Shown one piece after another: positions 1 to 40,353 of a stretch of 40,353 bases of DNA. Both the position numbers and the translations under genes were made by a program. This DNA comes from a virus: IMG/VR virus record IMGVR_UViG_3300021387_000033, positions 1 to 40,353 of that record, one strand, 5' to 3'. The first letter of the stretch is position 1; the number at the start of each line of letters is the position of its first letter. A model generated the notes under the pieces. It was given only the letters and a program-made list of their open reading frames with translations. It ran no database searches and had not been told where the DNA came from.

Positions 1-8020: not shown

Positions 8021-8872
8021 ATGGCTATTACAGTAGCAACACAAAAAATATGGCATAAAGCTTACGAACACGCTTTAAAAGAAATTACTTCATTAAGAAA
8101 TCACTGCGATTTTAAATACGAAAAGGATGCACAAAATGCTGATACAGTTTATATCTTAAATGCAGTTAGACCAACAGTACGTACTTATGTACCTGGTACT
8201 GCAATTACTAGAGATGCAGTAGATGCAACTAGACAAGCATTAGTACTAGACCAATTCAAATATTTCAATATTGAAATGGACGACGTATATAAAGCACAAA
8301 CTGTTCCTGGTGCATTAGAAGCATCTGCTCAAGAAGGAGCTCAAGCATTAGCATTAGAAGGAGACAAATATGTAGCATCATTAATCAAAGCTGGTGCAGA
8401 ATCACAAACTGACCCATTAATGTCAACTACAAGAATTACTGCAACAAAAGCAAATTCTATTGATACTATTGAAGAAGCATTTGCAATGTTATACGCAAAA
8501 AATAACAGACCAAATGACTCATATTGGTTAGAAGTTGCACCTTCATTCTACAAATTTGTTAGACCTAATATGATTGAAGTATTAACTAACAACGTAGAAT
8601 TAGCTAAAAATGGTGCAGTAGGAAAATATGCTAACGCATTTGTAGGAATTGATAACTCATTACCTACAACTAAAGTTGGTTCTGGTTCTACTGATGATAC
8701 AGTTTACAATGTATTAAGAACTACTCACGCTATTGCTTTTGCTGAACAAATTAAGAAAACTGAAACTTATAGAGTACAAGACGGATTCTCAGATGCAATC
8801 AAAGCTCTATATGTTTATGGTGCTAAAATCGTAAGACCTGATGAAATTGTAGTAATTCCAACAGCTATATAA
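8021..8872 (+). CDS. Major capsid protein (putative)
   Basis: 283 aa after the scaffold gene, with a strong RBS, followed by an intrinsic terminator. Confidence 0.75.
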   Translation: MAITVATQKIWHKAYEHALKEITSLRNHCDFKYEKDAQNADTVYILNAVRPTVRTYVPGTAITRDAVDATRQALVLDQFKYFNIEMDDVYKAQTVPGALEASAQEGAQALALEGDKYVASLIKAGAESQTDPLMSTTRITATKANSIDTIEEAFAMLYAKNNRPNDSYWLEVAPSFYKFVRPNMIEVLTNNVELAKNGAVGKYANAFVGIDNSLPTTKVGSGSTDDTVYNVLRTTHAIAFAEQIKKTETYRVQDGFSDAIKALYVYGAKIVRPDEIVVIPTAI

Positions 8873-8876
8873 GATT

Positions 8877-8900
8877 AGAGAGGCTTATGCCTCTCTTTTT
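8877..8900 (+). terminator. Intrinsic terminator after the capsid gene
   Basis: AGAGAGGC-TTAT-GCCTCTCT followed by TTTT. Confidence 0.75.
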
Positions 8901-8961
8901 ATCGAGTGGGATAGCGTAGGAGGTGCAATTCCTCCCCTCTCGACTTAGAAGGAGAAAAAGT

Positions 8962-9321
8962 ATGGAAAATGAAAAAAAATTAGAATATTATATTATTAAA
9001 CCAAGTTTAAAACAATTTTACGGAATTAAAGTTAACAAGGATACAAAATTTGATGAAGAAACTGATGATAAAACAGTTAAACAACATTTTGAAAATTTAA
9101 CACTTACAACAACAGTTAATAAAAAAACAGAAGCAAATGAGAATTATCCTTTTGACGTAGAAGAAAATTCTAAAACGGTAGTAAAAATGCCTGAAAATAC
9201 AATATTAATTTGGATACCTGAAGAAGGATTTGTTTTACCTCCATATCAAATGACAAATTTAAGTGGACTAGAGGAAGATATTAAAGACATTAAGAATATT
9301 TATAAAGAATCAAAAGTTTAG
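8962..9321 (+). CDS. Hypothetical virion-module protein (start moved to MENEKK)
   Basis: The supplied ORF starts at 8923 inside a hairpin. ATG 8962 has an AAGGAG RBS. Confidence 0.55.
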   Translation: MENEKKLEYYIIKPSLKQFYGIKVNKDTKFDEETDDKTVKQHFENLTLTTTVNKKTEANENYPFDVEENSKTVVKMPENTILIWIPEEGFVLPPYQMTNLSGLEEDIKDIKNIYKESKV

Positions 9322-9332
9322 GAGGTGTTTAT

Positions 9333-9950
9333 ATGACACTAAAAGAAATGAAAATAAAAGTGTTTTCACTAATTGAAGAATATTATCCTGAATTAAGTGG
9401 ATTAGCTGAAGACGAAGACGTTTTAAATAAAATAAACGGTGTTGTTAATTCGATTCAAACTGATTTAATGAAATATCGTAAACTTCCAGCAAATCAAACT
9501 ATAACTATTGATGATGAAAATGAAAATGTTATAACATTAAGCGAAACAATAACAGACTTATATCAATTAAATAAAATAGTTTTAAAACCAAGTGTAGAAG
9601 CAGTTATTGGCTCAGAAGAAAATTATGAATTAATTGATGACGATACATTAGAAGTAGACCCAGGTTTTAGAGGAGATATTATTGTTTATTATTACAAAAT
9701 ACCAGCTCAATGCCAATTAACATTTGATTCTGATGCTGAAAGAGATGCATACGACGAAGAATTTGAATTTGATATAGATACACCACTATTAGAGATAATG
9801 CCTTATGGAATTGCAAGAGACCTATTAAGATTAGATATGATTTCAAGTTATGGTTCATATTTTGAAAGAACATATAATGAATTAAAATCACAAATTGATT
9901 CAAGAAGAACAAAAGGTATGATTTCTTTTGTTGGGGGAATTGATATTTAA
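9333..9950 (+). CDS. Hypothetical structural protein (205 aa; possible head-tail adaptor)
   Basis: Position after the capsid gene, with a GGAGG RBS. No motif recognised. Confidence 0.45.
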   Translation: MTLKEMKIKVFSLIEEYYPELSGLAEDEDVLNKINGVVNSIQTDLMKYRKLPANQTITIDDENENVITLSETITDLYQLNKIVLKPSVEAVIGSEENYELIDDDTLEVDPGFRGDIIVYYYKIPAQCQLTFDSDAERDAYDEEFEFDIDTPLLEIMPYGIARDLLRLDMISSYGSYFERTYNELKSQIDSRRTKGMISFVGGIDI

Positions 9951-11710
9951 TGGCTAACTCATTAACTTCAATAAGAACAAGAAATTATGCTAATTTTAGG
10001 GGTGTAGATTTTACTGGTGGAATAGTAGCAAATTATCGTTCGCCTGATGCTTTAAATATGTGGAAAAACTATAAAGACGATGACTGTATACAAACAAGAC
10101 CAGGAATGAACTTAATAGGGGAATTTGAAGACCCTATTTATGGTTTATTTTTTTATAAATTAAATAATACAATAATTACATTGGTACATAGTGGTACAAA
10201 ATTGTTTATTTGGAACAATTATCCTGAATCACCAGTTAATAGAACTGAAATAAAGACTGGTTTAAATCCTACTAAATCAAGAGCATTTGTATTTAATCAA
10301 GTATTCTTCTTTATGGACGGAATAAATTATTTAGAATATGACGGAGAAACAATACACGACGTTGAAGGTTCTATACCAACTACTTCATATTGGAAAAATC
10401 CTGACGGAAGTGTTGATATTGATACTTCTACTGATAGAGACTTTGTTAATCAACACGTTAACGTTTTAACTGGTAAGAGAAAAAATACATTTATTGCTGA
10501 CGGAATATCTTCTGAATATCGTTTAGATATTGGAGATTTAGACCAAAATGTACCAGTTAAAGCTGATATAGACGGAGTAATAATCTATGAAGGTGGAGGA
10601 TTAACAGTAGATAGAACAAATGGAATTGTTACATTCGGAGCAGTTCCTAATATTGATTCAAAAGTAGTTATTGAATTTTCTAGAACTGTACCAGGATATT
10701 ATGAAAGAATAGCAAATTGTACTATTTGCGTAGAATTTGATAATAGAATATTCTTTAGTGGAAATCCTGATTATCCTAATTCAGTATTTCATAGTGAATT
10801 AAACGACCCTAGATATGTAAGAGATACTGCATATTATGAGTTAGGAATAGACGTTGCTCCAGTAAAGGCGTTAGTACCTGGAAATGGAGTATTATGGGTA
10901 TTAAAAGAAATGAATCAAAATAGTTCTTCAGTTTATTATATGACTCCTACAATAGATATGAGTTATGGAGACGACCATAAAATATATCCTTCAAATAATG
11001 GAAATATATCTTTAGGTTGTGTATCAACTGGAGTAAACTTTAATGACGATATAGTTTTCTTCTCAAATTTAGGGCTTGAAGGAATTGCATCAAGTGCAAT
11101 GTATTCAGAAAAAATACTTCAACACCGTTCAAGTATGGTTGATACTAAAATGGTTAATGAAACTGGATATGAAAACGTTCAAGTAATAGAATGGGAAGGA
11201 TATTTATTATGTTTAATAAATTCTCATATATATTTAGCTGATAAGAGAGCTAAATTTCAAGATAATACTGACGTAGGTTATGAGTGGTTTTATTGGGAAT
11301 TACCTTACTCAATTGACTATATAACTGAATATAGAGGTTCATTATTCTTAGCAAATAATGAAGGACAAATATTTAAATTAGAAGGAACAACTGATAATTT
11401 AGAAGATATTGAATCATATTGGACTACTAGAAGAGACGATTTTGATTTACCTTCATATACAAAAACAACTTCTAAAAAAGGTTGTACTATTAGATTTAAA
11501 CAAATGAATAATGATAACATTTCAATTACTTCATATTTGGACGGAGTAGAAAAAAAGACTAAAGTATTAGTAGACGAAAAAGGATATGGAGTATACAAAG
11601 TAAAAAATAAGAAATTTAAAGAAATACAATTTAAAATAAGTTCAGACGAACCTTTTGGATTATATGATTTTACAATTCAAGGATTTGTCGCAGGATATGT
11701 AAAGAGGTGA
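9950..11710 (+). CDS. Putative tail/virion structural protein (586 aa)
   Basis: Size and position in the structural module. No motif recognised. Confidence 0.4.
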   Translation: MANSLTSIRTRNYANFRGVDFTGGIVANYRSPDALNMWKNYKDDDCIQTRPGMNLIGEFEDPIYGLFFYKLNNTIITLVHSGTKLFIWNNYPESPVNRTEIKTGLNPTKSRAFVFNQVFFFMDGINYLEYDGETIHDVEGSIPTTSYWKNPDGSVDIDTSTDRDFVNQHVNVLTGKRKNTFIADGISSEYRLDIGDLDQNVPVKADIDGVIIYEGGGLTVDRTNGIVTFGAVPNIDSKVVIEFSRTVPGYYERIANCTICVEFDNRIFFSGNPDYPNSVFHSELNDPRYVRDTAYYELGIDVAPVKALVPGNGVLWVLKEMNQNSSSVYYMTPTIDMSYGDDHKIYPSNNGNISLGCVSTGVNFNDDIVFFSNLGLEGIASSAMYSEKILQHRSSMVDTKMVNETGYENVQVIEWEGYLLCLINSHIYLADKRAKFQDNTDVGYEWFYWELPYSIDYITEYRGSLFLANNEGQIFKLEGTTDNLEDIESYWTTRRDDFDLPSYTKTTSKKGCTIRFKQMNNDNISITSYLDGVEKKTKVLVDEKGYGVYKVKNKKFKEIQFKISSDEPFGLYDFTIQGFVAGYVKR

Positions 11711-11714
11711 TAAT

Positions 11715-12803
11715 ATGGCAATGGCATTAAATCAAGAAGAACAAAATAGAGTAAATAATGTTTATAATGAAAGAGAAAAAGCATTATCTGAAAACAATCA
11801 ATTATATGGCGATTTGATGAATCAAGCTGGTGAATTAAAAAATCAACAAAACGCATTTTTAGCACAACAACAACAAACTCAAAATGATATATTAGATAAA
11901 CAATTAGCAAATCAAGGAAATTTAATTAATCAACAAAAAGAAGAAGCAAATAGAAATCGTAGAGTAGAAGCTGGAAAAGCAATGAACGACTATAATGCTT
12001 ATGTAAATCCTTATGGAATACAAGCTGAAAGACAAGCAAGTGCTGGTCTTACTAATTCAGGAGTTAGTGAAACTTCTAAATTAGGTGCTTATACTTCTTA
12101 TCAAAATAGAGTTGCTAACGCTAACGCTAATTATCAAAAAGCAGTAACACAATATGATAATGCTATGAACGAAGCAATGTTAAATAATGACGTTCAAAAA
12201 GCACAAAATGCGTTAAATATGTTAAAATTACAATTAGAGAATAATCAAGATTATTATTCAAATATTTCTTCTTTATCTCAAGCAAAAATGAAAAATGCTC
12301 AAAGTTTAAGAAGTGAATATAACGACCAATATAATACAGTTTATAATCAAATTATGAACGAACAAAAACAAGCTGAAGCAATTCGTCAATTTAATGAAGA
12401 AATGGCATTTAATAGAGATAAATATAACGAATCTATTAGACAATATAATGAACAAATGGCTTTTGATAGAGAAAAACAAGCCGAAGCTATTAGACAATTT
12501 AATGCAGAACTAGCACTTTCGAAAAAAAAATTAGCTAGTGGTGGTGGTTCTGGTGGTAAAATAAAGTTAGATAACCCAAAAATAAATAGTGAACCACAAA
12601 ATGATGATACTCAAGTTCATAAGTTAGGAAATGAGTATTTATCAGAAAAAGGAGAAAAATGGAGATTAAACGAATTCAATGCTTGGGATAATTACACTAA
12701 ATCTGATTTAGATTATGTAATTAAAAAAGCATTAGACGAAGGAAAAATAACAAAACAAGACGCTGTTAGCGTATACGCAATGTATGGAATAACTTCTAAA
12801 TAA
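11715..12803 (+). CDS. Q/N-rich coiled-coil virion protein with internal repeats (362 aa)
   Basis: The segment QAEAIRQFNEEMAFNRDK is repeated as QAEAIRQFNAELA. A GGGSGG linker is followed by a C-terminal globular part. Confidence 0.45.
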   Translation: MAMALNQEEQNRVNNVYNEREKALSENNQLYGDLMNQAGELKNQQNAFLAQQQQTQNDILDKQLANQGNLINQQKEEANRNRRVEAGKAMNDYNAYVNPYGIQAERQASAGLTNSGVSETSKLGAYTSYQNRVANANANYQKAVTQYDNAMNEAMLNNDVQKAQNALNMLKLQLENNQDYYSNISSLSQAKMKNAQSLRSEYNDQYNTVYNQIMNEQKQAEAIRQFNEEMAFNRDKYNESIRQYNEQMAFDREKQAEAIRQFNAELALSKKKLASGGGSGGKIKLDNPKINSEPQNDDTQVHKLGNEYLSEKGEKWRLNEFNAWDNYTKSDLDYVIKKALDEGKITKQDAVSVYAMYGITSK

Positions 12804-12815
12804 TAGGAGGTAATT

Positions 12816-15800
12816 ATGACTAAAAAAAAGTATGATGAAGATTTAGAAAATATATTTAACGGTAAATATAATTATTCTAAATATGAGGTAGAACAAAAAG
12901 AAGAAAGAAAAAAAAGTTTAAATGAACTGGAAGAAGAAAGAAATTCAAGAAATTCTTTATTAAAGATATCTCAAAATAAACTTCAAGAAGATTTAAATAA
13001 AAAGAATATAAATGGTAGAGTTTTTGGAAAACATATAGAGGCTGAATCAGCACCTTCTAGAAATGAATTAAAAGTAGGAAACAAGTTTGCAGAAAGTGAA
13101 AATGATAATACCTCATCATTAAAAACAAGACCTTATGACAAAAACGCACTATTAAAAGACGTTGAATCAGTAAAAAAAGTAAGACAATATGGAAATAATG
13201 AAGAAGAACAAAGCCTTATAAAGGACGTAAAGAAAAAATGGAGTGATAGAGCCTACGCAATTTCTGATTATGAAACTGCAAAAGCAATTCAAGACGAAGA
13301 AAATATGAACCCAGTTAGTAGACTTGGATATAGTTTATATAGTGGAGGTAAAAGTCTTTTTAAATCATTTGTAAGAGGAGATTTACAAACCGAAGACGGA
13401 ATAACATTGGATAGTTATAACGATGCTATAAACTCAAAAATGGGTCAAAGAAGTAAAGTGTATCAAATACCTTCAGAATTAGGAAAAGAAGTTGTAAAAT
13501 CTGGTTTAAATAAAGTTGTTCCTGGTTTAGGAACAGCATTATATACAACCGATATAATGCAAAGAACATATAATGACGCTAAAAAAGAAGGATATTCAGA
13601 CAATTCAGCAATATTATATGGTTTACTTGTTGGTGGTATGGACTATGCTTTAAATAAAATAGGTACTGACGTTTCAACTAGATTTGCTAAAGGTGGTGTA
13701 AGTTTAGATACAAAACAAACAATTTTAGAGAATTTAGTTGATAAAGGTTTAAAAAAAGTTATTAAAAATAAAGCAATGGAAAATATTGCTACTTCATTTG
13801 TTTCAAACGGATTAGAAGAATGGTCTCAAGAATATATTCAAGATTTCTTGAAATATTATTCATTAGACGTTTTAGACAAAGGAGCAAGTGCTACCCCATT
13901 AGACTTTATTAAATCCGAAAAAGAGTCTGACGTAAATCAAAGAGCTATCGAATCATTTATTGTAGGTGGTTTTGTTGGTGGAATTGGTGGAGGTTTTGGA
14001 GAATTAAATCTTACAAAACAACAAAGAAATACACAACAAGCAATATATGATTATGAAAGACAAACAGGACACGAATTATCAAACGCAAACCAAAATACAA
14101 TAGCAATGATAGCAAAAACTTATCAAGAAAATGTCAAAAGAACTCCAAACTCAAAAGAAATACTGGATACATTTAAAAACATAAGACAATCGCAAATAGA
14201 TACATTTCAAAAACCTGCTTTAGAAATGTTTACCGATTTAGACGAAAAACATAGAACCGAGTATAACAATTTAGTAAATGACGTATCACAAATAATTTAT
14301 GATACAGGAATAAATGTTAAATTTGACCCAAATCAACAAACTGTAATAAATTCAGAAAATGGAACAATAATATTAAACCCTACATTAACTGATATGCCTA
14401 TTAAAAATGTGCTTTTACACGAAATTTCAAAACAAACAGCAGATAATGATACAAAGAATTATATATTAAATAAACTAAAAAAGGACGGAGTTTATGAAAC
14501 ATATAAAAATGAATTGTTAGCAACTGGAGAATTTGATGAAGCAAATGTTGACTCTGAAATAGTAGCTCAAGAATTAGATGCTATTTTCCAAAACGAAAAC
14601 GAAATTAAAGAATTAGCACAAAAAGATAAAGGTTTATTTAATAGCATTAAAGATACATTTAATACATTAACTGGAAAACTAACAAATAACCGTAATACAA
14701 AAGACGCTTTATATTTTAGAGAAATAAACGATAGAATTAATAGTTTATATGGTAAAGGCGATTTAAACGATTTAAACAAAATTTCTAAAGAAACAAAGAA
14801 TAATACCAAATATGAAGAAAAACCTCTAGAAATCGATAAAAATGGTGCTACAGTTGATAATAAGCAACAACAACTAGATATTATTAACAAATCAAACCAA
14901 GCACCAAACGAAACAAACACTTGGATAAGAAACAAAGAAGATATAAAAACATTTAAAGAGGCTTATGATACTGCTAAAGCAGAATCAGAAGACGGTGGTT
15001 GGGAAAATTATGCAAGTTATCCTGATATAACTAACGAAATGGTTGATAAAGCGTTAGAAACAGGAAAAATAACAGTATATAGTTCATATCCAATAGAAAA
15101 TGGTGTATTTGTAACACCTTCTTATCAACAAGCGTTAGATTATGCAGGTAACGATAAATCTAAAGTAAATTCAAAAGAAGTAAATTTAGACGACATTGCG
15201 TGGATAAATCTTGATGAAGGACAATATGCTAAAGTGGAATCACAATCTAAGCAAGAGATTGAAAAACAAACAGTTGAAAAAGAAAAAAAGAAAAAAATAC
15301 TATCTCCTACTGAAATAGCAAATCTTAAACCTGAGGATGCTAATATGACACCTGAATTACAAAAAAAGAAATATAATAAAAAAGGCGACGGAGAAAGTAA
15401 GCAAGTAGAAACGTTATTAAAATCAAATTTATTTACTGACGAACAAAAACAAAGGATAATAAAAGACGAAGAATTTAGAAAATATGATAAAATAACTAAT
15501 AAAGAAAGTTTGGATAAAGCATTTGAAAAATTAAAAAATGGTGGTCAATCAGAAACTTTGAGGTGGTTTAATAATAAAGAAAATGCTGATGCAATTGATA
15601 TGGCTGAAGGTGCTATATTAATGAAAATGTATGCTGATAATGGTATGAACGACCAAATGGTTGAAGTCGCTAAAAAATTTCGTGATATGAAAACAAAAAC
15701 AGGTCAAGCATTACAAGCAAGTAGCATATTATCTCGTATGACACCTGAAGGAATGGTTGCGTATGCTCAAAGTGAATTAACTGAAGCATATAACGAATTA

Positions 15801-18197
15801 GTCAAAACAAAATCTAAAGAATGGGTAGATGAAAATAAAGATAAGTTTGATTTAACTACTTCTGACGTCGACTTTATTATGGATACAATGGAAAAAGTAT
15901 CAAAAATGGAAGACGGATACGAAAAAAAAGTTGAGTTAGCAAAAATTCAAAAATTAATGAGTGATAAGATTCCACCTACAATTAGTAAATCAATAAAAGG
16001 TTTTATGAGAATCTCAATGCTATTTAACCCAAAAACACAAGTAAGAAATGTATTAGGAAATACATTAATAGCTCCAGTTAATTTAGTAGGAGATATTGCT
16101 TCATCTGTAGCTGATAAAGCAATAGCAAAAAAGACTGGCGTAAGAACAACAGGTACAGCAGATATAAAATCAATGTTAAAAGGTTTTAAAAAAGGTGCTT
16201 ATGAAGCAACAAACGATTTTAAATTAGGTATAAATACAAAAGATATGAACGGTAACAAATTTGAAATTGGTGAAGGTAAATCATTTAGTGATAAATACGC
16301 TATTGGTAGAGGTTTGAATAAAGTAGAACATTTATTAAACTACACAATGGACATAGGCGATAGAGTATTCTATGAATCTTGGTTTGAAAATTCTTTAGCA
16401 AATCAAATGGCATTAAATAAAGTAGATACTCCTACTCAAGAAATGATAGACATTGCGACAACTGAAGCATTGCAAAGAACTTGGAATGATAACAATAAAT
16501 ATACAAAGTTTGTACTTGACATAAGAAAAGGAATAAATAGCGTTCTTGGTGGAGAAGATTATGGTTTAGGTGACGTGCTTATACCATTTGCAAAAACACC
16601 TGCAAACTTAACAAAAGCAATTGTTGATTATTCTCCTGTTGGTATGGTAAATGCTTTAGTTCAAGGAAATAATTTGAAAAAAGCAATTTCTAGAGGAGAT
16701 ATGACACCACAACAACAACATAAATTTGTTCAAACATTAGGAAAAGCGACTGCAGGAACTATGTTATATATTTTAGGATATGCGTTAGCAAAAACAGGAG
16801 TTTTAACTGGAAAAGACGATGAGGATAAAGATACAAAGAACTTTATGAAAAATGTTTTAGGAATTAATCAATATTCAGTAAAAATTGGAAATACTTCGTT
16901 TACTTATGACTGGGCTCAACCAATATCAGCACCGTTTGCAATGATGACTAATTTAGTAAATAGTAGAAATAAAGAAACAGCATTGTTAGAAAGCGTTGTA
17001 GCATCATTAGACACTGCTGGAAGCATTTTATTAGAACAGTCATTCTTACAAAGTATAAACGAAGTATTAACTGATAATAATGGTGTTGTTTCAGGATTAT
17101 TAAATGCCGTATTAGATTTACCAGCAAGAGCAATTCCAACTTTATTTAAACAAGTTGCAGATTTAGCAGACCCAGTTCAAAGACAAACATTTGAATATGG
17201 AAAGCCATTACAAACTGCAGGAGAAAAAATGTTGGTTAAGATTCCTGGAGCAAGTAAATTATTATCTCCTAAAGTAAATACTATGGGTGAAGACATATTA
17301 AAATATGGTGGAAAGAACAACGTGTTTAATGTTATGTTTAATCCAGCAAACGTAAATAAGGAAAATGTTAATGAAGTAGGACAAGAAATATATAATGTTT
17401 ATAAGTCTACTGGAAAAAAAGACGTTATGCCTAGAGTTGCACCATATTATATAAACAAGAAAAATGGTGAAAAAGTACAACTAAGTTCTTCTCAAATAGC
17501 AGAGTTCCAAAAAATGGAAGGAAAAGAAATAGAAAATAATATTAAAGATATAATGAAAAATTCAAACTATAAGAATTTAAGCAACGAAAAGAAAGCTGAA
17601 TTAATAAAAAATATAGTAAATTATTCATATAATTTAACTGAAAATAAAATGTTTGGAATTGAATTGTCTTCATCATATAAAACAGTAGAAAACGTTAAAG
17701 AAAAAGGTGGAGATATTGGAGAATATTATTTATACAAAGCACAATTAGGTGAAAAAGATAGTGAATATACAAAAAGAAAAAAATTGAGATTATCTAATAT
17801 TTCTAAAAAAACAAAAAGTGCTATTTACGAAGCATCAGTTGACAACGATAATGAAAAAAATACATATAATTTATATAATGTATTGAAAGAAAATGATATA
17901 GGTATAAATGAATATTTAGATTATTTAAGTATAGAGTTTAAAGGAGATAAAGACGAGAACGACGAAACAATTAGAGGTAGTAAAAAAAATAAAATTATTG
18001 ATTATTTGAACAATTCTAATTTAACTTATGTACAAAAATTATTGATTGCAGGAAGACAATTTACATTGGGAAATGAAGAACAAGAAATTGTATTTAATTT
18101 AATTAATAACTCTAATTTAAGTAGTAAAGAAAAAATGGAGTTATTAGATTCATATAACGGATTTAAAGTTGATAAAAATGGAAATGTAAGGTGGTGA
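12816..18197 (+). CDS. Giant virion-associated protein (1793 aa; ejection/polyvalent-like)
   Basis: A single uninterrupted ORF in the structural module, taking the place of a tape measure. No catalytic motif identified with confidence. Confidence 0.5.
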   Translation: MTKKKYDEDLENIFNGKYNYSKYEVEQKEERKKSLNELEEERNSRNSLLKISQNKLQEDLNKKNINGRVFGKHIEAESAPSRNELKVGNKFAESENDNTSSLKTRPYDKNALLKDVESVKKVRQYGNNEEEQSLIKDVKKKWSDRAYAISDYETAKAIQDEENMNPVSRLGYSLYSGGKSLFKSFVRGDLQTEDGITLDSYNDAINSKMGQRSKVYQIPSELGKEVVKSGLNKVVPGLGTALYTTDIMQRTYNDAKKEGYSDNSAILYGLLVGGMDYALNKIGTDVSTRFAKGGVSLDTKQTILENLVDKGLKKVIKNKAMENIATSFVSNGLEEWSQEYIQDFLKYYSLDVLDKGASATPLDFIKSEKESDVNQRAIESFIVGGFVGGIGGGFGELNLTKQQRNTQQAIYDYERQTGHELSNANQNTIAMIAKTYQENVKRTPNSKEILDTFKNIRQSQIDTFQKPALEMFTDLDEKHRTEYNNLVNDVSQIIYDTGINVKFDPNQQTVINSENGTIILNPTLTDMPIKNVLLHEISKQTADNDTKNYILNKLKKDGVYETYKNELLATGEFDEANVDSEIVAQELDAIFQNENEIKELAQKDKGLFNSIKDTFNTLTGKLTNNRNTKDALYFREINDRINSLYGKGDLNDLNKISKETKNNTKYEEKPLEIDKNGATVDNKQQQLDIINKSNQAPNETNTWIRNKEDIKTFKEAYDTAKAESEDGGWENYASYPDITNEMVDKALETGKITVYSSYPIENGVFVTPSYQQALDYAGNDKSKVNSKEVNLDDIAWINLDEGQYAKVESQSKQEIEKQTVEKEKKKKILSPTEIANLKPEDANMTPELQKKKYNKKGDGESKQVETLLKSNLFTDEQKQRIIKDEEFRKYDKITNKESLDKAFEKLKNGGQSETLRWFNNKENADAIDMAEGAILMKMYADNGMNDQMVEVAKKFRDMKTKTGQALQASSILSRMTPEGMVAYAQSELTEAYNELVKTKSKEWVDENKDKFDLTTSDVDFIMDTMEKVSKMEDGYEKKVELAKIQKLMSDKIPPTISKSIKGFMRISMLFNPKTQVRNVLGNTLIAPVNLVGDIASSVADKAIAKKTGVRTTGTADIKSMLKGFKKGAYEATNDFKLGINTKDMNGNKFEIGEGKSFSDKYAIGRGLNKVEHLLNYTMDIGDRVFYESWFENSLANQMALNKVDTPTQEMIDIATTEALQRTWNDNNKYTKFVLDIRKGINSVLGGEDYGLGDVLIPFAKTPANLTKAIVDYSPVGMVNALVQGNNLKKAISRGDMTPQQQHKFVQTLGKATAGTMLYILGYALAKTGVLTGKDDEDKDTKNFMKNVLGINQYSVKIGNTSFTYDWAQPISAPFAMMTNLVNSRNKETALLESVVASLDTAGSILLEQSFLQSINEVLTDNNGVVSGLLNAVLDLPARAIPTLFKQVADLADPVQRQTFEYGKPLQTAGEKMLVKIPGASKLLSPKVNTMGEDILKYGGKNNVFNVMFNPANVNKENVNEVGQEIYNVYKSTGKKDVMPRVAPYYINKKNGEKVQLSSSQIAEFQKMEGKEIENNIKDIMKNSNYKNLSNEKKAELIKNIVNYSYNLTENKMFGIELSSSYKTVENVKEKGGDIGEYYLYKAQLGEKDSEYTKRKKLRLSNISKKTKSAIYEASVDNDNEKNTYNLYNVLKENDIGINEYLDYLSIEFKGDKDENDETIRGSKKNKIIDYLNNSNLTYVQKLLIAGRQFTLGNEEQEIVFNLINNSNLSSKEKMELLDSYNGFKVDKNGNVRW

Positions 18198-18201
18198 TTA
18201 A

Positions 18202-20976
18202 ATGGCTGATTATCAAAGACTGATTACTACTGAGGATATACAGCGTAGATATAATCTACAAGGTTTGGAATCAGATAGGAAGATAATTCAAACATTAAAT
18301 AACAATTTAACTAAAACATTTGGAATTATTAAGAATTATATAACTTGTATGACTTCACTAGGAAGTAAAGAACAATACTTCCTTAGTGGAGTACCTACTT
18401 TAGAAAATTATCCATATACTGAGTGGGAAGACCCTGAAGAACATATAAATACAGTTTATTATGATACTGACGGTGGAAAAGTATATATATTTAAATATAA
18501 TTCAGAAGACGAGTATTATTATTGGGAGGAGTCAACGGATTCTTCCCTTTTAAATGCTATGTCAGTTGCTAATTCACAAGCTGACGTATCAGAAGACAAT
18601 TTAAGACGTGTATTTTACGAACAACCTACAGTACCATATAACGTTGGTGATATATGGATAAATGGAAGTAAAATATACCGTTGTATGAGAAATGAAACTG
18701 CTGAGAGTCAATTTTATCAAGACGACTGGATAGATTATCTACAATATAACGATAGTGTAGCTACTTCTAATGCTTTAAGAATATTAGGAGAATTTAAAGA
18801 AACAGTAGAAACTGAATATGTTACTAAAACACTTTTAGAAACTACTACTGATACGATTAATGCTGAAGTAAGTAGAGTACAAACACTTGCTGAAGGTAAA
18901 AGTGCTACGTATACCGAACAACCTACTCCACCTTATTACAAAGGTGATACATACATAAAAGAAGTGACTGATTCTGAAACTGGAATCACAATGAATTTAA
19001 TATATGTATGTCAATATACAAGATTAGAAGGAACATATCACGAAGAAGACTTTTCATTACAACCTGGATATGCTACTTTATCACAAATAAAAGTCACAAA
19101 TGATGCAATTACTTCTACAGTTGCAAAAGTAGACGGACAAGATGCAAAAATATCACAAGTTCAACAAAGTGTTAAAGAAATAAACGCTAAAATTCAAGAT
19201 ATAGCAAATATAACTGTAACGGAAACTACTGAAAACGGTTTTATGACAATTACAGGAGTAAATACAAGTGAACCAATTGAAATAACAATTATTCCAAGAG
19301 TAGACGATATTGCATATTTATATCCTCACGGAACTATATATCCAAGCGATACATTATTTTCAAGTATAAGAAAATTAGAATTTCATAATACTTATGATGA
19401 TACGTACTATTATTTAGATATACCTGGAGACTTGTTATACTATAATAGTGAAGTATACGACGAATTTTTATTACATTATGGAGACGGAACTCAAGCTGAC
19501 CCTCCATACTTTGAAATAATAAAACGTGTAGGAATAAATAATGAAGGATATAAATATATACTAGAAAACGAGAAAGTAGTACCATATAAATATCAACATA
19601 AAAATTTAACTGACGGAGATTATGATATTACACTATTAGGATATACTAGAGCTTATATGAAAATAACTTTAATGGCATCTAACTACTATACAACACAATA
19701 TGTCACTAAAGTTGAATTAAATACTGCAATTTCAGTAACAAGTGAACATTTTAACGTAGAAGTATCTAAAAAAGTTGGTAAAACTGAAGTTATATCTAGC
19801 ATAAATCAAACTGCTGAAGCAGTAAAAATACAAGCTGGTAAAATAGATATTGCTGGTACAATAACAGCAATTAATAACAATACTTCAACAACAATAAATG
19901 GTAATAAGATAACTACTGGAAGTATAGATACAGCACAACTAAAAGCAAATGCTATAACTGCTGATAAAATAGCAACAAACGCTATTACAGCAAATAAAAT
20001 AAGTGCTGGTACAATAACTGCTGATAAGATAGCAAATGCTACTATTACTGGTTCTAAATTAGTAAATGGTACTATAACTGGAACGCAAATTGCTAATTCT
20101 ACTATTACAGACGGCAAAATAGCAAACGCTACCATTACTGGTAGTAAAATAGCAAACGCTACTATTACAGGTGGTAAAATAGCAAGTGCTACTATTTCAG
20201 CGTCAAATATAGTAGACGGTACTATTACAAATGCAAAAATAGCAGGTGGTGCTATAACTGGTGCTAAAATTGCTGACGGTACTATTACGGGTGCTAAAAT
20301 TAGTGGTGGTACAATAACAAACGTTCAAATTTCAGATTCAACTATCACTAATTCAAAAATTGCGAACGGTGCAATAACAGGTGCAAAAATACAAGATGCT
20401 TCAATAGATAATGCTAAAATATCTTCATTAAATGCAAGTAAAATAACTGCTGGTACGATGAGTGCAAACCGTATAACTGGTGGAACGCTACAAGGTTCTA
20501 CTATTAAAGCGACTTCAGGTAAAATAGGTTGTTGGCATATAAATTCAGCAAATATTAAGTCTTCTAGAATAAGACTCGCTGATACTGTAGTATACGATGA
20601 CGGAGGAACATCTTCTTTTGGAGCACAATGGCATAGTATAATTCTAGCTGGGCAAAATGCGTCAGATAAAAGACTAAAAAAAGATATAAAAGAAATTCAA
20701 TTAGAATATGATAAATTTTACGACGACCTTAAACCAAAAGAATTTTATTATAAATCAAATACAATGTATGGTGATAAAAAACATTTAGGTTTTATAGCAC
20801 AAGATATAGAAGAATCTCTAAAAAAATATAATATTGATGATATGGCATTAATTTGGGAAGACGAAAAGTATTATAATTTAGATAAGAGAGAATTAATTGC
20901 GTTAAATGTATGGCAAATACAAATGCTAAAGAAACGTGTTAAAGAATTGGAGGAACAAGTATGGAAAAACCATTAA
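18202..20976 (+). CDS. Tail fibre/spike with decapeptide repeats and a C-terminal S74-type intramolecular chaperone domain
   Basis: About 18 repeats of ITGxKIANAT, followed by ASDKRLKKDIKEI...HLGFIAQDIEE, typical of the endosialidase-chaperone (peptidase S74) domain. Confidence 0.8.
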   Translation: MADYQRLITTEDIQRRYNLQGLESDRKIIQTLNNNLTKTFGIIKNYITCMTSLGSKEQYFLSGVPTLENYPYTEWEDPEEHINTVYYDTDGGKVYIFKYNSEDEYYYWEESTDSSLLNAMSVANSQADVSEDNLRRVFYEQPTVPYNVGDIWINGSKIYRCMRNETAESQFYQDDWIDYLQYNDSVATSNALRILGEFKETVETEYVTKTLLETTTDTINAEVSRVQTLAEGKSATYTEQPTPPYYKGDTYIKEVTDSETGITMNLIYVCQYTRLEGTYHEEDFSLQPGYATLSQIKVTNDAITSTVAKVDGQDAKISQVQQSVKEINAKIQDIANITVTETTENGFMTITGVNTSEPIEITIIPRVDDIAYLYPHGTIYPSDTLFSSIRKLEFHNTYDDTYYYLDIPGDLLYYNSEVYDEFLLHYGDGTQADPPYFEIIKRVGINNEGYKYILENEKVVPYKYQHKNLTDGDYDITLLGYTRAYMKITLMASNYYTTQYVTKVELNTAISVTSEHFNVEVSKKVGKTEVISSINQTAEAVKIQAGKIDIAGTITAINNNTSTTINGNKITTGSIDTAQLKANAITADKIATNAITANKISAGTITADKIANATITGSKLVNGTITGTQIANSTITDGKIANATITGSKIANATITGGKIASATISASNIVDGTITNAKIAGGAITGAKIADGTITGAKISGGTITNVQISDSTITNSKIANGAITGAKIQDASIDNAKISSLNASKITAGTMSANRITGGTLQGSTIKATSGKIGCWHINSANIKSSRIRLADTVVYDDGGTSSFGAQWHSIILAGQNASDKRLKKDIKEIQLEYDKFYDDLKPKEFYYKSNTMYGDKKHLGFIAQDIEESLKKYNIDDMALIWEDEKYYNLDKRELIALNVWQIQMLKKRVKELEEQVWKNH
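19945..20490 (+). repeat. 30-nt periodic coding repeat (decapeptide I-T-G/A-x-K-I-A-N/G-A-T) within the fibre gene
   Basis: Read directly from the translation: ANAITADKIATNAITANKISAGTITADKIANATITGSK... Confidence 0.85.
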
Positions 20977-21164
20977 CAATTAGAGTAAAAGAAATTGAAG
21001 AACAATTAATAAAGGTGATAAACGAATCAGGTTTACCACCTTTTATATTGTTGAATATTATGGGAAACATTACTTCTCAAATACAAGAAATAGATACTAA
21101 AGAAGTAAATGATTACATAAAAGAACAAAATATGAAAAAAGTTAAAAAAGGAAGTGATAAATAA
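20961..21164 (+). CDS. Small protein (67 aa) overlapping the fibre gene end
   Basis: Supplied ORF with a GGAGG RBS inside the fibre gene 3' end. Confidence 0.55.
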   Translation: MEKPLTIRVKEIEEQLIKVINESGLPPFILLNIMGNITSQIQEIDTKEVNDYIKEQNMKKVKKGSDK

Positions 21165-22045
21165 TGGCATATACAAGAGTAAATTGGGAAGATAGACCTT
21201 CTACAAATACACCTATAAATGCAACTAACTTAAACAAAATGGATAAAGGTATCTACGATGCAACATACGAAAATGGTTTAAATGTATCAAATGAAGTAGA
21301 TGAAGATTATAGAGTAAGCTTCTTAAAGAGTAAAAACTTAAATGATGGAATAAATAGAGGATGTTGGATTGGTGGTAATGCTACAACTTATGGTGTAACT
21401 TCAAATGATACAGGTATTTATATACCAGTTAGTGGCGGTAATTATACAATTTCAACAACTATATCTCAGGCAAGATATAGAGTTTGTTGTGGTAATGATA
21501 TACCTTCTGCTTCTTCTACTGCATATAATGGATTAAATAAAGATAATACAAATGAAACTATAACAATTAATACAACTGGTTATAAATATTTAATTATAAA
21601 TGTTACTGATTTAAATGCAATGAAAATAACAAAAGGAAATACTGCAACAACTGAAGATTATTTTTCACCTTCTATATATGTAGATGGAGAAGAAATATAT
21701 AGTAAACCTGAAGTGTTATGGCAAAATCCTAGTCCTTCAAGTGATATGGCTAATAATGCAAGTATAAACTTAAGTACTGATGATTATAACTCTTATGAGG
21801 TCCTATGGGTTATGAGTACAAGTGATACTTCTAATGTATTTTCATCAGGAATAATACCTAAAGGAAAATCTACTATTTTAAATACTGCTCGTTGTGCATC
21901 AGGCGGAACAACAAATTATGAAAGACCTATAAATTATAATAGTGATACTTTATTAAAGAGTGGTATTCCTTATTCAGCAACAGCAAGTGCTAGAAGTGCA
22001 ACAGCATCAGTACTTATTCCTTATATGATATTAGGTTGGAAGTAA
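21164..22045 (+). CDS. Second tail fibre / receptor-binding protein (293 aa)
   Basis: The N-terminus MAYTRVNWEDRPSTNTPINATNLNKMDKGI is the conserved fibre N-terminal motif seen in many Firmicute phages. Confidence 0.65.
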   Translation: MAYTRVNWEDRPSTNTPINATNLNKMDKGIYDATYENGLNVSNEVDEDYRVSFLKSKNLNDGINRGCWIGGNATTYGVTSNDTGIYIPVSGGNYTISTTISQARYRVCCGNDIPSASSTAYNGLNKDNTNETITINTTGYKYLIINVTDLNAMKITKGNTATTEDYFSPSIYVDGEEIYSKPEVLWQNPSPSSDMANNASINLSTDDYNSYEVLWVMSTSDTSNVFSSGIIPKGKSTILNTARCASGGTTNYERPINYNSDTLLKSGIPYSATASARSATASVLIPYMILGWK

Positions 22046-22051
22046 GACACT

Positions 22052-22264
22052 ATGATATATAGAATAATATTTAGAATAAGAATTGCATTAGAAATATTAA
22101 AAGGTAGAAATGTATTAGTATGCAATAATAAAAAAGAAGTATTAGGAATGCTTACTGATAAAGGTTGTTTACTTACAAATAATATAAATATTTTACTATG
22201 TACTGATGATGAGTTAGAAGAAAAAGAAGATAGTTTATATTATAAAGGGGAACTTGATATATGA
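22052..22264 (+). CDS. Hypothetical protein (70 aa)
   Basis: Supplied ORF. Confidence 0.4.
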   Translation: MIYRIIFRIRIALEILKGRNVLVCNNKKEVLGMLTDKGCLLTNNINILLCTDDELEEKEDSLYYKGELDI

Positions 22265-22342
22265 TATTAGAACAAATAGGTGGTAATAAATATAAATTAT
22301 TACAAAGATATGATATAATTAAAATGGAAAGGAACAAATAAT

Positions 22343-22639
22343 ATGATTGCATATATTAGTTTAGGTATTTCAATAGTACTTGGGATTTTTACTATAATAA
22401 CTTTTGTTAAAAATGATAAAAAAGACACTATTAATGATAAAAAAGAGCAATATCAAGAAAGTGGTAATCAAAAACTTATCGATTATAGATTAACAAAAGT
22501 TGAAGAAAAATTAGACCAAATATTAAACAAATTTGATACAATTCCTTCATTAATTAAAGAACAAGTCAAAGAACAAATAGCAGTAGAAATGCAAAATCAT
22601 ATCAATATGTTTCACAATAACAATAAAAAAGGAGATTAA
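22343..22639 (+). CDS. Membrane-anchored protein (98 aa)
   Basis: N-terminal TM helix. RBS present. Confidence 0.55.
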   Translation: MIAYISLGISIVLGIFTIITFVKNDKKDTINDKKEQYQESGNQKLIDYRLTKVEEKLDQILNKFDTIPSLIKEQVKEQIAVEMQNHINMFHNNNKKGD

Positions 22640-22640
22640 T

Positions 22641-22904
22641 ATGGATTTTAAAGAAGAATTAAATAATGCAAAAAATGAAATAAAAGATATAAAAAATTCT
22701 TTAGCTATGGAAATTTTGCAAGATTATAAAAAAGCAAATAAAAGACAATTTATTATAAATATAATTTTAATATTATGCTTAATGGTTGCAATAGGTTACA
22801 TTTTATATTTACACAATGACATACAAACTGTTACAACAACTGATACAATTGATATTCAAGACGTTAACGATATAAATGATTCAGATATAGGAATTGGTAG
22901 ATAA
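22641..22904 (+). CDS. Membrane protein (87 aa, central TM helix)
   Basis: Supplied ORF, coupled to the previous gene. Confidence 0.55.
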   Translation: MDFKEELNNAKNEIKDIKNSLAMEILQDYKKANKRQFIINIILILCLMVAIGYILYLHNDIQTVTTTDTIDIQDVNDINDSDIGIGR

Positions 22905-23032
22905 TGGGTAATGTTTTATTAAAGAGAACTACTTCTAGGAAAATACTTAAATCTAAATCAGTAGCAAAAATAGTAAAAGATAAAAATGGAAAAGCACATT
23001 GCTCTAGGTGTGGAGCGTTTATAAGTGGCTAA
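22904..23032 (+). CDS. Small basic ORF (42 aa, MGNVLLKRTT...CSRCGAFISG), not in the track
   Basis: Its ATG overlaps the previous stop (TAATG). Hand translated. Confidence 0.35.
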   Translation: MGNVLLKRTTSRKILKSKSVAKIVKDKNGKAHCSRCGAFISG

Positions 23033-23225
23033 ATTTGATTTTACTAGAACTGAATATCAATATATTGTAGAAGAGTGTATGTTTAATGATGAATTAAAAG
23101 AAATCTTCGAATTATTAATTAAGAACTATTCAAGAACACAAATAGCTATGAAATTAAATATGAGTGAAAGAACACTCGATAAAAGAATTAGAGTTATTAA
23201 GAATAAAATAAAGAAAATTTTGTAG
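23025..23225 (+). CDS. Small HTH protein resembling sigma-70 region 4 (66 aa)
   Basis: RTQIAMKLNMSERTLDKRIRVIKNKI resembles a region-4/LuxR-type HTH. The start is GTG and is uncertain. Confidence 0.45.
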   Translation: MAKFDFTRTEYQYIVEECMFNDELKEIFELLIKNYSRTQIAMKLNMSERTLDKRIRVIKNKIKKIL

Positions 23226-23238
23226 AAGGAGGTGTGTT

Positions 23239-23436
23239 ATGAGTAATAAAGCATATGATATCTTAAAATGGGTTGCACTTATTTTCTTACCAGCATTAGG
23301 CACTTTATATTTTGCTCTTAGTTCTATATGGGGACTTCCATATGGAGAACAAATAGTAGGTACTATAACTGCTATTGATGCATTTTTAGGTGCATTATTA
23401 GGAATCTCAAATATAAATTACAAGAAAGGAAATTAA
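23239..23436 (+). CDS. Holin (phi-LC3 / Phage_holin_1-like)
   Basis: KWVALIFLPALGTLYFAL...WGLPYGEQIVGTITAIDAFLGALLG matches the family signature. Lies directly upstream of the endolysin. Confidence 0.8.
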   Translation: MSNKAYDILKWVALIFLPALGTLYFALSSIWGLPYGEQIVGTITAIDAFLGALLGISNINYKKGN

Positions 23437-23438
23437 TT

Positions 23439-24284
23439 ATGGGAACATATATAGGAAAAGTTCCAAATCCAGTACTTGCTTCAAATAAACATTATATGAC
23501 ATCGCCTTTTGGTGAGAGAACATATAAAGGTAAAAAAGTCCAACATAATGGAATTGATTTAATTAAAAGAGGACCGATTTGGACACCAGCCAAAAAGACT
23601 GATGACATTATTTCAATGGCTGATGGTATAGTTGTTGAAAACTCATATTCCGATAGTAGAGGATATTATGTTGGAATTAAAACTAATGGATATATCCATA
23701 GATACTTACACTTATTAAAAGGAAGTATTCTTGTTAAAGTTGGTGAAAAGGTTGTTAAAGGTCAAAAAATTGCTTATATGGGTGCAAGTGGTGGCGCAGA
23801 CGGTGCACACTTACATTTAGCAATAGTAAACCCTAAAGGAAAATTTGAAAACCCATTACCATATCTTGAAGGTGAGAAATCATTCGACGGTGAAAAACCA
23901 ACGGCTGATATTGAATATCAAGTTAGTTTAGCAACTAGCAAATCATATTTACCAGAAGTAAAAGTAGGTACAAATGATTATGCTGGTATTCTAAAAAATC
24001 CAATAGACTGCGTTAAAATAGAACAACTTACATATAGAGTACAAGCAATAGGCAGGACTGCTTATTATCCTTGGGTTACTGGTTGCAGTGATAAAATATA
24101 TGCTGGTGTTCAAGGCAAAAAGATATGTAAGTTACAAATAAAAGGAAGTTGGAAATATAGAGTATATATTCTAACTAATGAGAAAAAAGGCACTGGTAAA
24201 TGGTTACCTTGGGTAAAAGGTGAAACTGATTATGCTGGTCTTAAAAAATATCCTATAACTGCAATTCAAATAAAGAAGGCATAA
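23439..24284 (+). CDS. Endolysin: M23 peptidase plus a repeated C-terminal wall-binding region
   Basis: HNGIDL and GAHLHL metal-binding motifs. The C-terminal half has about three repeats containing DYAG. Confidence 0.8.
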   Translation: MGTYIGKVPNPVLASNKHYMTSPFGERTYKGKKVQHNGIDLIKRGPIWTPAKKTDDIISMADGIVVENSYSDSRGYYVGIKTNGYIHRYLHLLKGSILVKVGEKVVKGQKIAYMGASGGADGAHLHLAIVNPKGKFENPLPYLEGEKSFDGEKPTADIEYQVSLATSKSYLPEVKVGTNDYAGILKNPIDCVKIEQLTYRVQAIGRTAYYPWVTGCSDKIYAGVQGKKICKLQIKGSWKYRVYILTNEKKGTGKWLPWVKGETDYAGLKKYPITAIQIKKA

Positions 24285-24285
24285 T

Positions 24286-24531
24286 ATGAAAAACTTATTT
24301 GATTACAAATATAGATTATATTTTAGAACACCTTTAACTGGTTTTTCTCAATGCGACGACGTATTATACACTGACAATTTAGAAAAAGTTTGGAAAGCAA
24401 TAGATAATGTAAATCAAGAAAAAGGTTACACTGAATATATGTTAATCACTAAAACTGATAATGGAGATATAATAGAAAGAAATCCATTAGATAGACCATT
24501 AGTAAAAAAATTAAAAAGAAACGGCGAGTAA
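24286..24531 (+). CDS. Hypothetical protein (81 aa)
   Basis: Supplied ORF, coupled to the endolysin, followed by a terminator. Confidence 0.55.
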   Translation: MKNLFDYKYRLYFRTPLTGFSQCDDVLYTDNLEKVWKAIDNVNQEKGYTEYMLITKTDNGDIIERNPLDRPLVKKLKRNGE

Positions 24532-24566
24532 TAGGCGAAAAGTCTACGAACTCGTCGTGTTTTTTT
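24521..24566 (+). terminator. Intrinsic terminator ending the lysis operon
   Basis: ACGGCGAGT ... ACTCGTCGT stem followed by GTTTTTTT. Confidence 0.7.
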
Positions 24567-24672
24567 ATGCAATAATTTATATGAAAGGAGCAGTAAATCG
24601 CAAATTATTATATTTTAAAACAATATAGTCAGTTTATGTATGCTTCTTTCTTTTTTATTTAAGGAGGTAATT

Positions 24673-25128
24673 ATGTTTTATAATCCACAAATTAGTATTG
24701 ATAGGATAAATAGTCAAATATCAGAGTTAGAGAAGTTAAAATCTCAAATTCCGATGCAACAACCTATCACGCAAAACTTTCAAATAGCACCAAATAGTAG
24801 TTCTATTAGGTATGCTAACAACTTAGAAGAAGTACAAAAAGAGTTTATTTTAAATGATACTCCCTTCTTCAGCAAAGATATGACTGTTTTATGGGTCAAA
24901 AGTCCTTCAGGAGACGTTAAAACATATGAGTTAAATGAAATAGTCGAAAAAGACGAAAAAGACCTTAGAATTGAATTATTAATGTCACAAATAGAAGAGT
25001 TAAAGAAAGAGGTAATTAACAATGAACATATTACAAATGATGATGCAACAAAAAATAAAACAAATTCCACAAACAATGATGAGTCAAATGGAACAACAAC
25101 TAAAAAGAGCAAATCCTCAAGCGTTTAA
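24673..25128 (+). CDS. Hypothetical protein (start moved to MFYNPQ)
   Basis: AAGGAGG RBS 5 nt before ATG 24673. The supplied ORF starts at 24640 without an RBS. Confidence 0.55.
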   Translation: MFYNPQISIDRINSQISELEKLKSQIPMQQPITQNFQIAPNSSSIRYANNLEEVQKEFILNDTPFFSKDMTVLWVKSPSGDVKTYELNEIVEKDEKDLRIELLMSQIEELKKEVINNEHITNDDATKNKTNSTNNDESNGTTTKKSKSSSV

Positions 25129-25255
25129 AGAATTTCAACAAGCAAGAAGCAATAATGTAAATCCTGAAGAATACTTGAATAAGATTACAAATAGTTTTAG
25201 TCCTGAAAGAAAACAACAATGGGACTCAATAATTAGTGGTATTAACGCTAAATAG
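25022..25255 (+). CDS. Hypothetical helical protein (77 aa) overlapping the previous ORF by 107 nt
   Basis: AAAGAGGT RBS. Protein-like composition. Confidence 0.5.
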   Translation: MNILQMMMQQKIKQIPQTMMSQMEQQLKRANPQAFKEFQQARSNNVNPEEYLNKITNSFSPERKQQWDSIISGINAK

Positions 25256-25287
25256 CGTTGATATAAAACAATAGAAAGGAGCAAGTT

Positions 25288-25992
25288 ATGAACGGAACAC
25301 AAGGAATACAACCTACTGTAGAATTAGCTACTACTAACGGAACTGGTTTTATGCCATACGGATATGGAAATAGTGGATTCTTCGGTGGAGACGGTATTTG
25401 GGCTATTGTATTACTAGCATTACTATTCAATAATGGTGGTTTTGGTGGCTGGGGTGGTAATGGATTTAATAACATTGCTACAACTGATTACATTTCTTCT
25501 GAATTTACTCAAAGAGACGTTAACAACGGATTCCAAAATCAAAGCAACTTAATTTCAAACGGATTTGCTAATGTAGCACAAGACGTATGTAATTTAAGAA
25601 GTGACGTACTTGAAAATAGATATGCTAATCAATTAAGTGCTTGTAATACTCAAAGAGATATTTTAACTCAAACTAATGAATTAAATACTAACTTACTTAC
25701 TCAAGCATTACAAAATCAAGCACATATGGATAGCTGTTGCTGTGAATTAAAATCTCAAGGTATAGAAAATACTCAAAAGATTTTAGACGCTATGAATCAA
25801 AATACAATTGATGATTTAAGAAGCCAAGTAAATGATTTAAAGAACACAATTACAGCAAACGGAATCGGTACTTCAATTGTAAATCAAGTTAGACCATACC
25901 CAATACCAGCATATCCAGTATCTTCTCCATATGTTGGATTATACAACGGTGGATTCTATGGTAATGGATTTTTTGGAAACACAATAGTATAG
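25288..25992 (+). CDS. Gly/aromatic-rich protein with a TM-like segment, N/Q coiled-coil core and a CCC motif (234 aa)
   Basis: Supplied ORF with an AAAGGAG RBS and its own terminator. Confidence 0.6.
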   Translation: MNGTQGIQPTVELATTNGTGFMPYGYGNSGFFGGDGIWAIVLLALLFNNGGFGGWGGNGFNNIATTDYISSEFTQRDVNNGFQNQSNLISNGFANVAQDVCNLRSDVLENRYANQLSACNTQRDILTQTNELNTNLLTQALQNQAHMDSCCCELKSQGIENTQKILDAMNQNTIDDLRSQVNDLKNTITANGIGTSIVNQVRPYPIPAYPVSSPYVGLYNGGFYGNGFFGNTIV

Positions 25993-26034
25993 CAAATTGT
26001 CGATAAGACAACCCTTTAAGGAACTTGCTACTTA

Positions 26035-26060
26035 AGAGAATAGCAGGTCTATTCTCTTTT
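26035..26060 (+). terminator. Intrinsic terminator
   Basis: AGAGAATAG-CAGGT-CTATTCTCT followed by TTT. Confidence 0.65.
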
Positions 26061-26085
26061 AATTTAATAGAAAGGAAAGATTAAA

Positions 26086-26532
26086 ATGATACAAAGTTTA
26101 CAAGAACAAGAATTAGTTTTAACTTCTAATACTTCTTCAATAACATTTGCTGATACTGACTTAAGAACTGGAAGTGCAAATTGTTTTAATGGTTGGTTAA
26201 ACCATAATGAAGGAAGTTCAATATTTAATTTAGTTGCTGGTGGAATCTATGAAATAGATTTTAGTACAAACGTTACAAGTGCAACTGATGGAAATGTTGG
26301 ATTCGCAATTTTTACTGACGGAACTCAATTAGCAGGAAGTGAAATGAATACTCCAGTCACAGTTGGTGTTTACTCTAATGTAGGAACTAAAAAATATATA
26401 AGAGTATGTGGTAGAGGAAGTGTATCTATAACTATTAGAAGTATACCAACTATAACTTATAACGGTACAACAACTGATACTCAAATACCTATTGTTAAAA
26501 ACTCAAATATTATTATAAGAAGATATTCATAA
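26086..26532 (+). CDS. Beta-rich protein (148 aa), possibly a C1q/BclA-C-terminal-like jelly roll
   Basis: Composition and the pattern YEIDFSTNV...GFAIFTDGTQLAGS. Weak recollection only. Confidence 0.4.
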   Translation: MIQSLQEQELVLTSNTSSITFADTDLRTGSANCFNGWLNHNEGSSIFNLVAGGIYEIDFSTNVTSATDGNVGFAIFTDGTQLAGSEMNTPVTVGVYSNVGTKKYIRVCGRGSVSITIRSIPTITYNGTTTDTQIPIVKNSNIIIRRYS

Positions 26533-26726
26533 TGATAAATAATTTAGCTTTAGTTTTACAAGCATTAAGTTTAGAAATACTATTCAAAGATTTTAACAAT
26601 AGCGATTTGATGCAAGAATTGCAAAAACAAGATAATAATTATTTTGAAAGAATAATAAAACAAAATGAAGAGATTTTAAAACTCTTAAAGAAAGGAAGTG
26701 AAACTAATGGAAGAAAAGTTGATTAG
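26532..26726 (+). CDS. Hypothetical protein (64 aa)
   Basis: Supplied ORF, with an ATGA overlap to the previous gene. Confidence 0.45.
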   Translation: MINNLALVLQALSLEILFKDFNNSDLMQELQKQDNNYFERIIKQNEEILKLLKKGSETNGRKVD

Positions 26727-27150
26727 TTCTACTGAGAAAAAAATAAAAGAAATATTAGATGCTGATATAGATGCAAGTAATATTGAACATTTATATAAGT
26801 TATCTAAAATAAGACATATGGCAAAGGAGGACGAGTGTATGAGATACAGCGATTACAACGATTATGGTAGAAGACCAGGATTCGGTTCTTACGGTGACTA
26901 TAATGATTATGGACGTAGAGGTAGAGATATGAAATATCGTGGATACGGACACTTAGATAGAATTTCAGACCATTATGGAAGATACGAAGACTATCGTGGA
27001 AGATACGGAACAAACGAAGATACTAAAACAAGTTTAAAATATATGCTTGAAAGTATGGAAGATTTTGCACGTATGTTAAAAGAAGAAGCACAAAGTCAAG
27101 AAGAAGTTGAAATGATTAGACAAACAGCACAAAGAATAGCACAAATGTAA
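26707..27150 (+). CDS. R/Y/G/D-rich low-complexity protein
   Basis: DYNDYGRRPGFGSYGDYNDYGRRGRD...GRYEDYRGRYG. ATG 26707 has a GGAAGTGA RBS. Confidence 0.5.
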   Translation: MEEKLISSTEKKIKEILDADIDASNIEHLYKLSKIRHMAKEDECMRYSDYNDYGRRPGFGSYGDYNDYGRRGRDMKYRGYGHLDRISDHYGRYEDYRGRYGTNEDTKTSLKYMLESMEDFARMLKEEAQSQEEVEMIRQTAQRIAQM

Positions 27151-27518
27151 TGTATAGATTTTATAATAACAATTCATTAGGTAATTTTGTTAACGACTGC
27201 ACTATAAGAGCAATAAGTTTAGCTGAGGGAAACACGTGGGATTATACTTATAATAAATTAAGTGATTTAGCACGTGAAAAAGGAACAATGATGGACGATA
27301 AATATTTTATAAGAGAATATTTAAATGACCGATACGAACGTATTAATGAAACTGGAACAGTCGGACAAATTGCAGGAGAATATCCTGATAAAATTCTATT
27401 AATTACAATGAAAGGTCACATAACGTGTTCTTTGTTTGGAACTATTATGGATAGTTTTGACTGTCGACACAGACAAGCTGAATATGTTTACATAGTAAAA
27501 GGACTAGAAGATATCTAG
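27150..27518 (+). CDS. Putative papain-like Cys/His protein (122 aa)
   Basis: NDCTIRAIS (candidate Cys) and MKGHITC (candidate His). Inference only. Confidence 0.35.
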   Translation: MYRFYNNNSLGNFVNDCTIRAISLAEGNTWDYTYNKLSDLAREKGTMMDDKYFIREYLNDRYERINETGTVGQIAGEYPDKILLITMKGHITCSLFGTIMDSFDCRHRQAEYVYIVKGLEDI

Positions 27519-27525
27519 TCCTTTT
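27497..27525. terminator. Bidirectional terminator at the convergence of the late and early blocks
   Basis: AAAAGGACTAG-AAGATAT-CTAGTCCTTTT, an 11-bp stem with A/T runs on both sides. The stop codons of both convergent genes lie within it. Confidence 0.75.
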
Positions 27526-27821
27526 ATATATTTAAAAATTTCTCTAAATTCTTCAATAGAATGATTTTTTAAATAAGCATCTAAGCCTATTTTCATCCAT
27601 TTTAATTGCATATTTCTATCGTTATGGTATTTCTTATGACATTTTCTACAAAGTGGTATACAAAGACCGTTTTTTATTGAATTTAGTCTATTACGTCCCA
27701 TAAATATTTCGTTTATATCAGATGCTTTGTTAGGACATTCTATACAATTATTTAAGTCTTCGGTAATAATTGAATATCTATTTTTTTCCAGATTCTTTAA
27801 CTTCGCTGATTTTGCTCTCAT
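27504..27821 (-). CDS. Cys-rich zinc-binding protein (105 aa), HNH/NinG-like?
   Basis: CIECPN...EIFMGRNR...LCRKCHKKYHND. Confidence 0.4.
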   Translation of the reverse strand: MRAKSAKLKNLEKNRYSIITEDLNNCIECPNKASDINEIFMGRNRLNSIKNGLCIPLCRKCHKKYHNDRNMQLKWMKIGLDAYLKNHSIEEFREIFKYIKGLDIF

Positions 27822-28224
27822 TATTTTTAAAATGCCTATCGTATTTTACTCTACTACTTCCGTATCCGTAATGTAAGTATTCATCAATAGCATCCCATTT
27901 CCAATGAAGTTCATTTCTTAAAAATTCAATAATAAGTAAATCATCGTAATTTTTAAGACGTTTAAATTCTTTAGTAAAGTATTCTATCCAATTATAATAA
28001 CTATCTCTTAATTCTTCTATTTCGTCGTCTAATTGCTCGTCTTTAATCATATAAAGAGCAAATGTATCAACAAAATTGTGAGAAGAATCAACAATAGCTT
28101 CTTTTAATCTTGGGCTTCCTGGTTGTGTACGTTCAAAGTTGATTTGCTTCTGATTAAGTAAATAATTTAACCTATTTTCAATTTTAACAATTGTATTTCT
28201 TATTTCTTTTAAATCAGGTATCAT
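27778..28224 (-). CDS. Hypothetical protein (148 aa)
   Basis: Supplied ORF. Confidence 0.5.
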   Translation of the reverse strand: MIPDLKEIRNTIVKIENRLNYLLNQKQINFERTQPGSPRLKEAIVDSSHNFVDTFALYMIKDEQLDDEIEELRDSYYNWIEYFTKEFKRLKNYDDLLIIEFLRNELHWKWDAIDEYLHYGYGSSRVKYDRHFKNNESKISEVKESGKK

Positions 28225-28712
28225 TTATCCTCCTTAACAGTACTTATACCGTTTTCTTCACATTCTTTAATAATTCCGTCCATAAACCTTCCAAATTGAA
28301 TTGTATCCATTTTTCTAGAAGGGACGTATATTTTATAAAATGTATATTCTTTACCATTATTTCCTATTCGTTTATCAATTTCATCATAATAATCAAAATA
28401 TTTTTCAGGCTCTATTTCACTTAATAAAGATACTATATCGTAATCACTATATTCTTTAATCATATGCTCGTGTAATTCATCATTACCTAAGTTTAACTTT
28501 TTAGCTAGGTTCTTTTGTAATACCCAACTCATATCATTTTGAGATAATTTTCTTTTTCTAGTTTGTTTTGCTAAATCTACATTAATTATATCCGTATTTG
28601 CAAGTTTTTCTAGTTCGTCTACGTCGTATATATCTAGAATCTCTATTGTTATTTTAGGTCTTTTAGTTATATAGTCTCTAGATATATCTAATATCTTACC
28701 AGTAGTTTTCAT
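28221..28712 (-). CDS. Hypothetical protein (163 aa)
   Basis: Supplied ORF, with an ATGA overlap to its neighbour. Confidence 0.5.
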   Translation of the reverse strand: MKTTGKILDISRDYITKRPKITIEILDIYDVDELEKLANTDIINVDLAKQTRKRKLSQNDMSWVLQKNLAKKLNLGNDELHEHMIKEYSDYDIVSLLSEIEPEKYFDYYDEIDKRIGNNGKEYTFYKIYVPSRKMDTIQFGRFMDGIIKECEENGISTVKEDK

Positions 28713-28900
28713 TGTAAAATTATATTTTTAATTTCATAGACACTATTTCTAAGCATCTTTTTAAATTTTATAAAATGTTCTACTTGCATAGGTTCACATA
28801 TAATTATTGTTTTAGTTTTCTCGTTGTAATAAATTTCATAAATTAAATTTTCATAAACTCTTTTCAAATCTTTGTTATCCCATATAGTTATCTTCTTCAT
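28709..28900 (-). CDS. Hypothetical protein (63 aa), first gene after the RNA array
   Basis: Supplied ORF with a GGAAGG RBS. Confidence 0.55.
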   Translation of the reverse strand: MKKITIWDNKDLKRVYENLIYEIYYNEKTKTIIICEPMQVEHFIKFKKMLRNSVYEIKNIILQ

Positions 28901-28920
28901 AAAAATACCTTCCTATCTTA

Positions 28921-29046
28921 TAAAAAAACAAGGCACTTACATTACGTGCTCTACCATTCTGAGCTATTTATCATACTGATAAAGTTGGAATCGAACCAAC
29001 GACACCGAGGTTACAAGCCTAAGTATTTATTTGCTGAATGTGCCTT
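28921..29046 (-). ncRNA. tRNA-like domain B: circularly permuted tRNA-Thr(UGU)-like, closed by the stem AAGGCAC/GUGCCUU plus U7
   Basis: Minus-strand order is: anticodon arm (29022-29006, loop CUUGUAA), variable GUGUC, T arm GUUGG-UUCGAUU-CCAAC (29000-28984), acceptor hairpin UUUAUCA-GUA-UGAUAAA (28983-28967), UA, D arm GCUC-AGAAUGGUA-GAGC (28964-28948). Confidence 0.7.
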
Positions 29047-29069
29047 TATATTATTTATTTATTAAACAA

Positions 29070-29169
29070 GACTCATTATTTTAGTAATCTCTTAATCCTC
29101 TTGAGTATATGAAATTATCATAGTTGGAGTTGAACCAACGAATATTACTTAACTTTTGCTGTACGAGTC
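29070..29169 (-). ncRNA. tRNA-like domain A: YrlA-style permuted tRNA mimic without an anticodon loop
   Basis: AGUAA-UAUUC-[GUUGG UUCAACU CCAAC]-[UAUGA UAAUU UCAUA]-UA-[CUC AAGAGGAUUAA GAG]-A-UUACU, closed by an outer stem GACUC/GAGUC. Confidence 0.7.
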
Positions 29170-29261
29170 TTTAATTTATTTTCTTTTTAAACAAGGCTAT
29201 CTAATAATCCAAATTAACAGCTTGGGACAAATATTGGTTGTCAAAATAGTTGCAGTAATAG

Positions 29262-29378
29262 CCTTTATTTTAATGAATACCATAGAATAGATATAATAGA
29301 TAGCAACGTCCATAACCCACGCTATCATAAGGTTTTAAGGCTTATATATCTACTCTACGCTACCCATTAAAGGATAGC
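29262..29378 (-). ncRNA. X module copy b
   Basis: H1 is GCUAUCC-UUUAAU-GGGUAGC. H2 is GUAGAGUAGAUAUA / UAUAUCUAUUCUAU. Tail is GGUAUUC-AUUAAA, complementary to the H1 loop. Confidence 0.6.
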
Positions 29379-29419
29379 AGTAAAATAACGAACTACATTT
29401 AATTGAAGTGCAAATTCCA

Positions 29420-29600
29420 AACTAAGATGCACCACGAAATATATGTTTTGGAGATAATGGTATAAAAATGATAAATTGTGCGACAAATACCAAAACAATA
29501 AAAAACATAAATAGATAAAAACAATAATATGCATGAATACATTAATTTAATAAAATACCATTATAACATATATTTCGTGCTTCACCTTAATTGGTCAAGC
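29420..29600 (-). ncRNA. X module copy e
   Basis: H1 is GCUUGACC-AAUUAA-GGUGAAGC. H2 is ACGAAAUAUAUGUU+AUAAUGGUAU paired with AUACCAUUAU-(CUCCAA bulge)-AACAUAUAUUUCGU. Tail is GGUGCAUC-UUAGUU, complementary to the loop AAUUAA. Confidence 0.6.
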
Positions 29601-29643
29601 ACTTTCTTGTATCCTGCAAGTTAAGGATTGCAATTTCCTAGTA

Positions 29644-29776
29644 CTTTAATAAGCACCACCTAATAGATAAATAATTTAAACTATGTAATCACCACAAAAT
29701 ATAGTTCAGGAAAAATATAAATTTGCCCATTCTTTTTATTATATTTATCTACTAGGTGCTACCAATTAAGGTAGCA
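29644..29776 (-). ncRNA. X module copy a
   Basis: H1 is UGCUACC-UUAAUU-GGUAGCA. H2 is CCUAGUAGAUAAAUA / UAUUUAUCUAUUAGG. Tail is UGGUGCUU-AUUAA. Confidence 0.6.
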
Positions 29777-29800
29777 AAATATTAATTATAAAAGGTGAAC

Positions 29801-29881
29801 AAAGGACTTTCTATCTTCATTAGCAGTGAAGTGCAATTTAGTTCCCAAAACTAACGCTTTTTGTTTGCTGTATTGTCCTTT
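29801..29881 (-). ncRNA. 5' domain closed by AAAGGAC/GUCCUUU and containing an anticodon-stem-loop mimic
   Basis: CUUCA-CUGCUAA-UGAAG (29831-29815) has the canonical C32 U33 NNN A37 A38 loop format. A second hairpin is UUAGUU-UUGGG-AACUAA. Confidence 0.45.
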
Positions 29882-29904
29882 TAAGTAACTTAATTGTAAC
29901 ACTT

Positions 29905-31290
29905 TTATTCTTTATAATCAATATCTTTTTTATATTTTTCTAGAATCTTGTCAATATATGTTGTCATATCAAAGTTGTTTTCTAGTAATTTTAATATTTG
30001 TAAATTATAACCACTTAAGTAAATGTTTCCATATTCGTCAAATTCTGGAACTGTCTTATTTCTATCATTAAAATTCCACCAAATTAATTTTGTATTAGCT
30101 TCGTGTTGTTTAAAGATATTCATTAATTCTTCCTTGCTTTGACGTGAACCATAATCAAATTCCATATCACTCATTACGATTATATATTCAGGATATTTTT
30201 TTAATCCTTTTAATAAATCCATAACTTTACCAAAATCAGTATTTGAACAATCTCCAGTATACATTGAATCATATTGTTCTTTTAATGTATTACCTTTAAT
30301 TGTCATTAATTGAGGATTTGATGAGAATGATATTAATTGATTTGGTGCATAAGTAGAATGAGTAGCTAATGCGTGACATACTGACATAGCTCTTACTCCA
30401 ATATCGTTTGGATTAGAATAATCTCTTCCATAAAAACTAGAATACATTGAACCTGAAGTGTCTAAAACACAAATAGCGTTCATTTCTACTCCTAAAGTAG
30501 CATTATCTACTATTTTCTTTCCAATAATATCATTAGCTTCTGCGTTAGATTTTGTTGCTGTCTTATATGCGTCGTGTACGTTTGCAGTAGCTACATTTAC
30601 TTTAGCCTCATTATTCTTAACTTTTTCTATATATTCTTTAAATCTAGGAGAAATATCTTCTCTAGTGTTAAATGTATTTAAATATTTAGTCATTGCAAGA
30701 GAAGGTACTTCTTCGAAATCAATTTCTCCAACTAATGGGTGAACATAATTACCTTGCTTAAATAATTCATTTAATGGAGTTCCTTCTACTTCTTCAGCAT
30801 AAGATAATTTATATTCAACTGTTGAATCGGTTTTAATTAATTTTCTATATTCTTTTTCAGTTATTCCCCACATTTTACATAATGCTTTAGCAATTCTTTT
30901 ATCTTTACCAGTTAATCTAGGCATCCATTTTTTAGCTAATTCATTACCAGTTAATGAAGTTTTTAAAAATGCAATATTTTCATCAGTAGGAATATGCCAT
31001 AAATCGTCATATCTACCAGCTCTTACTACATTGTAAGGTTCTACTTCTGATAATTCCATTAACTTTCTACCTAAATCTCTTCTACCTAAACCAAATCTAG
31101 GGTCTCTAACAAACATTGAAAATAATTTTTCTTTTTCAGATTTTCCAATTTTTACTTCGTCTAAGTTCTTTTCGAAAAATGGAGTCATAAAGAATAAGTC
31201 AGTTAAATTATTTCCTGTAGTCTTATAAGCTACGTCTCCATTTTCAGTTCTTTTTGTGTTTAATATTTTTTGTAATTCATTCATTTTCAT
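29905..31290 (-). CDS. DUF2828-type TROVE/vWA-like protein (461 aa)
   Basis: N-terminal RTENGDVAYKTTGNNLTDLFF, central EVPSLAMTKYLNTF, C-terminal vWA with a MIDAS-like VLDTSGS. Family assignment is from memory of DUF2828 signatures. Confidence 0.6.
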   Translation of the reverse strand: MKMNELQKILNTKRTENGDVAYKTTGNNLTDLFFMTPFFEKNLDEVKIGKSEKEKLFSMFVRDPRFGLGRRDLGRKLMELSEVEPYNVVRAGRYDDLWHIPTDENIAFLKTSLTGNELAKKWMPRLTGKDKRIAKALCKMWGITEKEYRKLIKTDSTVEYKLSYAEEVEGTPLNELFKQGNYVHPLVGEIDFEEVPSLAMTKYLNTFNTREDISPRFKEYIEKVKNNEAKVNVATANVHDAYKTATKSNAEANDIIGKKIVDNATLGVEMNAICVLDTSGSMYSSFYGRDYSNPNDIGVRAMSVCHALATHSTYAPNQLISFSSNPQLMTIKGNTLKEQYDSMYTGDCSNTDFGKVMDLLKGLKKYPEYIIVMSDMEFDYGSRQSKEELMNIFKQHEANTKLIWWNFNDRNKTVPEFDEYGNIYLSGYNLQILKLLENNFDMTTYIDKILEKYKKDIDYKE

Positions 31291-31477
31291 TCTCTCCTTC
31301 TTTTTTTACAAATTCATCATCATATATATCTTCGTCCCATTTTCTTTCATCGTCTAATGTTTTAGGGTCTAAATTTTTATATTCCTCTTCTCTACTGCAC
31401 TTTCCTGATACAATGCAAGGTGCAATAACTAGAATAAATATTAATAAAATAGCTAATATTATTAAAAATATTTCCAT
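31277..31477 (-). CDS. Small membrane protein with an acidic tail (66 aa)
   Basis: Supplied ORF with an N-terminal TM helix. Confidence 0.55.
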   Translation of the reverse strand: MEIFLIILAILLIFILVIAPCIVSGKCSREEEYKNLDPKTLDDERKWDEDIYDDEFVKKEGENENE

Positions 31478-31815
31478 TATTTATCACAATTTACCTTATC
31501 TATTATTTCATTTACTTTATTAAATAAATCCCACACTTTATTTTCTTTTGTTAAATTACTAAAATCTAAATAATCTATGGATTCTATCTTCTTATCTTCT
31601 TTTGGTGTATCTTCTATTATTTCTACTTCATAATGTAACATATTATCTAATACTAAATCTTCACCTAATATATGGCATATTCCATAAGACCATCTTGTAT
31701 ATTGTTTAGTTAATTGATTAAATTCATATTCATAAATTGAACATTTTATTTTATTGGGTACTTCTTCACCATTTGCTATTTTATTTAATAAATCTATTAC
31801 TTTGATTTTTTTCAT
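31477..31815 (-). CDS. Paralogue family 1 member (112 aa; MKKIKVIDLLNKIAN ... EDTPKEDKKIE ... IIDKVN)
   Basis: Shares its N-terminus, central motif and C-terminus with 33239..33598 and 34114..34458. Confidence 0.65.
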   Translation of the reverse strand: MKKIKVIDLLNKIANGEEVPNKIKCSIYEYEFNQLTKQYTRWSYGICHILGEDLVLDNMLHYEVEIIEDTPKEDKKIESIDYLDFSNLTKENKVWDLFNKVNEIIDKVNCDK

Positions 31816-31816
31816 A

Positions 31817-32056
31817 TCATTTTTCTCCTTTATAATATTGTTGTACTTCTATCGGTACTAAACATTCTATATGTCTTGTATTTCCATTGTAATAACATTT
31901 ATTACTGTGCCCTGAATTATTATTAGTATCTATATAATAATAATCATTTTTTATTAAAGTAAACATTACAGTTGTTACATATAAGAATATTACTAACCAT
32001 ATAGCACTAGCCATTGATACTTTTTTATTTAAAAACTTTTCTATCTTTTTTCTCAT
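31817..32056 (-). CDS. Membrane-anchored protein (79 aa)
   Basis: Supplied ORF with a TM helix. Confidence 0.55.
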   Translation of the reverse strand: MRKKIEKFLNKKVSMASAIWLVIFLYVTTVMFTLIKNDYYYIDTNNNSGHSNKCYYNGNTRHIECLVPIEVQQYYKGEK

Positions 32057-32262
32057 ATTATTTGTTTGTCTTCCTTAATATCTAATCCTACATTTTTAAA
32101 TAATTTTTCGGCTTTTCCAGAACAATATATACAATTTCCTTCTTTATCATATAAAGTCATTCTATGGCACTTATTGCATCTATGTTTAGGGAAGCGACCA
32201 CCAATGAATCTACCTATTACTATTTCTTGATTTTTCTTTATCTTTCTAGCAAAATTACTCAT
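32053..32262 (-). CDS. Zinc-ribbon protein (69 aa)
   Basis: CNKCH...CIYC. Confidence 0.55.
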   Translation of the reverse strand: MSNFARKIKKNQEIVIGRFIGGRFPKHRCNKCHRMTLYDKEGNCIYCSGKAEKLFKNVGLDIKEDKQII

Positions 32263-32399
32263 TTTTTCCTCTTTTCTAGTTTCTTATAACCATAAAGCAT
32301 ATTATATTCGTTTCGTAGTTCTTTAATTTCTTTTTTAGTTTGTTTTATAAGTTCAGATTTTAAATAAATTAATTGTTTGATTTCTTTTTCTCTATTCAT
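32259..32399 (-). CDS. Small ORF (46 aa, MNREKEIKQL...), not in the track
   Basis: Hand translated. ATGA overlap with the downstream gene. Confidence 0.4.
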   Translation of the reverse strand: MNREKEIKQLIYLKSELIKQTKKEIKELRNEYNMLYGYKKLEKRKK

Positions 32400-32400
32400 A

Positions 32401-32523
32401 TTAACCTTTTCTATGTTTTTTATTAGTTTTACCTTTTTTAGTTCTTTCTTCTATTTGTTTAAAATGTTCTTTATATTTTCTTTCTTTTAATGGACTACTT
32501 CCACCAGTTAATCTCTTAGTCAT
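32401..32523 (-). CDS. Small basic ORF (40 aa, MTKRLTGGSS...), not in the track
   Basis: Hand translated. Its start overlaps the upstream stop. Confidence 0.35.
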   Translation of the reverse strand: MTKRLTGGSSPLKERKYKEHFKQIEERTKKGKTNKKHRKG

Positions 32524-32824
32524 TTATTTCACCTTCTTTCAATTCTTTTAGTATATCCAATACATTACTATAAATAGTATAATCACTCATATTTTTATTT
32601 TCTTTACTAAGTTTTAACCAGTATTTCAAACTTTCTTCTAATTCATTTATTATATTATTTAATCTAACATTTTGTTTTTCTAAATATTTTAATGTTTCAT
32701 CATAATCAAACTCAACATAACTTTTATCAATATCTACTTTTATAATATCTTCTTGTTCCATTCTATTGACTATTGCAACATAAGAACATATTTGTTTTAA
32801 AGTTAATGCTTCAATATTATTCAT
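32516..32824 (-). CDS. Hypothetical protein (102 aa)
   Basis: Supplied ORF. Confidence 0.55.
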   Translation of the reverse strand: MNNIEALTLKQICSYVAIVNRMEQEDIIKVDIDKSYVEFDYDETLKYLEKQNVRLNNIINELEESLKYWLKLSKENKNMSDYTIYSNVLDILKELKEGEIND

Positions 32825-33043
32825 TTATTCTTCACTTCCTAACATTTCTTTTTGTATTTTCTTAGTTTCTATTAGTAATTCTTCTAATTGTTCTACAACA
32901 TATCCTTTTTTGTATTCAAACGATACTTCTTCCATTGGACGATATAAAAAACTTATTGTACTATTTAATATAAAATGTAAATCTTTAAACTTTTCCCTCA
33001 TATCTTCAATGAATAATGTTTCTTCGCTCTTTTCTTCTATCAT
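32825..33043 (-). CDS. Hypothetical protein (72 aa)
   Basis: Supplied ORF. Confidence 0.55.
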   Translation of the reverse strand: MIEEKSEETLFIEDMREKFKDLHFILNSTISFLYRPMEEVSFEYKKGYVVEQLEELLIETKKIQKEMLGSEE

Positions 33044-33061
33044 TTATTCTTCACTTCCTAA

Positions 33062-33238
33062 CTATATAAATTTTATTGTAAATTTAATTATATTCCATAG
33101 TATTGTAAATATAACTATATCTTTTGTAATATCAAATGTTATTGTAAATGGTAGTGATAATATAATTCTAACTATTGTATCAAAATCTATATTAACAATA
33201 CCATAAAGTTCTTCTCTTAGCATATAGTAAGTTATCAT
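33062..33238 (-). CDS. Small hydrophobic ORF (58 aa, MITYYMLREE...), not in the track
   Basis: Hand translated. Its ATG directly follows the upstream TAA. Confidence 0.4.
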   Translation of the reverse strand: MITYYMLREELYGIVNIDFDTIVRIILSLPFTITFDITKDIVIFTILWNIIKFTIKFI

Positions 33239-33598
33239 TTATTCTTCACCATTTACCTTATCTATTATTTCATTTATTTTAGAACTAAATGCTATGGCAT
33301 TTTTATTAAATAATGTTGCCAACATTTCAGGTTTACAATCTTCACTTGAAGTAATTTCAACCCAATCTGATAAATCTAATTTCTCTATCTTCTTATCTTC
33401 TTTTGGTAGTTCTTCATTAAAAGATAATAGATATTCGTTTATTTTATTATAATTATCTTTTGTAATTGAATAAATACCATTAGTTGTACTTACATAATAG
33501 GAAATTCGATTATTATAACTTTCTTGATGATAAGTTCCTATAATTGTATCAGTAAATATTACTCTATCACCTAAATCTATTACTTTAATAGTTTTCAT
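33239..33598 (-). CDS. Paralogue family 1 member (119 aa)
   Basis: MKTIKVIDLGD ... LPKEDKKIEKL ... INEIIDKVNGEE. Confidence 0.65.
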   Translation of the reverse strand: MKTIKVIDLGDRVIFTDTIIGTYHQESYNNRISYYVSTTNGIYSITKDNYNKINEYLLSFNEELPKEDKKIEKLDLSDWVEITSSEDCKPEMLATLFNKNAIAFSSKINEIIDKVNGEE

Positions 33599-33614
33599 AT
33601 ATCCTCCTTTACTT

Positions 33615-33806
33615 TTAAAATAAAGTATTAAATATACTTTTTAATGTATATTTCCATTTACCATTTTTTAATTCTTTACCATTGATATATATTTTTCCAT
33701 TTATTTGGCATACATAATTTTTAAAAAATAAACTTTTTGGTGGTTCTACTTTTTTACCATTAATCCATAGTTCATTATCTTTTTGTACTACACTTTGATA
33801 ATTCAT
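33615..33806 (-). CDS. Hypothetical protein (63 aa)
   Basis: Supplied ORF. Confidence 0.5.
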   Translation of the reverse strand: MNYQSVVQKDNELWINGKKVEPPKSLFFKNYVCQINGKIYINGKELKNGKWKYTLKSIFNTLF

Positions 33807-33808
33807 AT

Positions 33809-34111
33809 CTATTCACCATTTGCCTTATCTATAATAGTATAATTACCATTTTCATATCTTATTATTTGATTTTTATTATTTATATTTTCCCAAGCAATAC
33901 ATTTTACATTTCCGTGGCTACCATTAAGTATAAAATTACCTTTAATATCACCTTCATATTCAATACAAGCACCTTTTATACTTTCTATACGTTTAGCATG
34001 ATATTCTTGTTCTAAAGATATATTAGCAATACCAATGAAACACATACTACTTATAATACCAAGAACTATTGCGGGTAATATAACAATAAGAAACTCCTTA
34101 ATTCCATTCAT
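33809..34111 (-). CDS. Membrane-anchored protein (100 aa)
   Basis: N-terminal TM helix. Confidence 0.55.
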   Translation of the reverse strand: MNGIKEFLIVILPAIVLGIISSMCFIGIANISLEQEYHAKRIESIKGACIEYEGDIKGNFILNGSHGNVKCIAWENINNKNQIIRYENGNYTIIDKANGE

Positions 34112-34113
34112 AT

Positions 34114-40353: not shown

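Follow-up and report, generated by a model that had tools for sequence, protein, structure and literature searches.

A Ro60-like gene followed by an ORF-free stretch

We analysed a 40,353-nucleotide stretch of viral DNA (IMG/VR record IMGVR_UViG_3300021387_000033, here called the window). On its minus strand lies a gene for a 461-aa Ro60-like protein (29905..31290), with an N-terminal helical DUF2828 domain and a C-terminal vWA domain (DUF7788) containing a complete MIDAS. Both domains scored above their Pfam cut-offs (DUF7788, 51.2 bits against 27.1, 1e-13; DUF2828, 38.4 bits against 29, 9e-10), and PHROG 850, "RNA-binding protein", was assigned to the protein at 1.4e-50. The MIDAS residues D277/S279/S281/T351/D375 are invariant across 54 sequences. 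A prior reading of the letters alone (the sequence-only reading) had noticed the DTSGS motif and a DUF2828 signature; both are present. It had also likened the protein to Ro60/Rsr, which combines TROVE and vWA domains. Foldseek comparison of an AF2 model (pLDDT 84.7) with the PDB returned exclusively Ro60, Rsr and phage Ro60 structures as the best 11 matches, headed by Ro60 (1yvr/1yvp/2i91/9nf8), Rsr (2nvo) and the Ro60 of phage phiLo (9l5y). These matches covered the whole chain over ~480–560 aligned columns (E from 5e-9 to 2e-5, TM ~0.41–0.55), whereas vWA-only proteins reached a TM of at most 0.28 to the same model. The first match of a sequence profile of the family was the Ro60 vWA domain; a profile was required because single-protein phmmer against the PDB gave only spurious thioredoxin matches. 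Among BFVD models, DUF2828 proteins grade continuously into TROVE and "Ro-like" phage proteins. On the strength of the model, the fold is Ro60-like: a helical ring domain joined to a MIDAS-bearing vWA domain, ring closure not having been inspected. Thus the likeness to Ro60 proposed earlier holds at the level of predicted structure and not of Pfam families: no TROVE domain was found in the protein (Pfam, E≤1), and vWA_Ro60 matched at 3.3e-4, under its own cut-off. The unmatched TROVE domain, together with a TM to Ro60 of only ~0.5, is a caveat on the likeness.

Homologues of the protein occur in 700 GenBank phage records, where the family is already annotated as "RNA-binding" or "Ro-like RNA binding protein", so any novelty sits in the RNA partners. 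A blastn search of the locus against GenBank phages gave nothing beyond a short coding match in Lak megaphages.

Between the stop of this gene (29905) and the next gene (28709-28900) we found only mechanical ORFs of 31–55 aa, and none over 55 aa on the minus strand of 28922-29904, which agrees with the earlier description of the stretch as ORF-free. The 1000-nt stretch folds more stably than 20/20 shuffles (z=−3.9), and single-sequence folds reproduced the borders of the seven stem-closed domains into which it had been parsed. Four of these, the handle domains described below, have modest single-sequence stability (z from −1 to −2.2); z for the domains that we call X ranges from −4.7 to −6.3. 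ARAGORN found no tRNA gene in the whole window, and Rfam at gathering thresholds gave nothing across it. Permissive Rfam scans yielded just sub-threshold YrlA and tRNA matches (for tRNA, 17.3 and 15.6 bits, where the threshold is 29) and noise (mir-577, snoR30, Plastid-ycf2). An alternative raised earlier is that a single large ornate RNA of the GOLLD or ROOL type spans the 984 nt, and the size of the stretch, its missing ORFs and the fact that relatives are associated with tRNA genes speak for it. We practically rule this out: neither model matched in the window at the gathering score or, even at E≤10, in 28600-30100, and the region splits into self-contained units whose number, order and type differ among close relatives, even a 99% identical one.

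A promoter-like site (29893..29921, minus; TTGATT-17-TACAAT with a TG extension) overlaps the end of the 461-aa gene, its −10 stopping 11 nt ahead of the first AAAG. Promoter scanning found no more such matches in the region than expected by chance, and the site is supported not by its scan score but because the −10 element is conserved: TGnTAYAAT or TA(A/G)TATAAT stands 0–13 nt past the stop codon in most close relatives. Candidate promoters inside the array were dropped, as their match counts equal chance. At the other end, the 7-bp stem and U7 reported earlier were confirmed (AAGGCAC/GUGCCUU, then G and U7). This closing stem of the last domain and its U7 probably end the transcript; a terminator scan did not call them because the "loop" is the entire domain. 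The stretch may therefore be a separate transcription unit of stem-closed RNAs behind the Ro60-like gene, for which there are no expression data.

A conserved handle closes four of the seven domains

A handle with the consensus 5'-AAAG-stem-(N)AC(A/U)GCAA...stem'-CUU(U)G is common to the domains at 29800-29881, 29192-29266, 29067-29172 and 28922-29047. Its helix is 7–10 bp (5'-AAG.../...CUU-3', flanked by A and G), and single-stranded (N)AC(A/U)GCAA directly follows the 5' strand. Of the domains parsed earlier, these four are handle modules, and the three X domains are another element. The sequence-only reading had not seen the handle. All four modules lie 24–980 nt downstream of the gene on its strand.

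The AAAG-stem-(N)AC(A/U)GCAA consensus stands near the 5' end of about 180 modules. Scanning for the handle gave 64 sense matches against 8 antisense and 2–9 in shuffles. A perfect downstream 7-nt partner was present for 131 of 408 loosely defined 5' motif sites, compared with a mean of 10 and a maximum of 18 in a 7-mer permutation control, with 40 different stem tetramers represented. In flush-ended alignments with a hand-written structure, 93% of cells were paired, against 25–46% in slid controls, and the covariation score was reached by 0/500 shuffles. Covariation, which had earlier been proposed as a check, was thus observed for the closing stem and for the payload arms described below. 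A pairing of ACAGCAA with the 3' CUUGU was considered and dropped as geometrically implausible, because the two sit at opposite ends of the helix.

Handle modules also occur well beyond the window's clade. In ~70 of 80 bacterial or MAG loci (protein identity 24–72%), the handle is found on the gene's strand in 1–8 copies, mostly 15–700 nt upstream of the gene. Cultured carriers are FelixO1-like, Listeria P100-like and mycobacteriophage genomes, among them phages E9 (FelixO1-like), LMSP-25 and Lumos. When we searched by RNA pattern first, the gene was present near 27 of 68 true modules (a few kb of flanking sequence examined), on the same strand in 27/27 and at a median distance of 602 nt; for pattern matches without the 3' partner, it was nearby in 4/55. 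The handle is conserved, covarying and linked to the gene. The remaining 41 of 68 modules had no gene within the few kb examined, and therefore modules can sit far from the gene or without it.

The modules of most bacterial loci sit on the gene's strand just ahead of it (15–300 nt), a position that would also fit cis-regulatory leaders or trailers that let the protein autoregulate its mRNA, rather than free small RNAs. We regard this as very unlikely, given that in the window's clade the modules lie downstream of the gene behind their own conserved −10, that up to eight tandem copies carry elaborate, fast-changing tRNA-like payloads, and that some modules are kilobases from the gene.

Handle payloads mimic tRNAs and anticodon arms

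What the handle encloses differs from module to module. Module 1 (29800..29881, minus; the 5' domain of the earlier parse) has the stem AAAGGAC/GUCCUUU followed by G, the ACAGCAA motif, and a payload of two anticodon-arm mimics: hairpin 1 (29838-29854, minus; loop UUUGGGA, Pro-like) and hairpin 2 (29815-29831, minus; loop CUGCUAA, Ser GCU-like). Modules of this type head the array after the gene in related loci L003-L007, L009, L012, L013 and L036. Across relatives, hairpin 2 is 100% paired with 5/5 pairs covarying, and its loop reads UUU, UUG, GUA, GUU or GCU depending on the relative. Module 2 (29192..29266, minus), identified by handle scan and fold, corresponds to the domain described as closed by AAGGCUAU/AUAGCCUU; it carries the motif variant ACUGCAA, and its payload includes a 5-bp/7-nt hairpin with the loop CUGUUAA (Asn GUU-like).

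The remaining two modules are permuted tRNA mimics. Module 3 ("tRNA-like A", 29067..29172, minus), a weak Rfam tRNA match, combines a T arm with a closed acceptor-like hairpin and a D arm that is degenerate, and lacks an anticodon arm. In relative L001, which is 99% identical, its payload has been rewritten with compensatory changes, leaving the handle unchanged. Module 4 ("tRNA-like B", 28922..29047, minus) is a complete circularly permuted mimic: the anticodon arm (loop CUUGUAA) comes first, followed by the T arm, the closed acceptor hairpin and the D arm, all four being present in the MFE structure. Every arm covaries across 9–12 homologous modules, and RNAalifold recovered the same four elements with 13/18 pairs compensatory. 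Over all payload hairpins we counted 62 anticodon-loop-like and 30 T-loop hairpins against 6–10 expected. Which anticodon is mimicked varies even among close relatives, whose loops are Pro-, Ser-, Asn-, Thr-, Lys-, Gln- and Tyr-like, and in many modules the payload is only a loop or anticodon-arm mimics. Payloads thus mimic tRNAs or anticodon arms.

Like phage tRNA gene arrays, the modules hold copies of tRNA arms, and they might be decaying or unconventional tRNA genes, with the handle as a leader-trailer pairing for processing and the protein as a general tRNA chaperone or maturation factor. Homologues of the gene do head or sit inside real tRNA arrays (FelixO1-like E9, Listeria LMSP-25, jumbo phage contigs), and ARAGORN or Rfam calls the payloads of some relatives tRNA; at Rfam gathering thresholds, 16 bacterial loci gave only tRNA and one SAM riboswitch. 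This explanation nevertheless appears quite unlikely. Unlike such arrays, the window contains no functional tRNA, and RNAs that are permuted or lack an acceptor end cannot yield one. Many modules have no tRNA-like payload beyond a loop or anticodon-arm mimics, the handle scan does not pick up genuine tRNAs in the same arrays, and the handle is kept from actinophages to coliphages.

Comparison with YrlA and other Ro60-associated RNAs

In bacteria and in 22 phages, genes for Ro60 orthologues adjoin those of YrlA tRNA mimics (PMC4201824). The earlier suggestion of Y-RNA-like tRNA mimics beside the gene was supported by the Rfam search, in which the sole strong match in the array region was YrlA (RF02553) at module 4 (28919-29033; 48.3 bits, E 2e-9). 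Sub-threshold YrlA matches also occur in L003, L005, L006, L008 and Lumos (28.7–43.5 bits in relatives). The YrlA order of T arm, loop-closed acceptor and D arm is present in module 4 and its homologues, with all three helices covarying, and in degenerate form in module 3. The YrlA criterion of lying within 4 kb of a Ro60-like gene on the same strand is met by all four modules. Judged by sequence, however, module 4 is not a YrlA member, because it scores under the gathering threshold of 69 and the stem carrying the Ro-binding site is mismatched; of the proposed kinship, the topology stands and the membership does not. In YrlA, Ro60 recognition rests on GNCGAAN0-1G / GGUCCGA, the GNCGAAN0-1G near the 5' end being the proposed Rsr contact (PMC4201824). 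By eye, without a pattern search, we saw no GNCGAAN0-1G in the handle consensus or in the four handles of the window.

The locus therefore resembles Ro60/YrlA systems (PMC4201824) in having a gene for a ring and vWA protein beside same-strand small RNAs, often several per locus, at least one of which combines an end-to-end stem with the T arm, loop-closed acceptor and D arm. It differs in both partners. The protein belongs to Pfam DUF2828/DUF7788 and not to TROVE, and the stem has AAAG-stem-ACAGCAA/CUUG where YrlA has GNCGAAN0-1G. Unlike YrlA, the permuted mimics mostly retain a separate anticodon arm, many modules carry anticodon-arm mimics alone or nothing, and arrays reach 4–8 modules. That the locus is simply an ordinary Ro60 (TROVE)/YrlA system as described by Chen et al. 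2014, which the Ro60 fold and the best Rfam match of module 4 might suggest, is highly improbable: the defining features are unmet, and three of the four modules are not YrlA-like at all.

Another parallel is Thermus phage phiLo, whose Ro60 binds two adjacent Y-like RNAs, Yrl1 and Yrl2, and host PNPase (PMC12135203; 9L5Y, 9KOP). Here too a phage Ro60-fold protein is encoded next to Y-like RNAs, but RNA binding and recruitment of host PNPase have been shown for phiLo only. The phiLo RNAs were found via a CGAA motif and a bulged stem, lie upstream of the gene and have no reported tRNA or anticodon mimicry; the 461-aa protein and phiLo Ro60 are related at fold level only.

Proposed Ro60/Y-RNA-type system

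We consider it likely that the locus encodes a Ro60/Y-RNA-type RNP system in which both the protein and the RNAs belong to different families, its binding, processing and function being inferred. A separate promoter behind the gene would drive a short non-coding unit with four handle RNAs. The handle would be the docking site for the Ro60-like protein, which is argued from co-occurrence only because the handle is unlike the known Ro60 motif. The payload inside would be exchangeable, either a circularly permuted tRNA mimic or one or two anticodon stem-loops, and modules could be freed by cuts in the A/U-rich spacers, perhaps at the X hairpins. The resulting RNP may show tRNA look-alikes to tRNA-recognising proteins (modification enzymes, nucleases, repair or decay factors) and, while the phage infects, might work as a tether or decoy. 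No expression, processing or binding data exist for such an RNP.

The pairing of handle RNAs with DUF2828 proteins is found in hundreds of phages as well as many bacteria, and it seems to be undescribed. Rfam 15 has no family for the handle, and literature searches on DUF2828, "Ro-like RNA binding protein" and ACAGCAA, which did not cover the supplement of Chen et al. 2014, returned no description of it. The earlier statement that the system is not described thus applies to the RNAs and not to the protein family, which was already annotated. Ro60, which binds Y RNA at its outer surface and single-stranded RNA ends in its central hole, forms with its Y RNAs a long-studied, functionally opaque RNP, and a single class of bacterial and phage RNA partners (YrlA/Yrn) has been catalogued. 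The present locus would add a second Ro-type protein-RNA pairing, from another protein family and another RNA family, with a simple searchable signature. Stretches beside phage tRNA arrays that are at present unannotated or called "hypothetical protein" would also gain a label tied to function. Since its carriers include workhorses (FelixO1-like coliphages, Listeria P100/A511-like phages and cluster-L-type mycobacteriophages), a Ro-like RNP role is directly testable in easy phage systems.

The modularity of handle and tRNA pieces and the fast change of anticodons suggest a link to tRNA-directed host defence. A broader proposal, which remains speculative and on balance rather unlikely, is that phages, giant viruses and bacteria share a widespread class of Ro-like RNPs, so far unrecognised and made of DUF2828 proteins and handle RNAs, which presents exchangeable anticodon-arm or whole-tRNA decoys to host enzymes that target tRNA. 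If so, the targets could be, for example, anticodon nucleases of anti-phage defence; the rapid anticodon turnover and the rewritten payload of L001 would be the footprint of an arms race, and the phage in the window would carry decoys only and no real tRNA.

X elements inside and outside the array

The three X domains are copies of a separate, clade-specific long-hairpin RNA that is not specific to this locus. Their presence within the array is not explained by the Ro/Y-RNA-like reading. Located by nhmmer with 5' and 3' profiles, X elements matched no Rfam family. Copy a (29639..29777, minus; z=−5.2) lacks a handle and is made up of a P1 hairpin (GCUACC/GGUAGC), a long P2 hairpin whose tip is variable, and the tail GGUGCUUAUUAAAG; the sense strand folds more stably than the antisense, by 11 kcal/mol. 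Copy e (29416..29599, minus), an nhmmer match, shares this architecture, its P2 being unlike that of copy a in sequence with complementarity retained. In copy b (29262..29376, minus; z=−4.9), the tail extends into the AAAG of the following module. We dropped a T-box-like interpretation of the X tail (GGUGGUGC), the resemblance being only superficial.

Phage RNase III processing hairpins are known from T7 early RNA and Bacillus phage SP82, and the HK022 put sites are antitermination RNAs. Like both of these, X elements form either one long, imperfect hairpin or a pair of neighbouring stem-loops and lie in non-coding transcribed DNA, where a phage transcript begins or between its units; unlike them, they have a large variable tip domain. 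Two more copies lie on the plus strand upstream of the terminase operon (2882-3032 and 3075-3170; z=−6.3 and −4.7). This pair (2882..3170) directly precedes ORF 3176-3595 and the large terminase gene, and the tail of its second copy runs into the RBS.

A predicted Ro60-fold protein encoded beside an ORF-free array

The gene of the 461-aa protein (29905–31290) sits on the minus strand of this phage genome, in an early/recombination block that also encodes a DnaD-like loader, Erf and NinB; genes for the large terminase, portal and tail fibre are on the plus strand. The 984 nt downstream of the ORF contain mechanical ORFs of 31–55 aa only, and the next gene begins at 28900, bearing out the sequence-only reading that this stretch is free of ORFs. 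Its division of the minus strand into seven consecutive stem-closed domains also held: read in this direction, the stretch folds more stably than every shuffle (z = −3.9), and single-domain folds reproduced the same borders. Neither a tRNA (ARAGORN) nor an Rfam match at gathering thresholds was found anywhere in the 40-kb window. Within a set of thirty related viral loci, close relatives have 400–1800 nt without ORFs after the gene.

The window and most members of its close clade have a TGnTAYAAT or TA(A/G)TATAAT element 0–13 nt past the stop codon; in the window, 11 nt separate the end of this −10 element from the first AAAG. The array closes with the stem of its last domain followed by U7, and relatives end in ordinary hairpin-U terminators. 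A generic promoter scan of the region was by itself at chance level. We infer that the array is a separate, strongly expressed non-coding unit.

Of the two Pfam families considered from sequence alone, DUF2828 stood, scoring above threshold together with DUF7788 (vWA_Ro60 was just below), and TROVE did not: the 461-aa protein has no Pfam match to it, so the locus fails membership in that family. PHROGs assigned the protein to family 850, “RNA-binding protein”. The proposed structural similarity to Ro60/Rsr was found. A PDB search with a profile of 16 relatives returned the vWA domain of human and Xenopus Ro60 as first match (E 5e-4), and the best 11 PDB matches to an AlphaFold2 model (54 sequences, pLDDT 84.7, pTM 0.82) were all Ro60 (Xenopus, human, Deinococcus Rsr and Thermus phage phiLo), with alignments of about 480–560 columns and TM up to 0.55, versus 0.25–0.28 for vWA-only proteins. 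Among predicted viral structures, the best matches were DUF2828/DUF7788 proteins of phages and giant viruses, followed by phage proteins labelled “TROVE domain” and “Ro-like RNA binding”. Because of these Pfam, PHROGs, profile and structure matches and the invariant MIDAS residues, the 461-aa protein is, as modeled, a Ro60-fold protein from a separate sequence family.

This family is common and already known, loosely labelled Ro-like; tblastn found a homologue in 700 of 50,697 GenBank phage records, often annotated as “RNA-binding protein”, “Ro-like RNA binding protein” or “DUF2828”. The closest among GenBank phages (43% identity) occurs in unannotated 540-kb Prevotella Lak megaphages (MK250015–MK250029; for example MK250021.1, 58224–59591), and these were the only match in a blastn search with the window DNA. 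DUF2828/DUF7788 proteins are also found in Pithovirus, Marseillevirus, CroV and Mimiviridae (BFVD listing).

A covarying handle closes the RNA modules

Nearly every stem-closed unit in the stretches of close relatives starts with AAAG, 4–7 nt, 1–3 nt and then AC(A/U)GCAA, and ends with the complement of the 4–7 nt, then CUU(U)G and usually U. This handle, a closing helix with an ACAGCAA-type motif, is present in four of the seven window domains, modules 1 to 4 (29800–29881, 29192–29266, 29067–29172 and 28922–29047, minus strand). A mechanical scan found 64 units on the gene’s strand versus 8 on the opposite strand and 2–9 in shuffled loci. We then used a test that does not presuppose pairing, asking for a perfect 7-nt Watson-Crick partner within 300 nt of each loose 5' motif site. 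A partner was present at 131 of 408 sites, compared with a mean of 10 and a maximum of 18 when the 7-mers were swapped among sites; 40 different stem tetramers were represented, and a G followed the partner in 116 of the 131. When 12 modules were aligned, 93% pairing was seen in the handle helix, T arm and D arm (25–46% with partners slid). None of 500 shuffles reached the covariation score, and handle positions 4, 6, 7 and 8 each showed two to four pair types. The smallest modules consist of the helix and a loop opening with ACAGCAA, nothing more. A reading of the array as one large ornate RNA is less consistent with the data than the Ro/Y-RNA-like reading set out below.

Three modules in related loci (L003a, 5998–6116; L008, 5643–5763; L003b, 5848–5977) have U-A (AAU.../...AUU-G) in place of the otherwise invariant handle G-C pair (AAG/CUU); here the most conserved pair of the handle has undergone compensatory change.

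No model in Rfam 15 recognises the handle, and full-text literature searches found no description of it. Within the limits of both, no earlier description appears to exist of this RNA family, its breadth or its modular payloads.

Payloads resemble tRNAs and anticodon arms

The inserts carried inside the handle are tRNA-like or anticodon-arm-like. Inside module 4, an anticodon-like arm (loop CUUGUAA) is followed by a T arm (GUUGG-UUCGAUU-CCAAC), then by a hairpin replacing the acceptor stem and finally by a D arm; the permutation point of this circularly permuted tRNA lies between the D and anticodon arms. This permuted order accounts for the match of module 4 to Rfam YrlA (48.3 bits, E 2e-9), in which the stem part of the model is mismatched; membership in YrlA failed, with the score below threshold and the GNCGAAN0-1G motif absent by inspection. 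RNAalifold on homologous modules recovered all four arms, 13 of 18 pairs being compensatory. The covariation sought across homologous phage loci is present in the handle, T, D, anticodon-like and acceptor-like helices.

Module 3 repeats the design of module 4 without the anticodon arm, and module 2 holds a hairpin with loop CUGUUAA. Module 1 carries two 5-bp/7-nt hairpins. One, with loop UUUGGGA (Pro UGG-like), is kept clade-wide, even in the distant loci L030 and L048. The second covaries at all five stem pairs (100% paired), and its loop is CUGCUAA in the window and CUUUUAA, CUUUGAC, CUGUAAA or CUGUUAA in close relatives. Family-wide, 92 payload hairpins combine a 5-bp stem with a Y-U-NNN-R-N loop, 30 of them being T loops, versus 6–10 hairpins in shuffled or random segments. 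In some relatives, the payload is a normal-order tRNA whose weak acceptor stem stacks on the handle. Decayed tRNA genes with processing stems are a rival explanation for the modules, less consistent with the data than a Ro/Y-RNA-like system.

In L001, a 99%-identical relative, module 3 keeps the same handle while its payload is rewritten with compensatory changes, and one more X element (a handle-free domain, described below) is present. From such sequence comparison, payload turnover looks cassette-like. Aligned with the window (28922–29904), L001 (5387–6650) has its payload changes in the acceptor-like and D-like hairpins, with handle and flanks unchanged, and the added X element is its fourth.

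The handle accompanies the gene across distant lineages

We examined 80 loci from bacterial and archaeal genome bins, including Bacillota, Mycoplasmatota, Gastranaerophilales, a gammaproteobacterium, Bacteroidales and others, in which the protein is only 24–72% identical; many of these loci are probably prophages or mis-binned phages. The handle occurred on the gene’s strand in about 70 of the 80, in one to eight copies and mostly directly upstream of the gene. Autoregulatory leaders, the remaining rival, are less consistent with the data than the Ro/Y-RNA-like reading. In mycobacteriophage Lumos, three modules fill an unannotated 380-nt gap after an “RNA-binding protein” gene (flanks GGAC.../...GUCCAG). 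The FelixO1-like coliphage vB_EcoM_E9 (PP886229.1) has two between tRNA genes just after the gene (...ACAGCAA...GGUCUGG), and Listeria phage LMSP-25 (KJ535722.1) has three just before it (...UUCCUG). Across lineages ACAGCAA is constant and the flanks differ.

In the coliphage (4001–8700), about 18 tRNA genes form an array with the “RNA-binding protein” gene at its head, and the gap between tRNA-Glu and tRNA-Asn holds the two handle modules and an unannotated tRNA-like sequence. In LMSP-25 (3200–7620), tRNA genes surround the DUF2828 gene, and an RtcB “tRNA-splicing ligase” gene follows 1.3 kb downstream, a neighbourhood like that of bacterial Rsr–RtcB RNA-repair operons.

An RNA-first scan of IMG/VR with the exact handle pattern gave 68 matches with a 3' partner. 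In 27 of these the gene was present in the flanking few kb, always on the same strand and at a median distance of 602 nt, compared with only 4 of 55 matches lacking the partner. The other 41 true modules, without the gene in these flanks, were often at the edge of the examined DNA or in contigs above 100 kb; exclusive linkage between handle and gene is therefore not established. An IMG/VR contig labelled as a giant-virus MAG carries three tandem handle modules (157–715, minus strand). Given these modules and the giant-virus DUF2828/DUF7788 proteins, the system may extend to viruses of eukaryotes.

The best-supported interpretation of the locus is a Ro/Y-RNA-like system, its binding and function being inferred. 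The DUF2828 protein would dock on the handle and the payload would present tRNA-like surfaces, as proposed here by likeness to Ro60–YrlA (PMC4201824) and phiLo Ro60–Yrl (PMC12135203). The Ro60 fold, permuted tRNA mimics and handle linkage support in substance the earlier suggestion of a Ro/Y-RNA-like tRNA-mimic system. Because the gene is associated with tRNA arrays and RtcB, and given the anticodon-arm mimicry and fast turnover, interaction of the RNP with tRNA-directed enzymes is the most likely theme, with RNP function not shown; a decoy against anticodon nucleases is not excluded. The pairing of protein and RNA is of high interest and immediately testable in cultured phages.

X elements recur outside the array

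Three long-hairpin domains without the handle, X-a (29639–29777), X-e (29416–29599) and X-b (29262–29376), are interspersed among the modules. Each has a P1 hairpin (GCUACC/GGUAGC) and a conserved tail, GGUGCUUAUUAAAG, as well as a long P2 hairpin whose tip varies; the base of P2 reads GUAGAU/AUCUAU or has an unrelated sequence that remains complementary. Profile searches matched only within the window’s close clade. Two further copies lie on the plus strand (2882–3032 and 3075–3170), directly upstream of ORF 3176–3595 and the large terminase gene. Since copies are also found there, X does not belong to the Ro-like system as such and is a genome-wide regulatory or processing element of the phage clade. 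In the second plus-strand copy, the conserved tail, GGUGCUUAUUAAAGGAG, runs into the ribosome-binding site. Short hairpins between the X elements of the array (29600–29638 and 29377–29415, minus strand; for example AUCCU-UAACUUGC-AGGAU) belong to neither family.

The X elements fold with very high stability (z from −4.7 to −6.3). The sense strand of every copy (12 of 12) folds 5–20 kcal/mol more stably than the antisense, with 3–7 G·U pairs per copy, which argues that the structure is selected in RNA. As to their role, the leading ideas, both inferences by analogy, are that X may be an RNase III-type processing site or a put-like read-through element. Two folds compete, one forming P1 and the other pairing the tail with the loop and 3' side of P1; the second covaries between copies, as judged by eye.

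What the first reader, a model, noticed from the sequence alone, without database searches (positions are those of the whole stretch)
29070..29169. Second permuted tRNA mimic lacking an anticodon loop (YrlA-like topology)
Minus strand:
- GACUC, then a linker;
- AGUAA, the 3' strand of an anticodon-like stem;
- UAUUC, a variable loop;
- GUUGG-UUCAACU-CCAAC, a T arm with the same stem sequence as domain B;
- UAUGA-UAAUU-UCAUA, a closed acceptor-like hairpin;
- UA;
- CUC-AAGAGGAUUAA-GAG, a D arm with GG;
- A;
- UUACU, the 5' strand of the anticodon-like stem;
- an internal loop, then GAGUC.

The anticodon-stem equivalent continues through an internal loop into an outer helix. Published YrlA tRNA-like domains are described the same way: no free CCA end and a kinked anticodon-stem equivalent.

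Two tandem mimics sharing a T stem suggest duplication and divergence.
Basis: seen in the sequence. Interest (0 to 1): 0.8.

Follow-up and report, generated by a model that had tools for sequence, protein, structure and literature searches.

The report
Phage tRNA-shaped Y-RNA-like module
This stretch encodes a small RNA folded like a tRNA with a sealed acceptor end and no anticodon loop, one of four "handle-framed" RNAs lying just downstream of a phage gene for a Ro60-like ring protein; it resembles bacterial Y RNAs but uses a different, undescribed handle.

Summary
A covariance model built only from unrelated homologues finds the region at 53.5 bits (E about 6e-10).

It is a real tRNA mimic in the order T arm, closed acceptor hairpin, U8-A9, D arm, with a two-strand anticodon-stem equivalent. 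Across 26 related modules all stems covary. The 15:48 Levitt pair switches between G:C and A:U in 27 of 29 modules.

The module is the third of four RNAs downstream of a 461-aa gene whose predicted fold matches only Ro60 structures. Each RNA is closed by the same handle: an AAGNC... helix, ACAGCAA, then ...GNCUUG. I found 185 such modules next to homologous genes, against 7 on the opposite strand, spaced about 20 nt apart. Their payloads are permuted tRNAs, whole tRNAs or unrelated hairpins.

Best reading: a Y-RNA-like partner of the phage Ro60-like protein. It is not a member of Rfam YrlA: it gives no hit, and the GNCGAA motif is absent from 0 of 151 modules. The "tandem duplication" idea is not supported. 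I rate it a new variant of a known kind.

The parts
29067..29171 (-). Whole module A (105 nt), the finding extended by 2-3 nt on each side to include the AAG...CUUG of the handle.
   Evidence: Frame scan, sequence, fold.
29163..29171 (-). 5' strand of the handle helix, AAGACUCGU. It pairs with 29076-29068.
   Evidence: 9 bp including one G-U. The helix sequence differs in nearly every module while staying complementary: 185 sense against 7 antisense matches.
29156..29162 (-). ACAGCAA, the most conserved single-stranded motif of the handle and the inferred protein-recognition element.
   Evidence: Position frequencies over 151 modules. The motif is retained at loci whose protein is only 41-44% identical.
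29145..29149 (-). AGUAA, the 3'-side strand of the anticodon-stem equivalent (tRNA positions 39-43). It pairs with 29087-29083.
   Evidence: Equivalent helices with different sequences occur in L038 (AAUAA/UUAUU), L007 (CUCUU/AAGAG), L029 (UUGU/ACAA) and L040/L010/L001 (AUGU/ACAU, AUGU/GCAU, UAGU/GCUA).
29140..29144 (-). UAUUC, the variable-loop equivalent. Its last base, C48, is the Levitt partner of G15.
   Evidence: The 15:48 pair is compatible in 27 of 29 modules (19 G:C, 8 A:U), permutation p < 1e-5. In the alignment it is 96% paired.
29123..29139 (-). T arm, GUUGG-UUCAACU-CCAAC, carrying U54 U55 C56 A57 A58 and the G53:C61 pair.
   Evidence: The T stem is paired in 100% of cells, and 3 of its 5 pairs show changes on both sides.
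29108..29122 (-). Closed acceptor-like hairpin, UAUGA-UAAUU-UCAUA. It begins directly after the T stem, allowing coaxial stacking.
   Evidence: 93% of cells are paired and all 7 aligned pairs show changes on both sides. The L001 allele has TATAAT/ATTATA instead.
29106..29107 (-). UA, the equivalent of tRNA U8-A9.
   Evidence: UA is found in 27 of 29 P-type modules.
29089..29105 (-). D arm, CUC-AAGAGGAUUAA-GAG. It has a 3-bp stem and carries A14, G15, G18, G19 and A21.
   Evidence: All 4 aligned D-stem pairs covary. The L001 allele has UCC/GGA, a compensatory change. A14 is invariant in 29 of 29 modules.
29083..29088 (-). A26 followed by UUACU, the 5'-side strand of the anticodon-stem equivalent (tRNA positions 27-31).
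29067..29076 (-). 3' strand of the handle helix, AUGAGUCUU, plus the conserved G (CUUG).
28929..29046 (-). Module B, the sister permuted tRNA mimic. It has a 7-nt anticodon-like 'V' hairpin loop (CUUGUAA), a 7-bp closed acceptor and a 4-bp D stem, in the same handle type.
   Evidence: Rfam YrlA 48.3 bits, E 1.7e-9, below the gathering score of 69. Leave-out model 62.9 bits.
29192..29265 (-). Module C: the same handle (AAGGCUAUU-ACUGCAA ... AUAGCCUUG) with a payload that is not tRNA-like.
29800..29881 (-). Module 1: the same handle with a GUUUUGGGAAC hairpin payload. It is the first RNA after the protein gene.
29905..31290 (-). Gene for a 461-aa Ro60-like protein: a helical-repeat domain plus a vWA domain. 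It is the inferred protein partner of the handle.
   Evidence: Pfam DUF7788 1.3e-13, DUF2828 8.8e-10, vWA_Ro60 3.3e-4. PHROG 850 'RNA-binding protein' 1.4e-50. The AlphaFold2 model (pLDDT 76.6) has all 11 top Foldseek PDB hits in Ro60 structures, E 2e-7 to 1e-5.
29893..29921 (-). Promoter-like site with an extended -10 (TTGATT-17-TG-TACAAT). It overlaps the stop codon of the Ro60-like gene and lies just upstream of module 1.
   Evidence: An equivalent TGnTAYAAT element follows the stop codon in most related loci (by inspection).

Best explanation
Module A is most likely a non-coding RNA of about 105 nt, transcribed with its neighbours from the promoter that follows the Ro60-like gene. It has two functional halves.

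1. A handle. This is a 7-9 bp terminal helix beginning AAGNC, the single-stranded motif ACAGCAA on the 5' side, and ...GNCUU-G on the 3' side. All modules of the array share it. I infer that it is the docking site for the phage's Ro60-like ring protein, by analogy with the Y RNA stem.

2. A payload that folds into an L-shaped tRNA body. It comprises a T arm stacked on a sealed 5-bp acceptor hairpin, U8-A9, a D arm with G18 G19, and a G15:C48 Levitt pair. Its anticodon stem is made of the two strands that lead back to the handle, so it has no anticodon loop and no free CCA end.

The RNA therefore cannot be charged or decode. It can present a tRNA 'elbow' to proteins that recognise tRNA shape.

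Inferred mechanism: like bacterial YrlA, it tethers the Ro60-like ring to, or titrates, a host factor that recognises tRNA shape. The different payloads of the array would give one protein several specificities.

Shown here: the structure, its conservation and covariation, the handle, the array, and the linkage to a gene for a protein with the Ro60 fold.

Inferred only: transcription and RNA ends, binding of the handle by the protein, and the identity of the tRNA-side partner.
For: **Structure**
- All helices are present.
- The leave-out covariance model scores 53.5 bits, E about 6e-10.
- In 26 aligned cores, 88% of cells are paired against 59.6% in shuffles (0 of 500 shuffles reach the observed value), and about 31-44% (30.8-44.1%) when partners are slid. 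Twenty of 22 pairs show changes on both sides.
- The Levitt pair covaries in 27 of 29 modules, p < 1e-5; UA (the U8-A9 equivalent) is present in 27 of 29; A14 in 29 of 29.
- The nearly identical phage L001 carries compensatory changes in the D stem and the acceptor hairpin.

**Handle and array**
- 185 sense-strand against 7 antisense frame matches, clustered beside the protein gene.
- Median spacer 20 nt, with 78% of spacers between 17 and 25 nt.
- ACAGCAA persists at loci whose protein is only 41-44% identical.

**Protein**
- Pfam and PHROG hits.
- The Foldseek top 11 hits are all Ro60 structures: human, Xenopus, D. radiodurans Rsr and Thermus phage phiLo.

**Analogy with known systems**
- YrlA RNAs lie within 4 kb of Ro60 on the same strand and have V, T, AS and D stem-loops with Levitt covariation (PMC4201824).
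- Phage phiLo Ro60 binds phage Y-like RNAs and host PNPase (PMC12135203).
- YrlA is the best Rfam match for sister modules, at 25.8-48.3 bits.
Against: - There are no expression, RNA-end or binding data.
- The handle lacks the GNCGAAN0-1G/CGAA motif thought to contact Ro60: 0 of 151 modules have it.
- The protein resembles Ro60 only at fold level (TM 0.36-0.46, model pTM 0.56). Profile searches of PDB sequences find nothing.
- Module A itself has a short 5-bp acceptor and a 3-bp D stem. Minimum-free-energy folding does not recover the D arm.
- The payload is not conserved among the closest relatives. L043, whose protein is 98% identical, has an unrelated 83-nt payload in the same frame. This particular module is therefore replaceable.
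- The same handle also frames apparently complete tRNAs, which could instead indicate a role in processing.
Confidence: 0.6

Rival explanations
1. A free-standing tRNA decoy or sponge. The array makes tRNA-shaped RNAs that soak up host tRNA-targeting defence nucleases or tRNA-modifying and processing enzymes during infection. The Ro60-like protein is not needed for this. The handle only stabilises the RNA ends.
For: - Payloads turn over very fast inside identical frames: window against L001 shows 265/266 identical flanking bases and 27/27 frame bases, but only 53/78 core bases plus 13 gapped positions. L043 has a different payload. This pattern fits an arms race.
- Many sister modules carry a 7-nt hairpin loop with the anticodon-loop signature YU-NNN-AA.
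- Whole tRNAs with unusual A34 anticodons sit in the same frames.
Against: - Module A has no anticodon loop and no free 3' end, so it cannot bait anticodon nucleases or toxins that act on the acceptor end.
- The strict linkage and shared strand with the Ro60-like gene, and a handle motif conserved across deep protein divergence, argue for a dedicated protein partner.
Confidence: 0.15
2. A processing or punctuation cassette. The handle is a leader-trailer duplex, and the tRNA-like folds are RNase P/Z-type recognition signals used to cut a polycistronic transcript into units. Permuted modules such as A would then be by-products or cis-acting stabilisers rather than trans-acting RNAs.
For: - Spacers are a regular 20 nt, and there appears to be one promoter per array.
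- About 31 modules hold normal-order tRNAs scoring 43-62 bits on the Rfam tRNA model inside the same handle.
- M. smegmatis YrlA is cleaved by RNase P (PMC4201824).
Against: - 80 of 151 modules have no tRNA-like element at all, yet keep the handle.
- The sealed acceptor of module A offers no normal RNase P/Z substrate end.
- Tertiary-contact nucleotides and the Levitt pair are preserved in permuted modules, which suggests selection on the folded product rather than on a cleavage site alone.
Confidence: 0.12
3. A decaying relic: a tRNA gene fragment or dimeric-tRNA junction with no function, or a genuine permuted tRNA gene that matures into a working tRNA through circularisation.
For: - The tRNA model gives a weak 14-16 bit hit on the T arm.
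- Chen et al. 2014 note that dimeric tRNAs could potentially score in YrlA searches (PMC4201824). Several weaker R1 hits at other loci may be tandem tRNAs, but I did not check this.
Against: - Compensatory substitutions maintain every stem and the 15:48 tertiary pair, which is not how pseudogenes evolve.
- The acceptor is closed by a 5-nt loop rather than being two adjacent tRNAs.
- There is no anticodon loop, so no functional tRNA can result from any processing route.
- ARAGORN finds no tRNA in the window.
Confidence: 0.04

Closest known systems
YrlA (Rfam RF02553), the tRNA-like Y RNA of Salmonella, Mycobacterium and mycobacteriophages (Chen et al. 2014, PMC4201824)
   Same: - It is encoded on the same strand within about 1 kb of a Ro60-type gene.
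- The element order is (V), T arm, closed acceptor-like stem-loop, D arm.
- The anticodon-stem equivalent is made of two strands that lead to a terminal stem.
- tRNA tertiary nucleotides are conserved and the 15:48 Levitt pair covaries.
- There is no free CCA end.
   Different: - The Rfam model gives no hit for module A and only 25.8-48.3 bits for sister modules, against a gathering score of 69.
- The GNCGAAN0-1G motif is absent. The handle here is an AAGNC helix, ACAGCAA, then GNCUUG.
- The modules come in arrays of 2-6 with 20-nt spacers and interchangeable payloads.
- The partner protein belongs to the DUF2828/DUF7788 family and matches Ro60 clearly only by predicted fold (plus a weak sub-threshold vWA_Ro60 Pfam hit).
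- The V hairpin of sister modules mimics an anticodon loop.
Thermus phage phiLo Ro60 with Yrl1/Yrl2 (PMC12135203)
   Same: A phage-encoded Ro60-fold protein with more than one adjacent small RNA. That protein's structure, 9l5y, is the second-best fold match to the protein here.
   Different: - The phiLo Yrl RNAs lie upstream of the gene.
- They were recognised by a CGAA bulge and a stem-bulge-stem shape.
- In the passages I read they are described by a CGAA bulge and stem-bulge-stem shape, not as tRNA-shaped.
Deinococcus radiodurans Yrn1 and metazoan Y RNAs
   Same: A modular design: a terminal stem that binds Ro60 plus an effector-binding module. Yrn1 tethers Rsr to PNPase.
   Different: - Yrn1 has only partial tRNA features, and metazoan Y RNAs have none.
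- Their Ro-binding helix carries GGUCCGA-type sequences that are not present here.
Circularly permuted tRNA genes (for example in Cyanidioschyzon merolae) and two-piece permuted tmRNA
   Same: The 3' half of the tRNA body precedes the 5' half in the gene.
   Different: Those genes are processed into functional molecules with open acceptor ends. Module A has a sealed acceptor and no anticodon loop, so it cannot become a tRNA.
Other tRNA-like structures (viral 3' TLS, MALAT1 mascRNA)
   Same: They mimic tRNA shape in order to recruit tRNA-recognising enzymes.
   Different: Those elements keep an accessible acceptor end for RNase P, CCA addition or aminoacylation. They are not framed by a protein-binding handle or linked to Ro60-type genes.

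Membership tests
YrlA (Rfam RF02553; Chen et al. 2014) | Score at or above the Rfam gathering threshold of 69 bits. | tested here: not met
   Module A gives no YrlA match at E <= 10 in either a 1.1-kb or a 141-nt search. Module B scores 48.3 bits. Other P-type modules score 25.8-43.5 bits. No hit reaches gathering in 19 loci.
YrlA (Rfam RF02553; Chen et al. 2014) | The GNCGAAN0-1G motif near the 5' end, the presumed Ro60 contact. | tested here: not met
   The motif is found in 0 of 151 unique modules and nowhere in 28900-29905(-).
YrlA (Rfam RF02553; Chen et al. 2014) | T, acceptor-like (AS) and D stem-loops in that order, with tRNA-invariant nucleotides. | tested here: met
   Sequence, covariation, and UA, A14, GG and UUCRA conservation.
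YrlA (Rfam RF02553; Chen et al. 2014) | Compensatory G15:C48 / A15:U48 Levitt pair. | tested here: met
   27 of 29 modules are compatible (19 G:C, 8 A:U), p < 1e-5. Module A has G15:C48.
YrlA (Rfam RF02553; Chen et al. 2014) | Encoded within 4 kb of a Ro60 orthologue on the same strand. | tested here: inconclusive
   The strand is the same and the module lies about 750 nt downstream of a gene with the Ro60 fold. However, that gene belongs to the DUF2828/DUF7788 family. It is not an annotated TROVE orthologue, and orthology is not established.
YrlA (Rfam RF02553; Chen et al. 2014) | Bound by Ro60/Rsr, and modified by TruB and DusA. | not testable with these tools
   This needs RIP or EMSA and modification mapping.
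Canonical tRNA | Open 7-bp acceptor stem with a 3' end, an anticodon arm with a 7-nt loop, and detection by tRNA finders. | tested here: not met
   ARAGORN finds 0 genes in the window. The Rfam tRNA model scores 14-16 bits against a gathering score of 29. The acceptor is closed by a 5-nt loop and there is no anticodon loop.
Functional circularly permuted tRNA gene | All tRNA parts are present, so that processing and ligation can regenerate a complete tRNA. | tested here: not met
   Module A has no anticodon loop.
Handle-framed RNA modules next to DUF2828-type Ro60-like genes (family defined here) | A terminal helix starting AA(G/A)NC, then 1-5 nt, then C(A/U)GCAA on the 5' side. The complementary strand ends in UU-G on the 3' side. 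| tested here: met
   Module A matches with a 9-bp helix. Across all loci there are 185 sense against 7 antisense matches.
Handle-framed RNA modules next to DUF2828-type Ro60-like genes (family defined here) | Membership of a same-strand array beside the protein gene, with spacers of about 20 nt. | tested here: met
   The window has four modules. Both spacers flanking module A are 20 nt. The family median is 20 nt.
Ro60/TROVE protein family (for the neighbouring gene) | A helical-repeat ring plus a vWA domain with the Ro60 fold. | tested here: inconclusive
   The Foldseek top 11 hits are all Ro60 structures, with probability 1.0 but TM only 0.36-0.46. Pfam vWA_Ro60 scores 21.1 bits, below its cut-off of 27.7. 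Sequence searches of the PDB find nothing.

The most novel reading that the evidence does not exclude
The locus may be a previously undescribed phage 'adaptor battery'. One Ro60-like ring protein would be served by an array of RNAs that all carry the same docking handle (helix plus ACAGCAA) but display swappable payloads: complete tRNAs, permuted tRNAs with or without an anticodon-like loop, and unrelated hairpins. The payloads are exchanged or diversified inside fixed frames on very short evolutionary timescales. That would be consistent with an arms race against host tRNA-targeting immunity or with retargeting of host RNA-decay machinery. Module A would be the 'elbow-only' member of the set.
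Probability: 0.25. Interest if true: 0.85.

Novelty: new variant of a known kind. Interest (0 to 1): 0.62.

Why it matters
Y RNAs that mimic tRNA are known, but the function of the tRNA-like domain is still an open question. This family offers dozens of natural variants of that domain on one constant handle. They include variants with and without the anticodon-like hairpin, variants permuted at different points, and intact tRNAs, all beside a compact Ro60-like gene in small phages of gut Bacillota. That natural variation can be used to test directly which tRNA features matter, for example the elbow, the anticodon-like loop or the acceptor.

The family also extends Ro60/Y-RNA biology to a protein family (DUF2828/DUF7788) that is not annotated as TROVE, and to RNAs that the Rfam models do not detect. 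Such systems are therefore probably under-counted in viromes.

Finally, the payload turnover inside identical frames hints at conflict-driven evolution.

Tried and rejected
- ARAGORN on the window found no tRNA or tmRNA.
- Rfam at gathering thresholds found nothing in the window. It found no YrlA in 19 related loci.
- blastn against GenBank phages found no close relative. There were only short matches: Lak-phage hits inside the protein gene and tRNA T-arm hits in Bacillus phages.
- An exact search for the module-A T arm plus acceptor in IMG/VR gave 0 hits.
- An exact search for the 17-nt 5' frame gave 7 hits. Six were chance matches inside coding sequence and one was the L001 contig.
- The single metagenome scan gave one new independent example (L038) and one copy of the L001 allele.
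- Sequence and profile searches of the PDB with the protein found nothing. Only the fold comparison revealed Ro60.
- Literature searches for DUF2828, YrlA with phage, Y RNA-like with bacteriophage, and permuted tRNA with phage found no description of these arrays. The supplements of Chen et al. 2014 are not held.
- The 'recent tandem duplication of A and B' idea was rejected on pairwise identities.
- The 'functional permuted tRNA gene' idea was rejected because there is no anticodon loop.
- I did not attempt a reverse search, from the generic handle pattern to the protein, because the expected number of chance matches in IMG/VR is too high.

Full report
**1. The observation**

On the minus strand, 29169-29070 reads GACUC ... 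With two or three more bases on each side, the outer helix becomes 9 bp: AAGACUCGU/AUGAGUCUU, spanning 29171-29163 with 29076-29068. Single-sequence folding keeps this helix, the AGUAAU/AUUACU helix and the acceptor hairpin. The centroid also keeps the T arm. The z-score is only -2.2, so thermodynamics alone is weak evidence. ARAGORN and Rfam at gathering thresholds report nothing. No ORF of 40 aa or more covers the element.

**2. The context**

Just upstream on the same strand lies a 461-aa ORF (29905-31290).
- It hits Pfam DUF7788, DUF2828 and, weakly, vWA_Ro60.
- It hits PHROG 850, annotated 'RNA-binding protein'.
- An AlphaFold2 model (pLDDT 76.6) has its 11 best Foldseek matches in the PDB all in Ro60 structures: human, Xenopus, D. 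radiodurans Rsr and Thermus phage phiLo. E-values run from 2e-7 to 1e-5, with TM scores of 0.36-0.46.

The window is a tailed-phage genome. It encodes terminase, portal, tail and endolysin proteins, and Erf, RecE-like, DnaD-like and methyltransferase functions. Homologues of the Ro60-like protein number more than 1,800. They occur on phage contigs of about 40 kb and in MAG contigs, most of them labelled Bacillota (Clostridia, Bacilli); several sample names indicate gut sources.

**3. A shared handle and an array**

Between the ORF and the next gene, the minus strand carries four units closed by the same frame. The frame is AA(G/A)NC..., a 7-9 bp helix, a few nucleotides, C(A/U)GCAA, the payload, the complementary strand, and UU-G. 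The four units are at 29881-29800, 29265-29192, 29171-29067 (the finding) and 29046-28929. The two spacers that flank module A are 20 nt; modules 1 and C are about 530 nt apart.

The same scan was run over the related loci retrieved through the protein, plus two loci retrieved through a module-A DNA pattern.
- It gives 185 sense-strand matches against 7 antisense. The matches cluster beside the gene.
- 151 of the modules are unique in sequence.
- The median spacer is 20 nt, and 78% of spacers are 17-25 nt.
- The helix sequence differs from module to module, while ACAGCAA persists even at loci whose protein is only 41-44% identical.

A promoter-like site with an extended -10 overlaps the ORF's stop codon.

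Payloads fall into three classes.
- Permuted tRNA mimics ('P'): 29 complete and 11 partial.
- Normal-order tRNAs ('N'): about 31, scoring 43-62 bits on the Rfam tRNA model.
- Non-tRNA hairpins ('H'): 80.

**4. The tRNA-like core is under selection**

I aligned 26 P-type cores and counted pairs on the proposed structure.
- 88% of cells form standard pairs, against 59.6% in shuffles (0 of 500 reach the observed value) and about 31-44% (30.8-44.1%) when partners are slid.
- The T stem is 100% paired, the acceptor hairpin 93% and the D stem 89%.
- 20 of 22 pairs show changes on both sides.
- The acceptor hairpin always starts directly after the T stem. UA, the U8-A9 equivalent, follows it in 27 of 29 modules. 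A14 is invariant.
- The tertiary Levitt pair is G15:C48 in 19 modules and A15:U48 in 8, giving 27 of 29 compatible, permutation p < 1e-5.

A covariance model built without the window or its close relatives still finds module A at 53.5 bits (E about 6e-10) and module B at 62.9 bits. Nothing else in the window scores above 17 bits. The nearly identical phage L001 differs from the window almost only inside module A, and the changes are compensatory: the D stem is CUC/GAG in the window and UCC/GGA in L001, and the acceptor is UAUGA/UCAUA against UAUAAU/AUUAUA.

**5. What is particular about module A**

About 20 of the 29 P-type modules have a hairpin 6-7 nt upstream of the T stem with a 7-nt loop, often of the anticodon-loop form YU-NNN-AA. 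Module B's loop is CUUGUAA. Module A has no such hairpin.

Instead, the segment before its variable loop pairs with the segment after its D arm, AGUAA(U)/(A)UUACU. This forms a 5-6 bp anticodon-stem equivalent that runs through an internal loop into the handle.

The inner two pairs of this closing helix are conserved and covary across the family. They are paired in 25 of 26 and 23 of 26 sequences, with 4 pair types each. Helices of 4-5 bp with unrelated sequences recur in L038 (AAUAA/UUAUU), L007 (CUCUU/AAGAG) and L029 (UUGU/ACAA), and 4-bp helices (counting the 26:44-equivalent pair) in the 3-bp-D-stem subfamily.

Module A belongs to that subfamily. It is 72% identical to the L001 allele and 65-66% identical to L040 and L010. 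It is only 49% identical to module B's ortholog. A and B are therefore old paralogues, not a local tandem duplication. Their shared GUUGG/CCAAC T stem is simply the family consensus.

The payload slot is unusually plastic. Between the window and L001, 265 of 266 upstream bases and 27 of 27 frame bases are identical, but only 53 of 78 core bases, with 13 gapped positions. L047 carries the window allele with a single D-loop change. L043, whose protein is 98% identical, carries an unrelated 83-nt payload in the same frame.

**6. Comparison with known families**

The closest known family is YrlA. It is encoded on the same strand within 4 kb of Ro60, it has V, T, AS and D stem-loops, it shows Levitt covariation, and it was reported in 254 bacteria and 22 phages with annotated TROVE genes (PMC4201824).

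Module A shares that topology but fails the membership tests.
- RF02553 gives no hit for module A, even in a 141-nt search.
- RF02553 gives 25.8-48.3 bits for sister modules, against a gathering score of 69.
- The GNCGAAN0-1G motif occurs in 0 of 151 modules.

Phage Ro60 with Y-like RNAs and recruitment of host PNPase has been shown for Thermus phage phiLo (PMC12135203). I found no paper in the held library describing DUF2828-linked arrays or this handle.

**7. Mechanism**

The best-supported reading, at confidence about 0.6, is a Y-RNA-like RNA. The handle would dock the Ro60-like ring. The placement of ACAGCAA just 3' of the 5' strand of the helix parallels where Ro60 contacts Y RNAs. The sealed tRNA body without an anticodon would present a tRNA elbow to a factor that recognises tRNA shape, either tethering or titrating it.

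The structure, its conservation and the genomic linkage are shown here. Transcription, binding and the partner's identity are inferred.

The rival readings are as follows.
- A protein-independent tRNA decoy, confidence 0.15. It is favoured by the payload turnover. It is disfavoured for module A, which has no anticodon loop and no free end.
- A processing or punctuation cassette, confidence 0.12. It is favoured by the framed whole tRNAs and the regular spacing. It is disfavoured by the 80 non-tRNA payloads and by the conserved tertiary pairs.
- A relic or a functional permuted tRNA gene, confidence 0.04. It is contradicted by the covariation and by the missing anticodon loop.

**8. Verdict**

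It is a new variant of a known kind: a Y-RNA-type tRNA mimic with a different handle, arranged in an array, and partnered with a divergent Ro60-like protein family.

Limits of this analysis:
- Most loci were collected through the protein, so the association has been tested from protein to RNA and not in the reverse direction.
- Close alleles of module A are few.
- The protein model is of moderate confidence.
- Nothing here demonstrates expression.

Noticed in passing
window 2882-3025 (+), 29375-29270 (-), 29775-29640 (-): There are three copies of another structured-RNA-like motif. It consists of a 5' hairpin GCUAYC-UUAAUNGG-GUAGC, then AGUAGAUA..., which pairs over a long range with ...UAUCUAUUCUAUGGUG-CUUAUUAAA. 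The pattern GGTAGC-N4-AGTAGATA occurs 3 times against 0.21 expected by chance. Copies also lie inside the arrays of L001, L002 and L006. The copy at 2973-3041 contains a T-arm-like GUAGGUUCGACACCUAC and gives a weak 17-bit hit to my model. There is no Rfam match apart from a chance mir-577 hairpin hit.
   Followed up: partly
window 29800-29881 (-) and 29192-29265 (-): Two further handle-framed modules have non-tRNA payloads, and those payloads are themselves conserved across phages. One is a GUUUUGGGAA(C) hairpin, usually in the first array position. The other is a CCAA(G/A)CUGUUAAUUUGG hairpin. Similar payloads recur in L005, L007, L009-L013 and L040.
   Followed up: partly
L010 5548-5652, L009 5343-5464, L040 2155-2257, L013 3189-3291, L015 4174-4273 and others: Apparently complete, normal-order tRNAs are embedded inside the same handle (Rfam tRNA 41-62 bits). 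At least L010 does not encode CCA. ARAGORN assigns some of them unusual A34 anticodons, for example Asp-AUC and Cys-ACA. These modules prefer the C-U-GCA variant of the handle motif: 18 of 31, against 2 of 29 in permuted modules.
   Followed up: partly
module-A slot: window 29067-29171 compared with L001 6364-6481, L043 5012-5094 and L047 2249-2353: The payload is hypervariable inside an identical frame among phages whose Ro60-like proteins are 97-99% identical. There are three different alleles, one of them structurally unrelated.
   Followed up: yes
P-type modules of L002, L005, L006, L008, L014, L051, L055, L063, L070 and window module B (29024-29012): The hairpin upstream of the T arm, the 'V' position of YrlA, has a 7-nt loop with the anticodon-loop signature YU-NNN-AA. 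Examples are CUUGUAA, CUGCUAA, CUGAUAA, CUGGUAA, UUGUUAA and CUGAAAA. The middle triplets vary as if different anticodons were being displayed.
   Followed up: partly
L038 (metagenome contig AUXO015488873.1, 2481 nt): A module whose 17-nt 5' frame is identical to module A's, but whose core is different, sits among genuine tRNAs and next to a group I intron (Rfam 78.4 bits). It is unknown whether a Ro60-like gene is nearby, because the contig is too short.
   Followed up: no
window 29534-29367 (-) and 29566-29556 (-): A second extended -10-like element (TGTTATAAT) and a 55-aa ORF with no family match lie in the middle of the RNA array, between module 1 and module C.
   Followed up: no
L044 1989-2516 and L045 932-1459, compared with the window at about 31300-32300: The closest relatives carry an HNH/NUMOD homing-endonuclease gene a few genes upstream of the Ro60-like gene. 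I did not check whether the window has it.
   Followed up: no
L057 and L058 (same 109-kb MAG contig CALVKK010000001.1): Two copies of the Ro60-like gene, each with its RNA array, lie about 36 kb apart on one Bacilli MAG contig. This suggests two related prophages or a duplication.
   Followed up: no

What the first reader, a model, noticed from the sequence alone, without database searches (positions are those of the whole stretch)
29262..29776. New repeated RNA module (X): hairpin, long variable insertion stem, GGUGC, pseudoknot strand; three copies with compensatory changes
- Each copy starts with a 7-8-bp hairpin H1 with an A/U loop: UGCUACC-UUAAUU-GGUAGCA, GCUUGACC-AAUUAA-GGUGAAGC and GCUAUCC-UUUAAU-GGGUAGC.
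- A long stem H2 follows immediately. Its sequence differs between copies but stays paired: CCUAGUAGAUAAAUA/UAUUUAUCUAUUAGG; ACGAAAUAUAUGUUAUAAUGGUAU/AUACCAUUAU..AACAUAUAUUUCGU; GUAGAGUAGAUAUA/UAUAUCUAUUCUAU.
- Then comes a conserved GGUGC (GGUAU in copy b), 2-3 nt, and a segment complementary to that copy's own H1 loop: UUAAU:AUUAA, AAUUAA:UUAGUU and UUUAAU:AUUAAA.
- The loop and tail change together, which argues for an H-type pseudoknot with a structured insertion.
- A G-U wobble at the same H2 position (GUAG opposite CUAU) is kept in copies a, b and c.
- The interiors vary from 35 to about 130 nt.
- I cannot match this to any riboswitch, ribozyme or leader family I know.
Basis: seen in the sequence. 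Interest (0 to 1): 0.87.

Follow-up and report, generated by a model that had tools for sequence, protein, structure and literature searches.

The report
New three-hairpin phage RNA family

Summary
The window has five copies of module X: three on the minus strand (29776-29640, 29600-29407, 29378-29264) and two on the plus strand (2884-3027, 3077-3164).

The anatomy needs one revision. "GGUGC" is the 5' strand of a third hairpin, H3, and the "tail" is the H3 loop. X is therefore H1, then a long insertion-tolerant H2, then H3, with H1-loop:H3-loop pairing.

More than 150 distinct copies occur in uncultivated viral contigs and gut Bacilli genomes. H1, H2, H3 and the loop-loop helix all show compensatory changes. 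In 116 copies, 21 of 21 pairs change on both sides and 0 of 500 shuffles reach the observed scores.

Copies are intergenic, co-oriented with neighbouring genes and rich in G-U pairs, so they act as RNA. No Rfam family and no cultured phage matches.

Most copies lie far from any Ro-like gene, so X is not tied to the DUF2828 protein. X clusters with tRNA genes and Y-RNA-like units. About 10% of H2 arms carry tRNA-like T-arms.

My best guess is a modular, stable, protein-binding RNA (about 0.4). Processing or stability signals are the main rival. A nested alternative fold exists but lacks compensation.

The parts
29640..29776 (-). X copy a. H1 29776-29757 (loop UUAAUU 29769-29764). H2 29757-29742 paired with 29673-29658, with a 68-nt interior. 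H3 is GGUGC 29657-29653, loop 29652-29645, GUACU 29644-29640. Loop-loop pairs are 29769-29765 with 29650-29646.
   Evidence: Sequence. The minimum-free-energy fold gives H1+H2+H3, z -5.2. CM hits of 23.0 and 14.8 bits.
29407..29600 (-). X copy b, the most divergent. H1 29600-29579 with one G.G mismatch (loop AAUUAA 29592-29587). H2 29578-29555 paired with 29463-29434, with a bulge. H3 is GGUGC 29433-29429, a 17-nt loop, GCACU 29411-29407. UUAGUU 29425-29420 pairs with the H1 loop in a register shifted by 2 nt.
   Evidence: Sequence. Fold z -5.7. The CM hit is only 12.0 bits, E 0.48.
29264..29378 (-). X copy c. H1 29378-29359. H2 29358-29345 paired with 29295-29282. GGUAU 29281-29277. CAUUAAA 29275-29269 pairs with UUUAAUG 29371-29365. 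The H3 3' strand is degenerate (AUAAA 29268-29264) and runs into the next Y-like unit.
   Evidence: Sequence. CM 28.0 bits, E 3e-6. Fold z -4.5.
2884..3027 (+). X copy d. H1 2884-2901. H2 2902-2916 paired with 3000-3014. The interior carries a T-arm-like hairpin, GUAGG-UUCGACA-CCUAC, at 2983-2999. GGUGC 3015-3019. Tail 3020-3027. Loop-loop pairs are 2890-2895 with 3021-3026. A possible distant H3 3' strand is GCACC 3071-3075.
   Evidence: 35.8 bits; z -6.6.
3077..3164 (+). X copy e. H1 3077-3094. H2 3095-3109 paired with 3137-3151. GGUGC 3152-3156. Tail 3157-3164. There is no H3 3' strand. The tail runs into the ribosome-binding site AAGGAG 3163-3168 of the terminase-small-subunit-like ORF (ATG at 3176).
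   Evidence: (39.7 bits, E 6e-10).

Best explanation
X is a genuine, strand-specific, independently folding RNA family carried by viruses of low-GC gut Bacilli.

What is shown:
- The conserved core is three abutting hairpins.
- H1 has 6-8 bp, consensus RUGCUAYC/GGUAGCAY, with an A/U loop.
- H2 has a conserved 10-14 bp base, a preferred G-U wobble at position 6, and an interior free to hold 14-240 nt.
- H3 has 5 bp, GGUGC/GCACU.
- The H1 and H3 loops pair over 5-6 bp.

What is inferred:
- X acts as a stable, modular non-coding RNA rather than a riboswitch.
- The invariant core is a handle recognised by a phage or host protein.
- H2 is a display arm that sometimes carries tRNA-like domains. This is the same design logic as Y RNAs, next to which it sits in this window.
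- The linkers are 0-1 nt, so H1, H3 and a 6-bp loop-loop helix fit poorly in one molecule. The loop contact may instead join two molecules hand in hand, or alternate with another fold.
For: The structure is real:
- In 116 distinct copies, 21/21 pairs of H1, H2 base and the loop-loop helix show changes on both sides.
- 97% of cells are paired. No shuffle (0/500) reaches the observed values. Slid registers give 35-58%.
- H1 and the loop-loop helix were confirmed in samples chosen without reference to them.
- H3 pairs 5/5 in 75 of 115 copies, and 0/2000 permutations reach the observed mean.

It works at the RNA level:
- All true copies are intergenic.
- They are co-oriented with the downstream gene in 55/62 cases and with the upstream gene in 50/59.
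- G-U pairs are common, for example 85/116 at one H2 position.
- Where the CM also reported the complementary strand of a copy (L066), it scored about 34 bits lower.

It looks like a stable RNA gene:
- In the window it lies inside an array: Ro-like gene, Y1, Xa, Xb, Xc, Y2, Y3, then a YrlA-like unit.
- tRNA genes lie within 350 nt on the same strand in about 14 of 60 loci.
- A terminator-like hairpin follows within 90 nt in 29/115 copies, against 5.4% of random windows.

It is modular:
- H2 interiors are unrelated in sequence.
- 12/116 interiors hold T-arm-like hairpins, against 0.5 expected.
- ARAGORN calls a tRNA inside one interior.
Against: - There are no expression, processing or binding data.
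- No conserved promoter lies at a fixed distance upstream.
- About 20% of copies sit directly in front of a ribosome-binding site, and in a few the H3 3' strand is replaced by it (window copy e, L043, L052, L103). This fits a cis role in mRNA.
- Neighbouring genes are diverse: scaffolding protein, terminase, RusA, SSB, methyltransferase. No partner protein emerges.
- 90% of H2 arms are not tRNA-like.
- The steric argument for dimers is reasoning only.
Confidence: 0.4

Rival explanations
1. X is a cis-acting processing or stability signal that punctuates phage polycistronic transcripts. The long conserved H2 duplex, stacked on H1, would be an RNase III-type or other endonuclease site, or a block to exonucleases. 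It would define and protect mRNA and ncRNA ends, as the RNase III sites of T7 and SP82 do (the comparison is from memory).
For: - Copies are always intergenic and co-oriented with their neighbours.
- They often sit just before highly expressed late genes such as scaffolding protein, terL and terS.
- They occur in tandem and between units of ncRNA arrays that must be cut apart.
- They sit between a gene-end hairpin and a second terminator-like hairpin in several loci.
- There is no promoter of their own.
- The H2 base is sequence-conserved with a fixed G-U.
Against: - RNase III needs neither H1/H3 nor a covarying loop-loop helix.
- The tRNA-like cargo and the clustering with tRNA genes are not explained.
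- No cleavage data exist.
Confidence: 0.25
2. X is a second class of partner RNA for the phage Ro-like (DUF2828/DUF7788) protein, that is, a structurally new Y RNA.
For: - Three window copies lie in the array directly downstream of the Ro-like gene.
- X is found downstream of the homologous gene in 9 of 30 related loci: L001-L004, L006, L009, L013, L015, L027.
- It has a modular handle-plus-tRNA-like-arm design like YrlA.
Against: - Only 3 of 120 X-bearing stretches contain a Ro-like gene within the DNA fetched.
- Two window copies are 26 kb away, in front of terS.
- X lacks the terminal stem and the ACAGCAAA-type motif shared by the neighbouring Y-like units.
- X gives no YrlA hit.
Confidence: 0.12
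3. X is a cis-regulatory leader. It could be a ligand- or protein-responsive pseudoknot controlling translation of the next gene, in the manner of preQ1-II. Or it could be a processive antitermination RNA that lets polymerase read through the terminators that often follow it, in the manner of put or EAR.
For: - A ribosome-binding site lies within 70 nt in 27/115 copies.
- In a few copies the tail abuts the ribosome-binding site.
- Terminator-like hairpins follow in 25% of copies.
- The competing folds give a four-strand switch-like layout.
Against: - Downstream genes are unrelated in function.
- Many copies are followed by another X, a tRNA or a Y-like unit rather than a gene.
- There is no conserved unpaired pocket. 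The junctions are 0-1 nt.
- No riboswitch or antiterminator family matches.
- The alternative fold is not compensated.
Confidence: 0.12
4. X is a double-stranded DNA site (packaging, recombination or promoter/operator), or a mobile inverted-repeat element, and not an RNA.
For: - The H2 base is a 14-bp inverted repeat flanking variable DNA.
- Some copies lie near terS, where pac sites occur.
- Loops contain TATAAA-like strings.
Against: - Orientation follows the transcribed strand.
- G-U pairs are abundant, which would be A.C mismatches on the other strand.
- Compensation is seen in four separate helices.
- Where reported, the reverse strand scores far lower.
- Promoter-like matches are at chance level.
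Confidence: 0.03

Closest known systems
Bacterial/phage Y RNAs of the YrlA type (Rfam RF02553; Chen et al. 2014, PMC4201824)
   Same: - Both are modular stable RNAs, with a conserved protein-binding handle plus a variable module that can mimic tRNA.
- Both are encoded in small arrays beside a Ro-type gene in this window and in relatives.
- A true YrlA-like unit lies 230 nt from copy c (28919-29033, 48.3 bits).
   Different: - X has open 5'/3' ends instead of a closing stem.
- It has no GNCGAAN0-1G or ACAGCAAA motif.
- Its handle is three hairpins with loop-loop pairing.
- It gives no CM hit.
- Most copies are not near a Ro-type gene.
H-type pseudoknots with a hairpin embedded in loop 3, e.g. 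the preQ1-II riboswitch (RF01054; comparison from memory)
   Same: - A hairpin loop pairs with a 3' segment directly abutting the stem.
- A structured insertion sits between the stem and the 3' segment.
- In a few copies the 3' segment touches the ribosome-binding site.
   Different: - There is no Rfam hit.
- The 3' segment is normally the loop of another hairpin.
- There is no consistent downstream gene.
- Copies occur in arrays with tRNAs.
- The insertion is huge and variable.
   Same: - Two loops of one RNA are mutually complementary and covary.
- This geometry is most easily satisfied between molecules.
- The element is phage-encoded, and some copies sit beside packaging genes.
   Different: - There is no sequence or CM similarity.
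- pRNA has a closing helix and a three-way junction.
- The host genome here has terS/terL, unlike the phi29 type.
- There are many copies per genome, and multimerisation is untested.
Purine-riboswitch-type three-way junction with L2-L3 loop pairing (from memory)
   Same: Two short hairpins flanking a third helix are held together by loop-loop pairs.
   Different: - The order is circularly permuted.
- The strand break falls where the ligand pocket would be.
- The junctions have no unpaired nucleotides.
- The loop helix is 5-6 A/U pairs.

Membership tests
YrlA / Y RNA (RF02553) | Match to the family covariance model | tested here: not met
   No hit to any X copy at E<=10. The neighbouring unit at 28919-29033 does hit (48.3 bits, below the gathering score of 69).
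YrlA / Y RNA (RF02553) | 5'/3' terminal stem carrying the Ro-binding motif (GNCGAAN0-1G, PMC4201824) | tested here: not met
   X has no closing stem. A candidate 5'-GUGC/GCAC-3' helix is absent in the second subfamily, from reading the sequences listed by eye. The ACAGCAAA-type motif of the adjacent Y-like units is absent from X.
YrlA / Y RNA (RF02553) | Encoded next to a Ro60-type gene | tested here: inconclusive
   True for 3 of 5 window copies and for 9 of 30 Ro-gene loci. Only 3 of 120 X-bearing stretches hold such a gene. Whole contigs were not examined.
YrlA / Y RNA (RF02553) | tRNA-like domain | tested here: inconclusive
   A T-arm-like hairpin occurs in 12/116 H2 interiors, against 0.5 in shuffles. 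One interior is called a tRNA by ARAGORN. It is absent in about 90%.
YrlA / Y RNA (RF02553) | Bound by Ro60/Rsr | not testable with these tools
   Needs RIP or EMSA.
preQ1-II-type pseudoknot riboswitch (RF01054) | Covariance-model match and a conserved 5'-UTR context with the ribosome-binding site inside the pseudoknot | tested here: not met
   No Rfam hit. Downstream genes are unrelated. A ribosome-binding site lies within 70 nt in only 27/115 copies.
H-type pseudoknot (structural class) | A hairpin loop pairs with a 3' segment while the hairpin stem is kept | tested here: inconclusive
   Both helices are maintained by compensation. Simultaneous formation cannot be shown, and a nested alternative fold exists.
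phi29 pRNA (RF00044) | Covariance-model match and a phi29-like genome | tested here: not met
   No Rfam hit. The window encodes a Terminase_3 large subunit and a small-subunit-like ORF.
tRNA | Cloverleaf detected by ARAGORN or RF00005 over the X core | tested here: not met
   ARAGORN finds 0 genes in the window. Weak RF00005 hits fall on Y-like units, not on X.
Intrinsic terminator | GC-rich hairpin followed by a U run | tested here: not met
   No terminator-like site in 28700-30000. The base after H3 is A in 72% of copies and no U run follows.
Known self-cleaving ribozymes (pistol, twister, hammerhead, HDV-like) | Covariance-model match or core motifs | tested here: not met
   No hit at E<=10. 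No CUGAUGA/GAAA core was seen by eye.

The most novel reading that the evidence does not exclude
X is a self-associating RNA scaffold. Each molecule's H1 loop pairs with the H3 loop of a partner and vice versa, giving a two-rod dimer (H1-kiss-H3 twice) with an H2 arm at each end. Phages would use it to display tRNA-like or other decoy modules in the fight over host tRNA and RNA-repair systems. It would form a new class of phage RNA alongside Y RNAs.
Probability: 0.12. Interest if true: 0.85.

Novelty: new variant of a known kind. Interest (0 to 1): 0.6.

Why it matters
- It adds a well-supported, widespread structured RNA family to phage biology. The family has more than 150 distinct copies, up to five per genome, and no counterpart in Rfam or in cultured phages.
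- It sits among tRNA genes and, in this lineage, among arrays of Y-RNA-like tRNA mimics next to a Ro-type protein. Such regions are suspected to serve RNA repair or counter-defence.
- Its core tolerates 14-240 nt insertions in one arm and has a reprogrammable loop-loop contact.
- If a partner protein or nuclease is found, it would explain a recurrent feature of intergenic regions in gut phages.

Tried and rejected
- **BLAST against cultured phages.** The array, the plus-strand copies and a consensus X gave no match.
- **Rfam.** Gathering and E<=10 scans gave nothing for X.
- **Genome-collection scan with the 18-mer pattern.** Almost all hits were chance. Only 4 of 120 were true copies: Ca. Coprovivens, two uncultured Bacilli and one more locus, L236, whose source organism I did not look up.
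- **Tail-only motif search.** GGTGCTTATTAAA with mismatches is at chance level in the window.
- **Promoter and terminator scans of both window regions.** Both were at chance level.
- **A fixed-distance promoter upstream of X.** None was found.
- **Nested 'Fold C'.** Here the H1 loop plus 3' strand pairs with the H3 5' strand plus loop. It is compatible with the alignment and is the minimum-free-energy fold for four copies. I rejected it as the selected structure because H1, not the s2:s3 segment, is compensated in an H1-independent sample. At the two informative positions the counts are 23/23 against 10/23.
- **A closing helix 5'-GUGC/GCAC-3'.** It is absent in the second subfamily and position -2 does not covary.
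- **Pairing of one copy's H3 loop with the next copy's H1 loop.** It fails for copies a and b.
- **Other ideas considered by eye and dropped.** These were a Cas12a-repeat mimic, known ribozyme cores, a MITE/transposon and an integron attC.
- **Literature.** No paper links DUF2828 to phage RNAs. Supplements of two large structured-RNA surveys gave no match or are not held.
- **PDB sequence search of the Ro-like protein.** It was uninformative.

Full report
**1. Observation**

The finding lies in a 1-kb gap without ORFs (28901-29904), between minus-strand genes.

All three copies are present as described, and so are the two plus-strand copies at 2884-3027 and 3077-3164. Each folds much better than dinucleotide shuffles, with z from -4.5 to -6.6. 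A covariance model built from relatives finds exactly these five in the window. Their scores are 39.7, 35.8, 28.0, 23.0 and, for the divergent copy b, 12.0 bits. The next hit (16162-16222, 16.6 bits, E 0.016) lies inside a coding region and is not counted.

There are small errors in the description:
- Copy b's H1 has a G.G mismatch.
- GGUAU belongs to the third copy.
- The G-U wobble is in copies a, c and d but not in copy b.

**2. Revised anatomy**

Relatives show that GGUGC is the 5' strand of a third hairpin. Its forms include GGUGC-UUAUAAA(R)-GCACU, GGUAC/GUACY, AGUAC/GUACU, AGUAU/AUACU and GGUGU/GCACU. The 'tail' is the loop of that hairpin.

- H3 pairs 5/5 in 75 and 4/5 in 25 of 115 copies. 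No permutation (0/2000) reaches the observed mean.
- X is therefore three abutting hairpins with 0-1 nt linkers.
- H1 has 6-8 bp, consensus RUGCUAYC/GGUAGCAY, with a 4-7 nt A/U loop.
- H2 has a 10-17 bp conserved base and an interior of 14-240 nt.
- H3 has 5 bp and a 7-9 nt loop.
- The H1 loop pairs with the H3 loop in a fixed register.
- In the window, copies a and b have a complete H3. Copy c's is degenerate, copy d's may close at 3071-3075, and copy e has a ribosome-binding site in its place.

**3. A large family with compensation in every helix**

The DUF2828-type protein recovered 30 viral loci. A pattern from the H2/H3 junction recovered another 119.

*First sample.* 69 copies were picked only by GGTAGC+AGTAGATA and closure of H2.
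- The anchored loop-loop register gives 5.04 of 6 Watson-Crick pairs, against 4.34+-0.08 in permutations (0/5000).
- Slid registers give 2.0-2.6.
- One position splits 49 U:A, 15 A:U, 3 U:G and 2 non-pairs.

*Alignment A1.* On 116 distinct copies, all 21 pairs of H1, the loop-loop helix and the H2 base have changes on both sides.
- 97.1% of cells pair.
- 0/500 shuffles reach any measure.
- Slid structures give 35-58%.
- This set required H1 and H2 to pair, so only the loop-loop helix (91.9% paired) is an unbiased result there.

*Second sample, independent of H1.* This set has 92 copies.
- H1 pairs 6/6 in 72 and 5/6 in 17.
- Variants are compensated, for example GGUUGC/GCAAYC, GCCAGC/GCUGGU, UCUAGC/GUUAGA and GGCAGC/GCUGUU.
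- The loop-loop helix again beats all 2000 permutations.

**4. The competing fold**

RNAfold gives H1+H2+H3 only for copy a. For copies b-e it extends H2 by pairing the H1 loop plus GGUAGC with GGUGCU plus the H3 loop.

On A1 this nested fold is also highly compatible. It pairs 92.4% of cells, has one invariant G.G, and pair 30:59 is CG in 92 copies and UA in 23. The loop/tail covariation alone therefore does not prove a pseudoknot.

The H1-independent sample separates the two folds:
- Where the H1 3' strand departs from consensus, its H1 partner pairs in 42/48 cases and its nested-fold partner in 28/48.
- At the two informative positions the counts are 23/23 against 10/23.
- GGUGCU is GCUAYC with transitions. 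The residual complementarity therefore looks like a by-product of H1 and H3 being similar hairpins (my inference).

H1, H2, H3 and the loop-loop helix are each selected. Whether all form at once is unknown.

**5. It acts as RNA**

- All true copies are intergenic.
- The downstream large ORF is on the same strand in 55/62 cases, and the upstream one in 50/59.
- Within the window, the orientation flips with the genes.
- G-U pairs are frequent and directional: G-U in 85/116 copies at H2 position 6, and U-G in 42/116 in H1.
- Where the model also reported the complementary strand of a copy (L066), it scored about 34 bits lower.

**6. Context**

*In the window.*
- The gene upstream is DUF7788+DUF2828, with a weak vWA_Ro60 match and a PHROG 'RNA-binding protein' match.
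- Downstream of it lie four units of the form AAAGRC...(A/U)CAGCAA...GYCUUUG: 29801-29881, 29193-29265, 29068-29171 and 28930-29046.
- The last of these matches YrlA full length at 48.3 bits, E 2e-9.
- The three X copies sit between unit 1 and unit 2.

*In related loci.* Relatives of the protein are nearly always followed by such arrays. X is present in 9 of the 30 loci.

*Elsewhere.*
- Only 3 of 120 X-bearing stretches contain the protein.
- The next genes are scaffolding protein (at least 9), terL (5), terS (at least 4), RusA, SSB, methyltransferase and NinB.
- tRNA genes lie within 350 nt on the same strand in about 14 of 60 loci.
- A terminator-like hairpin follows within 90 nt in 29/115 copies, against 5.4% of random windows.
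- Several copies sit between a gene-end hairpin and such a terminator.
- No promoter lies at a fixed distance upstream.

*Hosts and databases.*
- True copies in genomes come from Ca. Coprovivens and uncultured gut Bacilli.
- Cultured phages have none.
- Rfam has no match.

**7. Cargo**

H2 interiors share no sequence. Twelve of 116 contain a 5-bp stem with a UUCRANN-type loop, against 0.48 in shuffles with a maximum of 3. These usually lie next to the 3' strand of H2, as a T-arm lies next to an acceptor stem. ARAGORN calls a tRNA inside one interior. Window copy d has such a hairpin at 2983-2999.

**8. How it probably works**

*Shown:* a conserved three-hairpin core with a covarying loop-loop contact, an insertion-tolerant arm, and transcription with neighbouring genes.

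*Inferred:* the core is a recognition handle and H2 is a display arm. X would then be a stable modular RNA in the manner of Y RNAs, and not a riboswitch. I put this at about 0.4.

The main rival is a processing or stability signal (0.25). Next come a Ro-like-protein partner (0.12) and a cis regulator or antiterminator (0.12). A DNA site is very unlikely (0.03).

*Geometry (inference only).* A coaxial H1-kiss-H3 stack is about 18 bp long, yet both of its ends must join the same end of H2 through 0-1 nt. That favours one of three options:
- an H-type pseudoknot without H3;
- a switch between folds;
- a symmetric dimer in which each H1 loop pairs with the partner's H3 loop.

**9. Novelty**

X fails the tested defining features of YrlA, preQ1-II, pRNA, tRNA, terminators and known ribozymes. 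It is a new family built from familiar elements. Two large surveys of candidate structured RNAs in phages and microbiomes may contain it unnamed, and I could not check.

**10. Limits**

- Collection scans were capped, so counts are lower bounds.
- The pattern-based samples favour one subfamily.
- Only part of each contig was examined.
- The function rests on context alone.

Noticed in passing
window 28930-29881 (-), with the gene at 29905-31290 (-): A Ro-type (DUF7788/DUF2828) gene is followed by four Y-RNA-like units at 29801-29881, 29193-29265, 29068-29171 and 28930-29046. They share a closing stem AAAGRC.../...GYCUUUG and an (A/U)CAGCAA motif just after the 5' strand. The last unit is a full-length sub-threshold YrlA match with a permuted T-arm then D-arm order. 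The same arrays follow the homologous gene in about 30 viral loci, with interiors made of whole or partial tRNA-like folds. I found no paper linking DUF2828 to such RNAs.
   Followed up: partly
window 29921-29893 (-): A promoter-like TTGATT-17-TACAAT with an upstream TG lies right after the stop of the Ro-type gene. Similar TTGAYTATAAAG...TATAAT strings occupy the same place in L002, L004 and L006. This suggests the RNA array has its own promoter.
   Followed up: no
window 1614-2880: A 1.3-kb stretch without ORFs lies upstream of the plus-strand X copies. It has three near-consensus minus-strand promoters (TTGACT-17/18-TATAAT/TACAAT at 1899-1871, 1724-1696 and 2211-2182), each next to a repeated 'AATTATAGCATAACTTAA...AAGTCAAG' string. 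It also has G-rich, possibly structured segments at about 2340-2400 and 2680-2735.
   Followed up: no
L034 2986, L046 2874, L047 (-) 1886, L087 5438, L107 744, L132 9686, L138 2841 and others: A second X subfamily has H1 CACUAYCU/AGGUAGUG, H2 base (A)UACUGAUGAUAUA/UAUAUCAUUAGUA(U), an extra C, and H3 AGUAY/RUACU. It keeps the G-U at H2 position 6 and the G-C at position 9. It often stands next to a copy of the main subfamily.
   Followed up: partly
L080 8937-9029; L041 about 869-1000; L118 about 2388-2520: In these loci the H2 interior is an almost complete cloverleaf, with a D-arm, a T-arm and an odd anticodon region containing GCGUACGCAAU. H2 takes the place of an extended acceptor stem. ARAGORN calls the L080 one tRNA-Arg(acg).
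   Followed up: partly
L066, L070, L043, L092, L127, L132, L039 (just 3' of X): A conserved hairpin plus ribosome-binding site, UGGGC(A/U)ACCAUACCCAGAGGAG, follows directly after H3 in several unrelated loci. It may be a second conserved leader element.
   Followed up: no
L034 about 8600-8800; L141, L203, L223, L094, L133, L073: X is sandwiched between a hairpin plus U run that overlaps the stop codon of the upstream gene and a second terminator-like hairpin (AAGUCGAU...AUCGGCUUUUUU) a few nucleotides after H3. The head scaffolding gene follows.
   Followed up: partly
L039, L062, L092, L127, L132: The order X, tRNA-Arg(CCU), terminase large subunit recurs in these loci.
   Followed up: no
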